DNA from: an uncultured Nitrososphaeraceae archaeon
GTDB taxonomy: Archaea > Thermoproteota > Nitrososphaeria > Nitrososphaerales > Nitrososphaeraceae
Direction: 5' to 3'
Assembly: GCA_963779615.1 (NCBI GenBank)
Contig: CAVZZA010000003.1
Location: 64,001-128,000 of the forward strand
Length of the DNA stretch: 64,000 nt
Numbering within the stretch: position 1 is the stretch's first letter; every line of letters begins with the position of its first letter. The notes under the pieces are model-generated. The model was not told the DNA's origin. It made no database searches and worked only from the letters and a program-made list of their open reading frames with translations. Positions 1 through 64,000 of this stretch are shown here, piece by piece. Made by a program: the position numbers and the translations under genes.

Positions 1-281
1 ATAGAAGCTACAAGGTTTCTATAGGTTAACGTTAAAACTTCATTAAACAACATCGCATCAATTAAGAGTATCATTTTTCCATGTTATTATGTGCTTTGCG
101 GCTTCAATTTTTTTCTTCTTTTCACTTTTTTTACCCTTTAAATTATATTTTCAAATGACGCAACTCGCCCTGTAAATCACAGATCATCCAACAGACAGAT
201 TGTAACGATTATCAAATGCATTGAAATCCTATATCGCCATAAAGGAGGCAAACTAGCAATGTTTTGCAGGCATTCAGTAAT

Positions 282-1715
282 TTAATTATTAATTTTCTGG
301 TACCTTTCATAACATAATTTCATAATAAACGGGATAGTTGAAACTACCATAAGAATCGCCGATATCAGGAAGATGGCCTGTAAAGAGGTCACAAATGCGT
401 CAACTTTCATTGTGTCAATATTTAATGCATCAAAGGATCCTGAAAAGATATTTTGAGTCTCATGTAATGGCATAATATGAGTAAATACCAAAAATACCAG
501 ACCAATGCTGAATGCACTTCCTGTCATAACCAACGTGGTACTTATACCTGCCGCCACTCCTCTTCTAAAAGATGGAACAGAATTCATGATTATAGTTCTA
601 TTAGGCGATGCAAATATTCCCATTCCAGCCCCTACCAAGACCAAAGGCAACACAGAATCATAAAAGGACATTGTTGCACCTACCGAGGAAAGTATAAAAA
701 AACCTGCTGCAGATATAAGCAACCCCGCAGGTGCGATTAAGGTAAAGTTGTATTTATCGTATAACCATCCACTTATTGGCGCAAAGGCAGCCAATGCCAG
801 GGAAACTGGGATCAGATAGATTCCTGCGTCGAGGGAACCGAGTCTCATTGATGGCCCCTGAAGATAAAACACCATAACCAATGTAAAGGCTCCCCTGGCT
901 AATGCGTTGAGAAATATAGCGATATTACTACTGGTAAAAAGATTTATTCTAAATAAAGAAAAATCAAACATTGGTTTTGACACTTTTTTCTCCACAAAGT
1001 AAAACAAGGTTAGTAGGGCAGAGCCTCCCAAAATAACTAAACAAATTTTTAACTGATCAATAACCTGAAATGCCCCAAAAGTTATTCCAACCAAAAGAAG
1101 AAGCATTCCTCCAGAAAATACAGCGTTTCCTAGCCAATCTATTTTCTCTTTTTTAATTGTACCCAATTCTTTTAGCTTGGAGTATGCCCAAAGGGTCGCA
1201 AATATCCCTATAGGCATATTTATCCAGAATATGGATCTCCACCCTAAATATGAAGTCAAAAACCCTCCAAGGGCAAGCCCTATTACAGAACCTACAACTA
1301 TAGATATCTGGTTTAAACCCAATGCTCTTCCCCTCTCATTTTCTGGGAAAACATCTGTAATGATTGCAGCACTATTTGAGAAGAGAAATGCCGCCCCTAC
1401 GGCTTGAACAACTCGAAACATTATCAACTGTTCTCCAGTACTGGAAATGCTACATAGGGCAGAACCGACGGTAAATACTGCAAAGCCCATATTATACAAT
1501 TTGACTCGTCCAAACATATCGGCTAGCCTACCAAAAGTTAAAAGTACAGATGCAGTCACTACCCAGTATCCAATAGCTATCCATACAAGTGTCAGAAGCG
1601 ATGCATGGAGATCGTACGCTATTGCGGGTAAGGCAATGATAACAATGTTTCTATCAAGGGACGCCATTAATGTACCAATTGTAGTATTACTTAACGCCAT
1701 CCATTTGTAATTCAA
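282..1715 (-). CDS. MFS transporter, DHA2 (EmrB/QacA-like)
   Basis: 477 aa, ~14 hydrophobic segments; motif A GRLADMFGRVK, FPENERGRALG, WRSIFWINMPIG. Confidence 0.9.
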   Translation of the reverse strand: MNYKWMALSNTTIGTLMASLDRNIVIIALPAIAYDLHASLLTLVWIAIGYWVVTASVLLTFGRLADMFGRVKLYNMGFAVFTVGSALCSISSTGEQLIMFRVVQAVGAAFLFSNSAAIITDVFPENERGRALGLNQISIVVGSVIGLALGGFLTSYLGWRSIFWINMPIGIFATLWAYSKLKELGTIKKEKIDWLGNAVFSGGMLLLLVGITFGAFQVIDQLKICLVILGGSALLTLFYFVEKKVSKPMFDFSLFRINLFTSSNIAIFLNALARGAFTLVMVFYLQGPSMRLGSLDAGIYLIPVSLALAAFAPISGWLYDKYNFTLIAPAGLLISAAGFFILSSVGATMSFYDSVLPLVLVGAGMGIFASPNRTIIMNSVPSFRRGVAAGISTTLVMTGSAFSIGLVFLVFTHIMPLHETQNIFSGSFDALNIDTMKVDAFVTSLQAIFLISAILMVVSTIPFIMKLCYERYQKINN

Positions 1716-2066
1716 ATTTAGCTATTAGTTTAATAACTGTATTATAAATAATATTTCCAAAGTGCCTTGGCTCACTGTATCCTACGTATAAATTGTTTTT
1801 GAATAAAAAATTATATTGATTGCTGAATAAAAACAGGTAAGCAAAGCCTGTTGTCGTTACTACACAGTTGTGAGACAATTTTGCTAGGATATGGCCCCAG
1901 GAATGGGCTGAATGAAAAAAGAGCAAAAGTGAAATTTAAAATTGGTAGATGCACATGTCAAAACGTGCAAAACACAGCATCACTAGACAATATTGATTTT
2001 GAATTGTATTGCTATGCCTTTTGGCACTAAATGAATTAAGTTAAGTTTTTAAATACACTGTAATAA

Positions 2067-2570
2067 TTGCTGATATTGTACATATCCACATTCATTTTAG
2101 TTTCAATCATGATAGAATTATTGTTATTTACCCTAACTCAAAATAGTAATGCCCAATTGGATTTTCCTACCAATTACACTCTTGACATTAAAATTCAAGA
2201 AAAAAATCAACTAGCCAGTGGTAATCATACTTCTCAGCTATACAGCTCGGGAGCAATCAATACAAATGTGGGCGACTTGATAGGAGCAAAAATTGCCAGG
2301 TCTTCAACCTATATATTAGTGTCAGAAGACCAGGTTTTTCTGAAATTCAATTTAAAAATTCCTGAAGAAATTGGCAGTACTAATTCCAATGTGGAAAAAG
2401 TAGACTTTTTCTTAAAGGTCGATGCCATAAAAGACAGTGAAAATCAAACAAAGACATATGTACTAAAACCACAACAATACAGTAATGCCCAAATAGCAAA
2501 CCATAAGGTTTTAGGAGGATTGATTGACCTTCAAGGAAGTAAAGGCATTTTACGCTTATATTTACTATAG
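2067..2570 (+). CDS. hypothetical secreted/membrane-anchored protein
   Basis: 167 aa ORF with hydrophobic N-terminus ending SNAQ (signal-like); start uncertain. Confidence 0.55.
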   Translation: MLILYISTFILVSIMIELLLFTLTQNSNAQLDFPTNYTLDIKIQEKNQLASGNHTSQLYSSGAINTNVGDLIGAKIARSSTYILVSEDQVFLKFNLKIPEEIGSTNSNVEKVDFFLKVDAIKDSENQTKTYVLKPQQYSNAQIANHKVLGGLIDLQGSKGILRLYLL

Positions 2571-2651
2571 ACATACTTTGAAATTAAATTGCTTTGTTTT
2601 TTTTCACTGACCCTTAAACTCTTAAAAATGATTGTGTACTAAACTATTCTT

Positions 2652-2798
2652 ATGGTCAAACAAGTCTTGCCTTCTTGCAATGTATGCGGCGTCTCAGTTA
2701 TCGATCATGTGGACCCGGAGGTAGAAAAAGAGGGGCAAATTAAAAAAGGAAAATATGTTGATAATGTTTGGGTTTGTGATGATTGCCTAAATAAGTGA
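2652..2798 (+). CDS. small CxxC...CxxC zinc-finger protein (48 aa)
   Basis: Hand translation MVKQVLPSCNVCGVSVIDHVDPEVEKEGQIKKGKYVDNVWVCDDCLNK; below ORF-track cutoff. Confidence 0.7.
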   Translation: MVKQVLPSCNVCGVSVIDHVDPEVEKEGQIKKGKYVDNVWVCDDCLNK

Positions 2799-3106
2799 TA
2801 GCAGCAGATATTTTATTTTTCGTGGTCTAAAGCAATCCCTTATTTGGGATATGGTAAGGAATACAAATCCACTTCAAGGCATTATTGAATATATCGATAT
2901 AATTTACCTCTATTTGAATCCATAGTTGCAATGTTGTGTATTTACGAATAGATCAAGCAATACCAAAGAACGGATAGCCTGTCCACAAGTTACGATTTAA
3001 TTTTGTTTTGTCATGTTCTATTACATAAATTCAGGGATATCCCGCACAGATATTGAAATCAATAGTTGTCGGTTTTTGCGTCATCCACTGTTAGAGGAAT
3101 TTTTTG

Positions 3107-4318
3107 TTAGTCATGAGATTTCTTTTTATCTTTTTTTTGATTAAACATTCTGCTTGAGTATTCAGCCAGTTTCTTCAAAGCCTCGACTCTCTCCCCTCTT
3201 TGTATTTCTGCCCCCTCAATTGCAGAAAATAGATAACTGATAGATTTATCATATGTTTTACGCGCCACAGGATACGGAACACCATCCTTACCGCCATGTG
3301 CAAAATTATACTTTACTGGATCCTGCCATGATGCTTTGCTTCCAAAGATTATTTCGCCTATAAGAGAAAGTGCTCTTACACTTGCTGGTCCTACTCCTGG
3401 AATAGAGATTAGCTGCTCGTAGTTTTGGGGCTGTATGTCGTAAATTTTTTTAAACACGCTCCAGTTAAGCTTGCGAGGCATCTCATAGTGTTCGGTAAAA
3501 TGCATAGTTTCCTTTTTGCCATTAGATACGTAACCTCCATTACTGGCACCATCTGCTGCAATCCAACTGTCTAGGGAAGCATTGTTGGTTTCCGTGGTGG
3601 GCCTTTTTGTTATCTCCACTACTTTGTATGCGGAGGATTGCAAGTTATGAAAATCCCCTTTTGCCAATTCAACACACATTTTTTGATTTTCAACTGAATT
3701 AGTTGATGTCATGTCAAGAGTGTTTGGATTTTTGTGTTCGCTTATAATCCCTACATGAGGTTCAGACACAAAGCTCTTGATATCATCTGAAATCCAATGA
3801 TACCTTCTTGCCATTTTAGTATTTGGGTTCATCCCTTGCTGCACGACAGTCCAATCTCCATATTCATCGAAAAGAATTGCATGATGATATAATGAATAGT
3901 CATCCTGTATTGCGGCACTATCCACCTTTGCTGTCATTCTACTAGCATACAGGAGTTTATCAATTTTGGCTGAAGATAGATTGTAATCCCTCTCTGCGAT
4001 CTGTGGAATTTCATGTTTTGTTTGGGTAGCCTTCTTTCCTTTTCCGCCTGCAATAGATATTCCATGAACACCAGCACTGATTGATTGTTTTAAAACACCT
4101 GTAAGCACAGTTGTAACCCCTGAAGAATGCCAATCAAATCCCAGGACACATCCAAATGCCTGAAACCACAATGGGTCGGCTAATCTATTTAGAAACAAAT
4201 GTTGACCATACTCATCTATAATTACCTTTGATATAGCGTAGGAAAGTCTAGCCATTCGTTGAACCAAATATGCCGGCGCATGCCCACCATGTAAAGGAAG
4301 GTTGATTGTGGAAATCAA
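3107..4318 (-). CDS. DUF763 domain protein
   Basis: LPLHGGHAP, DPLWFQAFGCVLGFDWHSSGVTT, AHGGKDGVPYPV and HhH-like IPGVGP motif. Confidence 0.9.
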   Translation of the reverse strand: MISTINLPLHGGHAPAYLVQRMARLSYAISKVIIDEYGQHLFLNRLADPLWFQAFGCVLGFDWHSSGVTTVLTGVLKQSISAGVHGISIAGGKGKKATQTKHEIPQIAERDYNLSSAKIDKLLYASRMTAKVDSAAIQDDYSLYHHAILFDEYGDWTVVQQGMNPNTKMARRYHWISDDIKSFVSEPHVGIISEHKNPNTLDMTSTNSVENQKMCVELAKGDFHNLQSSAYKVVEITKRPTTETNNASLDSWIAADGASNGGYVSNGKKETMHFTEHYEMPRKLNWSVFKKIYDIQPQNYEQLISIPGVGPASVRALSLIGEIIFGSKASWQDPVKYNFAHGGKDGVPYPVARKTYDKSISYLFSAIEGAEIQRGERVEALKKLAEYSSRMFNQKKDKKKSHD

Positions 4319-5088
4319 GTTCCTAAATTATAGGATATCTAATTCTATTTAATTTATTGTCATGATATACATTATTTCGGTTTTTTCCGGTTTTTTGATT
4401 GTTTAATTCATTGTTTAATCAATAGTACCGTCATCATCTTGGGAGGAACAACCCTTCTGTTTGTTCTCTGTAAAACATTGAGTTTGCCATACCGTGACAA
4501 TTTGTTTATGCTTAGTGATCTTTACCATTACCAATATCTACACCAATGCTCGATATTATGGCCAAACTATCGCCTGAAAAAAGACACGGCATCATGTAAC
4601 CGTTTGACAGAATAATTTTCAAGAGCATATAACAATAAAAAGTGGTCAGGTTCTATTTATTTCCCTTATGTTCGGTTTGGCAAGACATATGAAAATATTG
4701 GATTGAAAGCATTATACAAATAACCCGTAATCAACAGACACCCATGATAACGAGTAAATCTACAGGAATGAAATATTTTTTGAAAAGTTGTTCTTTCTGT
4801 GATTTGATTTCAATTCATAGAAATGCAAACAAACCACTCAACAGGGAAAAAATTTTTTGGCATCTAGTCATATCCATATCATTATTAGGCAATCATGAAA
4901 CAGTTAGCAGGGGAATAAAATGTGCCCGTCTTTTGATTCTTAAAAAATATGTGAACCCAATGCACATTGCATTTGGATTTATTTGGTTTTTTAATAAAGT
5001 AACATTCACCTGCAGGATGAACTCCATGTTTAAAGTTATTGTGTTGTTATAAACGCTTTTTAAAGAAGGGTAATAAAAAAAATTCAGT

Positions 5089-5673
5089 ATGGCTATAATA
5101 TCATTTAAGGGCAAGGAACCAAAGATAAGTCAAGGTTGTTTTATAGCAGATAATTCTACCATTATCGGAGATGTAGAATTGGGTTCACATTCTTCTGCCT
5201 GGTTTGGCACTGTCATAAGGGGAGATGTATTTCATATCCGAATTGGTCGTAATACCAATATACAAAATAACAGTGTCGTTCATGTTACTACCAATAAGTT
5301 TCCAACGTTGGTTGGTAAAAATGTGACTGTAGGTCACTCGGTTACATTACATGGCTGTGTGGTGAATGATAACGTTCTAATTGGTAATGGATCGGTTGTG
5401 ACGGATCAATCTAGGATAGGGGAGTGGTCAATATTGGCAGCAGGGTCGGTTGTAAAGCCAGGAACAAACATTCCCTCAGGAAAGCTTTGGGGAGGGGTAC
5501 CTTCAAAGGAAATACGCGATATCAAAGATAAAGAGAAAGAATGGATCAGAGAATTGTCCAATAATTATGTAAGGTTATCCACTGATTATTTGGAGTCAAA
5601 CAATCTGAGTAACCGGATCATTAAACAAGCAAAAAGGAGACAGGATTACCTAAAATATTTTTTTGTGTTATAG
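5089..5673 (+). CDS. gamma-class carbonic anhydrase family protein (YrdA/CaiE-like)
   Basis: Hexapeptide repeats, IRGD, three Zn-ligand His (VVH, VGH, TLHG). Confidence 0.9.
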   Translation: MAIISFKGKEPKISQGCFIADNSTIIGDVELGSHSSAWFGTVIRGDVFHIRIGRNTNIQNNSVVHVTTNKFPTLVGKNVTVGHSVTLHGCVVNDNVLIGNGSVVTDQSRIGEWSILAAGSVVKPGTNIPSGKLWGGVPSKEIRDIKDKEKEWIRELSNNYVRLSTDYLESNNLSNRIIKQAKRRQDYLKYFFVL

Positions 5674-5830
5674 ATTAATCTTCAATTATTATGTTATCCA
5701 TTGGAGCTGCGCCAACATTTTACCAAATCATCTAAAAATTCTAAATACACTACCAATCAGAATTTTGTGAAATAAATTATTTTTTTATGAACAATGACTT
5801 TAGGTCATACAGTAAATAAACACCATCCTT

Positions 5831-6715
5831 TTACATGCCATCAAATGAAATCCAAATCCCAGGTTGGGTTTTTTTATCTATATATTTCCATATCGTAGGC
5901 GCAATCTCCAGTTCCGAGAAGTTTTTTCTTAGTGAATTGTGCATGTTCAAATAAACCGTATGGCTTGTAACTATTTTGTTGGGTTTTGCCAGTTTGGTTA
6001 ATTTGGCTGCCATACTTATGCCATAACCCAAAATATCAATATATGATTTTTCTCCTAACACATATTGAATAATTGAATGTTCACTAGCGTCAATTCCTAT
6101 CTTTACTTGCAATTGTTCATAATTATTTCGCATTAGAACAGGATTTATTATTTGCTCAAGGATGGCAATCATATATAGAGCACACTTTATTGCAGAATTG
6201 CAAGAGAGAGAATTGCTTTTATCCATAGGAAAATAAGCTATTACTGCATCCCCAACATATTTTAACACCTGGCCATTAAAATTGGATACTGCGACAGACA
6301 TTTCCTGCGTAAACATTTGAATTATCGTAGCTAACTTATCAACAGAAAAATTCCTTGTCATTAGTGTAGAGTCGACTAAATCGACATAAAGTACAACAAG
6401 TTTCAGTTTGGAACCTACATGCTGCAACAAAAACTGTTCAGATGTTTCTATTTTGGGACTCAGTCCAGAGCCTTTTTCAAACGCTTCCAAGATCCTGGTC
6501 TCAGTTTCCGTAATATGTGTTTGAAAATCCGTGATTTGTGGAAAACTATTGTGATTGAAAGGAACTTGTTTGTCTTTATCATGCATGTGTTTTTCTTGGC
6601 AATTTATGTGGTTGATTACAACAGACGCATCTTCTCGCACACCTCTCCAACACATACTAAAGTCCAACTTTTTTCCCTCAGAAATATACTCATTGAAATT
6701 CGGCCCTGAGAACAA
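5831..6715 (-). CDS. class III adenylate/guanylate cyclase
   Basis: LYVDLVDST, VLKYVGDAVIA, VKIGID, DILG. Confidence 0.85.
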   Translation of the reverse strand: MFSGPNFNEYISEGKKLDFSMCWRGVREDASVVINHINCQEKHMHDKDKQVPFNHNSFPQITDFQTHITETETRILEAFEKGSGLSPKIETSEQFLLQHVGSKLKLVVLYVDLVDSTLMTRNFSVDKLATIIQMFTQEMSVAVSNFNGQVLKYVGDAVIAYFPMDKSNSLSCNSAIKCALYMIAILEQIINPVLMRNNYEQLQVKIGIDASEHSIIQYVLGEKSYIDILGYGISMAAKLTKLAKPNKIVTSHTVYLNMHNSLRKNFSELEIAPTIWKYIDKKTQPGIWISFDGM

Positions 6716-6922
6716 GTTTCTATGTTCTATAAGAAATCCTTACATAAAAAGCCAATCTAATCTTTTTAGCATGGCAGCCTCAATAATATGTTCTAAACCC
6801 AAAAAAATAAAAATTAACAATATATCCTATTACAATATGGCTATAACGTTCCATTACATTTTATTCAAGAAACAATTAAAGAGTCGGTCAGTGTAATTCT
6901 ATATGGAAACCAGTGTATTATA

Positions 6923-7765
6923 ATGGAGTATGCGTATTCTAACGTCTTGGTTAGTACGCAATGGATAAACGACCATTTAAAGGATCCAAAAGTACGAATT
7001 ATAGAGGTTGACTATAATCCCTCCACAAGTTACTTACTCGGTCACATTCCAGGAGCAGTACTCTTTGACTGGAAACTAGAATTGGTTGACTCAACTAAGC
7101 GTGACATAATTTCAAAGGAGGTTTTTGAGGACCTAGTTCAAAAAGCTGGCATAAACAATGAAACCATACTGATTGTTTATGGCGACTTCAAGAACTGGTT
7201 TGCAGCATTTGCCTTCTGGATATTCAAGTATTATGGCTATGGCGATATCAGGTTGATGAATGGTTCACGTAAGAAATGGTTTGAGGAAGACCGGCCATTT
7301 AGTATGGACATTCCGACTTATACAAGAGGGACATTCAAAGCCTCCTCCCCTAATAAAAGCATAAGAGTTTTGATGGACTATGTAAAAGAATCTATTGGTT
7401 CTCAGGGCAGAGTACTGGTTGATGTTAGAACCAATGATGAGTATGATGGAAAAACTTTAGCCCCATCAGAATATTCTTCGGAATACGGTCAGGTCGGTGG
7501 ACATATTCCAGGTGCAGTGAATGTACCTTGGAGTTGGATGGTATATGATGACGGCACCTTCAAGTCTGCAGAAGAGCTAAGGAAAATATATGAATCACAT
7601 AGTGTCACGCCAGATAAGGAAGTCATAACATATTGCGGGATAGGGGAGAGGGCATCTTTTACCTGGTTTGTTCTGACATATCTTTTAGGGTATCCTAATG
7701 TAAAGAGTTACGACGGATCATGGCTTGAGTGGGGAAACAGCCTTGGTAACCCTATTGAAAAGTAA
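6923..7765 (+). CDS. thiosulfate/3-mercaptopyruvate sulfurtransferase (tandem rhodanese)
   Basis: GHIPGA twice, active-site YCGIGERA, C-terminal YDGSWLEWG. Confidence 0.92.
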   Translation: MEYAYSNVLVSTQWINDHLKDPKVRIIEVDYNPSTSYLLGHIPGAVLFDWKLELVDSTKRDIISKEVFEDLVQKAGINNETILIVYGDFKNWFAAFAFWIFKYYGYGDIRLMNGSRKKWFEEDRPFSMDIPTYTRGTFKASSPNKSIRVLMDYVKESIGSQGRVLVDVRTNDEYDGKTLAPSEYSSEYGQVGGHIPGAVNVPWSWMVYDDGTFKSAEELRKIYESHSVTPDKEVITYCGIGERASFTWFVLTYLLGYPNVKSYDGSWLEWGNSLGNPIEK

Positions 7766-7958
7766 GATATATTAGTTAAGGTCACTTTTTCTGAAGTGCT
7801 TTGTGTTTGATTTATATATAATATCATGAAAATGTAAGATACAAATTTTATTGGCCAAAGATACTTAATTTGGTTCTGTTCACTTATAGTGCGTTATTTC
7901 TGGGTGGTCAAAATGGGGCAGTAACTAGATTATATACTATATTGAATAACAGGTATCA

Positions 7959-8114
7959 ATGAGCGATATTATAGATGATGCAACAAAGAAAATAAAAAAC
8001 ACCCAACAAGACTCCAAAGCAAAGGCTGAAACTGCAGAAGACCACGCAGAAGGAAAACCAAGTTCTGAAACACTTAACAAGGCAAAAGAAAAGGCAAAAG
8101 ACGCCCTCACCTAA
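7959..8114 (+). CDS. small hydrophilic LEA/CsbD-like protein (51 aa), paralogue of 39076..39228
   Basis: Hand translation MSDIIDDATKKIKNTQQDSKAKAETAEDHAEGKPSSETLNKAKEKAKDALT; TATA-like TTATATA ~30 nt upstream, T-run after stop. Confidence 0.75.
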   Translation: MSDIIDDATKKIKNTQQDSKAKAETAEDHAEGKPSSETLNKAKEKAKDALT

Positions 8115-8150
8115 TTTTTTTCTATTCATCATTAAGAAGACCAATATTTA

Positions 8151-8543
8151 GTGTGGCAGAAATCAACAACCATCATAACGTATGGAGAATGGATAAACGC
8201 TATCTTAGTTTTTATATCTATTCCATTAACAATCTATTTTGTAAAACTAGAATTCATGGTAAAGGATTTAGAAAAACACCCTTTTCTAGATGGTATTAAA
8301 GAAGAAAATAAACAAGATGCCATAAATGCCTATAAAAAAGAAGGACAATAGGCGATTCAAAAGGAGATAGTTCACAAAATGATTCAACTAAATCCTAATG
8401 AAGTAGAAAAAAGAGACAATTCTGTAGAGAAATTTAGGACAAATCCACTCACTAAACCAAAATCAAAAGAATTAAAACGAATACCAGAAAAGGAAAAACA
8501 ACAAGCTATAGAACAGGCGATATTGCACCTCTATATGGAATAG
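8151..8543 (+). pseudogene. single-TM protein interrupted by an in-frame TAG at 8349-8351
   Basis: Frame stays open after TAG (AIQKEIVHKMIQL...KEKQQAIEQAILHLYME); EGQ*AIQ parallels later KQQAIE, suggesting CAG>TAG. Confidence 0.45.
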
Positions 8544-9070
8544 GGTTGTGATTGGGTGTGATAACAGATTATCCATCTGATAACGAAAGCTTGTGGGAAA
8601 AAATCTTTAAAAATTGAAGTTGTCTCTTTTTAAGGTTTTGTAAAGAAGCAAACCCCAGTTCTGTTGTTTCTTATGTTGTTTAAATCAGTTGTTGGGATTC
8701 AGTTAGTAAGATAAATAACAGGTAATGGTATTGACAAAACGACAAAAAGAAAACTTGACATCAAGAAAAAACATGTTTCCAAATTTTAGTAAAGGTTTAT
8801 ATACCTTTTTCCCCTATAAAAATAATGATAAAAATTAATAATTGTAGATATTGTAATCATGAAGCAGGAGAACATGGTATTTTTAGAGGTTCCGATATTA
8901 ACGAAACACATTCTTGCAATAGATATGATTGTCGTTGTAGTCAATATATAAATTAAATAATTTTTAGGTTAGTCAACCATTTGCCATCCTAACCAAGTTG
9001 ACAGAACCAAATAACATAAATAGTTGTAGACAAAAGCCCATAATCAAAAAATAAGGTGTAGGTTAAGGTT

Positions 9071-10039
9071 GTTTAGTTGCTCAACCCTTGATTAAGCAAC
9101 CGTTTGCAACCTAGGCCAATAAGACGACCAATCCAGCTATGGAAAGACCCGTTGACAGGTTGTCTAGTAGATTACAGATATTGCATCTGATATCCATATC
9201 ACCTACTTTGTATTCAAGAACAATGAATGTTTCTTCCAATCCTTGTTTCAACATATAGTGAGTTTTCTTATTGGGCCATAGCCGATGGGTTTCCAAGGGT
9301 GTGGCTGGTTTTGGTCTAACCCTGGCGTTCCTCCTTGCTTTTGTGCAATGGTAAATACAACTGCCTGCTAGACATTCAAAAATATCATTAATGCCATAGT
9401 CCCCGTCCGCAAATAGCTTACCTGTTATCTTATCATTTGATTTTGCAATATCTTCTGCCTTCAGGCAACACTTTGCCATCATGTAGATGCTCATTGGTTG
9501 CCTTCATCGACAAGGTTTTCTTGCTTTTTACATTTGCTGCAGCATGGATTTTCAGGCATCCTTTTTTCTTATCTTCCGTATTTCGTTCTTCCACTGGCCC
9601 CTGTTTGTTACCCTGATGACAGCGCTGCATATTGCAATTATGACAGGTTGATTGTTGAGTTCTTTGCTACGGTAATCATCATCGTTTATTTTGACACCCT
9701 ACCCGTTTGTTCTTCTGCTTATTGCACTGTAATTGGGGGTTGACGGAACTTTTCCATGAGCATGTCCTTTTGCAATTCCCTCCGTTTGCCGATAGGGAAC
9801 ATGAAAAGTACGCTTTGGAATACCCAAGGGGAAAAAGAAATGTGTTGGGATATGAGATGGTTCGCTCACCAACCTATCTCTGTTCATATCCTTTAGTTCT
9901 TTCCCAGTTGTCAATGACATCAAAATAAATCAGTGTTTCGCCAAGTTTACAAGAGATTGGTTGTGTTCTGACCATTTCACATGGTTCCTTAAAAAATACC
10001 ATCTAAATGCATTTGGAACTGCTAATCATGCAACAAACC
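9071..10039 (-). mobile_element. IS5-family (IS903 group) element, decayed transposase
   Basis: Fragments FHVPYRQTEGI, KIHAAANVKSK, HLHDGK, LFADGDY in several frames; end CATGCAACAAACC resembles TIR of 42120-43119; left end degenerate. Confidence 0.8.
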
Positions 10040-10110
10040 AATTACGCAAGAGATCTAATGTATTTAATATGTGATTCATTAAAACTGTTATATGGGTAGT
10101 GTAAGCTAAA

Positions 10111-10587
10111 ATGGAGATAGGAAACTTTTATAACAAATACAAAGATTATATTCTGTTTAACAAAAATATCATCATTTCGGGGGTGTTTGCATTCTTTGGT
10201 GGAGCCCTATTCACGCAGATATATACCCAATATGATAACAACAATCTTGCCAATTCTCTTACCACCCTCCTAATAGAATATGGGATTTACATCCCACTCT
10301 TTGCGTTTTTATATTATGTGGATAACAGAAAGAGGTATATAGAACCCTCTACAGGAAAGAAGGACCATAGCAAGATAAAGAGTGATATAAAAAAACTAAT
10401 TGCTGCATTTTCCGTCTCCGAGGTTATATTCTCTTTTGCAAAGGTAACCATTCATTATGAATTACTCCAATTTAAGATAGTAGAACCATATCAGGCATCA
10501 ATGATTGGTTCTCTAATAGCATGGGTAATATTTTTAGTATCAATAAACTTGAGTGTAAAGGCCGTGAAACTTTTTCGTTCTAAATGA
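10111..10587 (+). CDS. hypothetical membrane protein (about 4 TM)
   Basis: 158 aa ATG ORF, hydrophobic segments, TTATAT box ~25 nt upstream. Confidence 0.7.
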   Translation: MEIGNFYNKYKDYILFNKNIIISGVFAFFGGALFTQIYTQYDNNNLANSLTTLLIEYGIYIPLFAFLYYVDNRKRYIEPSTGKKDHSKIKSDIKKLIAAFSVSEVIFSFAKVTIHYELLQFKIVEPYQASMIGSLIAWVIFLVSINLSVKAVKLFRSK

Positions 10588-11107
10588 GACCATGCTTTAA
10601 AATACTACGGCATCCAATGTTATCTCGGTTTTTCAATGGACTGTGTTTTGCTTTTTTGTACAATTTATTGTAATATATTATATGAATTGAGGTTTTTCCC
10701 TTGTTGTTTTAGGTCATTGCATAAAAAAAACCAAATAACGAAACTAAATTACTATTGCATGTGGTTCACTTTTTTTGCATTCTTGTTTTCACAAAATCCC
10801 ATTTTAAAGAACAGTTTTTGTAACACAGTGGTGGAGGCAGAGCCGAAATCGATTCTCCAAGAATACCACACTACGCATTATAACAATCAGGTTCCAAGTT
10901 TTTGGTCAAAAGATTGACCTAATTGTGAAATAATTAAATTTAGACATCTTATTTCAGAAGATTTAGAAAAAACAAGAGGTGCGTTAACTAAAACTATTCA
11001 GATGGTTGTATATTTGATAAATTGAGGCTTGCATCATATGATCATCTTCAATTTATGGATATATCCCCAAAGACCACCACCACCATTTCAAGATTCATCA
11101 GTTCCAA

Positions 11108-12664
11108 TCACTTTGATATTGATAGGTTTGTCCTCCTTTTTAAAATGAGCCCCGATGCAATGGATATGGTTGATATCAAAGTAGCTGTTAGAAAGATCAG
11201 GTTGTAAGATAATAATGATGGATATGATCTTCCACCAACTTCATTCACAGAGTCTTGGTATGTTTGCATGAATATTGAGGCAATCACAGGTCCGATTGAA
11301 CTTCCAATTAGCACAATTACAATCGATATACCAACGGATACACCACTAAATTGGTGTGGAGTGTATTGCAACACGATATTAAATGCGCCTACATTTATCA
11401 ATGACAGCCCTGCAGATATCATCACCAAATTAACAGCAATCATGAATTCCGTTGCATGAAAAACAAACAGGACGAAAAAACCAATTGTTGTGATAATGCT
11501 CCCCGCTATTACTGGTATAAAGTTACCAATTTTAGCTACAATGAATCCGGAAGAAGGAGCAAATACCAAAAACACTACCATAAAGGGCAATTGGATATTG
11601 GCACTGGTTATTGCGTCCCCGCCAAATCCAATGGGCGGAGGACTAGTTACTAAAATTGGAATAGTTTGATACACCATAAACATTGTGATACCAAAAGTTA
11701 GAAGAATGATGTTCGTAGGAAGAAGGATTTTATTTGCTATTAAATTAAGTGGGATTAACGGCGTTGGTACTTTCCGCTCTATGACAATAAAAAGGATTGA
11801 GGAGACTATTGTTAATGTGGCTAATGAAACTAAAACAGCAAAAGTATAGGACGAATCAACTGAACCCCTGTTGATATCACTATTAGTATTTGCAAAATAG
11901 GTCAGCGTAAGTAAAAATGAAGTTATTGTTATTGCCAAGGTTACAGTTCCCTTTAGGTCCATGCTATATTCATTACTGTTAACAATTTTTTGCGACTCTG
12001 AGGTGTTCTTTATTGTATGATTGGCATCTATACTTTGCATAAAATCTGCTTCCCCATTTCTTTTTTCCTCCGCTTTTGAGCGGTCATCGTTTTGGACAAA
12101 TTGTTTGATTATTACCCAAAGAATAATAGCAACAGGTATTATAGTAAAAAATGTAGACTGCCATCCGAAATTTTTAATGATAGTGCCACCTATCGCTATG
12201 CCCACTACTGAACCTGCAGCAAACATTGAACTAAATATACCAACACTTATTGCAAGCTTATGTACTGGAAATTGATCTCTTATAATCCCAAATGCTATCG
12301 GAAACATGGATATACCCAAGCCTTGGATAACCCTAGCAGTAAGAAGAACATAGATATTAGTCGATAGCCCACCAAGAACAATTCCTATGATATAGACAAT
12401 AAATATAATCAACACCATTTTCTTTTTGCCATAAACATCAGATAGTTTTCCGGCAATTGGAGTCATTACCGCGCCTGAAATAAGGTATGCCGTAAGTATC
12501 CACGATGAAGTGCTATACGAAATATCAAAATCTTTAATGATCTGGCCAATAGCTGGTATTAACATAGTCTCACCATACATAGTAATTAAAATGGTAGACC
12601 CCAAAATGGCAAGTGTTATCCATGTGGATGCCTGAATTTTTTCAGAAGGTTTTGCCACATTCAT
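11108..12664 (-). CDS. MFS transporter, DHA2 family
   Basis: 518 aa; GKLSDVYGKKK motif A, ARVIQGLG, ~14 TM. Confidence 0.9.
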   Translation of the reverse strand: MNVAKPSEKIQASTWITLAILGSTILITMYGETMLIPAIGQIIKDFDISYSTSSWILTAYLISGAVMTPIAGKLSDVYGKKKMVLIIFIVYIIGIVLGGLSTNIYVLLTARVIQGLGISMFPIAFGIIRDQFPVHKLAISVGIFSSMFAAGSVVGIAIGGTIIKNFGWQSTFFTIIPVAIILWVIIKQFVQNDDRSKAEEKRNGEADFMQSIDANHTIKNTSESQKIVNSNEYSMDLKGTVTLAITITSFLLTLTYFANTNSDINRGSVDSSYTFAVLVSLATLTIVSSILFIVIERKVPTPLIPLNLIANKILLPTNIILLTFGITMFMVYQTIPILVTSPPPIGFGGDAITSANIQLPFMVVFLVFAPSSGFIVAKIGNFIPVIAGSIITTIGFFVLFVFHATEFMIAVNLVMISAGLSLINVGAFNIVLQYTPHQFSGVSVGISIVIVLIGSSIGPVIASIFMQTYQDSVNEVGGRSYPSLLSYNLIFLTATLISTISIASGLILKRRTNLSISK

Positions 12665-13431
12665 CGATCACCTTCCGCCTTTAATATGTCCTAATACCTA
12701 TCGGTTACTTTTGCCATGAGGGTGAAGAAGAAGATGATGTGAAAACACATTTCCTAGCCAGTTCCTAAATGTATGTGTCATTTTTAAATCCCCATCTTAC
12801 CCTGTAACATTTCACTATTCTCTTCTATGTTAGAACCATCCAAGCCTAAAAATTAAGACTTTTCCGTTGTTGCAGGTATTTCCCCTTATTAATAATACAA
12901 TGTTTTTATGCTGATTACATTTGCATTTATCTTAACAAATAAAACCATCATTCATTTGTTATTGGGTTCAACCGTATTTTAGCAATTAGAAATACAATAG
13001 CAAAATTACAGATTTAATGTAAAATCTTACTTGACAAAAAAGAAGAGAATCAACGGGTTTCCGACTTCTTTTTGTTTTGTATCTTAATCTATTGTTAAGG
13101 CCACAAGGAACAACAAACAGCACAAGCAGATGATTCAGCAGGAGGATATCCGTTAGTTCAAACAGGTGGTACTACTGGAGGAAAAATAGGATTAGTCAAA
13201 CATAACCAATTATGAATATTTTTTTCATTTATTTTTTATTTTCGTATCTTTCAGGCGGATATAATAGTCATGGTTGTTAAAATACCTTTTAATATAAAAA
13301 TTCAGTAGTAGAGTTATCTTACTAGTAGCATAAAATAATTCAATGGCCTTTATTGAATAAGTTTACTTTTACCATTAATATTATATTATACGATAAATAA
13401 TTTGACATTTATCTTGATTTTTGTCCACTTG

Positions 13432-14371
13432 GACCCTATACCAAAACTATCATTCTATAAACAGTTATCCCCAGGAGAACGGTACTAACTCAAGATAGTT
13501 TTCCATCTTTTCATATCATTTGAATATCTTTCTAAACCTGTTGTGCCATGAGTTGGTTCTCTCCACAACCCATGTTCTTGCAGGATGTTCTTTGCGATTT
13601 GAGGTTTTTTCTTTTCCGTATCTTTCTTGACCTCTCTTTTTTTTCTCCTGTACGGTAAATGTAGCACATATCCTCGTTTTGCAATTGCTTGTTCTTCGGG
13701 CTTGGACTATATGCTTTATCAAGACAAGGGTGTTGCAGTTTTCTTTTTCTTCCCGTCTTTGTTTTAGCATATGGAATACATCTTTAGCAACCGCATTATC
13801 CACTACATCTGTTACTAATTTAACATCATTCATACTTGCAGATGACATGACAGCTGAGAGCGGGATACCTTCCTTATCTGTTAAAACATGCTTATTTGTG
13901 CCCAGCTTGCCTCTGTCGGCGGGATTGCTTCCAGTCATCTCCCCCCCCTAAATGCGACTTTATGGATACGCTGTCAGGTGAGCACCAGGTCCACTTGATG
14001 CCCACTAGATTGTCATAGATTTTTAGCACCCTTATCCATATTTTCCTAAAGATGTCAAGTTTAATCCATTCCTGAAATCGCCTATGGCATGTCGAACCAG
14101 ATCCATTTCCAGGATGGAACACCTTCCATCGGCATCCTGTTCTTAGAATGTATAGGACACCAGCAAGTACTTTTTTAAATGGTATGATTGGACGACCAAC
14201 AGTTTTAGATTGTTTCTCTTTGGGTCAAACGATTCTAAAATTATCCCACAATTCATCTGAAATCTTGCATATAGTGCAAATATCCTTTTTATCCTCCTCC
14301 TTCTGGATGCAGGCCCCACGTTGGCAGTGATGATAACAAGCTATACTTCTATCGAATTTTGGGATAGGCTC
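13432..14371 (-). mobile_element. IS5-family (IS427-like) element, frameshifted transposase
   Basis: GSTCHRRFQEW, TGSNPADRGKLG.KHVLTD.EGIPL, WVVERTNSWHNRFR; 15-bp TIR GAGCCTATCCCAAAA (14357-14371 rc) vs GACCCTATACCAAAA (13432). Confidence 0.88.
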
Positions 14372-14965
14372 TAGAAAATTGATTTAGTAACTTTCAAAAG
14401 GATCCTTCAAGTATATATGGAAAGTCAGAGTCCCGTCTTTACCTGATATACTAGAGATGCTAAAAAATAATGTCGGGTACGGTAATTTGGAACAAGTAGA
14501 TCCTCCAAAAAGGAATCAGAATTGAATAGTGTACTAAAGGAACTACAATGTTCTAAAATGTTGCATAGTGTATTTTTTTTAATAATCTTACTAAATGGCC
14601 CGTTAACTCGGTCATGTGAGCATATTAGAGACTATTTTTGTCAAAAGACAAGATTGCAATTATTTCCAGAATAAATAGATCTCAATTAATATATAATTAC
14701 CAAGACTGCAAACCTCAATAATTAATTATAAATATACCTTAAACGGTAAAATTTGTGCTTAATACCCTAGGGGTTTTATTAGAAATTTTATAACTGCTTA
14801 GTATGCGACAAATCTATCGAATTGTATTTGAAATATTAAACCCAATAACAAATCGAGAACAAAATTTATATAAATAATCATACAAATACTTTGATAGGTT
14901 GAATTGATCTATTAATTTTACTAAATAACAGACACCCTTATCTAGGACTATTATGATTATTTAAT

Positions 14966-15142
14966 ATGCCTATAATAACTGTTGATATGTATAGTGGAAG
15001 AACCCAAAGAGAAAAAGACAAATTAGCAGAGGCAATCACCGAGGACGTAGTAAAAATACTAGGTGTAACAAAAGAGGAGGTCATAATAGTTTTCAATGAG
15101 CTATCTCATGGGAATTGGTATGCCTCAGGTATTCGCCTCTAA
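14966..15142 (+). CDS. 4-oxalocrotonate tautomerase family protein (58 aa)
   Basis: Hand translation MPIITVDMYSGRTQREKDKLAEAITEDVVKILGVTKEEVIIVFNELSHGNWYASGIRL; catalytic Pro1, GRT.E.K..L motif. Confidence 0.88.
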   Translation: MPIITVDMYSGRTQREKDKLAEAITEDVVKILGVTKEEVIIVFNELSHGNWYASGIRL

Positions 15143-15337
15143 TAAAAAACCAAAAAAAACAACAATAAACCTTGCTTAATGATGATAAAACTCATTCAAA
15201 ATTATTGTTGATTTTAGCAGACTAGTTTTGTTTTTTTCAGTAGGGCTTTCTTTCTATTGCCATAATCTCTATTTTTTTGTATTTGGTTCATTTAGACACA
15301 AGCAAAATATATCTTTCTGTAAACAAATACTGATTGT

Positions 15338-15985
15338 ATTAACAATACGTCAATCAATCCTAAAGACGAATGGTCATCAGAACAGCATGCCCGGGCTTTT
15401 TTGAAAAAAGCCAATAATATACCCCATAGATCAGAGGGGGAGGATGTTTTGTTTGACCACATTCCAAAGGAGGCAATCCGAGTGTTAGACCTTGGAACAG
15501 GAGACGGTAGATTGCTAAGATTGTTAAAAAACAAAATTCCAGACATGCGTGCGGTTGCCATGGATGTTTCGCCTATAATGCTAGAGTCGGTAAAGAGCAA
15601 TTTTGCTAATGACTCTAGTGTACAAATAATAGAGCATGATCTTGGCAATTCCCTACCAAATATAGGATGTTTTGATGCAGTTATCTCTGGCTTTACCATA
15701 CATCATTTAAGCCATGAACGTAAGCGTTCACTTTTTAAAGAAACCTATGATATGCTTAACCCCAAAGGAATATTTTGCAATTTGGATAATGTTGCTTCAA
15801 CTTCCGAGAAACACCATATTCGATTTCTTTATGCAATAGGCTTTGCACCCGAAACTGAAAGTAAATCTGATAACCTGTTACCTATGGAAATACAATTAGA
15901 GTGGCTAAGGGAGATAGGGTTCAAGGATGTAGATTGCTACTGGAAATGGCTAGAATTTGCTCTTTTAATCGGATATAAATTATAA
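15338..15985 (+). CDS. class I SAM-dependent methyltransferase; start probably upstream of TTG 15401
   Basis: VLDLGTGDGR, FDAVISGFTIHHL, VDCYWKW; frame open upstream to TAA at 15320 and encodes EWSSEQHARAF. Confidence 0.85.
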   Translation: MNNTSINPKDEWSSEQHARAFLKKANNIPHRSEGEDVLFDHIPKEAIRVLDLGTGDGRLLRLLKNKIPDMRAVAMDVSPIMLESVKSNFANDSSVQIIEHDLGNSLPNIGCFDAVISGFTIHHLSHERKRSLFKETYDMLNPKGIFCNLDNVASTSEKHHIRFLYAIGFAPETESKSDNLLPMEIQLEWLREIGFKDVDCYWKWLEFALLIGYKL

Positions 15986-16705
15986 ATAGACACAGCAAAA
16001 TGAATTTTCTTTTTTTTCAGGAGGTTTACCTTTGAAAGAAGTTTGAATAAAACTAGAGATTCAGGACATATAGAATGATTTTTCTTTTCTTTAATATGTT
16101 GAGCCTGCAATATTATGTTGATATTTGTAATGTCCATAATTATTTTTAATGCAGAACAAACTATTTATTTAAAACTTACTTTGATTATCTTTACCGCACT
16201 TTTGTCTTTTTACTATATCAAACTATAGTATCACTAAATGAAGCTTGAACTAATATTCTAACTAAACCAAATAGACAACACCACAATTGCAAAAACAATG
16301 AAAAATTAATCTTTATACATTCATGGCTGCTCGGCTTGCGGTATCCTTAGAACGAATCCTTAAGTAATAACAAACGAGTAAATTATGATTTCCGTCAAGG
16401 CGTTCCATAAAACAATAAACATTTAGAAAAGATGCCACAATATTAAATATAAAATCAAACCCAATAGTACAAAGGATATCAAATAGACATAGAGAAAATT
16501 TTTAGGTTAAGAAAATTGACATTGGCCCAAGGGCGCAAATGGGAATATCCGTTCTTTAAAACACACCCCATTTTTTACAATATCTGTATTTTTTTTAGGA
16601 AAAAGGGCATAATTGGTGACAGCAAAACAATATTAAACTTTTAACTCGTGGAAATTTATAAGGTTTCCTAAATGAAAGCCAAAAAAGGGGGATGGGTTTT
16701 TTGCG

Positions 16706-16846
16706 TTAATGGGAGGTATCCGTATGTTCCTTTAGTTCTTGTCGAGAATTAAATTTCTGATCACATTTATCACATGAGAATGTTGCGTCTACGTTAGTAG
16801 AACTTTCATCAGATTGTTCTCCGCTATCTACTTTATCATAACTCAT
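16706..16846 (-). CDS. small C2H2 zinc-finger protein (46 aa)
   Basis: Hand translation MSYDKVDSGEQSDESSTNVDATFSCDKCDQKFNSRQELKEHTDTSH (F-x-C-x2-C-x3-F-x5-L-x2-H-x4-H). Confidence 0.75.
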   Translation of the reverse strand: MSYDKVDSGEQSDESSTNVDATFSCDKCDQKFNSRQELKEHTDTSH

Positions 16847-17544
16847 TGTTTTCAGTTACATATCATAATATATAAGATACCTGCGTCTTTTTTATGGCGA
16901 TGGACTTGGACGTCATCTTTTTTTATTGAAAAAACAGCTGTTCTTTACATTTAAATAGAGATGTAGGCCACCTCCAAATTTTCTTCCTCTTTTGTTGTCT
17001 TTTCTTTTTGATTCAAGATGTTATAATTCAATTCATTTTTGTGACACCTTTTTGTTATCCATTTGTTGTTGTAAACAATGTCTAACTGGATCCTTTGGCA
17101 CTGGTGAATGGTCCAAAAACCAATGCTTTTTGGACAGCCTATCATACGGGAGCAAAGAAGTTAGTTGGAACAAGTCTAGCGCACCAGTCCAGCCCATGAC
17201 CTTTAACAATAGTTCTTTCAAAAGCAATGACAGGAATGTGCCACTGCATTCAGAAAAAAATGTACCAGGTAAGGAATTAGTAGATAGTGTAAGGCAGAGG
17301 AAATACGTAAAAAGGGAGCAGGCAAGGGAATTGGGTGAACTTAACTACAGCAAAAATGGCATGGGCATAACCATTCAGGACATGACGTCTTGGATTCAGT
17401 TTTCTTAACCATTATAGAATGTTTTGCTGTGAGTTATTATGCAACAACCTTTTCAAACTTCCTCTCCTAACTCCATACCGATCATTGCCATCAAACATAC
17501 GGTTGGAGAGAAAAGTAGAATAGCTCATTGCCGGCCAAACAAGG

Positions 17545-17596
17545 ATTTGTTAAATGTAATATTTTGGTTCAGGATTTAGCACACCATTTAACAAAT
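17545..17596. promoter_or_regulatory. perfect 12-bp inverted repeat upstream of glnA, candidate operator
   Basis: ATTTGTTAAATG (17545-17556), 28-nt spacer, CATTTAACAAAT (17585-17596), just upstream of TTTAAA at ~17612. Confidence 0.45.
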
Positions 17597-17678
17597 GTTA
17601 AGTAAAATCAATTTAAAGTTATCATTAATAAATAGAAAAGTACGGAAAGTTTATCTTTATTATTGCAGGAAATTATGA

Positions 17679-19187
17679 ATGCAGGTAGGAAAAATCTACA
17701 GAAATTCCTCATTAGACATAACAAATGAATTAGAAAAGGCCGAAATAAAGTGGGTAAGACTAAATTTTTGCGATCCTTTGGGTTATCTTCATCAAATTTC
17801 TGTCAACAGCAAGGAGATTACAGAGGATGCATTTAAGCAAGGACTACCAAGGCTCGATGGCAGCTCCATAAAAGGATTTAAGGAGATCTATGAGTCAGAT
17901 ATGCTGCTCAAACCCGACCCTTCCACTTTTGCCATATTGCCAGACTATTTTGACAAAAATCACCATCAGACTAGGGACTGCACATATCCTTCAATGGCGG
18001 CACGCATGTTTGTCGATATTTATGAGGGATTCGGTGGAAAAAGGTATTCTAGGGATAGCAGATATATCGCACAAAAAGCCGAAGAGGTATTGAATGACAA
18101 AGGCTTTGAGAAGAGTTATTGGGGGCCCGAGTTGGAATTTTTTGTTTTCAACAAAATTACTCTCCTACCAAATCCCATGTCCTCCGTAAATTGTTCTGGT
18201 GGGTCGGGATACTCTATTGAATCCTCCGAGGCACCGTGGAACTCCTCCAATGACAGTGGGTACACCATTCCATTTAAGGGAGGCTACTTTCCTGCTCCCC
18301 CAGCAGACAGTTTGACAGATTTAAGAGATGAAGTTTCGGAAACTTTGCAAGAGTTTTTTGGAATAAGAGTTGATGCCCATCACCACGAGGTCGCGACAGC
18401 CGGACAATGTGAGATTCAGATGGTATATGATGAGCTTACACACATGGCAGACAACGTAATTACCTACAAGAAGACAGTAAAGGAAGTCGCGGCCAAACGC
18501 CATATGATTGCAAATTTTATGCCAAAACCAATAGCGCTTGATAATGGTTCTGGTATGCATGTGAGCCAGAGCTTGTGGACAAAAAGGAAGCATGGAAATG
18601 ACATGAATGTGTTCTTTGATATTTCCGACGAATACGCAGAGCTAAGCCAAACCGCCCATTACTATATTGGAGGATTAATAGAGCATGCAAGGTCGCTTTG
18701 CGCTATAACAAACCCCACAACCAATTCCTACAGGAGATTAGTCCCTGGGTATGAAGCCCCAATAAATGTGGCATGGAGTAAAATGAATAGATCGGCCAGT
18801 ATAAGAATTCCTGCCCACTTCAAAAACATGGAGAGGCAGAAAAGAATAGAGTACAGAACACCTGATCCAAGTTCAAACATCTACCTTGTGGAGGCTGCGT
18901 TGTTGTTGGCAGGTCTTGATGGGATAAACAAAAAAATTTCGCCACCAGACCACATAGATAAGGACATTTACAAACTTACAGAACAACAAAAAAGAGAAGG
19001 AGGAATCAAGAAATTACCCACTTCATTATTGGACGCTATTGAGTCTTTGGAATCAGACAATGAGTTTTTGAAGCCAGTTTTTACAAATGACTTCCTTGAA
19101 ACATACTTCCAGATCAGAAAAGATGAGTATACAGCAGTTGCAGCAGTTCCCTCACCGAGAGAATTTTATATGTACGGGAATATCTAG
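17679..19187 (+). CDS. glnA: glutamine synthetase type I
   Basis: LDGSSI.GF..IYESDM, GGYFP, HHEVATAGQCE, FMPKP...DNGSGMH, NSYRRLVPGYEAP, NRSASIRIP, RIEYRTPDP. Confidence 0.96.
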   Translation: MQVGKIYRNSSLDITNELEKAEIKWVRLNFCDPLGYLHQISVNSKEITEDAFKQGLPRLDGSSIKGFKEIYESDMLLKPDPSTFAILPDYFDKNHHQTRDCTYPSMAARMFVDIYEGFGGKRYSRDSRYIAQKAEEVLNDKGFEKSYWGPELEFFVFNKITLLPNPMSSVNCSGGSGYSIESSEAPWNSSNDSGYTIPFKGGYFPAPPADSLTDLRDEVSETLQEFFGIRVDAHHHEVATAGQCEIQMVYDELTHMADNVITYKKTVKEVAAKRHMIANFMPKPIALDNGSGMHVSQSLWTKRKHGNDMNVFFDISDEYAELSQTAHYYIGGLIEHARSLCAITNPTTNSYRRLVPGYEAPINVAWSKMNRSASIRIPAHFKNMERQKRIEYRTPDPSSNIYLVEAALLLAGLDGINKKISPPDHIDKDIYKLTEQQKREGGIKKLPTSLLDAIESLESDNEFLKPVFTNDFLETYFQIRKDEYTAVAAVPSPREFYMYGNI

Positions 19188-19805
19188 TTAAAGACATGTC
19201 GTATCCTAAAGATGTATTGGAGACTAAAGGAAACCTTCTGAAGGAATCTTCTGCTTCTTCTTATTCTCCTATTCTAACAGACAATATTTCGAATTCTCAT
19301 TATTATGACAAGACAAAGATAATCCTAGACGCAAGAAAAGCATTTGATGGGCTTATCCCATATTCAGGATTAGGCGCCAATTCAACGAATGATTATTTTT
19401 CATCTATTGATTTTATTGGCGGTGGAAAACTTAAAGCAGATGAAGACTACAGCGATGTGGATCTATCAGTAACGATTGAGAGCGTTATTTATATGTATGG
19501 GAATGTCTAGTTAAAGATATGTCGTATCCTAAAGATGTATTGGAGATTAAAAGAAACCTTCTGAAGGAATCTTCTGCTTCTTCTAGTAGTATTTTAGATA
19601 ATATTTCGAATTCTCATTATTATGACAAGACAAAGATAATCCTAGACGCAAGAAAAGCATTTGATGGGCTTATCCCATATTCAGGATTAGGCGCCAATTC
19701 AACGAATGATTATTTTTCATCTATTGATTTTATTGGCGGTGGAAAACTTAAAGCAGATGAAGACTACAGCGATGTGGATCTATCATTAACGATTGGAGGA
19801 CGTTA
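19165..19805 (+). repeat. diverged tandem duplication (~320 bp x2) spanning glnA 3' end, spacer and glxD 5' end
   Basis: Copy 1 19165-19487, copy 2 19488-19805; long identical core, several substitutions and a net 6-nt indel. Confidence 0.92.
19196..19510 (+). pseudogene. chimeric truncated duplicate: N-terminus of FMN subunit fused to the GlnA C-terminal peptide
   Basis: First ~94 aa nearly identical to 19519 ORF; ends YMYGNV vs GlnA YMYGNI. Confidence 0.85.
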
Positions 19806-20988
19806 CTCAAATAATGTTATAACATCAGACATACCATTTTTTGTTTCTGGTATGAGCTATGGTTCATTGAAGCTTCCTGCAAAAATAGCATTGCACATAG
19901 CATTAAACAAACTTGCTATTGAAGATGGGATAAGAGTAATAATGAATACTGGTGAAGGTGGAGCATTGCCATGGGAAATCTATGGCTCGGATACTAAAAA
20001 TAATAGTATAATGGAATATGCTGAAAGGCTGCTTAGGGAGCACAATTTAGACAGTATAGATAGAGAACAACTTTTCCAAAGGCATTATCCTTTGGTAGTT
20101 CAATATGCGTCAGGCAGATTTTGGAGAGACCCTAACTACTTGTTGATACCGGATGCGATAGAAATCAAGATAGGTCAGGGTGCAAAAATAGGACATGGAG
20201 GAATGTTACCAGGTTCAAAGGTAACGGAGCTCGTAGCTGAGAATCGTGGAATACCTCCTTATAGATCAGCTTACTCGCCTTCAAGACATTTAGATATCTT
20301 GGGGCCTGAGGATTTGGTTGCCAAGATCCTTGAATTAAGAGAACTCACTGATTGGAAGGTTCCAATAATTGTAAAGGTAGGGGCTTCAAGAGCTTATGAT
20401 GACATTCAGATAATACTCAAATCTTATGCAGATTCTGCTGCCATAGATGGAATTGTGGGAGGTACTGGTGCGGCTCCATGGGAGATTCGAGATATTGTTG
20501 GAATAAATACAATACCTTCGATAAGGTTGGGAAAAAATGCAATAAATGATTATTATTTGAATAACGAGACAAATGAGTTTAAACTACTCGCCCATGGTGG
20601 TATTTGGGATTCGAAACGAATTGCAAAATGCATTGCTCTTGGAGCAAATGGAGTAGGCATAGGTACAGGGTTTCTCATATCAATGGGGTGTACATTGATT
20701 CAAGACTGTTATACTAATACTTGTCCTGCAGGCTTAACCGGCTCATTTGAAAAGCTTGATATAGAATTCAGTGTAAAGAGAATAATCAATTACATTAAGG
20801 GAACAATGATCGAACTGCAAAATATTGTAGGTTCATTAGGGAAGAAAAGAATCAAAGACCTTGGCCGAGAGGATCTTATTGCTACTGATGAAATATCAAG
20901 CATAGTATCGGGACTCTATAACAATAAGAATGTAAAGGCAGAGGATCATAGAATGTATGGAAAAAAAATTGCTGAGTTAAAAAATTGA
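19519..20988 (+). CDS. glxD: FMN-binding glutamate synthase subunit (GlxD/MgsC/GltS type)
   Basis: GMSYGSL, NTGEGG, QYASGRF, EIKIGQGAKIGHGGMLPGSKV, DGIVGGTGAAP, 3Fe-4S CX5CX4C (GCTLIQDCYTNTCPAG). Confidence 0.88.
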   Translation: MSYPKDVLEIKRNLLKESSASSSSILDNISNSHYYDKTKIILDARKAFDGLIPYSGLGANSTNDYFSSIDFIGGGKLKADEDYSDVDLSLTIGGRYSNNVITSDIPFFVSGMSYGSLKLPAKIALHIALNKLAIEDGIRVIMNTGEGGALPWEIYGSDTKNNSIMEYAERLLREHNLDSIDREQLFQRHYPLVVQYASGRFWRDPNYLLIPDAIEIKIGQGAKIGHGGMLPGSKVTELVAENRGIPPYRSAYSPSRHLDILGPEDLVAKILELRELTDWKVPIIVKVGASRAYDDIQIILKSYADSAAIDGIVGGTGAAPWEIRDIVGINTIPSIRLGKNAINDYYLNNETNEFKLLAHGGIWDSKRIAKCIALGANGVGIGTGFLISMGCTLIQDCYTNTCPAGLTGSFEKLDIEFSVKRIINYIKGTMIELQNIVGSLGKKRIKDLGREDLIATDEISSIVSGLYNNKNVKAEDHRMYGKKIAELKN

Positions 20989-22145
20989 ATCCCAAAGAGA
21001 AATTTATTATAAGGTCTTCGATCCTAGAATTAGCAGAAACTGGTACTCCTCGCAGTATTTCAATAGATGAAAAAATAAGAATGGATCACAAAGAAAGAGG
21101 AAATGAAAATACAACAACAAACATCTGGGATTGCATAACTGCGTTGGGTGCACAATTATCAAGGCCCCCCTATGATCCATATCGGGAGATAATAAATCTT
21201 GGAATATCTGTAGGCAGAAGACAATGTCCAACTAAGGTTATTTTATCTATGCCCCTGATGATTTATGATAACGATAGGAAGATAGAAGAAGCGCCTTTGG
21301 AGGCTCTACATGTTGCATTGAATTGGCTTGCTGTTAATGACAATATAAATTTAGGATTGGTTTCAGAAAATAGAGTAAACAATAGTAGAAAGTACCCACA
21401 TTTTAAACGAATAAGCGAAAGATCAATAGGGGAGGAGGATTATGATTCTGAAGGACTTGTATTACAATACAACAGTGGCAAATCCCTACAATTTCTAACA
21501 GAGATGAGGAAAGAATTCAGCGGCCCAATTCTTGTAGAGATTGATGATGATTTTGAGAGATACATTGGATCATTGCTGGATGCAGGAGCTGATGGAATTA
21601 TTGCAGATACTGTTAAAATAACAAACAAAGAGAGGTACCAAGGAAAACATGCAGTAACAGTAATACACAAGGTACGATGCGCTATAAACCAATACTATGC
21701 TGGAAAAGAAAATGATGGTACGTTATTAATGGTTGCAGGGGACTTGAATAATACAGGCAGAATTGTAAAAGCTGCTGCATTGGGTGCGGATATTATTGGA
21801 TACTCCACCAGTTTGTTGATTGCAAATGCTGCAATTCATCATGATAACCCATCCAACATAAATGCAATATCAGAAAGGATCTGTAGACACATTCAGGCCA
21901 CCAAAGGAGAACTTAAAGGAGTACCTGCCGCATTAGGATACAGTAATTTCTATAACATATCACCTGCGGATTTGCGTACCTCTAGTATCGAGGCAAGTTT
22001 ACAGGCGGATATTGCCATAGAAGGAGTGGATAAAACTTATCGCCAAATAATTGAGGAATCGACAGGTGAACATGCCATAGAAGAAGGAATGGAAATTGAT
22101 AAAGATAAAAATCAGAAACTTAGTTGCATATCTATTGATAAATAG
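20985..22145 (+). CDS. degenerate second glutamate-synthase FMN-barrel paralogue
   Basis: GlxD-like N-terminus WD...LGAQLSRPPYDPYRE and C-terminal VKAAALGAD, but lacks NTGEGG, EIK.GQGAK and the Cys triad; overlaps upstream stop. Confidence 0.72.
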   Translation: MNPKEKFIIRSSILELAETGTPRSISIDEKIRMDHKERGNENTTTNIWDCITALGAQLSRPPYDPYREIINLGISVGRRQCPTKVILSMPLMIYDNDRKIEEAPLEALHVALNWLAVNDNINLGLVSENRVNNSRKYPHFKRISERSIGEEDYDSEGLVLQYNSGKSLQFLTEMRKEFSGPILVEIDDDFERYIGSLLDAGADGIIADTVKITNKERYQGKHAVTVIHKVRCAINQYYAGKENDGTLLMVAGDLNNTGRIVKAAALGADIIGYSTSLLIANAAIHHDNPSNINAISERICRHIQATKGELKGVPAALGYSNFYNISPADLRTSSIEASLQADIAIEGVDKTYRQIIEESTGEHAIEEGMEIDKDKNQKLSCISIDK

Positions 22146-22167
22146 TTAAGGAGGGGACGGAAGGAAC

Positions 22168-23025
22168 ATGTGTGGCATTTGCGGAATTATATTAAAAGAT
22201 CACAATCCAAACTTTTCAATCGGTGCTCTGCTTTATCAGATGATGGAAGGCCAGCAGGTAAGAGCTCAAGATAGTGCAGGCATAGCCATTTTTAATAATG
22301 GAAATAGAGGTAATAACGATTCACTATATAATCTTACCTACCTTATGAAATCTCCTACTGGATACGAGTTGAGAGAAGAAAAAAGGCCTTTAAATGAACA
22401 AGATCGACGTGCTTCCAGATTAATCAAGGATGATCGGGTTTCTATAATAGGTTGTTCAAAAGAAATGAAGTTGGTCAAAGATGTAGGCCTTGTAAGAGAT
22501 CTTGATAAAAAATATGATATAAAATCAATGCAAGGATCTCACGGTATTGGACATTTAAGAATAGCAACGAGCAGTAGAGTTGACATGCATAATGCCCATC
22601 CATTCAGTACTACAGTCATGCCCGATATAGCAGTTGTGCATAATGGAGAAATCACAAATTATTCCAAATTAAAGAATTCGCTTGAGATTCAAGGATACCC
22701 TTTCTATTCTAATTGTGATTCAGAGGTCATAGCTGTTTTTCTTGCTGACCAGTTGTTAAAGCATGGAGACATAGAAAGGGCACATAATGAATTTATTCAA
22801 AAAGCCGATGGGCCATTTACCTATATTGCTGCTACAAATCATTCATTATCATTGATAAGGGATAGATTTGGAACAAGAAAGGGGATTGTAGGATACAATC
22901 CAGGAGGAGAGGGCCATCCTGCATTCTGGGCAATGGCAACGGATCTATCTGCATTAGATATTGTCGGAGCTAACGAAGATGTGAAAGCAGCGTCACCAGG
23001 CAAATCACTAATTTTCACAGTATAA
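22168..23025 (+). CDS. glxB: class II glutamine amidotransferase subunit (GlxB/MgsA/GltB1 type)
   Basis: N-terminal MCGICG nucleophile, DSAG, GIGHLRIAT, AHPF, VHNGEITNY, DSE; GGAGG RBS upstream. Confidence 0.88.
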   Translation: MCGICGIILKDHNPNFSIGALLYQMMEGQQVRAQDSAGIAIFNNGNRGNNDSLYNLTYLMKSPTGYELREEKRPLNEQDRRASRLIKDDRVSIIGCSKEMKLVKDVGLVRDLDKKYDIKSMQGSHGIGHLRIATSSRVDMHNAHPFSTTVMPDIAVVHNGEITNYSKLKNSLEIQGYPFYSNCDSEVIAVFLADQLLKHGDIERAHNEFIQKADGPFTYIAATNHSLSLIRDRFGTRKGIVGYNPGGEGHPAFWAMATDLSALDIVGANEDVKAASPGKSLIFTV

Positions 23026-23065
23026 TAAATAAATTAATAAAGCCATATCTAAAAAACAAAGACAA

Positions 23066-23995
23066 ATGTGTTATACGTTAGATATCGATGAATTACGAGC
23101 AATAGTAAAGGACATAGGCTCAAAGGTATCTAATCCAGATGCACAATTTGAAAGTGTCAACAACGCTTTTGAGAAGAATTTTGGAACAAAACTTCCTTAT
23201 GGATTAAAACGCGCATCTATAGAAAAATTTGGGGATGTTGCAAGTTCTCCCCTAATAATGGAAAGGGCAATTAACTCCATAATAAAAAAAAAGGTGGCAG
23301 CGGGTGAAACTAAAATCATACTAAAAAATCCAAAAGCCCTTTACAGAATAGGGATACTTGGTTATGATGAGACTATAAAATTAGACATGACAGTGGAAGG
23401 AAATGTTGGCAATTTTTTTGGCGCATTTTGCAACTTTGATGGAACCTGGATAGTTAATGGAAACGCCGAGAATGGATTGGCGGACAAGGGGTACAAAGGA
23501 AAAATAATTGTGGAAGGGTTTGCCACAGAACTTGCATGCCAAAACAATCAAGCAACCAAATTCAGTAATGGTGTCGATCTCTTGATTAAAAAAGGGTGTA
23601 TGGAGAGAGCTATGGGTCAAGCCAGGGGAGGAAGGTTGGTAACTTTTGGCGCAGGATACAATTCTGGTCTGTACATGTCAGGGGGAGTATTGCTTAATTT
23701 GGGCCTACCGGGAGAACTGTTTGGCCCTGGAATGGTTGGTGGCGTTATTTATTCTCCTGAAGGAACTACTGCAGCAGACGGTGCGGTTATCAATAAATTA
23801 AAGGTGGAAGATTATTCAATTATTAAAGAAACACTACGGGTATTTGAAAATGAGTTACGGATAGAGCAACTAGATAATTTATCCATGGAAAACCCGACAG
23901 TGTATTTAACCAACAATGTTATTAAAGATAATCAAAAGTATAACATAAGTGACTTTATCAAAATAGTCCCAAATATAACCAATTCTCATAACTAG
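23066..23995 (+). CDS. glxC: GXGXG beta-helix glutamate synthase subunit (GlxC/MgsB/GltB3 type)
   Basis: VEGNVGNFFGAF, VNGNAENGLA, GAGYNSGLYMSGG, GPGMVGGVIY. Confidence 0.82.
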   Translation: MCYTLDIDELRAIVKDIGSKVSNPDAQFESVNNAFEKNFGTKLPYGLKRASIEKFGDVASSPLIMERAINSIIKKKVAAGETKIILKNPKALYRIGILGYDETIKLDMTVEGNVGNFFGAFCNFDGTWIVNGNAENGLADKGYKGKIIVEGFATELACQNNQATKFSNGVDLLIKKGCMERAMGQARGGRLVTFGAGYNSGLYMSGGVLLNLGLPGELFGPGMVGGVIYSPEGTTAADGAVINKLKVEDYSIIKETLRVFENELRIEQLDNLSMENPTVYLTNNVIKDNQKYNISDFIKIVPNITNSHN

Positions 23996-24107
23996 TGATT
24001 AGTGACAAAGCTATCCTCAAATTCACGGATGACGTATGATCAATATCCGGTCTTTAAGGCTGAACAGATGTTAAAACGGCTTTAATAAGCGCCTGTGAAC
24101 TTGATTG

Positions 24108-24546
24108 TCATAACAGCCGAAAATCCTCTTTCACAGTAATCAAAACTATATGTGTATTGGTTCTGTCAACATATGGTAACGATAGGTCCCTCTTGACAAA
24201 GTCACTTAATTCCCTTCGATTCCTAAATTTAGCAACTATTATCATATCCGTCAATCCAGTGATATCATAAACTGCACAAACATTTGGGAGCTTTGAAATG
24301 TGTTTCTCAACATCGTTTATTTTATTTTTGATTGCAGTTATTTCAATTACCGCCGTCAAATCAAATCCTAACTTTACATGGTCCACTATTGCAGAATAAG
24401 ATTTTATGATATTGTCTTTTTCCAATCTTGATATCCTGTTAAGTACCTGTGGGTGGAGAGACCCCTATTTCAAATGCTATTTTTCGGTAAGAACTCCTAG
24501 CATCTGCCAATAGCCTTTTTAATATCTTTGTGTCTGTCTCATCCAT
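24108..24546 (-). pseudogene. Lrp/AsnC transcriptional regulator with +1 frameshift in the HTH
   Basis: MDETDTKILKRLLADARSSYRKIAFEIGVSPPT then shifted VLNRISRLEKDNII...YDITGLTD; 439 nt = 3n+1, extra base at 24446-24447. Confidence 0.88.
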
Positions 24547-24998
24547 TAATGTGATTTGAATTGTTAACTTTATAAACATAAAAACAACTCCACTTTTTTT
24601 AATAAATATTAGTCAAAAACAATAACAAACATCGCATAATTATCAAAAAGCATAATTGGATATGCCTGAAAAAAGATGCAAGTACACCACCACCGTCAAA
24701 TGCTGTTGCTAATGCATCCCTATATATCAAAATAGGGAAAGGTGTCAATCTTGGCGACTGCTCGACTTGCCTTAACTTGTATTTTTTTTATTGCGGGTCA
24801 GAATATTTGATATCCTTGTAAATCTGTCACTATCAGTTGGAATATTTAGCAATCAATACGCGCTTAACCCAAAACTGCGCCTAAATGACAGAACAATATT
24901 ATTTGAATTATCAAAACAATGCTTGATTTGGCGGTATTGCTTTGATGGAGATAATGGTTGCTCCAGGAGTAGAAATCTGTTATATGGGACAACCTTTA

Positions 24999-25391
24999 TT
25001 ATTGTTGTTTTTTTTCTTTTACTTTGCCTGACTGTCTTTCTCTTCTTTGTTCTTTTGAAGATAAAGGATTACGAAATTTGTTTAACCAGTATTTAGTCAT
25101 TCTCTCGGTACTCGTGACAGACTCCTTATACAATTCAGTCATCCTTTCTGTATTTACCGCCAGATCCTTATACAATTCAGTCATCCTTTCTGAGCTTTTG
25201 ATATATTCTTTATATATTTCAGTCATTCTTATGGTATATTCAACATATTCGTTGTACATTTCACCCAAAGCCAGGGGAGAATATTGTTGCCACCAATCCG
25301 TAATTGATTTAAATTGATTGGGATTGTTCAAGTTTTTCTTATCTATATCGATGTTGTCGTTTCCCTGTCCTTGATTTTCCTTAATATCCAT
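24999..25391 (-). CDS. hypothetical protein with 14-aa tandem repeats (phasin-like amphipathic helix?)
   Basis: TIRMTEIYKEYIKS / SERMTELYKDLAVN / TERMTELYKESVTS / TERMTKYW; 42-nt DNA repeat visible. Confidence 0.7.
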   Translation of the reverse strand: MDIKENQGQGNDNIDIDKKNLNNPNQFKSITDWWQQYSPLALGEMYNEYVEYTIRMTEIYKEYIKSSERMTELYKDLAVNTERMTELYKESVTSTERMTKYWLNKFRNPLSSKEQRRERQSGKVKEKKQQ

Positions 25392-25805
25392 AGATACTCG
25401 ATACCTAGTCCGGGTATTTTACCATTTTTTTGTATTCCATCATAAAAAAGAGCCTTCTTAATTTTAGCTAGTCAGGTACATCAAATAATTTTTTTTGCAC
25501 TGGAAAAAAGGTATTGTGGATTAAAGGCATTAATGATGGATGACTGTTACCCCAAAAAAAAAGTCAGACAGCAATTGAGTGTAAAATAGGACTATTTTAT
25601 AACGTTTTGCAAAAGCCTCTTTATGCAGTTGCCTAATGGTTTAATTCTTTTCAAAAGAATTTTTCTTTGATTTTTTACATTTCCACATTTCCATAAATTT
25701 GACAGATAACGACAGATAACAATAAGAGGTAATTGAAAAATTGATAAAAAATAAAGGAATTCCCTCTGTGAAACATCAGTTATTAATTATAAATTGTGTT
25801 TGTAC

Positions 25806-25986
25806 GGCCCTGTTAACTTAAGGAAATTTTTCCATTATTAAGCCATTAAAAATCATGGTAAAATATTTTTTAGAAATAAATGGTCACAAATTATGCTCAA
25901 AAATAGAACAAATTCTATCTGACGGGTAAAATGAACCTAGGGAATAGTTAAAGAAAATTATTATCAATACTTAAGTTAACAGGGCC
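25806..25986. mobile_element. IS6-type MITE, 181 bp
   Basis: Perfect 17-bp TIR GGCCCTGTTAACTTAAG; 8-bp direct repeat GTTTGTAC at 25798-25805 and 25987-25994; non-coding. Confidence 0.92.
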
Positions 25987-26253
25987 GTTTGTACAATTTG
26001 CTCAAAACCTGCATTTTGAAACAACACACAAGAAAGAATAATGCACATTATTTGACGGGTTCAGCCTATCCACCTATTGATATATTGAAACAGAAAAGGG
26101 CAGATAAACAAGCCGAATAATCCACATCATCAGCCGTCGATAGAAATTGGACATGAATTGTAGACAGGCATCATTGAATATAATCATAGAATGCACTAAT
26201 TTATGTTATCTGGCAAAGGTATCATTATATAGTTTGTTTCCCTTGTTAATATT

Positions 26254-26664
26254 ATGCCTAAACAAAACCAAAATGCGCATCCACAACAAGACGTAAACAC
26301 ACCATCAAATGTTGTTGCTAATGCATCTCGATATAACAACAATGCATCCAGATTAAACAGCACAGAGACAGGCGGCAATTCCGTTATTGCGAGTGTAGGC
26401 AAATTATTAACAGTAATGGGAGTACAAGACGACACTATCAGGACATTATCAAAGATATCGGGACAAAGTTACAACAATAGACAAATGCATGAAATGCATA
26501 ATTCATTATTCGGAGGCCCTACAGGTGATTATGGCACTGATATTAGTGACCTTTTAACTAATGCGAATAATTTTATAAAACAGCAAAATCAACAGATTCA
26601 GAAACTTTTTACTTCATGCATGCATCGCGGGCCACGGTTTACTTATCAGATGCAATCACCATAG
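26254..26664 (+). CDS. hypothetical N/Q-rich protein
   Basis: 136 aa ATG ORF; degenerate copy of its 5' part at 24662-24718. Confidence 0.5.
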   Translation: MPKQNQNAHPQQDVNTPSNVVANASRYNNNASRLNSTETGGNSVIASVGKLLTVMGVQDDTIRTLSKISGQSYNNRQMHEMHNSLFGGPTGDYGTDISDLLTNANNFIKQQNQQIQKLFTSCMHRGPRFTYQMQSP

Positions 26665-26801
26665 AAAGCAAAGGTCATTGTCCAGGTTCGCCACCATCTG
26701 TTTGGTTACCTGTTGTCATAGTTCAAAGCCAAAAGCACTTTAACAATAATGCAATTTCTTGGGAATATTCCTTACTCTCCAATAACAAACACCCTGGCAA
26801 T

Positions 26802-26954
26802 TTAATTATTCATTAATCCATACATTTCTTTGACACAATTTGAACACACTTTCAAATCACCCCTATCAAATCCATACTTAACATGAACATAGTGACTTGT
26901 CTCATTATCACACACTTCGCATTTGGTTGTGTTGGTATCTAATTCCATCTTCAT
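26802..26954 (-). CDS. small CxxC...CxxC zinc-finger protein (50 aa)
   Basis: Hand translation MKMELDTNTTKCEVCDNETSHYVHVKYGFDRGDLKVCSNCVKEMYGLMNN. Confidence 0.65.
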   Translation of the reverse strand: MKMELDTNTTKCEVCDNETSHYVHVKYGFDRGDLKVCSNCVKEMYGLMNN

Positions 26955-27843
26955 TGTTTTCCATTATTATAGAATAGCAAGCGAAACTTAAACTTTTTTT
27001 TATATTGCGAAACATACGCATAATTAATCATTCAAGTCCATTTCCAAACATTTAATTCATATGTTCCCTGTCCTTCAACACCAAATGCAGTTATATCCAA
27101 ATCAATGAATGTGAAGCAGAATTCGTAAACTTTATCTCTAACACCCTCGTGAGTTGAACTCGATAAAACAACATAGCCATAGGTTGAAAGGCAATGGTGA
27201 ACCTAATCAAGTGGCTCAGAGTAATTGGCCATAAGATTTGGCAAAGTTCATAAGTTTAACGATTGTCGGTTATGTCAGATTAAGGGACATGGATTGAAAT
27301 AAAAATAAAAAAAAATTAGTCGTTTTGATAGTCTTTACGGATTGTATTGTATCTGCCTTTCTCGATTTCCATTATGACTTTTTTCCTATGTCTTTGGATA
27401 AATCTTGAGATTCTTGTATGATATTTTTAAAGATTTCTACCAAGTTTCTATGGTTTTGAAAAATTACTTCGTCTTTTTTTAACATTTCAGTGACTCTTTA
27501 ATTCATCTTCCCCATCTTTGGAAACTTTTGCTATTGTTATTGCATTATTGATTTTTAAATATCCATCAGCACATCCAAGGTTAAATGAGAATCTTCCTCA
27601 CGCCAACAGCGTTTTGACATTCGTAATAACTAACACCTATGGTATTTTCCTCAGTAGGCATTATCGGGTCAATAAAAGCCTTGAAACCCTCTTTTCCGAA
27701 AAGTTGACTTAATATTTCTCGTATATAGTTATCAAATTTTTCGAGGTCTTCATTATAATCTTCGATTTCTTTTTGTTTTATTTTTATGCACTATTTAGAT
27801 GTTTAAAAACGAGTAGTAAAAAATGGTAAATGATATTAGAAGT

Positions 27844-27994
27844 TTAACCTGAACCGCTTGGTGGTTTATGTTCAGAATGTTCTAATTTTATATGTTCTTC
27901 TTTGTCATTCACATTGTCGAAAGTAATTTTGCATTGTTCACAGGTAAATCCTGATGAGACTGCTCTAGATTCTGTTGTTGAAGACGTACTCCAT
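27844..27994 (-). pseudogene. small C2H2 zinc-finger protein, +1 G right after ATG
   Basis: ATG-G-AGT then STSSTTESRAVSSGFTCEQCKITFDNVNDKEEHIKLEHSEHKPPSGSG*; 151 nt = 3n+1. Confidence 0.65.
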
Positions 27995-28030
27995 AATTAG
28001 TGTCTAATGGATATAAGGATTTTGAGTTTA

Positions 28031-28149
28031 GGTTCTGTCAAGTTTTGGGTTCATATTCAATTATATTATTTAAAATTTTCATCACAATTCATTATTAAAG
28101 TTAAAGATCTTACGGGGAAAAGTTAAATGTACCTTAATCGAACAGAACC
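28031..28149. mobile_element. possible IS6-type MITE/remnant
   Basis: GGTTCTGTCAAG ... CGAACAGAACC inverted ends (8-bp core match), no target duplication. Confidence 0.5.
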
Positions 28150-28598
28150 CGATTGTCAAATGTTTTAATCACACTATAACATGAGACCGTTTTTTGCATT
28201 CCGTGCTGTTAACTTAATCGATCATTTTACTTAATATTACAGCCTTGGAATAGATTAACCCGATCAACAACATGCTTTAGTTTACACTTTTCTTCAATAT
28301 CCCTACCACAGACTTTTCAATTTTTTTCAGATACATCTTTTCATGCATGTTGAAATCCCAATTTAATCTGAACAATATAACTATTAGTTTATTTTAGCGT
28401 GCTTATTCTGTTTTGTTGTCCAAATTTTGCCATTAACAGTAAATTAAATAATTTAAACATAGGTAGAACACCAAAAGACCCAACCATCATAAAAACAATA
28501 TCCATCTATTTTACCAATACTTGAAAGTTGTTAAATGATAAAAAACAAGAATATAAAATAAAGGGAGACGGTAGTTTTCTATTTGCAATTTTCCGCCC

Positions 28599-28997
28599 CT
28601 ACGGAGCAAGTCCCTCTTTCAACTTTTCGGCTATAATATCTGATCTTGCCACAACACCAATAATCTTATTAGTATTATCCTCTACAACAGGCACCATTAC
28701 AACCTCTTTTTTAATCATAATATCAATTATGTCGTTTATTGGCGTGTCTTTATTTGCTACTGATGGATTTGGAGTCATTACATCTTTTGCTACCATGGTA
28801 TAGAGCTTTTTGCCCCCTCTTATGGCTTTTAGTACGTCAATAGCAGTCACAATACCAACAACAGAATCATTATCATTCACGACAGGCACCCCGTTAAAAT
28901 CTCCTGCAAACAGTTTAGCATTAATTTGTTCAACATTGGTGTTTTCTTTTACCATGTCAACCTGTGTGGACATTACATCTTTAGCATTCAAATCCAA
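28599..28997 (-). CDS. CBS domain pair protein
   Basis: AKDVM twice, GVPVV...VVGIVT..D, VPVV...IIGVVARSD. Confidence 0.9.
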   Translation of the reverse strand: MDLNAKDVMSTQVDMVKENTNVEQINAKLFAGDFNGVPVVNDNDSVVGIVTAIDVLKAIRGGKKLYTMVAKDVMTPNPSVANKDTPINDIIDIMIKKEVVMVPVVEDNTNKIIGVVARSDIIAEKLKEGLAP

Positions 28998-29123
28998 TAC
29001 TCATTACACACCATCTTTTATCATTGTATAAAAGTTAGATATGCAACCTAAAAGGCCAATTCAATGCGTTACCTGTTTTAATGGGAGTCAGTAAACAAAT
29101 TAATTCTATTTTTTTAGATCCCA

Positions 29124-30263
29124 TACCAATTAGCACATATGTTCAAACTGCATTTTTCATCTGTTTATTTTTTAATAAATGTTTATAGCTAGGCTGATTC
29201 CATTGTCATCTTGTTCATTTGAATCTTACCAGAGAATCTTTTGAATGGATCTGTAGATGTGAACAGGATGTATAGACAAAGGAAAGTATGCTGCTTGTCC
29301 TCAACGTGATTTATCATGGTTTAATAGCTGCCAAGGTAGCCAGGGATCTCCACAGAAGTAAAGCTTGGGCCCGTGAATGGCTAAAAAAGATACTATAAGG
29401 AGGGTACAGGAGGATTAAAAAATAGACCTAAAAGCGGCAGACCACCTGAACTATCTGAAGAGATTAGTTTTAGCATAAAGAAAGAACTAAAGGAAAGCAA
29501 CCAGGGATGGACCACAAGACAGGTGGATGAACTGATTGTAAGAAAAAGTGGCATTAAGATATCATTACACCCACATATACCGCATACTTCGCAGGTGGGG
29601 CTTCAAACAGAAGGTTCCCCGAAAAACGCATGTTAATACTGCATCCAATGAAGAGAAGAATGATTTCAAAAAAAGGCCACCCAAATATTTGTGGATAGAC
29701 AACAGCAACAAAAAGAGGAGCAAAAAGAAGGCTTTTTTGCCCTAGTGTCTCTGGATGAATCCTTTTTCTTCTGTGATTCCCTGGTAAGGAGGGTTTTTTT
29801 GGGTTGATGAGAAGAAAAGACCTGTAGTGAGGGTAACAGGCTCACACAAGCATTCATGCATTTTCGGAGCCTTGAGTCTGGAAGGAAAGCAGCTGTTCAG
29901 ACATACGACAGGTTCAGTGGAGACACGTTCCTGGAGTTCCTAAAGACAATTCATTCCAGGTTTCCAAAATGCCACCTGTTTATGGACAAGGCGTCACCAC
30001 ACCACAGGTCAAGGAAGGTAAAACAAATATTTTGAGGAAAACAATGATACTCTGATACCAGCATGCCTTCCCACTGCGTCACCCGAGTTTATGGTTATGG
30101 ACGAGGTATGGAACAGCCAAGTGAGACCTGCTGGTGCTAAAACACTACCCATCCTTTTCAGATTTTAAAAACAGGATATCTCGGTATTTCAGGACAAAAA
30201 GATTCAGTCTTGCTATGAGAACCTATTTGTTAATGGATGTTCGATAACTTATGCTAAATGGTA
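29124..30263 (+). mobile_element. IS630-family element, decayed
   Basis: RPKSGRPP HTH, YRILRRWGFKQKVPR, slippery TTTCAAAAAAAG near 29664, DDE fragments (LDESFF, FMDKASPHH, SPE); imperfect TIR TACCAATTAGCA / TGCTAAATGGTA. Confidence 0.85.
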
Positions 30264-30560
30264 TAAATTCATTCATTATTCTTATCATAAAAAAATAAAA
30301 TAAATCCCACTAGGAAACAGCAACAACTATAACAAAGCATTTTTTATTGCGGGTATTCTTGTCGGCTATGTAATTTTGTTTCTTCTTGACGGTCAAATGA
30401 TGCATTGTATTGCACGCATCTTTATGGACTGTTTGTTTGGTGGATGGTGAGAATGATATGCAATGTTTAAAATATTTAATTGACACACCTTATAAAAATT
30501 ATTTACTTAATTTACTTCTAACAATTAGAGTTAAGCAAAAATTACAACTTTTTGGAATTA

Positions 30561-31184
30561 TCACTGCATATCAAATGCTATTCCTTCTTCCTCTGTTGCA
30601 TCCGTAACAAAAATAGCTGAATGATGATTTTCTAAAATTGTATTAGTCCACTTTCCTTCGGTATTGACTGTATTCTTACTAACATCATAATGACATAACA
30701 CCAAACCATTAAAATTTATAAGCATAGAATGATATTTTTGCTCTAGAGCCAAGTCAGCCTCGATATTCTCTTTTGTATTTAATTTATCAACAAATCTTAT
30801 TACCAGGCGAAAAGGCACGTTCAGGTCATGAAACATTTTTTCTATTATCCCTTCGGAGCCTTCAAATACACCTCTTGGATGTCTCACAACATCAGATATT
30901 TTACATATCTTTAGCAAACCTTTTTTGTTAAAATCCCTAACATTGATATTGTTACTGATCATATCCTTTTCAATAGACACTATATCATCGTCATGAGTGG
31001 CGTATACACAATATTCTCCCCTAATCAACCCATTTCTTATAAATCTGAATATAATCCTTTTACCAAATGGCGAATTCTGATAACAAAGAACAACATGCTT
31101 ATTGCTTTCTAAAGCATCTATAAATTTCAGGGGATCTTTGTATGTTTTATTAATGTCTTCATGCATAATTAGGTTAGAAATCAT
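30561..31184 (-). CDS. MEDS domain protein
   Basis: HVVLCY...FRFIRNGL.RGEYCVY, LEQ....VLCHYD, ILENH pattern. Confidence 0.75.
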   Translation of the reverse strand: MISNLIMHEDINKTYKDPLKFIDALESNKHVVLCYQNSPFGKRIIFRFIRNGLIRGEYCVYATHDDDIVSIEKDMISNNINVRDFNKKGLLKICKISDVVRHPRGVFEGSEGIIEKMFHDLNVPFRLVIRFVDKLNTKENIEADLALEQKYHSMLINFNGLVLCHYDVSKNTVNTEGKWTNTILENHHSAIFVTDATEEEGIAFDMQ

Positions 31185-31392
31185 ATAATACCCTCTTATA
31201 GAACATTATACTATAAATGTTTTATAGTAAATATTCACATCCAAAATAGGCAGGTTTGAAAATGACCATGCAATGCTAGAACTCCAATGAGCAATTTCTG
31301 GCCCACTTTTGGTGATTCTAGAGTGCCACAAATTACACTTTGACAGAAGAGCAGGAGAAATCCTTTTAGTTGTAATCGAGAATAATTAATAA

Positions 31393-32829
31393 TTGAGTAG
31401 TGTAGCACCATTTGATTTAATTGTAATAGGGACGGGAACAGCGGGCTCAACTGCTGCAGCAGAATGTCGCTCCAAAGGATGGAGGGTCGCAATAATAGAT
31501 TCACTACCATTTGGGGGAACATGTGCTTTGCGTGGGTGTGAGCCGAAGAAAATTCTTCTTGAGGCAGCAAAGACAGTTGATTCAAACCAAAGGCACGAAA
31601 ACAAGGGCACAAGTGATTCAGAGGCAATCCAGATAAAGTGGCCTGATTTGATTCGCTTTAAAAAAACCTTTACCGATCATTTCCCAAAGCAAAGGGAGGA
31701 TAGTTATCACAATTTAGGTATCATTCCTATTCACGGTCATGCCAAATTTATTGGCCCGGCCACGCTCAAGGTGGAAAATGATGGCGAAGGTGGTGACGGT
31801 AAGGGCAACGATGTGCTGGAAGGAAAACACATTTTGATAGCAACAGGATCAAAACCCGCAAACTTGACCATTACGGGTTATGAGAATGTCATTACAAGCG
31901 ATCAGTTTTTGGAATTTGATAGAGATCATTTGCCTGATAAAATTGTATTTGTGGGTGGAGGATACGTCTCATTTGAATTTGCGCATATTTCTGTTCGCGC
32001 TGGTTGCAAGGATGTCACAATTTTACATAGAGGCAAACAACCCTTGGAACGCTTTGATCCAGATCTTGTTAAACAATTAGTACAAAGGAGCCAAGAAATC
32101 GGAATCGACATCAGGTTGCAAACGGCAGTAAAAAGAATAGATTTTTCTGATGATGGAAAGTTGGTTGTGCATTTTTCCAGTATTTCTAATTCTCAAGAGG
32201 GTAGCGATAGTCTAAAATCAATGAAAGCAGACATGGTTGTCCATGGAGCTGGCCGGGTTCCAAATACCGAAGGACTTGATTTGATTATGGGAAAAATAGA
32301 GTCCAACAACAGAGGAATAAAGGTCAATGAATACCTGCAAAGTATTTCAAACCCTGCCGTATATGCGGCGGGTGACGTCGCGGCAACAGCAGCAAGTGGT
32401 GGCCTACCATTAACTCCTGTCGCAAGTTATGACGGAAACATTGTAGCGAATAACCTATTGAATGGAAATTCCGTCAAGTTCAACTATGATGGCCTGCCCA
32501 GTGTAGTTTTCACCATCCCACCTATTGCATCAGTGGGTTTGCAGGAGAAAGAGGCAAAGGAGCAAGGCTTTCGGTTTAAAGTCAATCATAAGAACACATC
32601 AAGCTGGTATTCCTCTAGGCGCGTGGGTGAAACCTGTTCTGGGTTCAAGGTATTAGTTGAGGAGGGCAGTGATAGGATCTTGGGCGCTCACCTAGTGGGT
32701 CCACATTCTGAGGAAGTTATTAACATATTTTCTGTGGCTATCAGATTAGGGCTTGCTACAAAAGATCTCAACGACCCCATACTATATGCTTATCCCACCA
32801 ACTCATCAGATGTAGTCTATATGCTATAG
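31393..32829 (+). CDS. FAD-dependent pyridine nucleotide-disulfide oxidoreductase (glutathione reductase-like)
   Basis: GTGTAG, redox GGTCALRGCEPKK, VGGGYVSFEFA, YAAGD, C-terminal AYPT. Confidence 0.9.
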   Translation: MSSVAPFDLIVIGTGTAGSTAAAECRSKGWRVAIIDSLPFGGTCALRGCEPKKILLEAAKTVDSNQRHENKGTSDSEAIQIKWPDLIRFKKTFTDHFPKQREDSYHNLGIIPIHGHAKFIGPATLKVENDGEGGDGKGNDVLEGKHILIATGSKPANLTITGYENVITSDQFLEFDRDHLPDKIVFVGGGYVSFEFAHISVRAGCKDVTILHRGKQPLERFDPDLVKQLVQRSQEIGIDIRLQTAVKRIDFSDDGKLVVHFSSISNSQEGSDSLKSMKADMVVHGAGRVPNTEGLDLIMGKIESNNRGIKVNEYLQSISNPAVYAAGDVAATAASGGLPLTPVASYDGNIVANNLLNGNSVKFNYDGLPSVVFTIPPIASVGLQEKEAKEQGFRFKVNHKNTSSWYSSRRVGETCSGFKVLVEEGSDRILGAHLVGPHSEEVINIFSVAIRLGLATKDLNDPILYAYPTNSSDVVYML

Positions 32830-33579
32830 ATTTTCCCTCGTTGTATTCTCGGTTTTATTTATTGACTCACTAAAGGATTTAGGGATCCTTATCCATATCC
32901 TTGAAACTGCATTGTTCTTTCAATGATGATGATTATGCCGCCGCCGCCGCTTTTCTCACAATGGAAATAATGCATATGAGGGCCTAGTTTCAAGAACAGC
33001 CCCACAAGCATAAGGTGGATGCAAATATTACCACCGTTTGCTGTGGACAGTGGATGTTACCATTTTCCCTTGCTGGATACTACACCTACCATTATGCCGC
33101 AGCGGATAGGACCATACCTCAACTGTTCCTTGGGTTCCATATACCTCCTTCCCTTCCCCTTGCTCAACAAAGGTGACATAAATAACAATCCTATAGGAAC
33201 ATCCAGTATCCAATTTGCTCCACTCCGAATGAAAAATTGATGGAGTCAATTGTTATGACTCAACCTTTAACCTCTGCCATCTACCAGCCGTGTTTGATAA
33301 CATATGGAGCCAATAAATATAGCAATATTAGTGATATTGCCATCCATAGGCAATACCAAGGCATCAGGTACTTACAAGTCGTTTTCCCCTTTCGCAACAA
33401 ATAATGCTAAATCTTCACCAAAAGGCGATAAACCTACTGTTTATGCATAGAAATGGCTGAATCTATTATTGGATCATTATAGCATTGTATAGTGCCTTAG
33501 GTTTATTGACTATCGACTGAATTTGTTTATTAATTTGTTTATATTTTATGACGTGGATAATGAACATGAGCACCGTACC

Positions 33580-34653
33580 ATGACCTTGGAAAAAAAAGAT
33601 CAAGGTGTATTAGGAATACACCATGTTACAGCTATCGCACGTGACCCTCAAAAGAATTTTGATTTTTATGCAGGCATCCTGGGATTAAGATTGGTTAAAT
33701 TAACGGTAAATTTTGACGACATAACCACATATCATTTGTACTATGGTGATGAATTAGGGCGACCAGGAACCATACTTACATTTTTCCCATGGAAAAACAT
33801 ACATCAGGGATGGAGGGGAACAGGGGAAGTGGTCACTACATCATTTTTAATTCCTCAAAATGCTATCGACTACTGGAGTGATAGATTCGAGGATAAGGGA
33901 GTGGAACATACAGAACCCACTAGGCGATTTGACAATAATGAGCAAATTATAACATTTTATGATACGGATGGTTTAAAATTGGAACTTGTAGCCAATAAAG
34001 AAGCAGAAAATAGAAAAACAAATGCCTGGAAAAATTGCCCCATTCCTGCAGATTATGCTATCAGGGGACTTTATTCTGTTACTCTGTCTTTAGACGGATA
34101 CGATAAAACTGCATCTCTATTAACGAATGAAATTGGGTTTTCTAGAATAGCGCATGAAGGAAACAGATTTCGTTTCCAAATAAAAGACAAGTTCAATGAA
34201 TCCTCATTAAAGAATCCTGACAGCAATGAGTATGAAAGATCTATGCATTCTACATCATCTATTGTTGACATAGTCTGTCTTCCATACACACAGCCTGGAA
34301 CCATTGGTGCAGGCAGCGTTCATCATGTTGCATGGCGAACTCCAACTGATGAAAGTCAATTAGAAATGCGAAAAAAAATTACAAGAACAGGGTTAAACGC
34401 AACCCCCGTAATTGATCGCTTATACTTTCATTCAGTATATTTTAGGGAACCAGGAGGCGTTCTTTTTGAGATAGCAACAGACCCCCCTGGCTTTTTGATA
34501 AATCAAAAACCGGAGGAGTTAGGACAAAAGCTTGTCTTACCCAAGTGGTTGGAGCCTAAACGAGGTTACATTGAAAAGACTTTGCCATCAATTGACGTTA
34601 CAAATATTGGAAATATTAACTCGATAAAAGAGAGCAGGAGCGATTTAAATTGA
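33580..34653 (+). CDS. ring-cleaving dioxygenase/glyoxalase (MhqA/MhqE/MhqO-like)
   Basis: GIHHVTAIA, LVKLTVNFDD..TYHLYYGD, GSVHHVAWR, DRLYFHSVYFREPGGVLFEIATDPPGF; start moved to ATG 33580. Confidence 0.9.
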   Translation: MTLEKKDQGVLGIHHVTAIARDPQKNFDFYAGILGLRLVKLTVNFDDITTYHLYYGDELGRPGTILTFFPWKNIHQGWRGTGEVVTTSFLIPQNAIDYWSDRFEDKGVEHTEPTRRFDNNEQIITFYDTDGLKLELVANKEAENRKTNAWKNCPIPADYAIRGLYSVTLSLDGYDKTASLLTNEIGFSRIAHEGNRFRFQIKDKFNESSLKNPDSNEYERSMHSTSSIVDIVCLPYTQPGTIGAGSVHHVAWRTPTDESQLEMRKKITRTGLNATPVIDRLYFHSVYFREPGGVLFEIATDPPGFLINQKPEELGQKLVLPKWLEPKRGYIEKTLPSIDVTNIGNINSIKESRSDLN

Positions 34654-35321
34654 GTGATGAAAGCCTTAATTTTATACATCGTTTTATGCCATCAACTACA
34701 AGTTCTGAAAAAGAGTACGGTAGTGATGAAAATAAAATAAAATCATTGTCCCCAACTTTATTACTGCTCCATGGGACAGGGGGAAATGAAAGGGATTTGA
34801 TACCGCTTGGTCGCAGGATATATCCAAATTCATCCATACTTAGTCCAAGGGGTAAAGTGTTGGAACATGGAATGCCCCGATTCTTTAGGAGATTAGCGGA
34901 AGGAGTTTTTGACATAGAGGATCTTAGGTTTAGAACACGGGAATTGGCAAAATTTGTTTATGAAGCATCGTTAAAGTATTCATTTGATTTAGGCAAAACA
35001 GTTGCTGTAGGCTTTTCAAATGGCGCAAACATTGGTGCAAGTCTCCTTTTACTTGATCCTCAAGTTATAGCAGGTGCTGTATTGTTTCGCCCCATGGTAC
35101 CATTTATTCCCAATGACCCTTTACCTGACTTGTCCGAAAAGAAAGTATTTATTTTGTCAGGACAATACGACCCCATTGTCTCAAAAAAGCAAGCAGAAGA
35201 TTTATTTTCATTATTGGAAGGTTCTGGTGCAAAAGTGGAAATGCAATGGCAGGCAAGTGGACACGAGATAACCCAAAACGATGTACAGGTTGCAAAAAAA
35301 TGGCTATCAGAGAATTTCTAA
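34650..35321 (+). CDS. alpha/beta hydrolase (MhqD-like carboxylesterase)
   Basis: LLLHGTGGNE, PRFFRRLAEGVFD, GFSNGANI, GHE; overlaps upstream stop. Confidence 0.9.
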   Translation: MSDESLNFIHRFMPSTTSSEKEYGSDENKIKSLSPTLLLLHGTGGNERDLIPLGRRIYPNSSILSPRGKVLEHGMPRFFRRLAEGVFDIEDLRFRTRELAKFVYEASLKYSFDLGKTVAVGFSNGANIGASLLLLDPQVIAGAVLFRPMVPFIPNDPLPDLSEKKVFILSGQYDPIVSKKQAEDLFSLLEGSGAKVEMQWQASGHEITQNDVQVAKKWLSENF

Positions 35322-35374
35322 ACATCCCATAACAACAGTTATCGATAAATAATTAATTAGTAATATACACATCA

Positions 35375-36298
35375 TTGGATAACGAACACTGGCCAGCACT
35401 GCCATTGGAAGAGTGGAAAGACACATACGACACACTTCACAGATGGACTCAAATAGTCGGAAAGATTCGACTTGCAACCGCACCGCTGGAGAATCACTGG
35501 TGGAATACCACCCTGTATGTCAACCCCAGGGGACTCACGACATCAGCCATGCACTATAATGGCACAACCTTCCAGATGGACTTTGATTTCATTGATCACA
35601 ACCTTCTAATCCAAACTAATGAGGGCTCTACGAAGACAATTGCGTTGCGTCCCCGCTCTGTGGCTGATTTTTATCAAGAAACGGTATCTGCCTTGGGGGA
35701 CCTTGAGATTTACGTTCCCATCTGGACGACACCTGTGGAAGTGCAGGATCGAACCCCTTTTGAGGAAGATGACAAGCACGCCTCATACAATCCTGAATAT
35801 GTGCAGCGATTATGGAGTATTTTATCACAGACAAGCAGAGTATTTACCGAGTTTCGATCTCATTTTATAGGCAAGGTGAGCCCGGTCCATTTTTTCTGGG
35901 GTGCGTTTGATCTTGCCGTTACGCGCTTTTCGGGACGTAGTGCCCCACCGCATCCAGGAGCATCAAACCTTGCCCGATTTGTCGCTGTTGAAGCATATAC
36001 CCATGAAGTCAGTAGTTGCGGCTTCTGGCCAGGCGGTGGTCCTATAGACGAACCTGTGTTCTATGCATATGCCTATCCTGAACCAACGGGATTTAAGGAC
36101 TTTAATATCCAGGCACCAAATGCATTCTATAGTTCAGATATGAAAGAATTCCTATTGCCCTATGAGACAGTTAGAACCTCCGAATCCCCCGATAGCGTCT
36201 TGATGACTTTCCTGCAAAGCACCTATGAGGCAGCAGCGACCCTTGCAAAGTGGGATAGGCAAGCATTGGAGCGTCAGCATAATGTGATTTATCCATAA
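35375..36298 (+). CDS. DUF5996 family protein
   Basis: WPALP..EW.DT..TLH.WTQIVGKIRL, FIGKVSPVHFFWGAFDLAVTRFSG, HEVSSCGFWPG. Confidence 0.85.
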   Translation: MDNEHWPALPLEEWKDTYDTLHRWTQIVGKIRLATAPLENHWWNTTLYVNPRGLTTSAMHYNGTTFQMDFDFIDHNLLIQTNEGSTKTIALRPRSVADFYQETVSALGDLEIYVPIWTTPVEVQDRTPFEEDDKHASYNPEYVQRLWSILSQTSRVFTEFRSHFIGKVSPVHFFWGAFDLAVTRFSGRSAPPHPGASNLARFVAVEAYTHEVSSCGFWPGGGPIDEPVFYAYAYPEPTGFKDFNIQAPNAFYSSDMKEFLLPYETVRTSESPDSVLMTFLQSTYEAAATLAKWDRQALERQHNVIYP

Positions 36299-36399
36299 CA
36301 ATTGCAAATTCTGACAAGAATGCCCCTTGTTTCTTTTGTTATTTGGTATCTTGTTTATGCATTAAATTTAATGCATTAAAGTTACAAATTCCAATACAG

Positions 36400-36625
36400 C
36401 AAATCCATTCGCTCAGGCAAACGCATAGAAAAAGGGTGCAGACCTTTTGACCAATTCTGAAAAGTCTTTGTTATCTTTATGATATTTTACTAATATCTTG
36501 TTTGTCATGCCAAAACGTTTGAAGTACGACTACTGATTGCATGTTATCATTACACATATTACCGGTATCCTCCATCATAGAGCAAAATCCTTGAAAACCT
36601 TTTATCTTGTCTTTAATGGAGTAAA
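36400..36625 (-). pseudogene. possible decayed ABM-domain monooxygenase-like gene
   Basis: Fragment KIKGFQGFCSMMED...SVVVLQTFWHDKQD broken by frameshifts; IS6 end nearby at 36769-36779. Confidence 0.3.
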
Positions 36626-37248
36626 GAAATTACAGAACATATATACAACTTTATATTTATTTTTAGATATGCCACTTACCCCATTATTGCATTTTATATG
36701 TTCTATATCAGAAAGTTTATCCATTAATTTCATATCACGCATGAAAGAGATTTGGATTATTAACCTTATTGACAGAACCCATTATTAAAAATATTAAACA
36801 GTATAAAATACGGTATATTGTTGCATCTTACGGTAACAGACATCCAATTGATATCCAATTCTCCGCAAGGAATAGCAGTAATTGAACAGGGTTCAGAAGA
36901 TCTTTATACCTATGTTAACATTATTACTTTTGGAATTGACGTTGCAGCAGGAATTATTGGTGGTATTTCATCACTTATTGCTATAAGTTGATTAGATATA
37001 TTATATATAATATCGTCTTTTAATTTGTACTTTGTTTATTAAAAAATTTAACCCAAGATAACAATTTAATAATCCTAACAATTTATCATCGATTAAAGAA
37101 GGTTAAATAGCCATATAATCCAGTTACGGTTTAGCAATATTTTTGCTATATCTTAACAAGGAAAAGTATTCTTAATGATTAACGCATTCTATATCTCTAT
37201 GCTCATAGCAAATTTTGAAAAAAAATCAAAGATAAAAAAAGAAAGCCG

Positions 37249-38214
37249 CTATTTGTTTGGAACGTAGACATGGACATCAGAGTCTTTTCCATCACCTACA
37301 TATACATCCCCAATGGAGCTTATAGCTATTCCTACAGGGTCCTCAAACCGTTCCTCAAGAGGACCAGTGTTACCAAATTGGGCAAAATAATTCCCGTTGT
37401 TATCAAACACCTGTACACGGTTGTTGTCATTATCAACCACATACACATTATCCGCGGAATCTATTGCCATTTCAATTGGATTATCAAACTGACCATTCCC
37501 CTTTCCATAAGAGCCAAAACTCATCAAAAAGTTCCCGTTTTTATCAAATTTTTGTATTCTGTCATTGCCCGAGTCCGCTACAAAAATGTAATCAAGAGAA
37601 TCTATCGATACATCAGTAGGATCGATAAATTGACCATTCCCCTTTCCATAAGAGCCAAAACTCATCAAAAAGTTCCCGTTTTTATCAAATTTTTGTACAT
37701 TGTTTTTTTCACCAAAGTCAGTAGCATATACGTTGTCTTCTTGGTCTACACCCAAACCACCTGGATTGATAAACTGCCCAGGTCCCAAACCAAATGATCC
37801 AAAGGAACGGTTGAATGTTCCGTTTTTATCAAATTCTTTGATAGCATAATTTGGGTTTCCAAAATCCGCCACGAAGATATTATCTTTTGAATCTATAGCG
37901 ATACCTGAAGGGTGAGTAAAATATTGGGGACCGTTACCTAATATTCCGAACCCTAAAATATAGGTCCCATTAGGTGTAAGTTTTTGTATCATTTTGGTAG
38001 AGTATCCGTTGAAGTCTGCCACATACACATTATTTGCCGAGTCTATACCTATACCAGTGACTTGTTTGAACTGTCCTAGGGACACGCCTTTTTCACCCCA
38101 CATTGTCTTGTGTGAAAATTCAAGGGCAAAAGTAAAAAGAGGGATTAAACTTACTATTACTAAAAAATACAACACCATTGTCAGACCAAAGATAAAAAAT
38201 GGTTCAACTTTCAT
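37249..38214 (-). CDS. secreted NHL-repeat beta-propeller protein
   Basis: Signal-like N-terminus, six GQF..P.GI.ID..DNVYVAD repeats. Confidence 0.9.
   Translation of the reverse strand: MKVEPFFIFGLTMVLYFLVIVSLIPLFTFALEFSHKTMWGEKGVSLGQFKQVTGIGIDSANNVYVADFNGYSTKMIQKLTPNGTYILGFGILGNGPQYFTHPSGIAIDSKDNIFVADFGNPNYAIKEFDKNGTFNRSFGSFGLGPGQFINPGGLGVDQEDNVYATDFGEKNNVQKFDKNGNFLMSFGSYGKGNGQFIDPTDVSIDSLDYIFVADSGNDRIQKFDKNGNFLMSFGSYGKGNGQFDNPIEMAIDSADNVYVVDNDNNRVQVFDNNGNYFAQFGNTGPLEERFEDPVGIAISSIGDVYVGDGKDSDVHVYVPNK
37490..37697. repeat. identical 67-bp direct repeat inside NHL gene
   Basis: 37490-37556 = 37631-37697, offset 141 nt (one 47-aa blade). Confidence 0.85.
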
Positions 38215-38739
38215 AACATCCTATCAAGAGGTATAATTTAAATACTTTTAATTTTCCCGGCAAAACCGCCAAAGGGAAGTGCAACCCTATAATATGTTGG
38301 AAAGCCTAAGGGATAAACAGGTTCTGGAAAATAATCAAAAATTGTCATCAGAAACAAAATCTTTTTTAGAAAAAAAGCAATGTCGAGACATTTGGATTAA
38401 CTACAGGATTCGGAGGATTGACCAAGTTGCTTGTTTTTTCACTCTTGATAATGGGAAGCCACTGCTTTTGTTTAATGAAGAACTAAGGTTGGATGAATTT
38501 CATCAATTGCGTACAGGTTTTTTACTACGCTCATGATAATAGACACCATAAGAATGTTCATATTGACTTTCATCACTCCACCCCTTACAATGAAAACCAG
38601 TATCAAAACAACAAAGCAATGAAGACATTTTCAATATTAAATTAATTGAGTTGATTGTTGATTTTGTTTAAATCCCAGAAAGAGCGGAATTTAAATGAAA
38701 AAAGGATGCACTGAATATAAAAAAAGGATAACTACTTCC

Positions 38740-38949
38740 TTATTCATACATGGTTTTCTCAGACTTGTTTGATCCTTCTTTTGCTTCCTCATAAATTATC
38801 ATTGCAGAGTGATACATCTCATTGTCTTTAAACGTCATAGAATATTTTATATTAATCAAGTTATTCTTGCCAACTTGTTCAAGGTAACTGTTTACGCCTT
38901 TTTCCAAGTTCCCCTCATCGCTTGATTTAAAAATTTTGATTTTTACCAT
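38740..38949 (-). CDS. small Cse60/DUF2758-like protein
   Basis: VKIKIF...E..LE..VN.YL......LINIKYS.....YHSAMIIY pattern. Confidence 0.6.
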   Translation of the reverse strand: MVKIKIFKSSDEGNLEKGVNSYLEQVGKNNLINIKYSMTFKDNEMYHSAMIIYEEAKEGSNKSEKTMYE

Positions 38950-39075
38950 AATTATTAAAGTATTTTGTCTTATTTGAATTTTAAATTTTTGGGTTCTGTT
39001 AACTTGGTTAGGATAATACTTGAGGCTTTATAGCCCTAGTGAGTATATATAAACTATTTTAAACATTATTGACTA

Positions 39076-39228
39076 ATGAATGACTTTGATAAATCCGTAA
39101 AGAAGATGAAAGATGCACAACAAGATGTTGATGCAAAGGTGGAAACTTCACAAGACCATGCAGAAGGAAAACCAAGTTCAGAAACACTGAACAAGGCAAA
39201 AAACAAGATTAAGGATGCACTCTCCTAA
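39076..39228 (+). CDS. small hydrophilic LEA/CsbD-like protein (50 aa), paralogue of 7959..8114
   Basis: Hand translation MNDFDKSVKKMKDAQQDVDAKVETSQDHAEGKPSSETLNKAKNKIKDALS; TATATATAAA ~30 nt upstream, T-run after stop. Confidence 0.75.
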   Translation: MNDFDKSVKKMKDAQQDVDAKVETSQDHAEGKPSSETLNKAKNKIKDALS

Positions 39229-39612
39229 ATTTTTTTAGTTCTGCTCATTCTATAGGTATTATTTTGTGTTTAAAATATAGATAAAATAAAACTTTGAAAT
39301 TTTTAATGATATGTATTTTTGCAGTTACTATCGTACCATTATATGTAAAACCTTTTTTTTATCCTATGGGGTAATTGCCAAAATGGGTTCAAGATCTAAA
39401 ATGCTATTACTCTCATATGCCTACCAAATAGAGTAAAAAACCGCAAGCCAGTCTCTAATCATTTGTTAAGTTTTTCAACAGGTCTAACTGCAAACAATGG
39501 TGTGAATAAGCATGGAGCAAAAGGATGGTAACAAATTAAATTTAAGAATAGCAAAATACACAGCAGGACAGCAGAATTGACAATATGTTATTTCAAAAAA
39601 CAATCAGGCTGT

Positions 39613-41601
39613 TTATTCCCCATTTTTCGCTTTGTCGTCTTTATGCTGGTTATCTGAATTAACGTATATCAAATTTATGAGCAATGGGGATAGTGTGGGG
39701 GGAGATGCCCTAATCTTTTTGGTTGCAATGTTATAGTAATGATCGACTAACTCGTTAAAGTGGTGGATCTGTCTGGCCATTAAACTTATGAAAGAAACTG
39801 CGGTTTGGCATTGTGAAGAAAGATCCTGCTTTTGCCTGTTTAATTCACTCGTTTCTCTCTTTGTTTTTTCCAGTGTCTGCTGTTGTTCTTTTATCGATGA
39901 GTTTATGTTCCCCAATTTTCTCAGATTCTCTATAAATGATTTCCAGTGTTCTGCTCTGTTACTGTTGTTGTTACTGTTACTGACATTTACGGCTTTGCTG
40001 CCCTTGTCTGTGCTGCCTTTGCTGCACTCGCCTTGAGGATCCAACTGTAACTTGCCACTTGCGGTTTCTGTCACCAATTGGCTGATGCTTATGATGTCAC
40101 TTTCGCTTATTCCGTTTTGGAAGAGATAATGCAAGGTTGTGCCTACAAATGGTGCTGATTGCATTGCCAGCCTATTGTTGTTCAGCTCTTGCTCTGCCTT
40201 AAAAAGCTCTTTTCTTTTTTCCTTGACTTTGTCTTCCAACAAAAACTTGTCATGGTAGTTTTCCTCAATGTCCCTTATGAACAAGGACACTGCATCTTGT
40301 GATGATAGGAAATCCTTTCTTGTTCCGGCAATTTCCAAAATGGTGTTCCATATCTGTTTTAGCTCTGTTAGTCCAAAATTCATTGCCTGCAGTTGCCCAT
40401 ACACACCCATCGTTTGCCTGTGCATGCTTACCTGAGATTCTAAATGTGAAACCAGGTTTTGCAAAGAACTTTTTTGTTCAAAGAGTTCATTGACCTCTTT
40501 CTGGTTTTCCGTTATTTGCAATTTGAGGGACAGTGAATTTTTATACGCCCTTATTATTTCGGCTGCGTCATAACCCTTCTCCTTAAAGTCATGGATTAGC
40601 TTGGCTAGTTCCTTTATGCCCTCATCCATGTTAATGTCATAGGTATCCCTTAACACTTTTTTTAGGTCTGCAAATATCTGAAGGTAGGTCATGGTGTTTT
40701 TTTCCCTCTTGTTTGTTATGGCAAGATTCTCCTCTGCCTGAGTCCTTTGCAACTCTAGTTCCTTTATTTCCTCCATTGCCTTTTTTCTGTATTCCTCAGC
40801 CTTGGAGTATTCTTTTTTCATTTGGGCAATACACAAAGAAATTCGGGAAACAAACGGCATTTCAGTTTCATCATTTGGATAGGGGGAGGAAGAGGGGGAG
40901 GCTGTTTGTTTTGATTTGGCATCAGGATGGTTTTCCTTTACCTGCGTGAGAGAGTTAAGACCGTCATCATTATCCTCCCGTGAACTGAAACCTGGTGTTT
41001 TGCCTGTTTTCTGGGGTTGCTGATATTGTGGTTGCCGGGTGGTGGTTGTGATGGTGTTATCCAGTCCACTTGCACTTAGCTTCGGTTGGGCATACCTGTT
41101 TCCATCCTTGTCAAAACCATCATCATCGACATCATAGTTGCCGTTTGGGGAAAAGGGTGACTTGTTTTTGTTGTTGGGGGAAGTGCCGTAAAAGTCAAAC
41201 AAGTCTTTAATCCATGCTGGTACGGTTGAGGGTGCAAGACCTTGCCTTTTGCAGTTCTTATAGACGTCCTCTATAAAGGAGGCGAACTCGTCGTAGTTGC
41301 CCTCGTATTTGTTATCGATGCCATCATCATCACCTTCATGTATGTCAAGTCTTTTCAGTATACCTATCATCCTAAAGCCCTGGGCGCATTGCCCAATCGA
41401 TATCTCCGACTTCCTGACCTTGATCGAAAACTCCCTCAGCGTGTCAATGTCGGGTGTCCCGATTTCTCCTTTCCAGTCGTTTATCAAATAATGCACCTTG
41501 CCTTTTGAGACATTGGTTTCTGAGGCTATTTGGTCCATCGATTTGCCGTTTAGGTAGCCTTGTATCACTAGCGATATGCCGGTTTGTTTTGAACTTGACA
41601 T
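39613..41601 (-). CDS. N-terminal HTH + long coiled-coil protein of unknown function
   Basis: 662 aa; YLNGKSMDQIASETNVSKGKVHYLI HTH, disordered linker, several heptad-rich stretches; no Walker A seen. Confidence 0.8.
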   Translation of the reverse strand: MSSSKQTGISLVIQGYLNGKSMDQIASETNVSKGKVHYLINDWKGEIGTPDIDTLREFSIKVRKSEISIGQCAQGFRMIGILKRLDIHEGDDDGIDNKYEGNYDEFASFIEDVYKNCKRQGLAPSTVPAWIKDLFDFYGTSPNNKNKSPFSPNGNYDVDDDGFDKDGNRYAQPKLSASGLDNTITTTTRQPQYQQPQKTGKTPGFSSREDNDDGLNSLTQVKENHPDAKSKQTASPSSSPYPNDETEMPFVSRISLCIAQMKKEYSKAEEYRKKAMEEIKELELQRTQAEENLAITNKREKNTMTYLQIFADLKKVLRDTYDINMDEGIKELAKLIHDFKEKGYDAAEIIRAYKNSLSLKLQITENQKEVNELFEQKSSLQNLVSHLESQVSMHRQTMGVYGQLQAMNFGLTELKQIWNTILEIAGTRKDFLSSQDAVSLFIRDIEENYHDKFLLEDKVKEKRKELFKAEQELNNNRLAMQSAPFVGTTLHYLFQNGISESDIISISQLVTETASGKLQLDPQGECSKGSTDKGSKAVNVSNSNNNSNRAEHWKSFIENLRKLGNINSSIKEQQQTLEKTKRETSELNRQKQDLSSQCQTAVSFISLMARQIHHFNELVDHYYNIATKKIRASPPTLSPLLINLIYVNSDNQHKDDKAKNGE

Positions 41602-41620
41602 TTATGGTATAGATAATATA

Positions 41621-41691
41621 TGGTCAAGTAGTATTTAAATTCGGTCATTTTGATCAATAAAGCGGTCAAAATAGTCAATTATTCGGTCAAA
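41621..41691 (-). repeat. phased TGACC direct-repeat array with 21-bp period around the TATA box
   Basis: GGTCA at 41622, 41643, 41664, 41685; variants GATCA 41652, AGTCA 41673; TATA (TTTAAATA on -) at 41632-41639. Confidence 0.8.
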
Positions 41692-41729
41692 TATAATGGT
41701 GCTTGGGGATGAGGTGATTATGCTCTGTT

Positions 41730-42095
41730 GGGCAGGGGCCAAAAGACGTATTCCATATGCTAAAACAAAAGAAGGTAAAAAAAGAAAACTGCAACATCCA
41801 TGTCTTGATAAAGCATATAATTCCGAGCCCGAAGAGCAAGCAATTGCAAAAAGAGGATATGTACCACATTTACCGTACAGGAGAAAAAAAGGAGAGGTCA
41901 AGAAAGATACGGAAAAGATCATAAATCGCAAAAAACATCCTGCAAGAAGATGGGTTGTGGAGAGAACCAACTCATGGCACAGCAGGTCCAGAAAGCTGTT
42001 CACATGGTATGAAAAGAAAGCAGAGAGATACCTTGGCTTGGTGCAGCTATCATATGGTATCATAATCTACAGAAAGATAGTTTTGGGATAGGCTC
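41730..42095 (+). mobile_element. IS5-family (IS427-like) 3' fragment, same family as 13432-14371
   Basis: CLDKAY, RWVVERTNSWH, right TIR TTTTGGGATAGGCTC at 42081-42095; left part missing. Confidence 0.85.
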
Positions 42096-42119
42096 TTAAT
42101 TTGCTTAACTGTTTTATGT

Positions 42120-43119
42120 GCTTTGTTGCATAACTAGTAATCAAAAGACTATTTCCATTTGTTTATGCCTTTCCCCTAAGCACGTTATACAAATATACTT
42201 TCATTATCATCTCTTTCACCATGTTTTGAAGCTTGGTAGCAGACACATATTCTCCATAGGTTTTCTTCATAGAAGAGAATGCAGTCTCAGCCATCCATCG
42301 CTTCCCATACCTTCTTTTCTTTTTCCATTTGGGTAGATCATCTGTTGTTTGCAATTTGGCCTCTCTGTTCCTTATCTTGTTGTTTTTGGGTGAGATGATG
42401 GAACTCTTACTTACCCTTATTCCTGGCAGAATGTTTTTCTCTTGAAGACACTTGAAATTCTCATTGCCATTATAGGCCCCATCTGCCAGGACTGTTTTGA
42501 TATTGGCAGCGGCGTTATTTTGCTTTAACATGCGGTCAACCAATCCACACAACACTTTTCCATCATGCACCTTTTCATCAGCCACTTCTAAAGCAAGGAT
42601 TTCCTTGGTCTTTATGTTCACTGCAAAATGTATTTTGAGACAGCCTTTCTTTTTTTAACAAACCACTTGTCCCTTAGCCATTGGCCCCTGTTTGTTACCT
42701 TGATGCCAGTGCTATCTACTGCTATGATAACATCATCATCATCCAATTCACTACTGCTTCTACCACTATCAATGTCAAGGTTGTTTTTCCTTCTGTTGAT
42801 TTGTGAATAGCTGGGATGGCTTGGCAGGTTCTTTCCCGTTGTTGCCTTTATGATCCCTTCTGTTTGCCTATAAGGCAGGTGAAAGTAAACCCTGATGCAA
42901 CCAATAAAAAGAATAAGGGAATTTGGATACCTGTACTTTCTGCCTCCCTTCTTTTCATCCATCTCTTCAACCTCGGTATCACGCCATAAATCCAGAAAGT
43001 CACAGGCAAATAGAATCTCTCCCCTCTTCTTACCATGGACCGGTTATAGGAAGGCCAGTCAGTCAATAATGTTAGTCTAATTTAATCCCAGCTAAATAGA
43101 TTGAGTCATGCAACAAAGC
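42120..43119 (-). mobile_element. IS5-family (IS903 group) element, frameshifted transposase
   Basis: 16-bp TIR GCTTTGTTGCAT(A/G)ACT; DWPSYN.S.VRRGE, PYRQTEG, AVDSTGIK, VHDGK, LADGAY, RWMAETAFS. Confidence 0.9.
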
Positions 43120-43206
43120 ATAAAAATAACAACATATTAAAACTATGAATTATATGGTTCTGTTAACTTATTTATGGTGATATAATGGTTACGAATAATT
43201 ATTATA

Positions 43207-43861
43207 TTAAATACTTACTCTATCAAAACGGTTATAATTTGATGAATTTGTTTCTATAACCTCAAACGTGCATTCTTTGTAATCTATGGGATTTTCTTCA
43301 TCATGTTCATTGAGAACCATCATCTTGACACTATAATCACCTAATGGCGCATCATTAGGAATACCCCAAGTCCAATCAATCCAATCAATTGTTTTTATCC
43401 ATTTATTCAAAATACCGCTTTTATCATCCGAATTTGATATTGTACCTAGGACAATAAGACTTGGCACTCAATCCATTGTTACAAATATTGGGTGTGGTAT
43501 ATGTAAAATTATACAAGTGTTGGTATTTGGGGTCTTTTAAAGGCACAAAGATTTCATTCATAAAATATCCATTTTTTATCGTTCCTACATATTTAGAGCG
43601 AAAAGATATAGAGTCTTGACCTCTCACGTATATTTTCTTATTGACTATTTGTGCCTCAAATATGGGTTTTCTGAAAAATCTTGGAAAAATTTTTTTGATT
43701 ATTGTTTTGTCATTTTTATCATTTTTGAATACAATGCCAGTTAGGATTGTACTAATTGCACCAACCACTCCCAAAATATTGGATATGAGTGCTTCTACTT
43801 TGAATACATTGATAAGCACGCCTGTAAAAAAATACAAATAAGAATAAAATACAAATTCCAA
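43207..43861 (-). pseudogene. hypothetical membrane-anchored protein, apparently frameshifted near 43460
   Basis: Two overlapping ORFs; N-terminal TM, C-terminal WTWGIPNDAPLGDYSV beta-sandwich-like tail. Confidence 0.45.
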
Positions 43862-44187
43862 TAATCGCGCCTATCCTCTTTAAATTCAAATTTGTTATTA
43901 TTGGGTAATAATTTATTCAATAATTATAGTATACCTTTTGCCTAAGCTATATACTTTGTTTTAGCATTTACCCATACTCAAAGTCGTTTTACCTAACACC
44001 CTTTTTTACGCATAAAAGAAGAAATTACTTGGGTCAATATTGGTAAATGTTTATCTATAACGCCTTAGTTAAGATCTGTAAATGCATTGGTAATGGTTAA
44101 TGTAAAGTAGTTGTAGTTATTTTACTTCATTTGTTTTTTAAAAACAGTATCAAATAAACGATTACTACAATCATCTCGTTTATGGAA

Positions 44188-44238
44188 ACAACCACAATTT
44201 GTTTACAACCACAATTTGTTTATAAACACAACTGGGCT
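44188..44238. repeat. 17-bp tandem repeat
   Basis: ACAACCACAATTTGTTT x2 (44188-44221) plus a degenerate third unit. Confidence 0.7.
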
Positions 44239-44386
44239 ACACATTACACAACTGTTAAGCAAGCCAAATTTAAAAATACAACAAAGAAATAAACGTCAAT
44301 GAATTTATTGCAATTCTGATTTTAACATGTTTCATCCACTCCATCAACAATAGTTGACAAAAATAAAGGAAAAGACATTTGTTTTC

Positions 44387-45388
44387 TTAAATCAAGTCTA
44401 ACAGACTTATCACCATAAAGTCGTTATCTTTTAGATATTTCATCTCTGACTTGAATAATTCAAAACTTGTAGTATAAAACCCGCTTGTTGTGTCAACATC
44501 ATGGTATATTATTATGGGGATTGCACCTATATCTTCACCATCATTATACTTGCTTTGGCTTTCAACCACATCGATGAATCTCTGCAACATTTGCTCATCA
44601 TCATATCCATGGTCTTCTCTTTCAGAGTCATGGCTCCATCCCATTATGGAATATTTACCATATTTTGCGTTGTCATTCAATGAATGGCAATTTATCTTCT
44701 CTTTTGGCAATGAGGAACTAGTTAAACCGCACTTTAGAAATGCCAGTGGATCGTTACCGGTCCTTGCCATCTCATAATGTTTGGCAACTTCTTTCAGTAT
44801 ATCAGGGTTATCTGAACCCCCATTTTTTGGATACGTGAATACTTTAACATCCCTAACGTCATTATCTAATAGGCATTTTTTTGAATCACTTATTTCATAA
44901 ATTGCCATATCCATTGGCATATCTTCAAGATCTGTATGACTCATTGAATGAGATGCTATGTCATATCCGTCTTTTTCCAACTGCTGTATATCATGCCAAT
45001 TCAAATGGTCGCTCATTGAGACATTATTGCATATAATAGAAAAGGTAGCAGGATAACCATAGGTGTCAAGTATCTGTTTGGCGTATTTCATTTGGCCTTT
45101 CTTCCCATCATCAAACGTAATAATTGCCAATTTTTTATCACCGTTGTTTAATGCATCATTTGATTCGTTACCAATGTTTTTGTCTTTGTCTGTTTGACCA
45201 AATACAACCATGTAATTAGATTCACTAAATACATTGGTGGTCACAATCATGCCAGATAAAATTGTAAGTAATATAGATCCCGATAACATGAAGTTAATAA
45301 AAACCATCCTTAATCTCTGCTCTCCTCCAAATAGTATTTTAGGGTTAGGTTGTCCTTCACAGGGATAGGAAGCTATAAAGAACCACAT
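44387..45388 (-). CDS. secreted polysaccharide deacetylase (NodB/CE4)
   Basis: ITFDDG, IASHSMSH, FTYPKNG, IIIYH; true start probably near MVFINF. Confidence 0.88.
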   Translation of the reverse strand: MWFFIASYPCEGQPNPKILFGGEQRLRMVFINFMLSGSILLTILSGMIVTTNVFSESNYMVVFGQTDKDKNIGNESNDALNNGDKKLAIITFDDGKKGQMKYAKQILDTYGYPATFSIICNNVSMSDHLNWHDIQQLEKDGYDIASHSMSHTDLEDMPMDMAIYEISDSKKCLLDNDVRDVKVFTYPKNGGSDNPDILKEVAKHYEMARTGNDPLAFLKCGLTSSSLPKEKINCHSLNDNAKYGKYSIMGWSHDSEREDHGYDDEQMLQRFIDVVESQSKYNDGEDIGAIPIIIYHDVDTTSGFYTTSFELFKSEMKYLKDNDFMVISLLDLI

Positions 45389-45494
45389 TTTTTGAATTGC
45401 ATCCCATAGGCGATTCTTTTATTTTTTTGGGGAATTATTAAATTTAAAGATATTGCAAATTGTAACAGTTTAAATAAATTTCAAACGTTGTTTT

Positions 45495-47924
45495 TTAATT
45501 ATTTTTGGTGTCTAGCGGTAGACTAAAAGAAAATGTTGCACCCTTTCCATCCTCATTGTTTTTTGCCCATATTCTTCCACCGTGGGCTTCTATTATATTT
45601 TTTGAGATAAATAGGCCAAGGCCAGTTCCCCTGTCTGATTTGGTGGCAAATTTGGTAAACAACTTGGGCAGTATTTCCTCATGGATACCACTTCCGGCAT
45701 CTTTCATTGTTATGACAGCGTACTTTTGGCCATTGATGAATTCTTTTTTTAATTCCATATCGATTTTCTCATCTTCATTTGTGAATTTAAATGCATTATC
45801 CAATAGATTGGAAACAACTTGGGACACCCTTGATCTGTCTACCTCAGCTAAAAAGGAATCGAAACTGCCATTTTTACTTAATTGTGCAAAGCCTAGCCTG
45901 GTTTTGCATCTTTCTCTGTCGGTTAAATGATGTCTACGACTATCTCCAACATTATCCATTATCTGCTTTTCGTATTCTGCCATGTGCTCAAGTAAAAACA
46001 TTCGGAGATCGACGGTCTCCTTATAAAGACTTAGAGAGTTTGTTTCAATCCTCGTAATGTCTAAAACATTTGCTGTCAATGATATCAGTTTTTTTGTGTT
46101 TCTTATAATAATGTCAACATAACTATTGATTTGGTTTTTGTTTATCAGTACTTCTTGTGAATTCTCTGATTCATTTTGGTTTATAATCCATTTGAGTGTT
46201 TGGGAAATTGCGAGTATTGGCTGGATTGGATTCCTAAACTCATGTGCCGCGATATGAATAAAGTCTTTCTGGAGTATTTCGTTTTTCTTTAGTTGTTGGT
46301 ATAGTTCGGTTTGTTCCCACAGGTTTTCAAATATTGAGACATAAGACAATACGCCTGCTTTGCTGTTTGAGTATGTCGATAACCCTATAGCTTCGTGAAA
46401 CGTTTCTTTTGTATCGTCCTTTAGCTCCATTACCAAGGATACTTTTTTGTCAACTACCAGGATGGTAGATCTTGTCTCTAATAACGTTTGGATATACCTT
46501 ACTTGAACATTGTTGTTGTTGTTGTTTGCGTTGTTCATTAAGTAGTTGTGTTTTTCCAGTCTTTCAATCAACTCTACAGTGTTTTTACTTTTAGGAATCA
46601 GCACCCTTACTTTTACGCTTCTAGCTGATGAGGCGTCTATTATCCAGTCAATTAATCCTATTTTGTGCTGTCTTAGAAATGCATTAGAGGTGGGAAGCAT
46701 TAGCATAATCTCCTTATTTGCCGATCTCAATAAATCCAAATAGGCATTTTCAGCGTTAGTCGACCTCGATATCACTTCCACCCTTTCAGTATCAAGTCCC
46801 CTCTCAATGTCCTCTATAATGTCTATCGCATCAATGCCATTTTTCCACAGCTCCTCAAATACGGTTTGGTATTGAGTGATGTAAAGACCATCATTGCTTG
46901 TAATAATACTGTTAATGGTTTTTCTGCCTTCTTTACGATCGATTTTCTCTGCATTTGAAATGAAAACTTTGTCAGTTACTAGAAAGTTTATTGGAGGCAG
47001 GTCTCTTACGCTTCTGATTTTGATCCCAATGTCCATGAATAGCTTGACCAAAGCCGCATCCTCTTTACAGCTTATATTTGTAATCCACCGTACGCCGTCG
47101 TGACATTCCCTGTCATACTTATCCATTATTTCTTGATACATTCCGAAAAAGGAATCGTGTAATATTTTCAGCAAACCAGTATCCGAGCAAACTAATATTT
47201 CCTCACTGCCTTTACTCAACGACTTTATTTTATTGCATATGTCATCTGTATCGTCCAGGACTTTGGTTTCTATTCTTTGGACTCCCTCCTCAATCTCCCT
47301 TATCCTTTGTGCTGCAGGTATGGCATTGGCCCAAAAACTTTTGAAAACGAGCTGCTGCTGCTCTACTATTTCCTTTACATTGCTATGAATAAGGTGGGAT
47401 ACGGGTTTAGCTTCTTGCAAATTGGCCGTGGCAATAAATTCAATTTCGGTTACTGCCATTCCCCCTTTTGCACTGTCCATGTGGCGCACCTCTGCTATCT
47501 TCATTAGCTCTTTGCAGTAATTGATATTGTGCTTTGTAATTTCAGATATGTACCGTATTTTGACACCCCTCTTATGCGCGTTTCTAAAACCTTTTCTCAA
47601 TTGCTCTATGCCCATTGCTATTGTGGGACCATTGGAGTCTGCATAATTGTCCCATATACTTCTTGCATTGTCTAGTGTTTGCAGAATCAATTCTGTGGTT
47701 TTATCTTCACCATAGACAACCATCGTTTTTTCTTTTAGCGTGGCATTGCCATTGTTATCCATATCACCATTGGAGGTTTCGTGAGTGGCATTGTGGGAAT
47801 CTTTGTCTTTGTTGTTTAAAGGTAAATTTTCACCATTTTCAATGGAATTAAAAGATGATTTATCATATCCATTACCAATATCATCACAGTTTTTTTCTTC
47901 ATCGATATTGATTTTAAAGTTCAA
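45495..47924 (-). CDS. cytoplasmic sensor histidine kinase
   Basis: AAHEFRNPIQPI H-box, SNLLDNAFKF, DAGSGI, GTGLGLFI, GATFSFSLP; three N-terminal repeats ending F..(L/F)W. Confidence 0.93.
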   Translation of the reverse strand: MNFKINIDEEKNCDDIGNGYDKSSFNSIENGENLPLNNKDKDSHNATHETSNGDMDNNGNATLKEKTMVVYGEDKTTELILQTLDNARSIWDNYADSNGPTIAMGIEQLRKGFRNAHKRGVKIRYISEITKHNINYCKELMKIAEVRHMDSAKGGMAVTEIEFIATANLQEAKPVSHLIHSNVKEIVEQQQLVFKSFWANAIPAAQRIREIEEGVQRIETKVLDDTDDICNKIKSLSKGSEEILVCSDTGLLKILHDSFFGMYQEIMDKYDRECHDGVRWITNISCKEDAALVKLFMDIGIKIRSVRDLPPINFLVTDKVFISNAEKIDRKEGRKTINSIITSNDGLYITQYQTVFEELWKNGIDAIDIIEDIERGLDTERVEVISRSTNAENAYLDLLRSANKEIMLMLPTSNAFLRQHKIGLIDWIIDASSARSVKVRVLIPKSKNTVELIERLEKHNYLMNNANNNNNNVQVRYIQTLLETRSTILVVDKKVSLVMELKDDTKETFHEAIGLSTYSNSKAGVLSYVSIFENLWEQTELYQQLKKNEILQKDFIHIAAHEFRNPIQPILAISQTLKWIINQNESENSQEVLINKNQINSYVDIIIRNTKKLISLTANVLDITRIETNSLSLYKETVDLRMFLLEHMAEYEKQIMDNVGDSRRHHLTDRERCKTRLGFAQLSKNGSFDSFLAEVDRSRVSQVVSNLLDNAFKFTNEDEKIDMELKKEFINGQKYAVITMKDAGSGIHEEILPKLFTKFATKSDRGTGLGLFISKNIIEAHGGRIWAKNNEDGKGATFSFSLPLDTKNN

Positions 47925-48245
47925 TACCTAACAATACCATATAATAACAATATGATATAAACATATCCATATTTGTTTCCATTTCTGCAAAAAAATGAGT
48001 TAAAATTTATCTAATTTAGATTCGCAATATACCTATTATTAAACTCCCAGGTCGATTACAATAATGGAGTTAATCAGTTTAATAATATCTATCTGGAGGA
48101 GGAGGAAAAGTATGAAAAATCTTAATCTGATATTATTTTCAAAATCCCAAATGGGGCATATCATTTATTTATTAAAACACTAGTGATAAAAAAACTACTT
48201 TATTTTGATGCAAGTTTAATATGTTACAGGCATTAAAGATGATAA

Positions 48246-48599
48246 ATGCAAAGAAGTAGACCTTTGGGTGTTACAATAATTGCCATACTTGCTGTTATAG
48301 GAGGTATTGGTTCATTATTAAGTGGATTTGCAGTAATAGCGATAATACCATTACTCGGTATAATCATTGGGGGGCTTCTCATTATAATTGGATTAGCATA
48401 TTTTGTTGTGGCTTATGGACTGTGGAAAGGGCTAAACTGGGCTTGGAATATAACCTTGATAGTATCTGCAATAGGGATTATCGCGGGTTTAGGATCGATT
48501 GCAGTTGGAAATCCAGGAGCAATATTCCATTTAATAGTCAATTTTATTGTCATTTATTATCTGTACCGACCAAATGTCAAGGCGTATTTTGGAAAATAA
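48246..48599 (+). CDS. small 4-TM membrane protein (RPLGVTIIAIL type)
   Basis: 117 aa hydrophobic; YGLWKG..WAW, YYLYRPNVKAYF. Confidence 0.8.
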   Translation: MQRSRPLGVTIIAILAVIGGIGSLLSGFAVIAIIPLLGIIIGGLLIIIGLAYFVVAYGLWKGLNWAWNITLIVSAIGIIAGLGSIAVGNPGAIFHLIVNFIVIYYLYRPNVKAYFGK

Positions 48600-49032
48600 A
48601 TACACCACCATTTTTTATGCAGAACCTTTCCTTTTTCGTTTACTCCGTGTATCTGTAATTCCGTTAAAGTACGAAATGCAAAGTTTTTGATTTTACTCTT
48701 TTTTTAGTAAAGATAATAAATTACTCCATAATTGCTGTAGCGAGATAATACATTAATCTATTTTGATGGTCAAACTGTAAATAAACAGATCCCTTGCATA
48801 ATACCATAATGTCCTTATTGGAAAATATCTTTACATCATATATTTTGAGATTCCATTTTAAAAAAGACACATCCATGTTTTGTCAAATCAATTGACACCA
48901 TCATCGCTGCAAAAGCCAATAGCAACAAGAGAAGTGAGATGTGGTATGGATTTAGTGGAAAAGACATGCAATGCAAATAAAAGATGATTTGGATGGCATT
49001 GTGGTTTTCTTATATCTTAATTATAAAATTAA

Positions 49033-49521
49033 TTAATCTGCTTTATTTTCACACATTTTTGACATTGCTTCTTCTGCTGCTTTGTTCATCTCTTCTGGAC
49101 TGAGGTCTTTTACATGAGTAGAAATTGACCATCTGTGTCCAAAGGGGTCTTCGATGCTACCATGTCTGTCTCCCCAAAATTGATCTGCAACCGGATCCAA
49201 TACCTTTGCACCTTCGTTAACCGCCTGGTTAAAGGTTTTGTCCACATCTTCCACATACAAGAATATTCCGCCTGAACTTCCACCTAAAGTTGCAGGTGAA
49301 GGGTTTTCCATCTCCGGAATTTCATCTGACAACATTAATTTGGAATCACCTATCTCAAGTTCTGCATGGGCTAACGCTTTTCCGTCTGGAGTCATCATAC
49401 GCATTAGTTCTTTGGCTCCAAATGCTTTTTTATAAAAGTCTATGGCCCTTGCACCACCTTTTACATTCAGGTAGGGTGTAATAGAACGATACCCATCTGG
49501 AATTTTTTTCACTTGGCTCAT
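49033..49521 (-). CDS. VOC/glyoxalase PhnB-like protein
   Basis: ITPYL.V.G..RAIDFYKKAFGA, HAEL.IGDS, DQFWGDR.G..EDPFGH.W; start moved to MSQVKK. Confidence 0.9.
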   Translation of the reverse strand: MSQVKKIPDGYRSITPYLNVKGGARAIDFYKKAFGAKELMRMMTPDGKALAHAELEIGDSKLMLSDEIPEMENPSPATLGGSSGGIFLYVEDVDKTFNQAVNEGAKVLDPVADQFWGDRHGSIEDPFGHRWSISTHVKDLSPEEMNKAAEEAMSKMCENKAD

Positions 49522-49569
49522 AGATAACTCCATACAATTATAGGTTATAAGCATACAAGGGAGTAAAAG

Positions 49570-50234
49570 GGCTCTGTTCACTTAACGAAATCTTATAGCT
49601 TGAAGATGCACAATTTCCTTTGTGCACAGTAGAAACAGAACACCTTCACAATACATTGGTTATGGCCTGTACTTTTATTTTTCAGGACTCTCCTTAAGAA
49701 TAGCCTCTGAAAGGCTGTCATCATGCTTTATCAAGCGAAACCATGTTTCCATCTGGAACTGGATACAATAGCACAACCCAAGGAAGTCGTCCTCAAGTAA
49801 AAGGAGGGTTGAGGAGTTTATTGTTGATGGAACATTGCTTAAGATTGGTTCAGAGTTGGTATGGCTTTGGGTGGCAATTGAGCCTGCCAACAAAGAGATT
49901 CTCTCAATAAGCATATCCAAGGAGAGAAACATGTTTGTGGCCGAGCGTTTCCTGTACCGCCTATTGGAAAAGCATGGGGAGCATCCTGTTTCGACCGATG
50001 GCGGAACATGGTATCCGCAGGCCTGTCAGTTTTTGAAACCAAGGCATCACATGCATTCACCTTATGAGAAAAGCATCATTGAGAGAACAATGCAGTACAT
50101 CAAGGACAGGACGGAAAGCTTTGATGACTATTTTCCATGTAAAAAGAAAAACTGTAAACTCAAGCATGTAAATAATTGGTTGAACCTATTTGCGGATTTG
50201 CATACAAGGGATTATCCATTAAATGAACAGAGCC
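49570..50234 (+). mobile_element. IS6-family element, transposase with in-frame TAG
   Basis: 16-bp TIR GGCTCTGTTCA(C/T)TTAA; 8-bp direct repeat AGTAAAAG at 49562-49569 and 50235-50242; SGLSLR, IWNWIQ*, WLWVAIEP, STDGGTWYP, IIERTMQYIKDR. Confidence 0.93.
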
Positions 50235-50652
50235 AGTAAAAGCATAGTTGGATGTTCATGCAATCAATCCACTCAATAGGTCATCAAAAACTTTATTAAA
50301 AAAAAAGATATGTTTGATTTAACAAAAGTGTTCATAAAAACACTTGTTCAAACATTTTCTAAAAACAAAAAATTTTAGCAAATAAATTAACTAGGTTATG
50401 CCATAATTTTTATTTTTTTATCAATTTCTGATAGAATCCAATCCCTTTTGATAATTGCTTTATGAGGTATAAAGAATTCTACAGATTAACATCTTCAAGC
50501 GTGTGAATTTCTTCGATTACCTGATCAAGTTCAAATATACTCCAAGTAACAGTTTGATAATCAATCGAATCCTTATAATGTATCATTGGCAAGGCAACAA
50601 CAAAGTAAACTCCATGATTTTAAAACAACAAAACTATTGATTCCACTTTATT

Positions 50653-50678
50653 CGCCGGGAGTGGGACTCGAATCCATA
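50653..50678 (-). other. isolated tRNA 3'-end fragment (Ser-like), att-like remnant
   Basis: Minus strand TTCGAGT-CCCAC-TCCCGGC-G = T-loop, T-stem, acceptor strand, discriminator G; no 5' half. Confidence 0.6.
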
Positions 50679-50946
50679 CCGCCCGCTAACAAAAAAATCC
50701 ATTATAGTTTTTAATTATGAGAGGAGAAAATGAGATCTGACTCCGCTATTTGCATTCCGGGGTTTATGCATAATCAAATGAATTCAAATATCATAATCAA
50801 GATTTTCTATCTAATCAAGAAAGGGGATTTTATTCATCCAAGATTTAATTCATCCAATAGTATTGATATTTTAGTTTTAGTGGCACTGCTTGCCCAATAC
50901 TATCTATTAAGATATAAAATGTCACAATGAATCAATACTGGTTCCC

Positions 50947-51195
50947 TCAACCATATACAAACTCTATCAAAATTGAATCAGCATAATCTTTTATCTTTAA
51001 TCTTTTCACCAATATCTCAAGGTCAGTGTCTTTATCCAAAAGCCTTTTGTCCTTAATTGCTACATATTGATTTTTGTGATATTTTTTGAAATATTCACAA
51101 TTTGAATAAAACCAATCCAAGTTATCATTTAACCTTTCCAATTTTTCTGATTCATTTGTTTTATCGGAATTTTTAAAAATTCCTTCTATTTGCAT
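50947..51195 (-). CDS. DUF5678-like small protein
   Basis: WF..N....KK.H.NQYVAIKD.RLLD.D.DLE.L pattern. Confidence 0.65.
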   Translation of the reverse strand: MQIEGIFKNSDKTNESEKLERLNDNLDWFYSNCEYFKKYHKNQYVAIKDKRLLDKDTDLEILVKRLKIKDYADSILIEFVYG

Positions 51196-51358
51196 TGCTA
51201 TTTTACATTGTTAACAAAGATAAACTTTCCTTTCATTTTCCTTTATAATCAATAAAAGAATATTGATTTATCTTAACAATTGTTAAATAAAACGTTCAAA
51301 AGTGTTTCGAAATATTCCAGATACTAAATCGAGTACTCAATAGCAGGAGGGATTCGTT

Positions 51359-51468
51359 GGCCCTGTTCACCTAAGCGTCTTTAATTCTTCTTATGAACTT
51401 CTGCAAACATATTCAACCATGGATTGCACGTCTTAGTTTGCATTTCTTTTTTTTACTGCTGGGAAAGT
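51359..51468 (-). mobile_element. IS6 right-end remnant
   Basis: GGCCCTGTTCACCTAAG end followed by decayed transposase tail (KKKCKL...WLNMFAEVH), homologous to 50130-50234. Confidence 0.75.
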
Positions 51469-51799
51469 TTTGTTGATGTCGGTTAACCCTAGATTAACCT
51501 TAAAAACGCCGTTTCCAGAAACATCGTTTGCAAATTTGGTTATAAATGGCCCATTTATTTTGATGGCAGCCGATACAAAAGAAACAACATTTTCATCATT
51601 GCCAGATTATTGCAGTGGCAAAATTGTTGATGCAGTAAAAGCCAAAAACACAATTGCTGAAAATTTAATTGGTGATAAAACAGTCATTCTAGTGATTCTG
51701 TGTGCTATGTTAAAAATTGTTGCTATGAACTTTATTTTTATTGCATGTTAATTTGTTTCATCGTTTATAATAAATAATTTAAGTGATGTGTGAAAAAGG

Positions 51800-52697
51800 T
51801 TAAGGGGACATGGGTGGCATTATCTCTCTAATGGATACAATGGCATAATCGACTTTTTTAAAACCATCTATTCTGGAGGTGAACATCCCACCCCATAATG
51901 GAGGTTTGTCATAGTCAACAACTTTTCCGTCTACCGTACCGCTATCAGTTGCATATACTTGTTCCTGAAGTGGATCCCAATTGTTTTTTGGGTTACCATT
52001 ATCACAAAAAGGATTCCAATCAACATAATCCCTTGCTGTTACTGATTGATTATCTTGATTTGTCCAAACCATTGTTTTTCTTCCAATCCATTTGCCTTCT
52101 TTTGAATTGTTATTTGCGGCAAATCTTTTAGTTTTTTTCCCACCATGACCTGGCAAATAATCAGGATGATTATATTCCATATTGGATACTAAGGTATTGC
52201 TTCCACCACCGATTTTAAACGCCAACTCAATGCAACTCGCTCTCGGATCATGATCATCCGTATGTATTCCTCCCCTCATTTTGGATGAACATTCAGTATG
52301 ATTTGCTGCTATACCATTTCCATGAACCTTATCATTAAGCTCTAAAATAATATGTAAATTCTGCATTTCTGTTGTCATTTGAAGTCCATATGAATTGAGG
52401 GTTGTCTTTCCATGTATTCTTTTGATCTCCATCCAGTCCACCGCCTCCATTGATATTGACCCTTACAGTTTTTCCAACAGAATGATCAGAATAATGAACA
52501 TCGTTTGCTCTAACTCTGTAAAAAGCTATGTTGTTTTCAGTTTTTCTATCTGCTGAATTATCATCTGTTGAGATAAATATTCCTGATGTTATACCATGTG
52601 CATCTGACAAGTAAAATTCAGATCCACCTGGTTTGGTTTCAAACAACATTTTTACTCCATTTTTATCTAAATTATTGGTCGACACTATAAATTGCAC
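51800..52697 (-). pseudogene. hypothetical beta-rich (carbohydrate-binding-like) protein, frameshifted near 52340
   Basis: LDKNGVKMLFETKPGG...NAEFTYYFR continues in another frame as KMRGG.H...KWIGRK...RID. Confidence 0.55.
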
Positions 52698-53584
52698 CTG
52701 TGGCTAATAAAGAGGACATATTTTTTTAAACATGACAATTAATATATTATATATAAGTATTTAAGGGTATTGAGATTGAAAACCAAAATCAAAAGAATTT
52801 TGTATTGGTATGAAATAGATGCTTTTAATACATTATTAGTTGTATCTGCAATCATGATTGCAGATGCCTTGCTGCAATTCCCACACTGAAGCAGTCAAAA
52901 GCTTTTGAACAATCCAAAATAATGCGTATCTCTATCTTGAAAATCCTTTGGGCGTGTGACAGTGTGACAAATGTTCCGGTCAGGTGGCACTATCATGTAC
53001 TTTAACATCAGAAACCTGATAGTATTTGGAATTATTAAATGGTATTATTTGATAGGAATATACTCCAGATAACAATTTTCACCGACATCTAAATTTATTA
53101 TTTGAGTCCCAAAATTTTTATTCATTTTATAAATTCTCGTTGTACCACACTAAAACAAAATTAGCCAGAGATAGACTGTCCTTTTCTTTGTTAGTCAAAT
53201 TTGTCATGGGCCCAAGGGGGCTAATGCAGATATCGGTTCTTTAAATCAGGTTCTGTTGTTGCTGACGGATACAGAGATATAAAACTTGCTGGTTTTCAAT
53301 TCTTTAAAACAATAACAAGAGATTTAACTGTCTTACCCGGTTTGACAAATATTCTTGGATATATAAAAAGAACAGAGATTTTACAAATATAAACTTGCAG
53401 AAACGGCTAACGCAGGTATGTGTTATCTATCCTGGTTTCGGTAGAAAGGAAATTCTAAATATGTGGATTTTGTTATTCCTAAAAAGCAAGTCGTTCACAT
53501 AGTGCTAGATTAACGTGGACATTCTTCGAGTTATCTTAACAAATATTATAGCCTATAAAAGACATTATATACAATGTAAAATGG

Positions 53585-53866
53585 ATGGTAGATATTCTAA
53601 TAACAGTCATCGGGCTTTTGGCCACTGCTTTCACTGTTGCAAGCACAGTACCACAAATCAGAAAGGCATTAAAAACAAAGGATACCGATGATGTTTCTAT
53701 TCGTTTTCTCATTGTTTTGATTGTTGGTCTTTCCCTATGGGTTGTATATGGAATTGGAAGAGCAGATATTGTTATAGTAATTGGTAACTCTATAGGAGCC
53801 TCACTAAACATTTGGATGTTGATTCTCAAGATAAAATATTCAAGAGAACCATTGGTGGAAGAATGA
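53585..53866 (+). CDS. SemiSWEET (PQ-loop/MtN3) sugar transporter
   Basis: 93 aa, 3 TM, VPQI.K..KTKDT.DVS, LWVVYG, GN. Confidence 0.9.
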   Translation: MVDILITVIGLLATAFTVASTVPQIRKALKTKDTDDVSIRFLIVLIVGLSLWVVYGIGRADIVIVIGNSIGASLNIWMLILKIKYSREPLVEE

Positions 53867-54217
53867 AAATGGGGTTTGCGTTCTGATTTTCAGTTATTTC
53901 TTTGACGCATTATTTGATATTTCTTGGAAATATTGTAAAATAAAATAAGGGTTTAATGGGTTTTGGTAATATATATCGTGTCCAAAATCTTCCTAGGTCT
54001 CTAATAATCTACACTATCATTTCAATTTGATAGGCAACTAAAGGGCAAATAACCAACACTTTAAAAATTCAAAATTGCCACGTCAAAGATATCATAACTA
54101 TGCCATGGATTCCTTTCTTTTCTTTTGAGGTTTTCTGTTTACTTGTACTTCACTTGACGGGAGAGCCAGAACAAGCGATAAACCTTAAATAATTCTTCTA
54201 AAATAACTGACCCATTA

Positions 54218-54712
54218 ATGGAAATTATCTTCGACGAGTATGACATGAGAAAACTACCACCGAGAGAGCGACTAGACAAAATTATACACATTTTAAGAAA
54301 CGAAATAGACGAATCTATTAGATGGGATTCTGTTTGGCTTGCAGGAGAAATAACTGAAGTGATTGACATAGGTGATCCTATTTTTGCTGAAATAGCCGAC
54401 CTAATGGTCTGGGTTTTGCTTAATGACGATAATGGAATTGTAAAACATGAGGCTGCTTTTCAAATAGGCGTACGAAACATGAGAGATAAGATTCCTTCCC
54501 TAATTAACTCTACCCTAAATGATAAAAATGAACTTGTAAGACACGAAGCTATAGAAGCTTTGGGTTTGATGCGCGCCCATGAATGTAAAGAAACGCTGAG
54601 AAAGATGCTGGAAGATCCAAGCGATGCAGTTAGAGAAACTGCAGTTTTTGTACTGAAAAGACTTGATAGGCTGACAAATAGAGGAGGCTATAAAGTAGAT
54701 GCGATACTGTAG
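54218..54712 (+). CDS. HEAT/PBS-lyase repeat protein
   Basis: IRWDSVWLAG, VKHEAAFQIG, VRHEAIEALG, DAVRETA. Confidence 0.85.
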   Translation: MEIIFDEYDMRKLPPRERLDKIIHILRNEIDESIRWDSVWLAGEITEVIDIGDPIFAEIADLMVWVLLNDDNGIVKHEAAFQIGVRNMRDKIPSLINSTLNDKNELVRHEAIEALGLMRAHECKETLRKMLEDPSDAVRETAVFVLKRLDRLTNRGGYKVDAIL

Positions 54713-54779
54713 TAAATTTAGTCATTAATACTGTTCAAGTCTAACGATTGGTATCCCTATAGCATATAGTAATTAAGAA

Positions 54780-55319
54780 TTGGCGAAAAAGACTTTGACA
54801 TGGGAGAAGATACATGTTGGGCAAACTAGTAGCACCGGTAAAGGACTTTTTGCCAAGGTAAACTTCAAGAAAGGAAATCTCATTTTCACTTGGGAAGGAG
54901 TGCTGAAAAAGGGTAGATTTCCTTGGTATGCAGGCGCTAGGTGGTTACAAATAGAAAAATGTCAATGGATCGCTCCGCTCAGAAATAATCCTGGCTGGTA
55001 CATAAACCATTCTTGCAGCCCTAACTCTGGGATCAGAAATTCCGTTAATATTGTTGCAATGAAAAATATTAGAAGGGGTGAAGAAGTGACATTTGATTAT
55101 TCAACTTCAGAAAGTGAAAACGGATGGTATTTGATATGTCGTTGTGAAAGCAACAATTGTAGACGCATCATAAGATCCTATATGTTTCTATCTGCAGAAT
55201 CAAAACAGAAGTACAGAGATTTTGTTTCCGAATACCTCAAACGCCATAATTTACGTGCTAATTTAGACGATAATAATGGGAAGCTGACTGATATGCCTAA
55301 TATGGAAGACGAAATATAA
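54780..55319 (+). CDS. SET-domain protein-lysine methyltransferase with post-SET
   Basis: GKGLFA, YINHSCSPN, I.RGEEVTFDY, CRCESNNCR. Confidence 0.9.
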   Translation: MAKKTLTWEKIHVGQTSSTGKGLFAKVNFKKGNLIFTWEGVLKKGRFPWYAGARWLQIEKCQWIAPLRNNPGWYINHSCSPNSGIRNSVNIVAMKNIRRGEEVTFDYSTSESENGWYLICRCESNNCRRIIRSYMFLSAESKQKYRDFVSEYLKRHNLRANLDDNNGKLTDMPNMEDEI

Positions 55320-55805
55320 CGCAAAGGACCTAATGATATTGAAGATTATAACCGGTTAGAAAAGATAAAAGGGAATTTATAAGATGTAAGTGTGAAGATA
55401 TTTTGTACAGGAACTCGCACTCATGATATTGCCGGCCACGTGTTTATGTGTAATAATAAGTGTTGTTTTTTCTAGAACGGGATTTATAAAATTTTCCTAT
55501 TGTCGCTGTAAAGTCATTCTGAATTTATATTAATATAGATAATATAATAATTTGAACTTTTTGGATACTGTTGAGGTAGGAGTATAATTATGAGCCTTCC
55601 GATGAGCAATGTGCTAAGGAAATCTTGCAGAAAACTGGAGTCAAACCAATGTTAGCAATAAGAATGGCACGGGACTAAATATGAATGATACAATAGCACA
55701 ATGGATTGAAGATATATCAAGTTAAAATGCCTCATACAATATATTGTCGATGAATTTGAATTATTGCTCATGAATTTAAATAGTTTGCAGAGAATTCAGA
55801 TTTAA

Positions 55806-57194
55806 TTGCGCAGAACAAAAAATATTGAATCTGCATTTGAAATTAAGCATAGAACTAAGTATTTGTTCTACGGATTTATTATTGCTATAGCTGTAGCTAT
55901 CTTGTTTATACATATAATGCTATTTATTAGTGGCGATGAAAGATACATAGGCACAACCTCAGCAGTTTTGTTGGGATCATCTACCGGCATAGCCTTGTTT
56001 ATAATACTTTCAAATCCCAAAAATATAGAAGTTCAGAAATTTAAGCTCGTTTTCTTAGGAGTAGGTCTCTGGTTCTTTGGTGAATTTTCCTACACTTATT
56101 ATCAAATTCTATTAGGTACGGAAGCTCCATACCCAGGCGTCGGGGAAATTTTCTATGTTGCAGGCTATGTACCCCTAATTCTATTTACCTACAGATCATT
56201 TAAGTCTATAAACAGAAACGGAATAATAAAACGTAGGATGATTGCGTTTGTAGTAACATTGGCATCTGTATTGCCTGTAATATCAACTGTTCAAATTTTT
56301 AGCCAGGAAGTAGATTTGCAATCTCAATGGCTTGATATTCTGATTAGTACCATAACTAACTATGGCGATATTGTTTTATTATCTTTTTCGATACTCATTC
56401 TAACGAAGTTACCTAGAAGTAACCCATATATCTATCACTGGATATTATTTACCACTTTCCTGATACTAGCAACCATTACGGATCTCATCTACCTGACCGC
56501 AGCAATCGTTGATGAAGAATTTCTTTCACAAACTGAATTGATATGGGAAGCGTTGTGGGCGTTCGCCTATTTATGCATTCTTGCATCATTAATTTGGTAT
56601 TTCAAACTTATTCATATATTAAGCGAAAACTCTGCACAGTACTACAGTCGATTACTGAAAACGTCAGAATATGCAACCAAATATGAGAACAATGTTTCGG
56701 TCAAAGATAAAGATAAGATTCTCGAAGAGGATCAACTACATACAGAAAAAATACAAGATTTCAAATTGGTCGAGAATCGCATTGATGAAATAATAAAAGG
56801 TGCAAAAGACGAGATCGCTATTTTATTTTGTAATTCAAGTACTTTGAAAATAAACGAAACCCAAAGTATCCTAAGATTTTTGAAGGAAAAAACAAGGTCA
56901 GATATTCTAAAAAGAATTCTTTTTCCGTTGGGTGTAGAGGGTAGAATTATTAACAGTTATAGCGAGATCGCTAACGTACGGATCTTTGAAAAAAAAATGG
57001 AGAATAATAGTATTATCATAGTGTCTGACTTTACTAAGGTGCTAGTAGCTTCGACTACAGATCCTATCGATCCTGATAAGGAAACAGCGTATTTTGTATC
57101 ATATACTGACAACGAAAATATAGCCTATGCATACATAACAACATTCGAAAAATTATGGGTACTTCAGACCGTAACGAAATTGGATGTAGGATAA
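55806..57194 (+). CDS. multi-TM sensor-like protein with cytoplasmic TrmB/PLD-like domain, no kinase
   Basis: ~8 TM with LWFFGE..Y.YY....APYP...EIFY; C-terminus GAKDEI...YITTFEKLW resembles repeats of the 45495 kinase. Confidence 0.7.
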   Translation: MRRTKNIESAFEIKHRTKYLFYGFIIAIAVAILFIHIMLFISGDERYIGTTSAVLLGSSTGIALFIILSNPKNIEVQKFKLVFLGVGLWFFGEFSYTYYQILLGTEAPYPGVGEIFYVAGYVPLILFTYRSFKSINRNGIIKRRMIAFVVTLASVLPVISTVQIFSQEVDLQSQWLDILISTITNYGDIVLLSFSILILTKLPRSNPYIYHWILFTTFLILATITDLIYLTAAIVDEEFLSQTELIWEALWAFAYLCILASLIWYFKLIHILSENSAQYYSRLLKTSEYATKYENNVSVKDKDKILEEDQLHTEKIQDFKLVENRIDEIIKGAKDEIAILFCNSSTLKINETQSILRFLKEKTRSDILKRILFPLGVEGRIINSYSEIANVRIFEKKMENNSIIIVSDFTKVLVASTTDPIDPDKETAYFVSYTDNENIAYAYITTFEKLWVLQTVTKLDVG

Positions 57195-57492
57195 AATCTT
57201 TCACTACCTAAATATTAACTATCATCCCATTCCCTCTTTGGAGAAAATTATTGGTCTCGTCCATGATAGAATCATTCCATCTAAATATTTCCTGTCTTAT
57301 GACAGATGTTGAGAATCTTGTATATAAAACTAAATCGCAAACCCGTATAGGGATGAATATGTCAATCTCACAAATTGAAGACTTTTGCAAATATCAGAAT
57401 TTAATTATCTTGTTCTGCTTTACAAGTTCCTAAATATCTAAATAGAAACTGAAATTTTTTAAATATGCATCATTCGTAATATACTGCAACGT

Positions 57493-58006
57493 ATGAATGC
57501 TTAGATTGTATTGCCACAAAACTGGATATAAGAGAATTTAGTACAAAGAATGTCCCCTCAGATGTAATATCTACAATTCTCAATTATGCCAGATATAGTG
57601 GTAGTGGTCTAAATACTCAACATTGGAGATTCGTAGCAATAAAGACAAAAATAACCTAAAAAAATTGTCTGAAGATAGTACAAGTGGACAATGGATAGTT
57701 GGAGCAAGTTTTGCTATTATATTATTAACAGATCCAAATTATGGCTTTCATCTACTGGATGCAGGAAGAGTTATACAAAATATGCAACTATCTGCATGGG
57801 ATAATGGTGTCGGTTCCGGATTATATGCTGGTATGAGAGATGAGAAAATGAGAAGCGATTTTAAAATCCCATCGAATCTAAACATCTCGTCTGTGGTGGG
57901 TTTTGGATTTCCTAAAAATTCCATTACAGGAAGGGGGAAAAATCGTAAAGCATTGAACGAATTGGCTTACGATGAAGTCAAGGGGAATTCTGATAATGCA
58001 ACTTAG
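57493..58006 (+). pseudogene. nitroreductase family protein, two frameshifts
   Basis: LDCIATKLDIREF...ARYSGSGLNTQHWRF then shifted LDAGRVIQNMQLSAWDNGVGS...GFGFP. Confidence 0.82.
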
Positions 58007-58128
58007 TCAATTATTATTAATTTTTAGAGGACAGATGAATACCCCTATAGAGTTTTGACTATTCCTCATTCTGCTTTTCTTTAACCATTATAAAAAACAC
58101 TTTCAAGGATATGAGTCCATGTAATCAA

Positions 58129-58149
58129 TGGGCCCAAGGGGGTTCGAAC
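58129..58149 (-). other. isolated tRNA 3'-end fragment (acceptor TGGGCCC-A, Ile-like), att-like remnant
   Basis: Minus strand G-TTCGAAC-CCCCT-TGGGCCC-A; no 5' half; same core at 53207-53220 and, with mismatches, 16522-16535. Confidence 0.65.
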
Positions 58150-58301
58150 TAAAAATAATGTCTTTTGGTCTGGGGGATGTTTAAACAACTAAAATGTTGG
58201 AGCTTCCAGTCGGGTGACGTCAATGCTTCTTATATACAAACAAACATCTTTTCCCCAAAATATACTCCTAAACTAGCATCCAAAATACACATACAATGTG
58301 A

Positions 58302-58361
58302 TTTGACCATTTTTTGACCATTTTTTGACCAATTTGACCAAAAAATAATAACTATGACCAA
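58302..58361 (+). repeat. phased TGACCA direct-repeat array upstream of HTH-coiled-coil paralogue
   Basis: TGACC at 58304, 58315, 58326, 58335, 58355; TATTATAAA at 58372-58380. Confidence 0.8.
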
Positions 58362-58409
58362 ATTTTAATGATATTATAAACCATCCATACAACAATAAAC
58401 TATGCAAAA

Positions 58410-60239
58410 TTGAGACATTCAAAACAATTATTGGAATCACAGGTTGTTTCGGATTATTTAAAAGCAAAACCGAGGAACAAAATAGCTGTAGATAATAAAA
58501 CATCTGCAGGAAACGTATCAAACATATTAAAGGATTGGAAAAAAGAATAGGAATACCCAATGTTGAAGAACTGAGAGAATTTGTTGCAGCAGTCAAAAAA
58601 TCCGGTATAACAATTGAACAATGTGTCTAAGGTTTTTAGGGTTGCCCAAATGATGAAAAGATTGGGCATCCCCGTTGATGGCGATGATGATGACAACTGT
58701 AATGACGATAGCCAAAATAACAACAAAGATTTCTATTTCTTTGTAGATGAGATATACTTAAATTGCAAAAATCTAGGCATTCCACCAGATACCATACCTT
58801 CATGGATTAAAGATCTGCTGGATTGTTATAATCTTGACAATACAAACCAACAATCCCTTTCACGGAGTTTAGGTGAGCATGATGATAATTATAATGATGA
58901 TAAAAAAGATCCTTCACTGTTAACCCTAAAAGAGCAGGAATTTTTTACGGGTGGGAACAACAGATCAGGTTCAATCGGAATCAGGAAAACAGATTCCTTC
59001 AATAAAGATTCATCCAATCATTTTGAAACCCATCAATCGGCATCATCGCCTAATAATGTTGAAATACCATTCATCTCCCGGGCATCCAATTTCATTGCAA
59101 CAAAGAAAAAACTATGCGTAAAACTTTATAGATATAAACTGGCCTTAGCAGACGAAGTAAAAGGATTAAAATTACAAAAAGGCAAAGGCAACAGACAATC
59201 TTAATAGCATAATTAAAGAGAAAGTCATGTAATATACTTTATCGAATGGTTTTACAAATTAAAAGAAAAGCTCTGGAACGGGTATTCCATAAGAATAGAA
59301 GATATTGACAGTTTTGCCAAAGTTATTAATGATTTTAAAAACCATAGATATGATGCCTATGAAATCATAAAAGAATACAGCGGTGTGCAATCGGTTAGGG
59401 AAGAAGTGATAATAAAAGGAGGAAGGTTAAACTATCTTCAATGGGAAGAGCAAAAGCTAAATGACAAGATAGCAGCTTTGAGACCTCAACTTGACTATCA
59501 AGCACAGATTGTGAATACATATTCAGAATTGGCGGAAATGAACCTTGGGCTCAAAGAGTTAAAACTACTAATGTCAACCATTACCGAAATAGCACAGGCC
59601 AATAACATCGCCTATGACAAAGCGGTTAGTAAATTCTTTATGGATACTGAAGAACAGTATGATAAAAAACTGGGGTTAGAAAACAAAATAAGTGAAAAAG
59701 TACTGGAGCTTGGGAACATAAATAACAATATCTCAAATTCTCAATTTAGATTGCTATTTTATTCCTCGATAGTGCCAATGTTGACTAATCTTTTCCAAAA
59801 TGGGTTAACTGAAGAAGACATTGTAAATATTAATTCAATATGTTTATCGAATGTTAATAAAATTAAAGTCAATTCAAAAGCGGAAAATAAACAAGACACG
59901 AACAAAACAGAATGCTGGAGGCTATTGAAAGAAGATTTAAAAAAATATGGAGAAATCAGCTTGGCAGCAAGAGAAAAATCAAAGGAAGTTGAAGAAATGG
60001 ATAAAGAAATCCATAATTTAAACAAACAAAAACAGGAGCTCACAAATTATTGCAAAAATGCAAATTCCATTATAAATAATTTAAACAGCAAAATTTCATA
60101 TCTTAATGGATCTATCGATTATCTTGGAAATGAGTTGAGCAATAAAATTAAGGCATTTCCAAGACCCCCACCATTGTTTATTTATTTTATGCATAACAAT
60201 ACAGAAAAATGGGGGGATGGAAAGAATGAAGAAATTTAA
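58410..60239 (+). pseudogene. decayed paralogue of the 39613..41601 HTH-coiled-coil protein
   Basis: LRHSKQ...DYLKAKPRNKIAVDNKTSAGNVSNILKDWK, ELREF, IPSWIKDL, EIPFISR, MNLGLKELK, LFQNGLTEEDI align in order across several frameshifts/stops. Confidence 0.85.
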
Positions 60240-60511
60240 AAAGCAAAATAGAAGTATGTTACCACAGGTATTTGTAAATTATAAAATAAACCAATCGTTT
60301 ATAGATAAAGGCCCGTGCAATAGAGATTTAATATCCGATACCATATTTGGATAAAACAAGATTTAACAATCAAGACATATGGAAGCCACCAATAAATTGC
60401 ATGATCATTGCAATAACCGATCTCAAACATACAAATTAGCAAGGTAAATCACAATGGAATTGCAGATAAGGGATATGTGCATCAAATGATGCATTGACGA
60501 TAACACTATAA

Positions 60512-60943
60512 CTATTTACTTAGGTACCCACGCAACATTCCAATGGTCTTGTCCATCAATGAATTTGACGACCCAGTGCTGTTTGAAGCATTGTTATTCT
60601 TAACACTGTTATCTTGTGGTGCTGTTTGGTTCTGGGTTGGCGCTTGTTGCTGTTTGCATATGCTTTCCACGTTTATAATTTTCAAGCCACCAACCACAGA
60701 GCATAGTTGGGATAACACCTGGCTTGAATTCATTGTGCTTAGGTTGTTGCAGATGCTGACTGCTTGATCCAATCCCGCAACTCCTGCCAAAAATCTGTTA
60801 TCTTGGACCATTTTACAAATAGAAGACACTGCCGGTGTTCCGTTTTGCTGTTGGGCATATGCCAACAATACAGTGTTTGACATTATTATTAGGAAGATAA
60901 TTCCCAGCAATCCAAACGCTGAAGGATCAAATCTTGATTCCAT
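60512..60943 (-). CDS. secreted hypothetical protein with four Cys
   Basis: Signal peptide ending AYA-QQQ; helical core SICK...SICN...LCS...SICK; Q/N/S-rich tail. Confidence 0.7.
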   Translation of the reverse strand: MESRFDPSAFGLLGIIFLIIMSNTVLLAYAQQQNGTPAVSSICKMVQDNRFLAGVAGLDQAVSICNNLSTMNSSQVLSQLCSVVGGLKIINVESICKQQQAPTQNQTAPQDNSVKNNNASNSTGSSNSLMDKTIGMLRGYLSK

Positions 60944-61573
60944 GCATTACGATATTTAACAATATATTTATTCTAGTAACCATCCAACCTTCACCAAAGA
61001 AAGGTATAGACGAATGTGTAGGATGAAAACATAAAAATGTTCATATCATTAATGAAATGTCAGGATTTGCTCTGTTATTACAATGTTTGGACTTCATGTA
61101 ACTAAAGGATTAAAACAGTTTTCAACGCGGCATTTGGGCCTCATTTTAATTTACTAGTAAACCAATAATGATAATGGAATGACGGTTTATTGCAAATCAC
61201 GATACAACCCCCAGTATCTTTCAATTCTATGCTTTTTGGTTAAATTTTTAATGGAAATTTAGACTCTATAATCACTCATGATTCAAATGGCCTTGGTGAA
61301 GCAGATGTGGTATTACTATTTTTTTTAATTCATCCCTCATAATTTTTTTGTTTTGATAAACCCCATCCCATACAAAATCAAATGTATTTTCCCGTATCCC
61401 CGATGGTTAGGAGCTGTCGATTGCTATAATGGCATTAGAAACAGAATCATTAATTTGGACAGTGAAGCCAAAACCACATTTACAGAGAAAAGGTTATCAA
61501 GTGATTGGTCAATGCAGAATCAATCATCATAAAAATATCACGGATATCAATTCTAAAAATAAATATTGTAAAA

Positions 61574-62452
61574 CTAATTGTCGTTAACGGATGTTTTAAA
61601 AGAGGGATAATCCGAAATGCTTGTTTGGGAGGCATTCAAACCGGAGGCTGACGGGTTTTGTTGTTCCTCCAGTTCTTTTTTCCAGTCTACTACAGGCCCG
61701 TTCACCAATTTTAAAAAGGCATTGGCAGATTCAGGCCCAAAGCCAGCAAAATGATTGTTAAAAGCAACTATGGTTTGAGGATCTTTAGTTACCGCTTTCC
61801 CCTTTATTTTATTTATGTTATCAACATATTCGGTAACATCTTTATCCCTATCCCTTACAATCCTCCCAAAGTCATTTTCATCGATACTCCTATCACCGAT
61901 GAACCGTATGTAAATCTGATCAGATGTCACTATTGGAGGCGTTTTTAATTCATCCCTCACACTCCATGCCAAAGATATTTTGTTTAACTTGAGAAAATCA
62001 TATACTTTTTTATTGAACCATGTTGATTCTCTCACCTCCAATGCATACCTATACCTGCTATCCAACCTTTTTACCATAATTTCCAAGGATCCAAAGCCTT
62101 TCTTTTCTGACAAATATGGTGGGAGCTGAATTAACAAGACCAGGATTTTATCCAACAGTGGTTCCAGTGCATAGAAAAACGGATAAAGATATTTTGATGT
62201 GTCCTGAAGTTTATTATCATGAGTTATTACCTTTGGGAATTTTAGCGCGAACTTAAAATCACCCGGTGTCTTGTCCTTCCACCCTTTAACTACAAACCTA
62301 GAGGGAATGTTATAAAAGGTAGAATCCACTTCAACGAATTTAAAGTATTTCGAGTAATAGGATAACCACTCTTTATTCTCAAGGTTTGGAGGATAGAATG
62401 TTCCTTTCCATCCATTATAACTCCATCCAGAACAACCAACATAGAGGCTCAA
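61574..62452 (-). CDS. DUF72 (YecE-like) protein
   Basis: VGCSGWSY..WKGTFYP, VEVDSTFY, FALKFP..ITH, QLPP, EVR, YIRF.G, FNNH. Confidence 0.92.
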   Translation of the reverse strand: MSLYVGCSGWSYNGWKGTFYPPNLENKEWLSYYSKYFKFVEVDSTFYNIPSRFVVKGWKDKTPGDFKFALKFPKVITHDNKLQDTSKYLYPFFYALEPLLDKILVLLIQLPPYLSEKKGFGSLEIMVKRLDSRYRYALEVRESTWFNKKVYDFLKLNKISLAWSVRDELKTPPIVTSDQIYIRFIGDRSIDENDFGRIVRDRDKDVTEYVDNINKIKGKAVTKDPQTIVAFNNHFAGFGPESANAFLKLVNGPVVDWKKELEEQQNPSASGLNASQTSISDYPSFKTSVNDN

Positions 62453-62798
62453 CTGCTTATATTATCATTTTGATGAATAACATTAAAAGAATTACCATTG
62501 TAAAAAATAACATTTGTAATGTTCACGCCTTTTGACTGAATCCCAGTGTTTTTTCCATCTTGTTGATTTTAATTTGTGATGGAATAATCAAGAAAACAGA
62601 CATGTAAATGTAAACTTGATTGAACCTTTTGTTATTCATTCAACCAAAGGTTACAGATCAAGCATAATATGGGGAGGTTTATCCATAAATACAATCACAG
62701 TTCTATCCATGAATATCCATCTCGTTTATTAATATAGCCGTTGCCATAATTCAGTCACCCCAAAATGCTTTAATATACAAAATCTACTTGAATTTATC

Positions 62799-63735
62799 TT
62801 GAAAGTAGGCATTATACTACCACAAGCAGGCCGAATAGCAAACAAAGAAAATGTAACCAGAATGGCACACATGGCAGAGGAGGAGAGATTTGATTCACTC
62901 TGGGTATTTGAGAGGCTTCTTTGGCCAATCAATCCTCAAACCCCGTATCCGGGAACACCCGATGGACAATTACCTGAGGAATACCAGATAATGCTGGATC
63001 CATTGCAAACACTCGCTTTTGTATCTGCAAATACCAACAAGATATTGTTGGGAACCTGCATCATAGACATGCTTTTTCATAACCCCGTCATATTGTCAAG
63101 GAGCTTTGCAACATTGGATATTTTCTCCCAGGGAAGAACCATAGCAGGGTTTGGCATCGGATGGTCAAAGGATGAGTATCAAGCTTCCAACACACCATTT
63201 AACAACAAAGGCAAAAGAGCTGATGAATACATACAGATACTAAAAAAAGTATGGAATGATGATACCGTTGAGTTTAAGGGACAGCACTATAGCATCCCCG
63301 CATCAAAGATAGGGCCCAAACCCTTACAAAAGCCACATATTCCCATATACCTGGGTGGGTTTAGCCCAAACACATTTTCAAGAATTGTGAATCATGATAC
63401 AAACGGTTGGCTGGGGGTTCTGGGAGGACCAATAGGACAGATTAAAGACATCATGAATACGATAAAAGAGAACGCTAAAAAGGCAAACAGGGATCCAAAC
63501 AATTTTCGCGTGGTTCTTTTGACATATCCAAACGTTGTAGAGTCCAATGATGAAAAAAACAGTCAATAGCCGTTTTCCAATGAGTGGCACAATCGACCAA
63601 ATCGGCAAAGACATACAGGAACTTAAAGGTATTGGAATTGACCACATTATCTTTGGGTACAACTTTTCGTCTATTGGTAAGGACATTGATAAAATGATTG
63701 AGGTTACAAAACAATTCTCAAAATTTGCAAAGTAA
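62799..63735 (+). pseudogene. LLM-class (probably F420-dependent) oxidoreductase, frameshift near 63565
   Basis: AEEERFDSLWVFER, LDPLQTLAFVSA.T..I.LGT, GIGWSKDEY, PKPLQKPHIP; C-terminus G.IDQI..DI.EL..IGIDH lies in another frame. Confidence 0.85.
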
Positions 63736-64000
63736 AACGAATCAGCAATGCCATTACTGCTGCTACTGATATCGTACATCCTTCCAAGAAACAATTTTTT
63801 GCCGCAACACAATTATGATATATTGGCATACGCCAATCTATCTCCATTGAGAATTTTTTGACAGGTTATTTTATCAACTTTGGATAGATACTTATCCTAT
63901 TACCATAACAGATGTTGTTGTTTTAGAAGAACTGGTTCTGATAATTGAAAATAGGTTACTAAAGGAAATACCCATTAAAAGTGGGTGATTAAACACAAAA

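Follow-up and report, generated by a model that had tools for sequence, protein, structure and literature searches.

Five genes packed on one strand of an archaeal genome, beginning with a glutamine synthetase (GS) gene, raise the questions of which nitrogen compound they serve to assimilate, how their products relate to known glutamate synthases, and where the electrons for such an enzyme would come from. The window, by which we mean the whole stretch of 64,000 nucleotides that was analysed, belongs to a genome in which archaeal amoA was found, in agreement with the earlier note's assignment of this DNA to a probable ammonia-oxidising archaeon (AOA), and related sequences carry the label Candidatus Nitrosocosmicus. 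The cluster is probably a five-gene ammonium-assimilation operon, combining a dedicated GS-I with a glutamate synthase (GOGAT) in which each domain of the classical four-domain alpha subunit is a protein of its own; its most likely donor is free ferredoxin. As a gene set, it is already in print for two related species: Alves et al. 2019 (PMC6657660) give it for Candidatus Nitrosocosmicus arcticus Kfb (NARC_80135-80138) and Ca. N. oleophilus MY3, and the operon in AOA is also described by Wright and Lehtovirta-Morley 2023 (PMC10432482).

Layout of the locus

Positions below are those of the window.

17679..19187, + strand: glnA, type I GS, 502 aa (PF00120 and PF03951 matched; TIGR00653 530 bits)
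19165-19795, + strand: tandemly duplicated segment of ~320 bases, with 19165-19487 as copy 1 and 19488-19795 as copy 2 (repeat families D1 and D2, 95% identical)
19196-19510, + strand: 104-aa open reading frame made by the duplication (translation)
19519..20988, + strand: FMN-binding glutamate synthase subunit with [3Fe-4S] motif, 489 aa (PF01645 270.7 bits)
20985..22145, + strand: X386, a 386-aa (beta/alpha)8 barrel and putative counterpart of the GltB central domain (profile-profile and structure comparison)
22168..23025, + strand: Ntn-type (class II) glutamine amidotransferase, 285 aa (PF13522 62.9 bits, PF13537 51.5 bits)
23066..23995, + strand: GXGXG (beta-helix) subunit, 309 aa (PF01493 45.9 bits, cut-off 32.5)
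24108..24546, - strand: convergent, frameshifted Lrp/AsnC regulator gene (PF01037 51.4 bits for 24108-24425)

All five cluster genes are intact open frames in the source genome, and the spacings in the cluster are, in order, an 8-base gap, a 4-base overlap, 22 bases and 40 bases. The gene set named in the earlier note (glnA, FMN subunit, second barrel, amidotransferase, GXGXG subunit and convergent Lrp) is present on the strands and in the order it gave, and its statement that GltD, ferredoxin and mgd/sox genes are not adjacent also holds: a scan of 25 proteins from the window turned up neither GltD nor ferredoxin, nor anything resembling sarcosine oxidase. Two features, the duplication at 19165-19795 and the frameshift in the Lrp gene, had been overlooked. 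The 104-aa frame is a copy of the first ~94 residues of the FMN subunit and ends in the last codons of glnA; in a comparison of 15 related loci, based on assembled sequences, only the source genome shows the junction duplication.

The frameshift in the regulator gene is a one-base insertion near 24446-24447, judged against an intact 145-aa orthologue in a relative (G005), and it places an HTH-like N-terminus in a separate frame (24439-24579) from the AsnC domain. An Lrp gene adjoins the cluster in 17 of 23 loci, and a regulator of this family next to the operon probably controls it.

Set beside the published Ca. Nitrosocosmicus gene sets, as far as the passages of PMC6657660 describe them, the source genome has the same four-gene glutamate synthase in another species of the same genus, without essential difference. 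X386 is 68% identical to a match named Ca. N. arcticus, and the FMN subunit is 82% identical to one named Ca. N. oleophilus. Three points are peculiar to the source genome: fixABCX does not adjoin the operon, the Lrp gene is frameshifted, and the junction of glnA and the FMN gene is duplicated.

Glutamine synthetase and the four GOGAT subunits

The GS is of the true ammonium type, as the earlier note had proposed: it is a GS-I and not a GmaS. GlnA scores 530.1 bits against the GS-I equivalog model TIGR00653 (cut-off 429.15) and 217 bits against the type III model TIGR03105, below the cut-off of 469.6. The motifs LDGSS, GGYFP, HHEV, NGSGMH and PGYEAP are intact in the translation, unlike those of three GmaS references, and NRSASIR and R-x-PD are present too. 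This GS is a third, module-specific paralogue, forming its own clade at 38-50% identity to the other GS copies compared. GOGAT-less genomes have two GS copies in five of five cases, and four of six GOGAT-positive genomes (G000, G005, G002 and G219) have three full copies. Of the other two, G019 has two copies, while G327 has two full copies plus two fragments; its full copies, one in the cluster and the other on another contig, are identical to each other by score and tree.

The FMN subunit matches PF01645 at 270.7 bits (cut-off 20.4), keeps the GEGG, GQGAK-G-GG and GGTGAAP motifs, and aligns with Azospirillum GltB over residues 907-1168 of the latter, a stretch that takes in the motif C-TLIQD-C-YTNT-CP. 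Within this alignment, the [3Fe-4S] ligand motif C-x5-C-x4-C-P reads CTLIQDCYTNTCP in the FMN subunit and CIMVRQCHSNTCP in Azospirillum GltB. A Pfam search of the subunit returned no Fer4 match.

X386 is very diverged. At E<=0.001 it matches no Pfam family, with PF01645 reached at E 0.0067, and PF04898 itself gives no match; direct hhalign of X386 against full-length GltB returns 7.6% probability over 31 columns. When compared with the PF04898-bearing half (58 bits) of P0278, a protein in which FMN and central domains are fused, X386 aligns at a probability of 96.7% and an E-value of 3.5e-10 over 296 columns, and four of its motifs are collinear with the central domains of two GltB proteins. 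An AlphaFold2 model (pLDDT 82.8) aligns with GltS residues 812-1189 at Z 18.4, and in the structure search the part of GltS to which it aligns best is the FMN domain. Taken together, these comparisons of profiles and of a predicted structure suggest, indirectly, that X386 corresponds to the GltB central domain and that it and the FMN domain are diverged paralogues. Since X386 matches the GltB central domain in this way, all four GltB domains would be present as separate genes.

Of the remaining subunits, the amidotransferase begins MCGICGI, with its Cys directly after the start Met, and the GXGXG subunit shows a weak match to residues 1269-1432 of a GltB model. The earlier note's picture of a split glutamate synthase of unusual architecture is thus borne out, with no GltD or ferredoxin module adjoining. 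One close parallel is the Fd-GltS of cyanobacteria and plants (PDB 1LLW/1OFD), along with the GltB of NADPH-GltS (1EA0, 2VDC, 6S6S), which share the four domains and the [3Fe-4S] motif and to which the FMN subunit aligns at E-values of 6e-32 to 6e-34; like Fd-GltS, the enzyme has no GltD partner in the source genome. The differences are that Fd-GltS and GltB are single polypeptides of ~1500 aa in the order amidotransferase-central-FMN-GXGXG, whereas the AOA enzyme consists of four polypeptides encoded in the order FMN-central-amidotransferase-GXGXG, that identity is ~30%, and that the central-like protein is very diverged.

In the working proposed here, GS would make glutamine from glutamate, ammonium and ATP. 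The amidotransferase subunit would free ammonia from glutamine, and the FMN subunit would combine this ammonia with 2-oxoglutarate to 2-iminoglutarate, to be reduced by FMNH2. The FMN would be re-reduced by single electrons through the [3Fe-4S] cluster, while the central-like and GXGXG subunits would keep the assembly together as their GltB counterparts do. Activity and subunit assembly are what we infer from gene content, motifs and domain homologies; a search of the literature on this clade found no biochemical report of reductive glutamine:2-oxoglutarate amidotransfer.

Electron supply

In PMC6657660 the enzyme is termed 'archaeal type', and passages of that paper and of PMC10432482 call it NADPH-dependent, though they offer no visible evidence for this. 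PF14691 (GltD) has no match in the source genome, which is 92.5% complete, and is detected in 9 of 14 control genomes. With GltD missing from the genome and Fer4 from the FMN subunit, the printed 'NADPH-dependent' label is left without gene support. The operon encodes neither GltD nor a ferredoxin domain within one of its own proteins. By analogy with plant and cyanobacterial Fd-GOGAT, this makes a free low-potential ferredoxin the most likely donor.

Such a ferredoxin may stay reduced through the FixABCX flavoprotein complex, described as passing electrons from NADH to ferredoxin, the genes of which adjoin the operon in many relatives. For instance, fixAB lies within ~4 kb of the GS gene in 10 of 23 loci, accompanied by fixCX in 8 of those 10. 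The fixABCX genes have long been known from soil AOA, and they are not specific to GOGAT carriers: within the genus, each of the 15 genomes with GOGAT has ETF-alpha, and so do 9 of the 19 without it. In the source genome, fixABCX is on another contig.

A different supply is conceivable but unlikely, namely a real GOGAT whose donor is not free ferredoxin, either because a second flavin, bound to X386, accepts hydride from NAD(P)H or F420H2 in place of GltD, or because an unlinked reductase subunit docks on the [3Fe-4S] site. The X386 model is indeed a TIM barrel of the FMN-oxidoreductase type, with Z-scores of 21.6 against IDI-2 and 21.0 against flavocytochrome b2, and its G..G-R...K-A-A-LGA pattern, a glycine-rich loop resembling the one that holds the flavin phosphate in the FMN domain, would make a second flavin site possible. 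The published accounts of NADPH dependence point the same way, as does the proposal of dedicated F420- or Hdr-type input subunits for other split archaeal GOGATs in passages of PMC3448663. Nevertheless, two motifs of the FMN domain, GGTGA and GQGAK, are missing from X386, and the part of GltB with which X386 is collinear, the central domain, is free of flavin. X386 has no nucleotide-binding fold, and its gene, found at 23 of 23 loci, is under the weakest constraint in the cluster (dN/dS 0.235). Nor is there any FrhB-, Hdr- or GltD-like gene among the families common to at least 4 of the 23 loci.

Distribution, relatives and ancestry

Of 34 Nitrosocosmicus species, 15 carry the module, with the same synteny across the compared genomes of the genus, and it also turns up in some members of the Nitrosopumilaceae and of the rest of the Nitrososphaeraceae; every one of the five gene families has a member at 23 of 23 loci. 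As to whether it is a described core feature of AOA, a finding that the earlier note had said would refute its reading, the operon is indeed described for AOA in passages of PMC6657660 and PMC10432482, but its distribution is patchy and not core.

Patchiness also bears on whether the module is decaying or silent in the source strain, a relic kept by chance while assimilation proceeds via GDH and two core GS copies. We regard this as very improbable, even though GDH is present, the window contains transposase fragments upstream of the cluster in addition to the junction duplication and the Lrp frameshift, and cluster genes carry stops or frameshifts in four relatives (G032, G031, G028 and G029). 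Assembly errors may account for those breaks, and against decay stand the five open frames of the source genome, with dN/dS values of 0.04-0.24 (versus G012). There is, moreover, a hint of expression: in three metatranscriptome studies of soil there are contigs, for the most part 95-99% alike, that span all five genes and bridge all four junctions of neighbouring genes, although RNA libraries may hold carried-over DNA and the contigs do not by themselves prove a single transcript.

The remaining alternative is an enzyme like N-methylglutamate synthase (MgsABC/GlxBCD) which, with its GS partner, would assimilate methylamine or another amine instead of making glutamate reductively. Many orthologues are automatically named 'methylamine---glutamate N-methyltransferase subunit C', and the top plasmid matches of the FMN subunit are MgsC proteins, aligned from residue 45. 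The MgsABC system, as on the Ponticoccus alexandrii plasmid NZ_CP047169.1, likewise consists of three homologous split subunits beside a GS-superfamily gene and has no reductase subunit; the amidotransferase and GXGXG subunits are equally near to MgsA/B and to the archaeal type, the amidotransferase being ~28% identical to either. However, 12 of 12 AOA orthologues retain the [3Fe-4S] cysteines, which are missing from all three MgsC references and two clade mates (P0280 and P0320). These five proteins together form a clade at 100/100 support that leaves the AOA clade out. Forcing the AOA FMN subunit and MgsC together costs 43.5 lnL (p-AU 0.003), the grouping having been named after the first tree was seen. 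Given also that the MgsABC partner is a type III/GmaS-like enzyme with altered ammonium-site motifs, that MgsABC has the gene order amidotransferase-GXGXG-FMN and no central-domain gene, and that sarcosine-oxidase-like mgdABCD, near the P. alexandrii genes, is absent from the AOA window and from the families shared by at least 4 of the 23 loci, this is the least probable of the readings, and the label 'glxBCD-type' in the earlier note does not fit.

The AOA enzyme can be set apart from the other archaeal enzymes as well. The classical archaeal type, an amidotransferase gene plus a GXGXG-Fer4-FMN protein, is also split and also without GltD, and it may adjoin a GS gene too, as in the deep-branching class member G042. 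It differs in that its FMN domain is preceded, in the same protein, by two CxxCxxCxxxC ferredoxin motifs and in that it has no central domain, whereas the AOA type falls in a separate clade, has a central-domain gene and lacks the Fer4 motif; this motif is found in none of 12 AOA FMN subunits versus two each in G042, G091 and P0243. Susanti and Mukhopadhyay 2012 (PMC3448663) propose, in passages of their paper, F420-dependent forms of the archaeal-type synthase, FGltS(I/II); among the gene families common to at least 4 of 23 loci of the AOA cluster, none is FrhB/FdhB-like. With respect to the passages of PMC6657660 on the gene set, the central-domain subunit, the missing Fer4/GltD module and the dedicated GS are newly addressed here.

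In trees of both the FMN subunit and GS, Nitrososphaeraceae separate from Nitrosopumilaceae, matching taxonomy, so ancient presence with many losses fits at least as well as recent transfer, and the earlier suggestion of an acquired module is doubtful. We put forward, as a tentative proposal that may well prove wrong, that the AOA enzyme and a few uncultured relatives make up a distinct, undescribed class of glutamate synthase, with four separate subunits including a free-standing central domain, no built-in or dedicated reductase, ferredoxin fed by the adjoining, electron-bifurcating FixABCX complex and its own GS paralogue, inherited from the common ancestor of the Nitrososphaeraceae and Nitrosopumilaceae and lost many times. 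If true, such inheritance would be at odds with published work, which infers that the loss of GOGAT preceded the radiation of AOA.

The glutamate synthase operon and its surroundings

Five intact, closely spaced genes, comprising glnA (GS) and four genes of a split glutamate synthase (GOGAT), occupy the forward strand at 17679-23995 and are followed by a convergent regulator gene.

Features of the GS-GOGAT operon and the adjoining gene
17679-19187, + strand: glnA, 502 aa; TIGR00653, 530 bits (cut-off 429), with PF00120 and PF03951
19519-20988, + strand: FMN-binding glutamate synthase subunit, 489 aa; PF01645, 270.7 bits
20985-22145, + strand: X386, a barrel protein of 386 aa; 4-base overlap with the FMN gene
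22168-23025, + strand: class-II amidotransferase, 285 aa; N-terminus MCGI
23066-23995, + strand: GXGXG protein, 309 aa; PF01493, 45.9 bits
24108-24546, - strand: Lrp/AsnC gene, convergent, 3' of the operon

The genome (3.17 Mb in 5 contigs) contains an archaeal amoA, and database relatives of the cluster proteins carry the label Candidatus Nitrosocosmicus. The earlier note had described a GS, GOGAT subunits and a convergent Lrp at this site, and all five genes and the Lrp/AsnC gene were found, although a duplication and a frameshift had escaped it. The duplication is a tandem repeat of ~320 bases across the junction of glnA and the FMN gene (19165-19487 versus 19488-19795, 95% identical with a 6-base indel), and it occurs only in this genome when compared with 15 related loci. 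The repeat takes in the glnA stop as well as the FMN gene's start, creating a 104-codon ORF (19196-19510) that repeats the N-terminus of the FMN subunit. The 5% divergence between the copies argues against a simple assembly artefact; the DNA run consists of contigs of only ~320 bases, leaves 19136-19402 uncovered, and gave no reported joints. The frameshift, a one-base insertion near 24446-24447, splits the Lrp/AsnC gene (24108-24579, - strand, with the intact 145-aa orthologue of genome G005 as reference), which points to a genuine pseudogene or else to an indel of the assembly.

DDE transposase fragments (PF01609) are found at 13516-13938 (- strand, E 2.9e-4) and 42163-42962 (- strand, E 7.5e-17). 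The first lies upstream of ~1.7 kb without convincing genes before glnA, the position held by fixABCX in relatives, which suggests a local rearrangement. A 662-aa ORF with no Pfam family (39613-41601, - strand) sits in the most G+C-rich stretch of the window (0.42). The operon has a G+C content of 0.37-0.39 and its AT-rich flanks 0.33-0.34, a difference not taken as a sign of foreign origin. A tRNA and Rfam search of the window gave no match. Scans for bacterial promoters (37 promoter-like sites against 27.5 expected) and terminators (5 against 4.9) are unsuited to archaea.

Relative to genome G012, dN/dS is 0.04 for GS, 0.125 for the FMN subunit, 0.235 for X386, 0.139 for the amidotransferase and 0.099 for the GXGXG protein, dS being saturated for more distant pairs. 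Part of the stretch occurs in 20 public runs, eight of them RNA libraries. All five genes are covered by contigs, in most cases 95-99% alike, from three metatranscriptome studies of soil; these contigs also bridge the glnA-FMN, FMN-X386, X386-amidotransferase and amidotransferase-GXGXG junctions, with DNA carry-over or separate transcripts being possible.

Identity of the glutamate synthase subunits

The earlier note had labelled the synthase as glxBCD-type, that is, akin to the MgsABC enzyme of the N-methylglutamate pathway, while describing the GS as having intact motifs. The latter description holds: the GS-I motifs DGSS, GGYFP, HHEV, NGSGMH and PGYEAP are present, and three GmaS references differ at each. 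The label is not supported. For reference, three bona fide N-methylglutamate clusters from plasmids were used, one with mgdABCD adjoining. The FMN subunit of the ammonia-oxidising archaea (AOA) keeps a C-x5-C-x4-C-P motif (12/12 orthologues) that aligns with the [3Fe-4S] ligands of the solved Azospirillum GltB; it is missing from all three MgsC proteins and from two clade mates, where a cysteine-free insert stands in its place. The maximum-likelihood tree covers 51 FMN domains and excludes one very long row and a single fragment; in it the 12 AOA rows form a clade (support 99/98) whose sister is a group of seven uncultured relatives with a common insert of ~35 residues (100/100); three proteins of ~430 aa are the next neighbours, and the MgsC clade (100/100) is placed elsewhere. 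Forcing AOA and MgsC together, a grouping named after the first tree had been seen, lowers the log-likelihood by 43.5 units (p-AU 0.003). Identity of the amidotransferase and GXGXG subunits is ~28% to MgsA/B and equally to the archaeal type, and so does not discriminate. The [3Fe-4S] motif and the FMN tree argue against an MgsABC/GlxBCD identity, and the AOA enzyme is, as judged from its sequence, a redox glutamate synthase. In one source of automatic annotation, many FMN subunits of AOA go by the name "methylamine---glutamate N-methyltransferase subunit C"; given the motifs and the tree, this label is probably wrong for the AOA orthologues.

The comparison with the classical archaeal type rests on a deep-branching genome of the same class (G042), which encodes a GS and an amidotransferase alongside a GXGXG-Fer4-FMN protein of 710 aa that contains two CxxCxxCxxxC motifs but lacks a central domain. 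Unlike that protein, none of the 12 AOA FMN subunits has a CxxCxxCxxxC motif. By its predicted domain make-up, the AOA enzyme is not of the classical archaeal type.

A Pfam scan of X386, the product of the third gene, returned no family at E<=0.001 (PF01645 at E 0.0067), and the protein matches the neighbouring FMN gene at 25-29% identity. Among 1.84 billion representatives, a profile built on 19 X386 orthologues matched just 77 proteins at E<=0.001, with 11 reaching E<=1e-30. The weaker matches include proteins of 704-792 aa in which an FMN domain is followed by a Glu_syn_central stretch (Pfam, 44.8-67 bits). By hhalign, the X386 profile aligns with that second half in one of these fusion proteins, P0278, at 96.7% probability (E 3.5e-10, 296 columns). 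Alignment with the central domains of two bacterial GltB proteins is collinear at four motifs, for instance GAQLSRPPYDPYRE in X386 versus FAQVTNPPIDPIRE in GltB, and KGELKGVPAALGYSNF versus KGILKVMSKMGISTYQ. A direct hhalign of X386 to whole GltB is weak (7.6%, 31 columns) and falls inside the central domain; phmmer against PDB sequences gave no meaningful match (best E 0.024, a nicotinamidase). An AlphaFold2 model from 19 sequences had low confidence (pLDDT 60.3) and generic Foldseek matches (TM 0.35-0.40), and was replaced by one from 28 sequences (pLDDT 82.8) that has an FMN-oxidoreductase-type TIM barrel. With this second model, the Foldseek matches listed are all FMN-type TIM barrels and include no GltS chain, and VIA-align to GltS, which gives one alignment per chain, was best to the FMN domain (Z 18.4, 6S6S residues 812-1189). 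The predicted structure therefore fits paralogy with the FMN domain and does not single out the central domain. We take X386 to be the GltB central domain's counterpart. All four GltB domains would thus be separately encoded, the gene order being FMN, central, amidotransferase and GXGXG, and the fusion proteins have the same FMN-then-central order.

The cluster GS and the history of the operon

Three GS genes are present in this genome. Three full copies are likewise found in three other GOGAT-positive genomes (G005, G002 and G219), for a total of four of the six; of the remaining two, G019 has two copies and G327, besides two fragments, has two full ones. In the case of G327, the full copies (C6:199051-200178 and C8:491462-492589) have identical scores and zero-length tree branches, one lying inside the cluster and the other on a different contig. 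All five GOGAT-less relatives examined have two GS genes. In a GS tree the cluster copies form their own clade (support 99), and their identity to the remaining GS copies in the comparison is only 38-50%. The copy numbers, the separate clade and the low identity together mark the cluster GS as a paralogue specific to this operon.

The FMN gene (E<1e-50) is found in 15 of the 34 species genomes of the genus, in one of them with six stops. Of 401 genomes sampled evenly across the class, 13 have orthologues of at least 66% identity: this genome and five others of the genus, six in three other genera of the family, and one among the 223 from the sister family. Narrow patterns, scanned over species-representative genomes, found 38 loci, all in Nitrososphaerales, eight of them from seven Nitrosopumilaceae-type MAGs. 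Each of the five gene families is represented in all 23 loci with flanks, the GXGXG gene of G327 being an 83-codon ORF only, and Lrp adjoins the cluster in 17 of the 23. Within the FMN clade and within the GS clade, Nitrososphaeraceae and Nitrosopumilaceae part from each other in line with the taxonomy, with path lengths similar to those of a core GS; old presence with repeated loss fits this at least as well as recent acquisition.

Interrupted genes are seen in G031 (L050; GS and amidotransferase), G032 (L061; FMN gene, with six stops, and amidotransferase), G028 (L052; GXGXG) and G029 (L051; GS N-terminus), reflecting either gene decay or long-read indel errors. In the Nitrosopumilaceae genome G219, a nitrite/sulfite reductase of 604 aa (NIR_SIR, together with ferredoxin-like half domains; L055, 11932-13746) lies 1.7 kb from the cluster GS, and locus L121 has a GDH gene at a distance of 2.8 kb from the cluster GS. 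Both surroundings look like small nitrogen-assimilation neighbourhoods.

Electron supply and ammonium assimilation

The standard view of ammonium assimilation in AOA is GDH plus GS without GOGAT. This cluster is an ordinary member of an AOA feature that is already published, and the existence of the genes is not new. Alves et al. (PMC6657660) report GOGAT genes in Ca. N. arcticus Kfb (NARC_80135-80138) and also in Ca. N. oleophilus MY3, state that they are not found in N. exaquare or other AOA, and call the reaction NADPH-dependent; Wright and Lehtovirta-Morley 2023 (PMC10432482) repeat these statements. A 2025 paper (PMC12097351) describes the pathway as limited to Nitrosocosmicus and select Nitrosopumilaceae, and Abby et al. 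2020 (PMC7554672) infer that the ancestor of AOA lost GOGAT. What is added here is a sharper description, namely of a predicted redox GOGAT that has a dedicated GS, splits its domains over four subunits and lacks both an NADPH and a Fer4 module, together with a testable ferredoxin/FixABCX hypothesis.

A GltD profile (PF14691) had no match in this genome, with matches in 9 of 14 control genomes, and no FrhB-, Hdr- or GltD-like gene was present among the families common to at least 4 of the 23 loci. Because there is no GltD, no Fer4 motif and no shared reductase-like gene, the printed NADPH dependence is without a basis in the genes. In Fd-GltS, ferredoxin feeds the [3Fe-4S] cluster; by analogy, free ferredoxin would be the most economical electron donor. 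A dicluster ferredoxin ORF near GS in locus L119 was set aside as donor evidence, its homologue here being on another contig.

ETF-beta and ETF-alpha genes occur within ~4 kb of GS in 10 of 23 distinct loci (nine Nitrosocosmicus and one Nitrosopumilaceae MAG). Eight of the ten also have a 626-aa FixC-FixX fusion with a FixX-like ferredoxin tail, and the other two run off the fetched stretch. An example of fixA-fixB-fixCX adjoining the operon is L047 (11563-15640). Two forms, ~60% identical to each other, are found beside the operon, co-directional in six loci and divergent in four. ETF-alpha is present in all 15 GOGAT-positive genomes of the genus and also in 9 of 19 GOGAT-negative ones; in this genome, fixABCX is on a contig other than that of the operon. 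In soil AOA, fixABCX has been known since 2012 (PMC3379541), and FixABCX is described as coupling NADH oxidation to ferredoxin reduction and quinone reduction. Its position next to the operon in many relatives suggests, as a hypothesis and not a finding, that FixABCX is a ferredoxin supply line for GOGAT.

Assimilation of their own substrate by ammonia oxidisers is so far little understood. A high-affinity GS-GOGAT route in some soil AOA, costing ATP and reductant, bears on their niche, with respect to low ammonium and possible extra energy sources.

Follow-up and report, generated by a model that had tools for sequence, protein, structure and literature searches.

The gene of interest lies on the reverse strand of the window, by which we mean the whole 64-kb stretch of DNA that was analysed. 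Its predicted 662-aa product consists of an N-terminal helix-turn-helix (HTH) domain, a low-complexity linker and a long helical tail, and an array of short direct repeats occupies its promoter (Table 1). This division of the protein had been proposed in the initial annotation, together with the lack of an ATPase motif, and the open reading frame, the AF2 models, a heptad test and a regular-expression search, which finds neither a Walker A nor a Walker B motif in the 662 residues, all agree with it. The gene is the sole uninterrupted copy among the six long-family loci of this genome. Its neighbours in the window are metabolic or accessory genes and IS fragments, and IS fragments adjoin the array.

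Table 1. Features of the window gene, its promoter and the paralogue in the same window (positions are those of the window).
Feature	Position	Strand	Basis
Gene for HTH/linker/helical-tail protein, 662 aa	39613..41601	-	ATG start; ORF reading
N-terminal DNA-binding domain (putative), residues 1-139	41185..41601	-	AF2 N-domain model, Pfam, invariant columns
Low-complexity linker, probably disordered, residues 140-249	40855..41184	-	pLDDT, composition, alignment
C-terminal all-helical domain, residues 250-662	39616..40854	-	Full model and heptad test
TATA-like box, TTTAAATA on the coding strand, -38..-31	41632..41639	-	Sequence
Putative operator array	41622..41689	-	Motif positions, shuffles, spacing
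Array of the pseudogene paralogue, TGACC x5, spacings 11, 11, 9, 20	58304..58359	+ (its coding strand)	Motif positions
Diverged paralogue, pseudogene	58410..60245	+	Six in-frame stops (TGA, TAG, TAA)

In the AF2 model of residues 1-145 (pLDDT 77.5) the HTH helices span residues 22-29 and 33-47, the second of which is the predicted recognition helix and bears H37 and Y38; residues 102-139 make up a second conserved two-helix module with F109, Y114 and C117. The HTH of this protein is sub-threshold in Pfam (HTH_28 at 12.3 bits with a cut-off of 25, Sigma70_r4_2 at 14.1 bits with a cut-off of 25.7), and among 27 aligned N-domains HTH_23 is matched in nine, HTH_28 in eight and HTH_Tnp_1 in one at E ≤ 0.01. 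Residues 136-249 have pLDDT values below 50 in the full-length model and are rich in S, P, D, T and N, and the linker varies in length among homologues and is unalignable. The tail contains three long predicted helices (250-321, 346-406 and 549-627) with small conserved helical modules between them (full model, pLDDT 57.5). One heptad register is kept in each long helix, the observed score being reached by 1, 6 and 0 of 500 shuffles respectively, and the invariant columns of the tail include D338, F339, Y353, E423, I424 and W553. Mean column identity in the alignment of 28 homologues (A1) is 48%. A homodimer prediction for two copies of residues 246-662 scored 0.05 against a mark of 0.42, which, with the controls not folded, speaks neither for nor against oligomerisation. 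In a soil metatranscriptome run (X1, 6% of sampled words) one 221-nt contig lies on 40619-40838 (one inserted base, 0 letters otherwise different) and a 41-nt piece falls in an IS fragment, a total too small to bear on transcription, transcription start or habitat. An Rfam scan of 38900-42200 at E ≤ 0.1 found no RNA family.

The family is undescribed. It is confined to Nitrososphaeria and has undergone strong expansion in the genus to which this genome belongs. It comprises 778 representative clusters at E ≤ 0.001, and every named one is annotated as hypothetical. The protein has no match in curated families, solved structures, or plasmid and virus records. A search of PDB sequences with the A1 profile (hmmsearch) gave 0 matches at E ≤ 1, and Foldseek against the PDB returned nothing at E ≤ 0.001 for either the full or the N-domain model, the latter having only generic LuxR/GerE-type HTH matches at E > 0.5. 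ESM Atlas yielded no usable match to residues 246-662, and NCBIfam, PHROGs and PADLOC gave only coiled-coil or HTH noise, far under the NCBIfam cut-offs. A literature search on Nitrosocosmicus helix-turn-helix coiled-coil proteins turned up no description of the family, and none is given in the passages of PMC11559005 and PMC6563490 reached by term look-up; the supplementary iMGE gene lists of the latter could mention relatives.

The promoter array is highly regular. As the initial annotation had reported, GGTCA occurs on the forward strand at 41622, 41643, 41664 and 41685, in exact 21-bp steps; GGTCA-N16-GGTCA has three matches in the window where 0.03 are expected, and at least three were seen in 0 of 100 dinucleotide shuffles. 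On the coding strand these are TGACC sites at -88, -67, -46 and -25 relative to the ATG. A second 21-bp-phased pair, at 41652 and 41673, is present as claimed, but as the one-mismatch variants GATCA and AGTCA and not as the exact motif; each lies 9 bp from a GGTCA, and they read as weaker half-sites on the coding strand (TGATC at -55, TGACT at -76). Successive spacings are therefore 12, 9, 12, 9 and 21, with the alternating 12 and 9 making up the 21-bp unit. The TATA-like box does lie between two of the sites, the perfect TGACC copies at -46 and -25, and it occupies the expected place of the proximal unit's weak half-site. Most sites are upstream of the TATA box.

There are 10 family loci in this genome, six of them of the long family, and all six of these have a same-strand array 21-69 nt upstream. 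Five of the six copies are broken, and the function is thus dispensable copy by copy. One broken copy is the paralogue 17 kb from the window gene (58410-60206 on the forward strand, 28% identity over 654 columns), a pseudogene as judged from its in-frame stops of all three kinds; the TGACC array noted earlier in front of it is real, but it was not acquired independently and was co-inherited with the gene. DNA similarity among the paralogous loci is restricted to the gene and ~100 bp upstream. The window copy and C3:561278 are sister rows in the tree and represent a recent intragenomic duplicate, with similarity extending also ~310 bp downstream. The left end of this similarity was considered as a sign of mobility and rejected: an IS fragment inserted in the window copy lies exactly at this sharp boundary, which is therefore uninformative on mobility.

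Promoters of this genome do not in general carry such arrays, and comparable non-coding arrays are otherwise rare. Among 37 motif clusters, nine are at family genes, six are orphan arrays with the same spacing and no detectable family gene within 1.5-2.5 kb, and the others are coding repeats or irregular. Equal occurrence before unrelated genes, which the initial annotation had listed as evidence against its proposal, is thus not what is seen, and the orphan arrays indicate that arrays can exist or persist without an adjacent gene.

The same organisation recurs in other genomes of the genus (apparently Ca. Nitrosocosmicus) of this soil ammonia oxidiser. We compared 28 loci with a placed start, five from this genome and 23 from other genomes of the genus; four were left out of the spacing count, one at a contig end (L018) and three whose start could not be placed (L010, L019 and L027). 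At least three same-strand sites lie within -150..-1 in 24 of the 28 loci, so that homologues do carry the upstream arrays whose lack would have counted against the earlier proposal; two or fewer are present in L030, L033, L037 and L042, and on the reverse strand each locus of the same set has the motif once at most. For L034, L035 and L037 the counted core, GAAC, was picked after viewing the sequences. Adjacent spacings are 9 (42 times), 12 (28), 21 (11) and 33 (three), with 10, 11 and 13 together accounting for five, and the all-pair spacings peak at 21 (51 pairs), 30, 33, 42 and 63. TATA-like elements are present at -32..-39 in 11 further loci of the 28, and in seven loci a promoter-proximal site at -19..-26 lies directly 3' of such an element. 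Among distant relatives in other genera and families (profile A3), direct-repeat arrays judged by eye are present in 7 of 10, with no clear array in L052, L053 and L061. With all six local long-family loci, 24 of the 28 genus loci and similarity confined to the gene and its immediate upstream DNA, these comparisons favour the earlier proposal of a one-gene cis/trans module in which motif and gene travel together, as far as sequence can tell.

Core motifs differ between paralogues of one genome, being TGACC or TGACGG here and TGAAC or TGACT elsewhere. When the core labels are placed on the N-domain tree they require 12 changes, compared to a shuffled mean of 21.5, and 0 of 200 shuffles are as low. 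The cores also follow the recognition helix, as seen in 44 rows (42 distinct loci) with residues 37-38 read from the alignment. Helix residues HY accompany TGACC in 8 of 8 and FN accompany TGAAC in 3 of 3, whereas SN is found with TGACG in 15, with TGACC in two exceptions (L011 and L016) and with none in three. Most simply, these differences by clade and helix residues suggest that each protein reads its own array. Because gene and array are linked and duplicate together, the clade-specific motifs follow partly from co-inheritance.

From this anatomy and its conservation, and from the way motif and recognition helix vary together, we infer that the window protein is, on balance, a self-binding, cooperatively assembling autoregulator, and possibly also a DNA scaffold. 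The N-terminal HTH would read a 5-6-bp core, TGACC in the window gene, and a coiled-coil dimer would place its two DNA-binding domains on a pair of direct half-sites with 9-bp spacing. Dimers would follow one another every 21 bp, or two helical turns, on the same DNA face and bind cooperatively through their long helical tails, and the flexible linker of ~110 residues could allow a symmetric coiled coil to engage sites arranged head to tail. A filled array would span roughly -90 to -20, including the TATA flanks and the site between TATA and start, and through this occupation of its own promoter the protein would control its own transcription. Repression at high occupancy is the most likely sign of such autoregulation; activation is also possible from archaeal sites upstream of a TATA box.

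A bolder and rather doubtful extension is that these proteins are a mutually orthogonal, self-addressed DNA-organising family of archaea, originating from integrated elements and forming filaments or bridges on private arrays, with arrays that stand at dead copies or as orphans acting as additional chromosomal anchors for the surviving paralogue. By analogy with KfrA, RacA and ParB, each paralogue might nucleate on its own 21-bp-phased array, and polymerisation or bridging would be the part of the coiled coil. Tentatively, the adjacency of integrase and ParA genes would have survived in some Nitrosopumilaceae-like genomes. The arrays would then be structural landmarks, either centromere-like or domain anchors, beyond their use as operators.

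A reading in which the module serves partition or maintenance of a mobile element, the array being centromere- or iteron-like, the protein an adaptor for a ParA-type motor or for replication, and the chromosomal copies relics, is unlikely. The initial annotation had offered segregation or maintenance of an integrative element as one example, along with a chromosome organiser, and had named iterons and partition centromeres together with autoregulatory operators as its models. Phased repeats next to an HTH/coiled-coil gene do resemble centromere-binding proteins and accessory partition proteins of the KfrA type, as the latter are presented in PMC7783346. At this locus the comparison finds no support. 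There is no tRNA in the 64-kb window, no integrase or ParA nearby, and IMG/VR (by pattern scan), PLSDB and INPHARED yielded no relatives; none of the three integrase and four ParA-like matches of this genome is within ~60 kb of any of the 10 family loci, the nearest ParA-like one being about that far away. These loci have no recurrent neighbour in common, and the array runs across the TATA region of its own gene in the fashion of an operator. The many broken copies and the IS fragments beside the window array are compatible with relics of an element, and the integrative-element idea retains some footing elsewhere. Distant relatives were examined at 16 loci, with flanks of 4.5-20 kb, and only three have an integrase-like frame nearby (G139, G170 and G126) and only one a ParA. 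In G139 (locus L064, which has no tRNA) the family gene and the gene for a ParA-like ATPase (AAA_31, 100 bits) belong to one same-strand cluster, and the family gene is 1.4 kb from a tyrosine integrase (29.8 bits, cut-off 27.1). In G170, of the same genus, a family remnant is next to the same integrase (81% identity), the distances in these two genomes being 1-1.5 kb, and within that genus the family occurs sporadically (4 of 47 genomes); in G126 the integrase-like frame is at 6.4 kb. A conserved downstream partner gene was also sought among the distant relatives and rejected: their overlapping ORFs of 130-160 aa are only 16-21% identical between lineages, with one orthologous pair alike (L065/L067), they match no Pfam family, and no such recurrent ORF is present in this genome.

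There is also a small chance that the arrays are bound by another factor, either a shared regulator or a paralogue, and are mere promoter architecture, with the encoded protein acting elsewhere. The orphan arrays would fit such a factor, a single intact HY-type protein could serve the TGACC arrays of the broken copies, and the link of each protein to its own array is drawn from comparisons of sequence. A common factor is harder to reconcile with cores that differ among paralogues of the same genome and track N-domain clade and helix residues, or with a pairing of gene and array that extends, with new motifs, to other families of the class. Finally, a selfish one-gene mobile or duplicative module, with repeats that serve as recombination or end-binding sites like transposon ends, is highly improbable. 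In its favour are the matches to the transposase-type HTH_23, HTH_28 and HTH_Tnp_1, the multiple copies with many pseudogenes, the recent duplicate and the short extent of inter-locus similarity. Against it, no catalytic domain of any kind was found, the array is one-sided, no terminal inverted repeats or target duplications were seen, and the left boundary, which coincides with an IS fragment, is uninformative; counterparts of several paralogue lineages in the genomes of other species point to old vertical paralogy as well.

The autoregulator model is of interest in that, to our knowledge, hardly any transcription factor or DNA-organising protein has been characterised in ammonia-oxidising archaea, for which genetic tools are also few. 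Here the predicted binding site is legible from the genome, with half-sites 9 bp apart and units 21 bp apart, and the natural specificity variants TGACC, TGACG and TGAAC correlate with two recognition-helix residues. The family thus lends itself to tests of protein-DNA recognition and archaeal promoter switching by TATA-flanking arrays, and it may yield orthogonal repressor-operator pairs. If the coiled coil also builds filaments or bridges, the family would be the counterpart of plasmid KfrA on archaeal chromosomes, and the integrase link in distant relatives would bear on the domestication of mobile-element maintenance genes.

Several known systems share parts of this arrangement. Centromere-binding adaptors (ParR/parC, ParB/parS, and the archaeal AspA and SegB) use repeats phased by about one helical turn beside the binder's gene, coat these arrays cooperatively and are frequently autoregulated. 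The window protein departs from them in having no ParB/Srx-like or RHH-type domain (Pfam, NCBIfam), and, unlike ParB systems, the 10 loci here have no adjacent motor NTPase, a ParA-like neighbour being found in one distant relative only. Iteron-type Rep initiators have direct repeats phased at ~21-22 bp beside the gene of an autoregulating DNA-binding protein; in contrast, the window protein has no Rep family or winged-helix Rep domain (Pfam, NCBIfam), neither an AT-rich unwinding element nor replication genes are nearby, and at 10 loci scattered over the chromosome the arrays cover the TATA box of their own gene. RacA of Bacillus subtilis, which bridges DNA to another structure, shares the HTH and long coiled coil, but its many short sites are inverted-repeat motifs spread around the origin region, whereas the array here is private, of direct repeats and at the gene's own promoter. 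Transposases of the HTH_23/HTH_28 type have DDE, serine or tyrosine catalytic families behind the HTH, in place of which the C-terminal 410 residues here are predicted to be helical and match no catalytic family, the only matches being of HTH type. Coiled-coil ATPases of the SMC, JetC or LmuB kind have Walker A/B heads, which this protein lacks, and its PADLOC/NCBIfam matches are confined to the coiled-coil region and fall far short of the NCBIfam cut-offs.

Plasmid KfrA comes nearest among known systems, the likeness being one of architecture alone, with no relationship in sequence. KfrA of plasmid RA3 has an N-terminal HTH and a self-associating alpha-helical tail, represses itself via five 9-nt repeats around its own promoter, acting as a strong autoregulator, and needs three or more repeats for tight binding, as given in PMC7783346. 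KfrA proteins are classified there by secondary structure, an HTH followed by an almost entirely alpha-helical coiled-coil tail that lacks an ATPase (PMC7783346), and the predictions for the window protein (AF2, heptad test, no Walker motifs) have this form; the KfrA Pfam family is absent for the protein at E ≤ 1 and for the 27 N-domains at E ≤ 0.01. The KfrA proteins of RA3 (IncU) and of RK2 and R751 (IncP) and the window protein are alike in the N-terminal HTH, the very long helical tail and the lack of an ATPase, and iterated short repeats cover the gene's own core promoter, with binding and autorepression known for KfrA only. KfrA belongs to a conjugative-plasmid stability module beside partition genes of the IncC/KorB type, whereas the family here occurs in multiple copies on archaeal chromosomes, its specificities diverge and it has no partition neighbours. 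A predicted disordered linker of 110 residues separates DNA-binding domain and tail here, unlike in KfrA, and the sites are 5-6-bp cores that alternate at 9 and 12 bp in one orientation, where those of KfrA are adjacent 9-nt repeats in two orientations.

The 662-aa protein is encoded by a minus-strand frame whose upstream region was described in the initial annotation as carrying GGTCA at exact 21-bp steps. This is confirmed: the motif lies on the plus strand upstream of the ATG at 41622, 41643, 41664 and 41685, and the phased pattern matches three times in the window against 0.03 expected, a number reached in none of 100 shuffles. The second phased pair (41652 and 41673) is also present, but its sites are one-mismatch variants and not perfect copies. 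The coding-strand order is TGACC (-88), TGACT (-76), TGACC (-67), TGATC (-55), TGACC (-46), TTTAAATA (-38 to -31) and TGACC (-25), with 12, 9, 12, 9 and 21 bp between successive sites. Each perfect site is the downstream partner in a 9-bp-spaced pair, the pairs repeat every 21 bp, and a TATA-like box occupies the expected position of the last pair's weak half-site. One soil metatranscriptome run (X1) contains a 221-nt contig that aligns to 40619-40838 within the gene, free of substitutions but with a single inserted base; one match of this kind is not sufficient for calling the gene expressed. About 310 bp 3' of the stop codon are conserved with the closest paralogue; they contain no ORF of at least 50 aa and no Rfam match, and may be a 3'-UTR/terminator region or else some small feature, not yet recognised, that was duplicated along with the gene.

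The genome of the window (G000; 3.17 Mb, 5 contigs) contains six long-family loci, all with a same-strand array 21-69 nt upstream. The window copy is the sole uninterrupted frame; the other five carry stops or frameshifts, and the second copy in the window is a pseudogene with six internal stops. Spacing was analysed in 28 loci with a placed start codon (5 from G000 and 23 from other genomes), leaving out L018, which lies at a contig end, and three loci of uncertain start whose arrays are nonetheless visible (L010, L019 and L027). At least three cores fall within -150 to -1 in 24 of the 28 (two in three loci, one in another), with GAAC counted as a core in L034, L035 and L037 after the sequences had been viewed; reverse-strand cores number 0-1 per locus. 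Adjacent cores are nearly all spaced by 9 (42 times), 12 (28), 21 (11) or 33 bp (3), which gives the rule of direct half-sites 9 bp apart recurring every two helical turns, and all-pair distances peak at 21, 30, 33, 42 and 63. Seven loci have an extra site at -19 to -26, directly downstream of a TATA-like element. With arrays at every long-family locus of G000 and at least three cores in most of the 28, motif and gene do travel together as proposed, and the view of a one-gene cis/trans module is well supported by comparison of the loci.

Coordinates of the loci, arrays and neighbouring features (G, genome; C, contig; L, family locus with flanks)
Feature	Location	Strand	Remark
662-aa protein ORF	window 39613..41601	minus
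Conserved 3' region	window 39300-39612
Closest paralogue	G000 C3:561278-563234
Second window copy	window 58410-60245
DDE transposase fragments	window 41696-42091, 42163-42962, 49835-50239	plus, minus, plus	DDE_Tnp_1_2, DDE_Tnp_1/DDE_Tnp_1_5, IS240-type
Short-family gene	G000 C3:194249-195082	minus
Short-family gene	G000 C3:827446-827874	minus
Short-family gene	G000 C5:260783-261589	minus
Short-family gene	G000 C5:127363-127786	plus
Short-family arrays	G000 C3:195186-195223, C3:827979-828111, C5:126999-127264
11-bp arrays by short-family genes	G012:C1:2088673-2088754, G015:C1:1520051-1520165, G029:C1:1341530-1341554
Orphan arrays	G000 C1:321769-321845, C3:966239-966273, C5:805726-805760, C3:1103752-1103786, C1:527125-527162, C1:84426-84474
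19-bp tandem	G000 C3:380760-381163	minus	22 copies
19-bp tandem	L044 (G011:C5:133522-137553)		at least 11 copies
TGACG minisatellites	G000 C3:22438-22872, C3:502475-503172, C5:810521-810644, others		in large ORFs
Integrase cluster	L064 (G139:C1:1108500-1128400) 6721-12463
Integrase by family remnant	L076 (G170:C12) 9759-11785

Arrays do not occur equally before unrelated genes in G000. All 37 clusters of at least three same-strand TGAC[CG] motifs with gaps of at most 35 bp were sorted: nine lie just upstream of nine of the ten family loci (long and short families), six share the 9/12 or 11-bp spacing but stand as orphans without a long ORF, one is a 19-bp tandem, and 21 are irregular triples or coding repeats inside long open reading frames, for the most part with a period divisible by 3. 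The arrays are not a general promoter feature of this genome. No family gene or remnant was found within 1.5-2.5 kb of the five orphan arrays profiled, and the orphans may be either additional binding sites or what is left of copies since lost; one (C1:527125) lies ~9 kb from an integrase match (C1:517644). The 19-bp tandem is built of a TGACC-containing unit; an integrase-like frame lies 5.6 kb away, and there is no family gene in the vicinity. L044 also has a 19-bp tandem, in which each unit contains two TGACGG cores and which immediately precedes a 595-aa family gene that is intact. The long in-frame TGACG minisatellites (periods 6, 12, 15, 27 and 30 nt) are low-complexity repeats in coding sequence that have no relation to the family arrays, and must be excluded from genome-wide motif scans.

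Searches with the 662-aa protein found the protein family in all 33 other genomes of the genus and the single genome of a second genus, with 1-22 match pieces per positive genome. They gave no match in two genomes from two further genera of the taxonomic family, nor in the 24 genomes searched from the rest of the order. In-frame stops interrupt about a quarter of 150 rows counted among the matches listed. At E<=0.001, a full HMMER scan gave 778 representative clusters. Database relatives that carry a name are 'hypothetical protein' entries of Candidatus Nitrosocosmicus, and the family is undescribed in the literature searched. The N-domain profile (A3) has a wider reach, matching 18 of 201 genomes from the class, including a second genus of the same family (3/3), a genus of another family (4/47) and two further families. 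The same N-domain occurs in a shorter protein of ~240-280 aa with a short coiled coil, at four loci in G000. Its arrays follow a different rule from that of the long family, being perfect 11-bp tandem repeats on the opposite strand ~100 nt upstream, with units GGTCAgatggc (x4), GGTCAaatggt (x11), GGTCAgatgat (x25) and the variant ccgtccatttg (x5), and such arrays adjoin short-family genes in three more genomes. The perfect repeats and their varying copy number (4, 11, 25) suggest slippage-driven change.

Pfam matches to the 662-aa protein are HTH domains only, all sub-threshold; HTH_23 and HTH_28 are matched by nine and eight of 27 aligned N-domains (E<=0.01). An AF2 model built from the N-domain alignment (pLDDT 77.5) has seven helices, those at 22-29 and 33-47 forming the HTH; Foldseek relates it to generic LuxR/GerE-type HTH domains only, at E>0.5. 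The full-length model (pLDDT 57.5) is all-alpha, with an unstructured segment (136-249) and long helices at 250-321, 346-406 and 549-627, each holding a single heptad register (matched by 1, 6 and 0 of 500 shuffles). The protein lacks Walker A and Walker B motifs and has no sequence relative in the PDB and no family in NCBIfam, PHROGs or PADLOC; an Atlas search gave no lead.

Paralogues of one genome have different cores, with four TGACC and two TGACGG loci in G000, and TGAAC and TGACT cores occur in other genomes. In a maximum likelihood N-domain tree of 44 rows, representing 42 distinct loci (L024=L062, L037=L047), core type is clade-specific: it changes 12 times, where shuffling gives 21.5 changes on average (0/200 shuffles as low), and starred branches require that TGACC and TGACG each arose at least twice. 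Residues 37-38 of the recognition helix sort with the core: HY with TGACC (8/8), FN with TGAAC (3/3), and SN with TGACG in 15, TGACC in two and none in three. Because gene and array are linked and co-inherited this sorting is co-variation and no proof of contact, but it is what self-recognition predicts, and one common outside factor acting at all arrays is hard to reconcile with a core that follows both clade and helix. The family offers an unusually explicit, testable recognition code.

Autoregulation by binding of the protein to its own array is, in our view, fairly probable. What is observed is limited to the sequence facts, and from them we infer the following steps. The HTH would read the 5-6-bp core, and a coiled-coil dimer would set two domains onto a 9-bp-spaced direct pair, with head-to-tail binding permitted by the flexible linker. 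Dimers 21 bp apart would share one DNA face and contact each other via their tails, filling the array cooperatively, and a filled array on both sides of the TATA box should exclude or trap initiation factors, giving negative feedback.

The alternative that the array represents iterons, a centromere or part of an integrative element is unsupported here. No tRNA lies in the window, all three integrase and four ParA-like matches of G000 are ~60 kb or more from every family locus, and the ten family loci have no common neighbour except widespread multi-copy families; there is thus no sign of an integrative element or partition system here. IMG/VR (pattern-based scan), PLSDB and INPHARED contain no relatives of the family. 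Both window copies are flanked by glyoxalases, hydrolases, an NHL-repeat protein, a histidine kinase, DUF72, a luciferase-like oxidoreductase and similar genes, and by IS transposase fragments, the first of which begins 7 bp past the distal site of the array, so that an IS insertion has replaced the sequence upstream of the array. Elsewhere, in G139, a 500-aa family gene with ATGAAC repeats upstream is clustered on one strand with a ParA-like ATPase, and a tyrosine integrase is 1.4 kb away; a 359-aa unknown and an overlapping 133-aa ORF also belong to this compact cluster. It is a candidate small integrated element, and its integrase recurs in G170 (81% identity) beside a family remnant. The 20 kb of the G139 locus contain no tRNA. 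An integrase-like frame is also 6.4 kb from a family locus in G126, and with integrase or integrase-like neighbours in these three genomes an origin of the family on integrated elements is possible; at the remaining 13 of the 16 distant loci, tblastn with the G139 proteins found neither integrase nor ParA-like frame.

The closest experimentally studied system to the proposed autoregulator is KfrA of plasmid RA3, described in PMC7783346 as a strong autorepressor with an accessory role in plasmid stability, whose operator consists of five repeats of 9 nt that surround the motifs of its own promoter and whose binding is lost with two repeats. The general principle is already known from plasmids. 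The archaeal family is like KfrA in architecture and logic, but differs in sequence, host domain, genomic setting and site spacing, and so is not classed as a KfrA member.

Follow-up and report, generated by a model that had tools for sequence, protein, structure and literature searches.

Features of the locus

The DNA analysed here, referred to as the window, is a stretch of 64,000 nucleotides from an uncultured Nitrososphaeraceae archaeon. Within it a copy of a tRNA 3' end is followed by an array of direct repeats, a TATA-like box and a pseudogene, and an intact member of the same protein family lies near 40 kb with an array of its own. The features are:

58051..58128, minus strand: native DNA following tRNA-Met, on the chromosomal side of an attR-like junction, assigned by identity to relatives
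58129..58149, minus strand: 21-nt copy of the tRNA-Met(CAT) 3' end (att core scar), matching the final 21 nt of the tRNA-Met gene at G000:C3:264819-264892 in 20/21 positions
58304..58359, plus strand: five direct TGACCA repeats starting at 58304, 58315, 58326, 58335 and 58355 (putative decayed five-site operator), read from the sequence
58372..58380, plus strand: TATA-like box TATTATAAA, 30–38 nt upstream of the TTG start, read from the sequence
58410..60239, plus strand: pseudogene of the HTH-coiled-coil family (tblastn, 28% identity to P0001, E 9e-61)
39613..41601, minus strand: P0001, the intact 662-aa paralogue and reference member of the window (ORF)
41622..41690, minus strand: operator-type array of P0001, with TGACC at −88, −67, −46 and −25 and TTGACT at −76

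The alignment of the pseudogene with P0001 extends across 654 columns and is distributed over four pieces (58380–58547, 58499–58627, 58611–59201 and 59217–60236), with two frameshifts and several in-frame stops. A profile HMM matched these pieces at positions 2–46, 40–72, 73–256 and 268–617, in two frames. The decayed paralogue that the first-pass annotation had placed from TTG 58410 is thus a true pseudogene; this copy is dead, and the interest lies in the family, the locus itself being minor. Only one of the seven copies found by tblastn in genome G000 is an uninterrupted full-length ORF, a proportion to be read with the caveat that single frameshifts in broken copies could be assembly errors and that the error profile of some assemblies cannot be judged. 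The breaks of the split copies are at different profile positions, which led us to reject a programmed frameshift. One intact copy out of seven is more in keeping with a family that is decaying or selfish than with a housekeeping regulator. A single contig from an RNA library (n=1) overlies 58422–58604, which cannot show transcription, and no run recorded as RNA contained over 8% of the words sampled.

Four of the repeats upstream of the pseudogene read TTGACC and the fifth ATGACC. Their spacing is 11-11-9-20, as against the canonical 12-9-12-9 of relatives, and the site expected near −64 is missing. The length of this array is polymorphic in soil metagenome contigs, where a 31-nt skip from 58323 to 58355 and deletions of 3 nt and 6 nt were seen. 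The five repeat starts and the TATA at 58372 are those given by the first-pass annotation, and comparison of both arrays bore out its observation that motif and gene are oriented to each other as they are at 41.6 kb. P0001 has its TATA-like box at about −38 and one site between box and start codon, and comparable A/T boxes are present at about −33 to −40 in many relatives. IS fragments abut P0001. Genome-wide, 32 clusters of at least four same-strand TGAC[CGT] were counted, compared with 2–3 in each of five shuffles.

Predicted architecture of the family protein

P0001 is predicted to comprise an N-terminal HTH, disordered linkers and long helices at residues 250–321, 346–406 and 545–627. The predicted helices of the C-terminal 400 aa measure 60–83 residues, in a full-length model of low mean pLDDT (57). 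The N-terminal model is much better defined, with pLDDT 86–94 over residues 11–60, and the HTH (residues 8–47) has high local confidence. Residues 6–63 (VIA-align) superposed onto domains of the LuxR/NarL/GerE type with Z 6–7.2 and an rmsd of 2.6–3.3 Å over 57–59 residues, Z values of this size being common for helical models. Foldseek with the N-terminal model returned nothing from the PDB at E ≤1e-3.

At E ≤1 the Pfam scan of P0001 gave four families (Nuf2_DHR10-like, Sigma70_r4_2, HTH_28 and DUF3533), all below their gathering cut-offs. Scanned at E ≤0.1, HTH_23 and HTH_28 were each matched by 5 of 18 family members (best E 2e-6); weak matches among these members were to GerE in 3/18 (best E 0.002) and to Sigma70_r4_2 in 5/18. 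A PDB profile search with the whole family at E ≤1 found only a chance-level match to GldL (E 0.62), and the ESM Atlas gave no usable match to the tail. Prediction of a homodimer of residues 245–630 scored 0.02, which is no verdict and counts neither way. Pfam and the PDB profile search revealed no Rep, primase or helicase domain, and no catalytic DDE domain was found in the 18 members or in 10 further representatives of the superfamily, including one that its source labels ‘transposase’. The C-terminal membrane anchor implied by the ‘YhcB’ label of one source was dropped because the hydrophobic stretch is only ~14 residues long and belongs to the C-terminal tail, which the model shows as non-helical and with low confidence.

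A large superfamily that has no name is defined by the N-terminal domain, with 976 cluster representatives at E ≤1e-10. Of ten that were looked up, none bears a functional name other than ‘hypothetical protein’ or, in one case, ‘transposase’.

The array accompanies the gene

An array is present upstream of all seven family copies detected by tblastn in genome G000. Among 29 related loci, four lack the gene start and were left out of the array count; each of the other 25 has a TGAC[C/G/T] array on the same strand, immediately before a TATA-like box. Within 200 nt upstream of 24 non-redundant loci the motif TGAC[CGT] occurs 129 times in the forward and 4 times in the reverse orientation, the expectation being 0.40 per strand per locus. 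The spacing at these loci is 9 nt in 39 cases, 12 nt in 41, 21 nt in 8 and another value in 9. Five sites spaced 12-9-12-9 are the usual form, and the positions relative to the start codon recur (e.g. −97/−85/−76/−64/−55).

The form of the repeat co-varies with the recognition helix of the neighbouring gene. Helix SKGKVHYL goes with TGACC arrays in 12/12 loci, and with S-x-G-x-x-S-N/S the commonest form is TGACG in 11/12; SAGAVTN is found with TGAC[G/T] and SDGAVTN with TGAC[C/T]. The pseudogene is the exception, combining an SAGNVSN helix with TGACCA repeats. The helix thereby offers apparent specificity determinants, HY going with TGACC and SN with TGACG. The co-variation follows clades, so that shared ancestry could produce part of it. 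The anatomy of the module, its conservation, the rules of orientation and spacing and this co-variation are direct observations. The first-pass annotation had regarded the pseudogene and its array as an independent replicate of the cis/trans pairing, a claim for which the case is now stronger than it was put; the motif, whose absence from further copies the annotation would have taken as counter-evidence, is shared in the wider form TGAC[C/G/T] by all seven copies and the 25 related loci that keep the gene start.

The module is multi-copy in Nitrososphaeraceae genomes, with 6–17 profile matches per genome in five relatives. Paralogues within one genome share only ~260–375 nt of upstream DNA plus the gene; L021 and L024, for example, are 95% identical over 1.9 kb and have unrelated flanks. 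No conserved neighbouring gene was found, either among 103 flanking ORFs or among the 149 ORFs around the 24 related loci. Some arrays depart from the usual form. Locus L028 has at least 16 sites within 200 nt upstream, short paralogues lie adjacent to arrays of 11–25 perfect tandem units, and four canonical-looking arrays of genome G000 (C1:321769, C5:805726, C3:966239 and C3:901620) are orphans with no family ORF behind them.

The tRNA-Met scar and the search for an integrative element

The tRNA 3'-end fragment proposed at 58129–58149 was confirmed and could be assigned to tRNA-Met on the minus strand. ARAGORN called no tRNA gene in the window, and an Rfam search of window positions 56800–58500 gave two sub-threshold chance matches and nothing else. 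From 58128 down to ~58051 on the minus strand, 78–96 nt are 77–88% identical to the DNA behind intact tRNA-Met(CAT) in five relatives (G002, G004, G003, G001 and G017). Contig C34 of G002 has the same junction of core, flank and nitroreductase, and the DNA beyond its core is unrelated. These data support the 21-mer as a genuine att-type scar of tRNA-Met, which native flank adjoins on one side and variable DNA, to which the module belongs, on the other. The module, being on the variable, non-native side of the junction, is therefore part of DNA that was acquired or rearranged at a tRNA integration hot spot. Further tRNA-Met 3'-end fragments are located at C3:251161, 820485 and 827265, and tandem scars occur at the tRNA-Met site in relatives, G004 having, within 38 kb, the gene and two fragments. 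The window's scar is 142.7 kb away from the intact tRNA-Met, and neither a second att site nor an intact tRNA bounding an element of plausible size was found for it. Scar and TGACC array, separated by 154 nt, are separate features.

The first-pass annotation had further tied the family to tRNA-targeting integrative elements and had suggested a survey of homologues for tRNA genes and integrases nearby. The outcome leaves this tie weak. No integrase is encoded by the 149 ORFs neighbouring the 24 related loci, by the 52 ORFs of the window or by the 14 ORFs of the next 18 kb, and the three PF00589 matches of genome G000 are all elsewhere, the nearest ~78 kb from any long copy. A tRNA gene is found within 10 kb at 1/29 loci; in genome G000, 2 of 10 modules have a tRNA gene or fragment within 500 nt, which is not significant (P = 0.068 by randomisation). 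None of ten tRNA-Met scars in relatives has an array or family ORF within ~400 nt.

Three copies do lie near tRNA fragments: that in the window, L010, with a tRNA-Ser fragment 430 nt upstream, and the C5-contig copy of genome G000, where the fragment is 2.1 kb from the module and ~2.3 kb from the gene start. The last was considered as cargo of an element and rejected; it lies beyond an attR-type tRNA-Ser junction in apparent native flank and hence not inside the element. A link to an integrase in G015 and G007 was likewise rejected: although a short member has an integrase 2.5–2.6 kb away, the tRNA-Lys targeted by the integrase's element separates the two, with the member on its 5' side, and the two loci are syntenic and therefore represent one event.

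A putative autoregulated module and competing explanations

The TGAC array is most likely the family gene's own control site, and the locus is probably a dead copy of a self-contained, autoregulated module in which a protein with an HTH head and a coiled-coil tail would act on direct-repeat operator sites in the promoter of its own gene. In a live module the promoter typically carries five TGAC[C/G/T] sites in 12-9-12-9 spacing, the last beside a TATA-like box; the 21-bp period puts all of them on roughly one face of the helix, and one clade has an extra site between box and start codon. The live protein is predicted to have a four-helix HTH at its N terminus, a further two small helical units, long disordered stretches as linkers and an alpha-helical tail of ~400 aa. 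Its HTH would bind the repeats upstream of its own gene and the tail may oligomerise, leading, if so, to cooperative binding along the array. Occupancy next to and after the TATA box would then set the transcription of the gene itself, as is the case for plasmid KfrA on five direct repeats. We infer DNA binding, oligomerisation and the sign of regulation. At the locus in the window the two frameshifts and several stops have inactivated the gene, and the array has drifted. Counting against autoregulation are the exceptional pairing of helix and repeat in the pseudogene, the four orphan arrays and the length of some arrays, at L028 and beside the short paralogues, which exceeds the needs of a simple operator.

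Those same long arrays, together with the orphans, speak for a centromere or tether, a reading that we consider improbable. Here the arrays would be private cis sites where the protein assembles into a higher-order nucleoprotein complex for positioning, pairing or anchoring DNA, autoregulation being a by-product; ParR/parC, TubR/tubC, RacA/ram or the accessory partition role of KfrA may serve as models. The placing of all sites on one helical face by the 21-bp period and the alpha-helical tail of ~400 aa would suit such a complex, and, in the KfrA study, operator binding was needed for plasmid maintenance (PMC7783346). The modules are, however, chromosomal and multi-copy, with the 6–17 profile matches per genome mentioned above, and no ParA- or TubZ-type gene is a conserved neighbour, a ParB-like ORF being near only 1 of 24 loci. 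The tight register of the arrays to TATA box and start codon is moreover a need of a promoter operator and not of a centromere.

Homology between paralogues stops at the module, whose 5' edges are sharp and whose flanks are unrelated (L021/L024, and L018/L030 at 84%), and this raises the question of whether the ~2.1-kb unit of array and gene is itself selfish, mobile or fast turning-over. The pseudogene beside the scar would then be one of its dead insertions, and the unit may still be autoregulated as in the favoured reading. We rate this as equally improbable. L025 and L029 are 87% identical in different gene neighbourhoods of two MAGs, copies are many per genome and many of them broken, DDE transposase genes are found within a few kb at 6/24 related loci, and IS fragments abut P0001. 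Yet IS elements are common in these genomes anyway, some of the broken copies come from the assemblies of unjudgeable error profile, and neither terminal inverted repeats, target duplications or a catalytic domain nor a pair of empty and filled sites was recovered.

A bolder proposal, to which we give similarly little credence, is that of a large undescribed class of autonomous array-plus-gene modules in Nitrososphaeraceae. A coiled-coil, possibly filament-forming DNA-binding protein would be matched in specificity to a private, centromere-like array; the modules would duplicate, move and die as ~2-kb units and would act in DNA positioning or tethering, or be selfish, rather than being simple regulators. 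They might be an archaeal chromosomal counterpart of plasmid KfrA, of independent origin.

Direct repeats directly upstream of the gene for their presumed binder are also the classic layout of iterons and rep, and a period of ~21 bp could be that of iterons, with the protein as initiator and the tRNA scar marking an integrated replicon. This is quite unlikely. The three copies near tRNA fragments are in line with it, and Krupovic et al. 2019 (PMC6563490) suggested that wHTH proteins may be the initiators in small cryptic elements of thaumarchaea. Against it, no Rep, primase or helicase domain was detected in the protein or in conserved neighbours, a cell could hardly tolerate an active origin in many chromosomal copies, the array is in register with the promoter and not with an A/T-rich unwinding element, and a scan of viral contigs with full-length alignment found no relatives.

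Finally, the alternative of the first-pass annotation, that the array represents integrase arm-type or directionality-factor sites in the att region of whichever element gave rise to the tRNA-Met scar, has very little to commend it: the array does start only 154 nt from the att core, the 11-unit TGACCACCATT array of a short paralogue is 126 nt from scar C3:827265 and a 4-unit TGACCACCATT array (C1:526901-526995) lies 130 nt behind tRNA-Lys, but arrays follow the gene and not the att site, being present at 31/31 assessed family loci, nearly all of which have neither att site nor integrase, and keeping a fixed register to TATA box and start codon with or without an att site, while the scars of relatives are free of modules (0/10), G002 has the same junction with unrelated DNA beyond its core, and the array sequence co-varies with the HTH of the adjacent gene.

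To our knowledge, transcription factors with defined operators are scarce in ammonia-oxidising archaea. Sequence alone yields here an uncharacterised protein family, its probable binding sites and a 12/9 spacing rule with a 21-bp period.

Comparison with known systems

The HTH may resemble the tetrahelical domain of LuxR/NarL/GerE proteins, onto which residues 6–63 superpose, at Z scores in the range common for helical models. Unlike in those proteins, it is situated at the N terminus and is accompanied by no receiver or ligand domain. Iteron/Rep origins, ParR-parC and TubR-tubC share with the present modules direct repeats immediately upstream of the presumed binder's gene and helically phased sites. 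The modules differ from them in being chromosomal and multi-copy, with no Rep fold or partition NTPase partner detected. In RacA of Bacillus subtilis, as in TlpA of the Salmonella virulence plasmid, a DNA-binding head is carried on a coiled-coil rod; TlpA is an autorepressor, and RacA has many dispersed binding sites and acts as a DNA tether. Both recognise inverted or GC-rich motifs and not promoter-linked arrays of direct repeats, and neither showed a sequence relation to the family in the PDB profile search at E ≤1, where GldL was the sole match.

With the tRNA-targeting integrated elements of Thaumarchaeota the locus shares an att-type tRNA 3'-end duplicate with native flank (PMC6563490). 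It differs in having no integrase, plausible second att site or hallmark genes next to the module. The words ‘Nitrosocosmicus’ and ‘coiled’ are absent from the text of that paper to the extent that it was available (PMC6563490).

A close parallel is KfrA. According to the published accounts, KfrA of plasmid RA3 is an autorepressor with an HTH head and a long alpha-helical tail, whose operator consists of five 9-bp direct repeats overlapping the promoter (PMC7783346); number and orientation of the repeats matter, and its roles are autoregulation and accessory maintenance (PMC7783346, PMC7821693). KfrA was not among the four Pfam families matched by P0001 at E ≤1, nor among 25 of the 26 families listed for the 18 members, and no partner set of KfrC, IncC, KorB or ParA/ParB is conserved among the 103 and 149 flanking ORFs. 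Unlike KfrA, the genes are archaeal, chromosomal and multi-copy, the protein is about twice as long with disordered linkers of ~100 aa, and the sites are 5–6 bp cores in 12/9 alternation instead of contiguous 9-bp repeats. Like KfrA (IncP-1/IncU), the family combines an N-terminal HTH head with a long alpha-helical tail, the latter modelled at low overall confidence, and the promoter of the gene carries about five short direct repeats, to which binding is predicted. Filament formation by the tails, or a tethering role of the arrays, would if proven make this the first system of the KfrA kind in Archaea.

The locus at 58 kb

The window covers C3:64001-128000 of a genome of 3.17 Mb with a G+C content of 36% (G000), and its related records are Nitrosocosmicus or Nitrososphaeraceae. 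Four features described by the first-pass annotation were confirmed, and are listed with the strand and extents determined here:

58129-58149, minus strand: tRNA-Met 3'-end fragment (att-type scar)
58304, 58315, 58326, 58335, 58355: starts of TGACC repeats, read from the sequence
58372-58380: TATA-like box, TATTATAAA
58410: TTG opening a pseudogene that matches P0001, the intact 662-aa HTH-coiled-coil paralogue at 39613-41601

Aligned with P0001, the frame from TTG 58410 is 28% identical across 654 columns (E 9e-61). The family profile matches it in four pieces and two frames (58380-58547, 58499-58627, 58611-59201 and 59217-60236), with in-frame stops between the last two; judged from its sequence, this family copy is dead. 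The locus also occurs in soil metagenome contigs at 90-99% identity, among which the length of the array differs (a 31-nt skip, 3-nt and 6-nt deletions).

Elsewhere in the window, about 150 nt (57193-57341) are 76-82% conserved across many relatives; a genome has several copies, and Rfam gives no match. A 444-nt 'tRNA-Pro' (C5:223860-224303), called by ARAGORN with introns allowed, is probably a spurious prediction lying on a dispersed repeat some 330 nt long, with at least 12 partial copies (e.g. C5:428831-429169, C4:277068-277253).

Arrays accompany the genes

All seven tblastn copies in G000, the seventh being a short relative with an inverted array, have a same-strand TGAC[C/G/T] cluster within about 110 nt of the start. 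Scanning one genome per species gave 29 related loci, and the array recurs at 25 of the 25 that include the gene start (thus omitting L006, L012, L014 and L020). The cis/trans pairing proposed in the first-pass annotation, with a motif shared by further copies, is real and general, and the array goes with the gene rather than with the scar. At 24 non-redundant loci, leaving out six near-duplicates and the outsized array of locus L028, 129 forward and 4 reverse TGAC[CGT] sites were counted in the upstream 200 nt, the genome-wide expectation being 0.40 per strand per locus. Neighbouring sites are spaced by 9 nt (39 times), 12 nt (41), 21 nt (8) or other distances (9). The canonical array has five sites at 12-9-12-9, the last at about −55 from the start codon, directly followed by a TATA-like box (about −35 to −40); in one clade a further site lies at −20 to −28. 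The 21-bp period would place all sites along roughly the same face of the helix. Clusters of at least four sites number 32 in the whole genome versus 2-3 in shuffles. The array at 58 kb, spaced 11-11-9-20 and missing the site expected near −64, is a drifted version of the canonical one.

Protein architecture and apparent repeat specificity

Family members of about 550-680 aa are all annotated as hypothetical. Their N-terminal HTH is matched by HTH_23 in 5 of 18 members and by HTH_28 in 5 of 18 (best E 2e-6). The N-terminal model, confident at residues 11-60, superposes on four-helix domains of the LuxR/NarL/GerE type at Z 6-7.2, values that the tool warns are common. Two further predicted helical pairs (52-84 and 103-139) follow the HTH, then an acidic linker and a disordered linker of roughly 100 aa. 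The tail, in a low-confidence model, consists of long helices (250-321, 346-406, 545-627) over about 400 aa.

The repeat's fifth base varies with the recognition helix:

SKGKVHYL: TGACC at 12 of 12 loci
S-x-G-x-x-S-N/S: TGACG most frequent at 11 of 12 loci, the sole exception being the pseudogene at 58 kb
SAGAVTN: TGAC[G/T] at L025, L029, L023 and L026
SDGAVTN: TGAC[C/T] at L031 and L032

Since the helix classes are clades, the pattern is one of co-divergence of protein and upstream sites. This is what cognate binding predicts, short of proof.

At E up to 1e-3 the N-terminal profile retrieved 2033 cluster representatives, falling to 976 at 1e-10 and 231 at 1e-30; lengths range from 111 to 702 aa among the 150 listed. 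Among ten clusters looked up, those with a name were called 'hypothetical protein' and once 'transposase', the representative so named having no DDE domain. Full-text literature searches returned no match for coiled-coil/helix-turn-helix in Nitrosocosmicus or for KfrA in Nitrososphaera, and the consulted passages of a thaumarchaeal iMGE survey (PMC6563490) contain neither 'coiled' nor 'Nitrosocosmicus'.

The tRNA-Met scar and integrative elements

The scar is identical at 20 of 21 positions to the last 21 nt of tRNA-Met(CAT) (C3:264819-264892), which lies 142.7 kb away; ARAGORN called no tRNA gene in the window. It extends beyond the 21-mer first noticed, continuing on the minus strand for 78-96 nt (58128 down to ~58051). 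Because this continuation is 77-88% identical to the DNA behind the intact tRNA-Met gene of five relatives (L050, L051, L054, L056, L058), the DNA left of 58129 is the ancestral flank downstream of tRNA-Met. The opposite side, which is variable, contains the array and the pseudogene. In G002, the closest relative, core, flank and nitroreductase junction are the same, but the DNA beyond the core is unrelated and has no family gene. Other tRNA-Met fragments lie at C3:251161, 820485 and 827265 in G000, and another relative, G004, has the gene and two fragments inside 38 kb. Further fragments have a conserved element end in common, and the tRNA-Met site is a real, reused integration site. The sequence GGACTCGTAATATATCTATTAC, preceding the att fragments in L052, L053, L055, L057, L062 and L063 (around position 400-490 each), is probably the end of an integrative element family reusing this site; L059, L061, L064 and C3:251161 of G000 are preceded by a second type of end.

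The first-pass annotation had further tied the family to tRNA-targeting integrative elements. Some placements are suggestive of such a tie: locus L010 has a 22-nt tRNA-Ser 3' fragment 430 nt upstream of the gene, the scar at C3:827265 has a short paralogue 126 nt away, and the C5 copy in G000 has tRNA-Ser fragments 2.1 kb from the edge of the module, or about 2.3 kb from its gene start, and, 8.2 kb off, one ORF matching Phage_integr_3 at cut-off. Of 10 modules (array plus family gene) in G000, 2 lie no farther than 500 nt from a tRNA gene or fragment and 3 no farther than 3 kb; by randomisation, P = 0.068 and P = 0.12, respectively. In the survey of homologues, one locus of 29 had a tRNA gene within 10 kb, and the 149 ORFs neighbouring the family gene at 24 related loci included no integrase at E up to 1e-6 (six L011 ORFs were dropped, L011 being syntenic with L013). 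No integrase or element hallmark gene was found in the window (52 ORFs scanned) or the next 18 kb. The three PF00589 matches in G000 each adjoin another tRNA gene, the closest about 78 kb from any long copy, and tblastn of these integrases against the related loci returned only a 43-aa fragment, in L027. At none of 10 tRNA-Met scars in relatives does an array or family ORF lie closer than about 400 nt, and family relatives were not found on viral contigs. Topology is also inconsistent: the module lies on the element side at the window locus, but the C5 copy and L010 have it on the flank side. We read the modules as accumulating in variable DNA around integration hot spots rather than as functionally tied to the elements. 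The locus at 58 kb is a degenerate copy next to an att scar that is unrelated to it.

Near tRNA-Lys, syntenic loci in G015 and G007 (L065:6981-10793, L066:6831-10701) have an integrase directly 3' of the tRNA gene and a short family member about 2 kb off on its 5' side; in G000 a 4-unit TGACCACCATT array follows tRNA-Lys at a distance of 130 nt (C1:526901-526995).

Copy number, decay and unusual arrays

Several features suggest something past simple regulation: orphan and long arrays, copy number, decay, and homology limited to the module. Orphan arrays with canonical 12/9 spacing, without a family ORF within 1.5 kb downstream, are:

C1:321769-321841
C5:805726-805756
C3:966239-966269, minus strand
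C3:901620-901663

One of them has a TATA-like box and a site after it. At L028 an intact 595-aa member stands behind a long array of (TGACggtTGACggttatgt) units (L028:9780-9950), with at least 16 sites in the upstream 200 nt and 22 TGAC sites within the 260 nt read, the latter a minimum for an array not fully bounded. Short paralogues, consisting of the N-terminal region only (82-277 aa), lie about 100 nt from perfect tandem arrays of 4, 11 and 25 units of 11-12 bp containing TGACC, oriented opposite to those of the long family; the flanks of two such arrays are homologous to each other. The loci, with their long arrays of 11-25 units, are:

C3:827413-828107 (L035:10111-10808), array 827413-827877
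C5:126999-127608, array 127360-127608
C3:194252-195219 (L041:8250-9220), array 194252-195085

Five relatives have 6-17 profile matches per genome. Only one of the seven tblastn copies in G000 is an uninterrupted full-length ORF, single frameshifts possibly being assembly errors; decay is frequent. Homology between paralogues is confined to the module, and flanks are unrelated. IS5/IS4-type DDE transposase fragments (DDE_Tnp_1_2, DDE_Tnp_1, DDE_Tnp_1_5; 41696-42962) adjoin the upstream array of P0001. A divergent TIR-domain ORF (L030:9018-9551, L033:9018-9551) lies upstream of two duplicated family copies, with an NB-ARC/TPR ORF near one (L033:5506-7302).

Proposed mechanism and comparison with KfrA

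The simplest reading of these sequences would be an autoregulated module. The HTH would bind its own upstream repeats, the tail would give cooperative binding, and occupancy beside and after the TATA box would control the promoter. Among precedents, KfrA of plasmid RA3 comes closest; in the parts of PMC7783346 consulted, it is described as an autorepressor with an HTH head and a long alpha-helical tail, whose operator of five 9-bp direct repeats overlaps its own promoter, and which also has an accessory role in plasmid maintenance. Unlike KfrA, the family has no plasmid context and no partner genes, nor does it match KfrA in sequence, and membership of the KfrA family is unsupported. The family is probably an archaeal analogue, so far undescribed, of the autoregulated coiled-coil DNA-binding proteins of the KfrA type.
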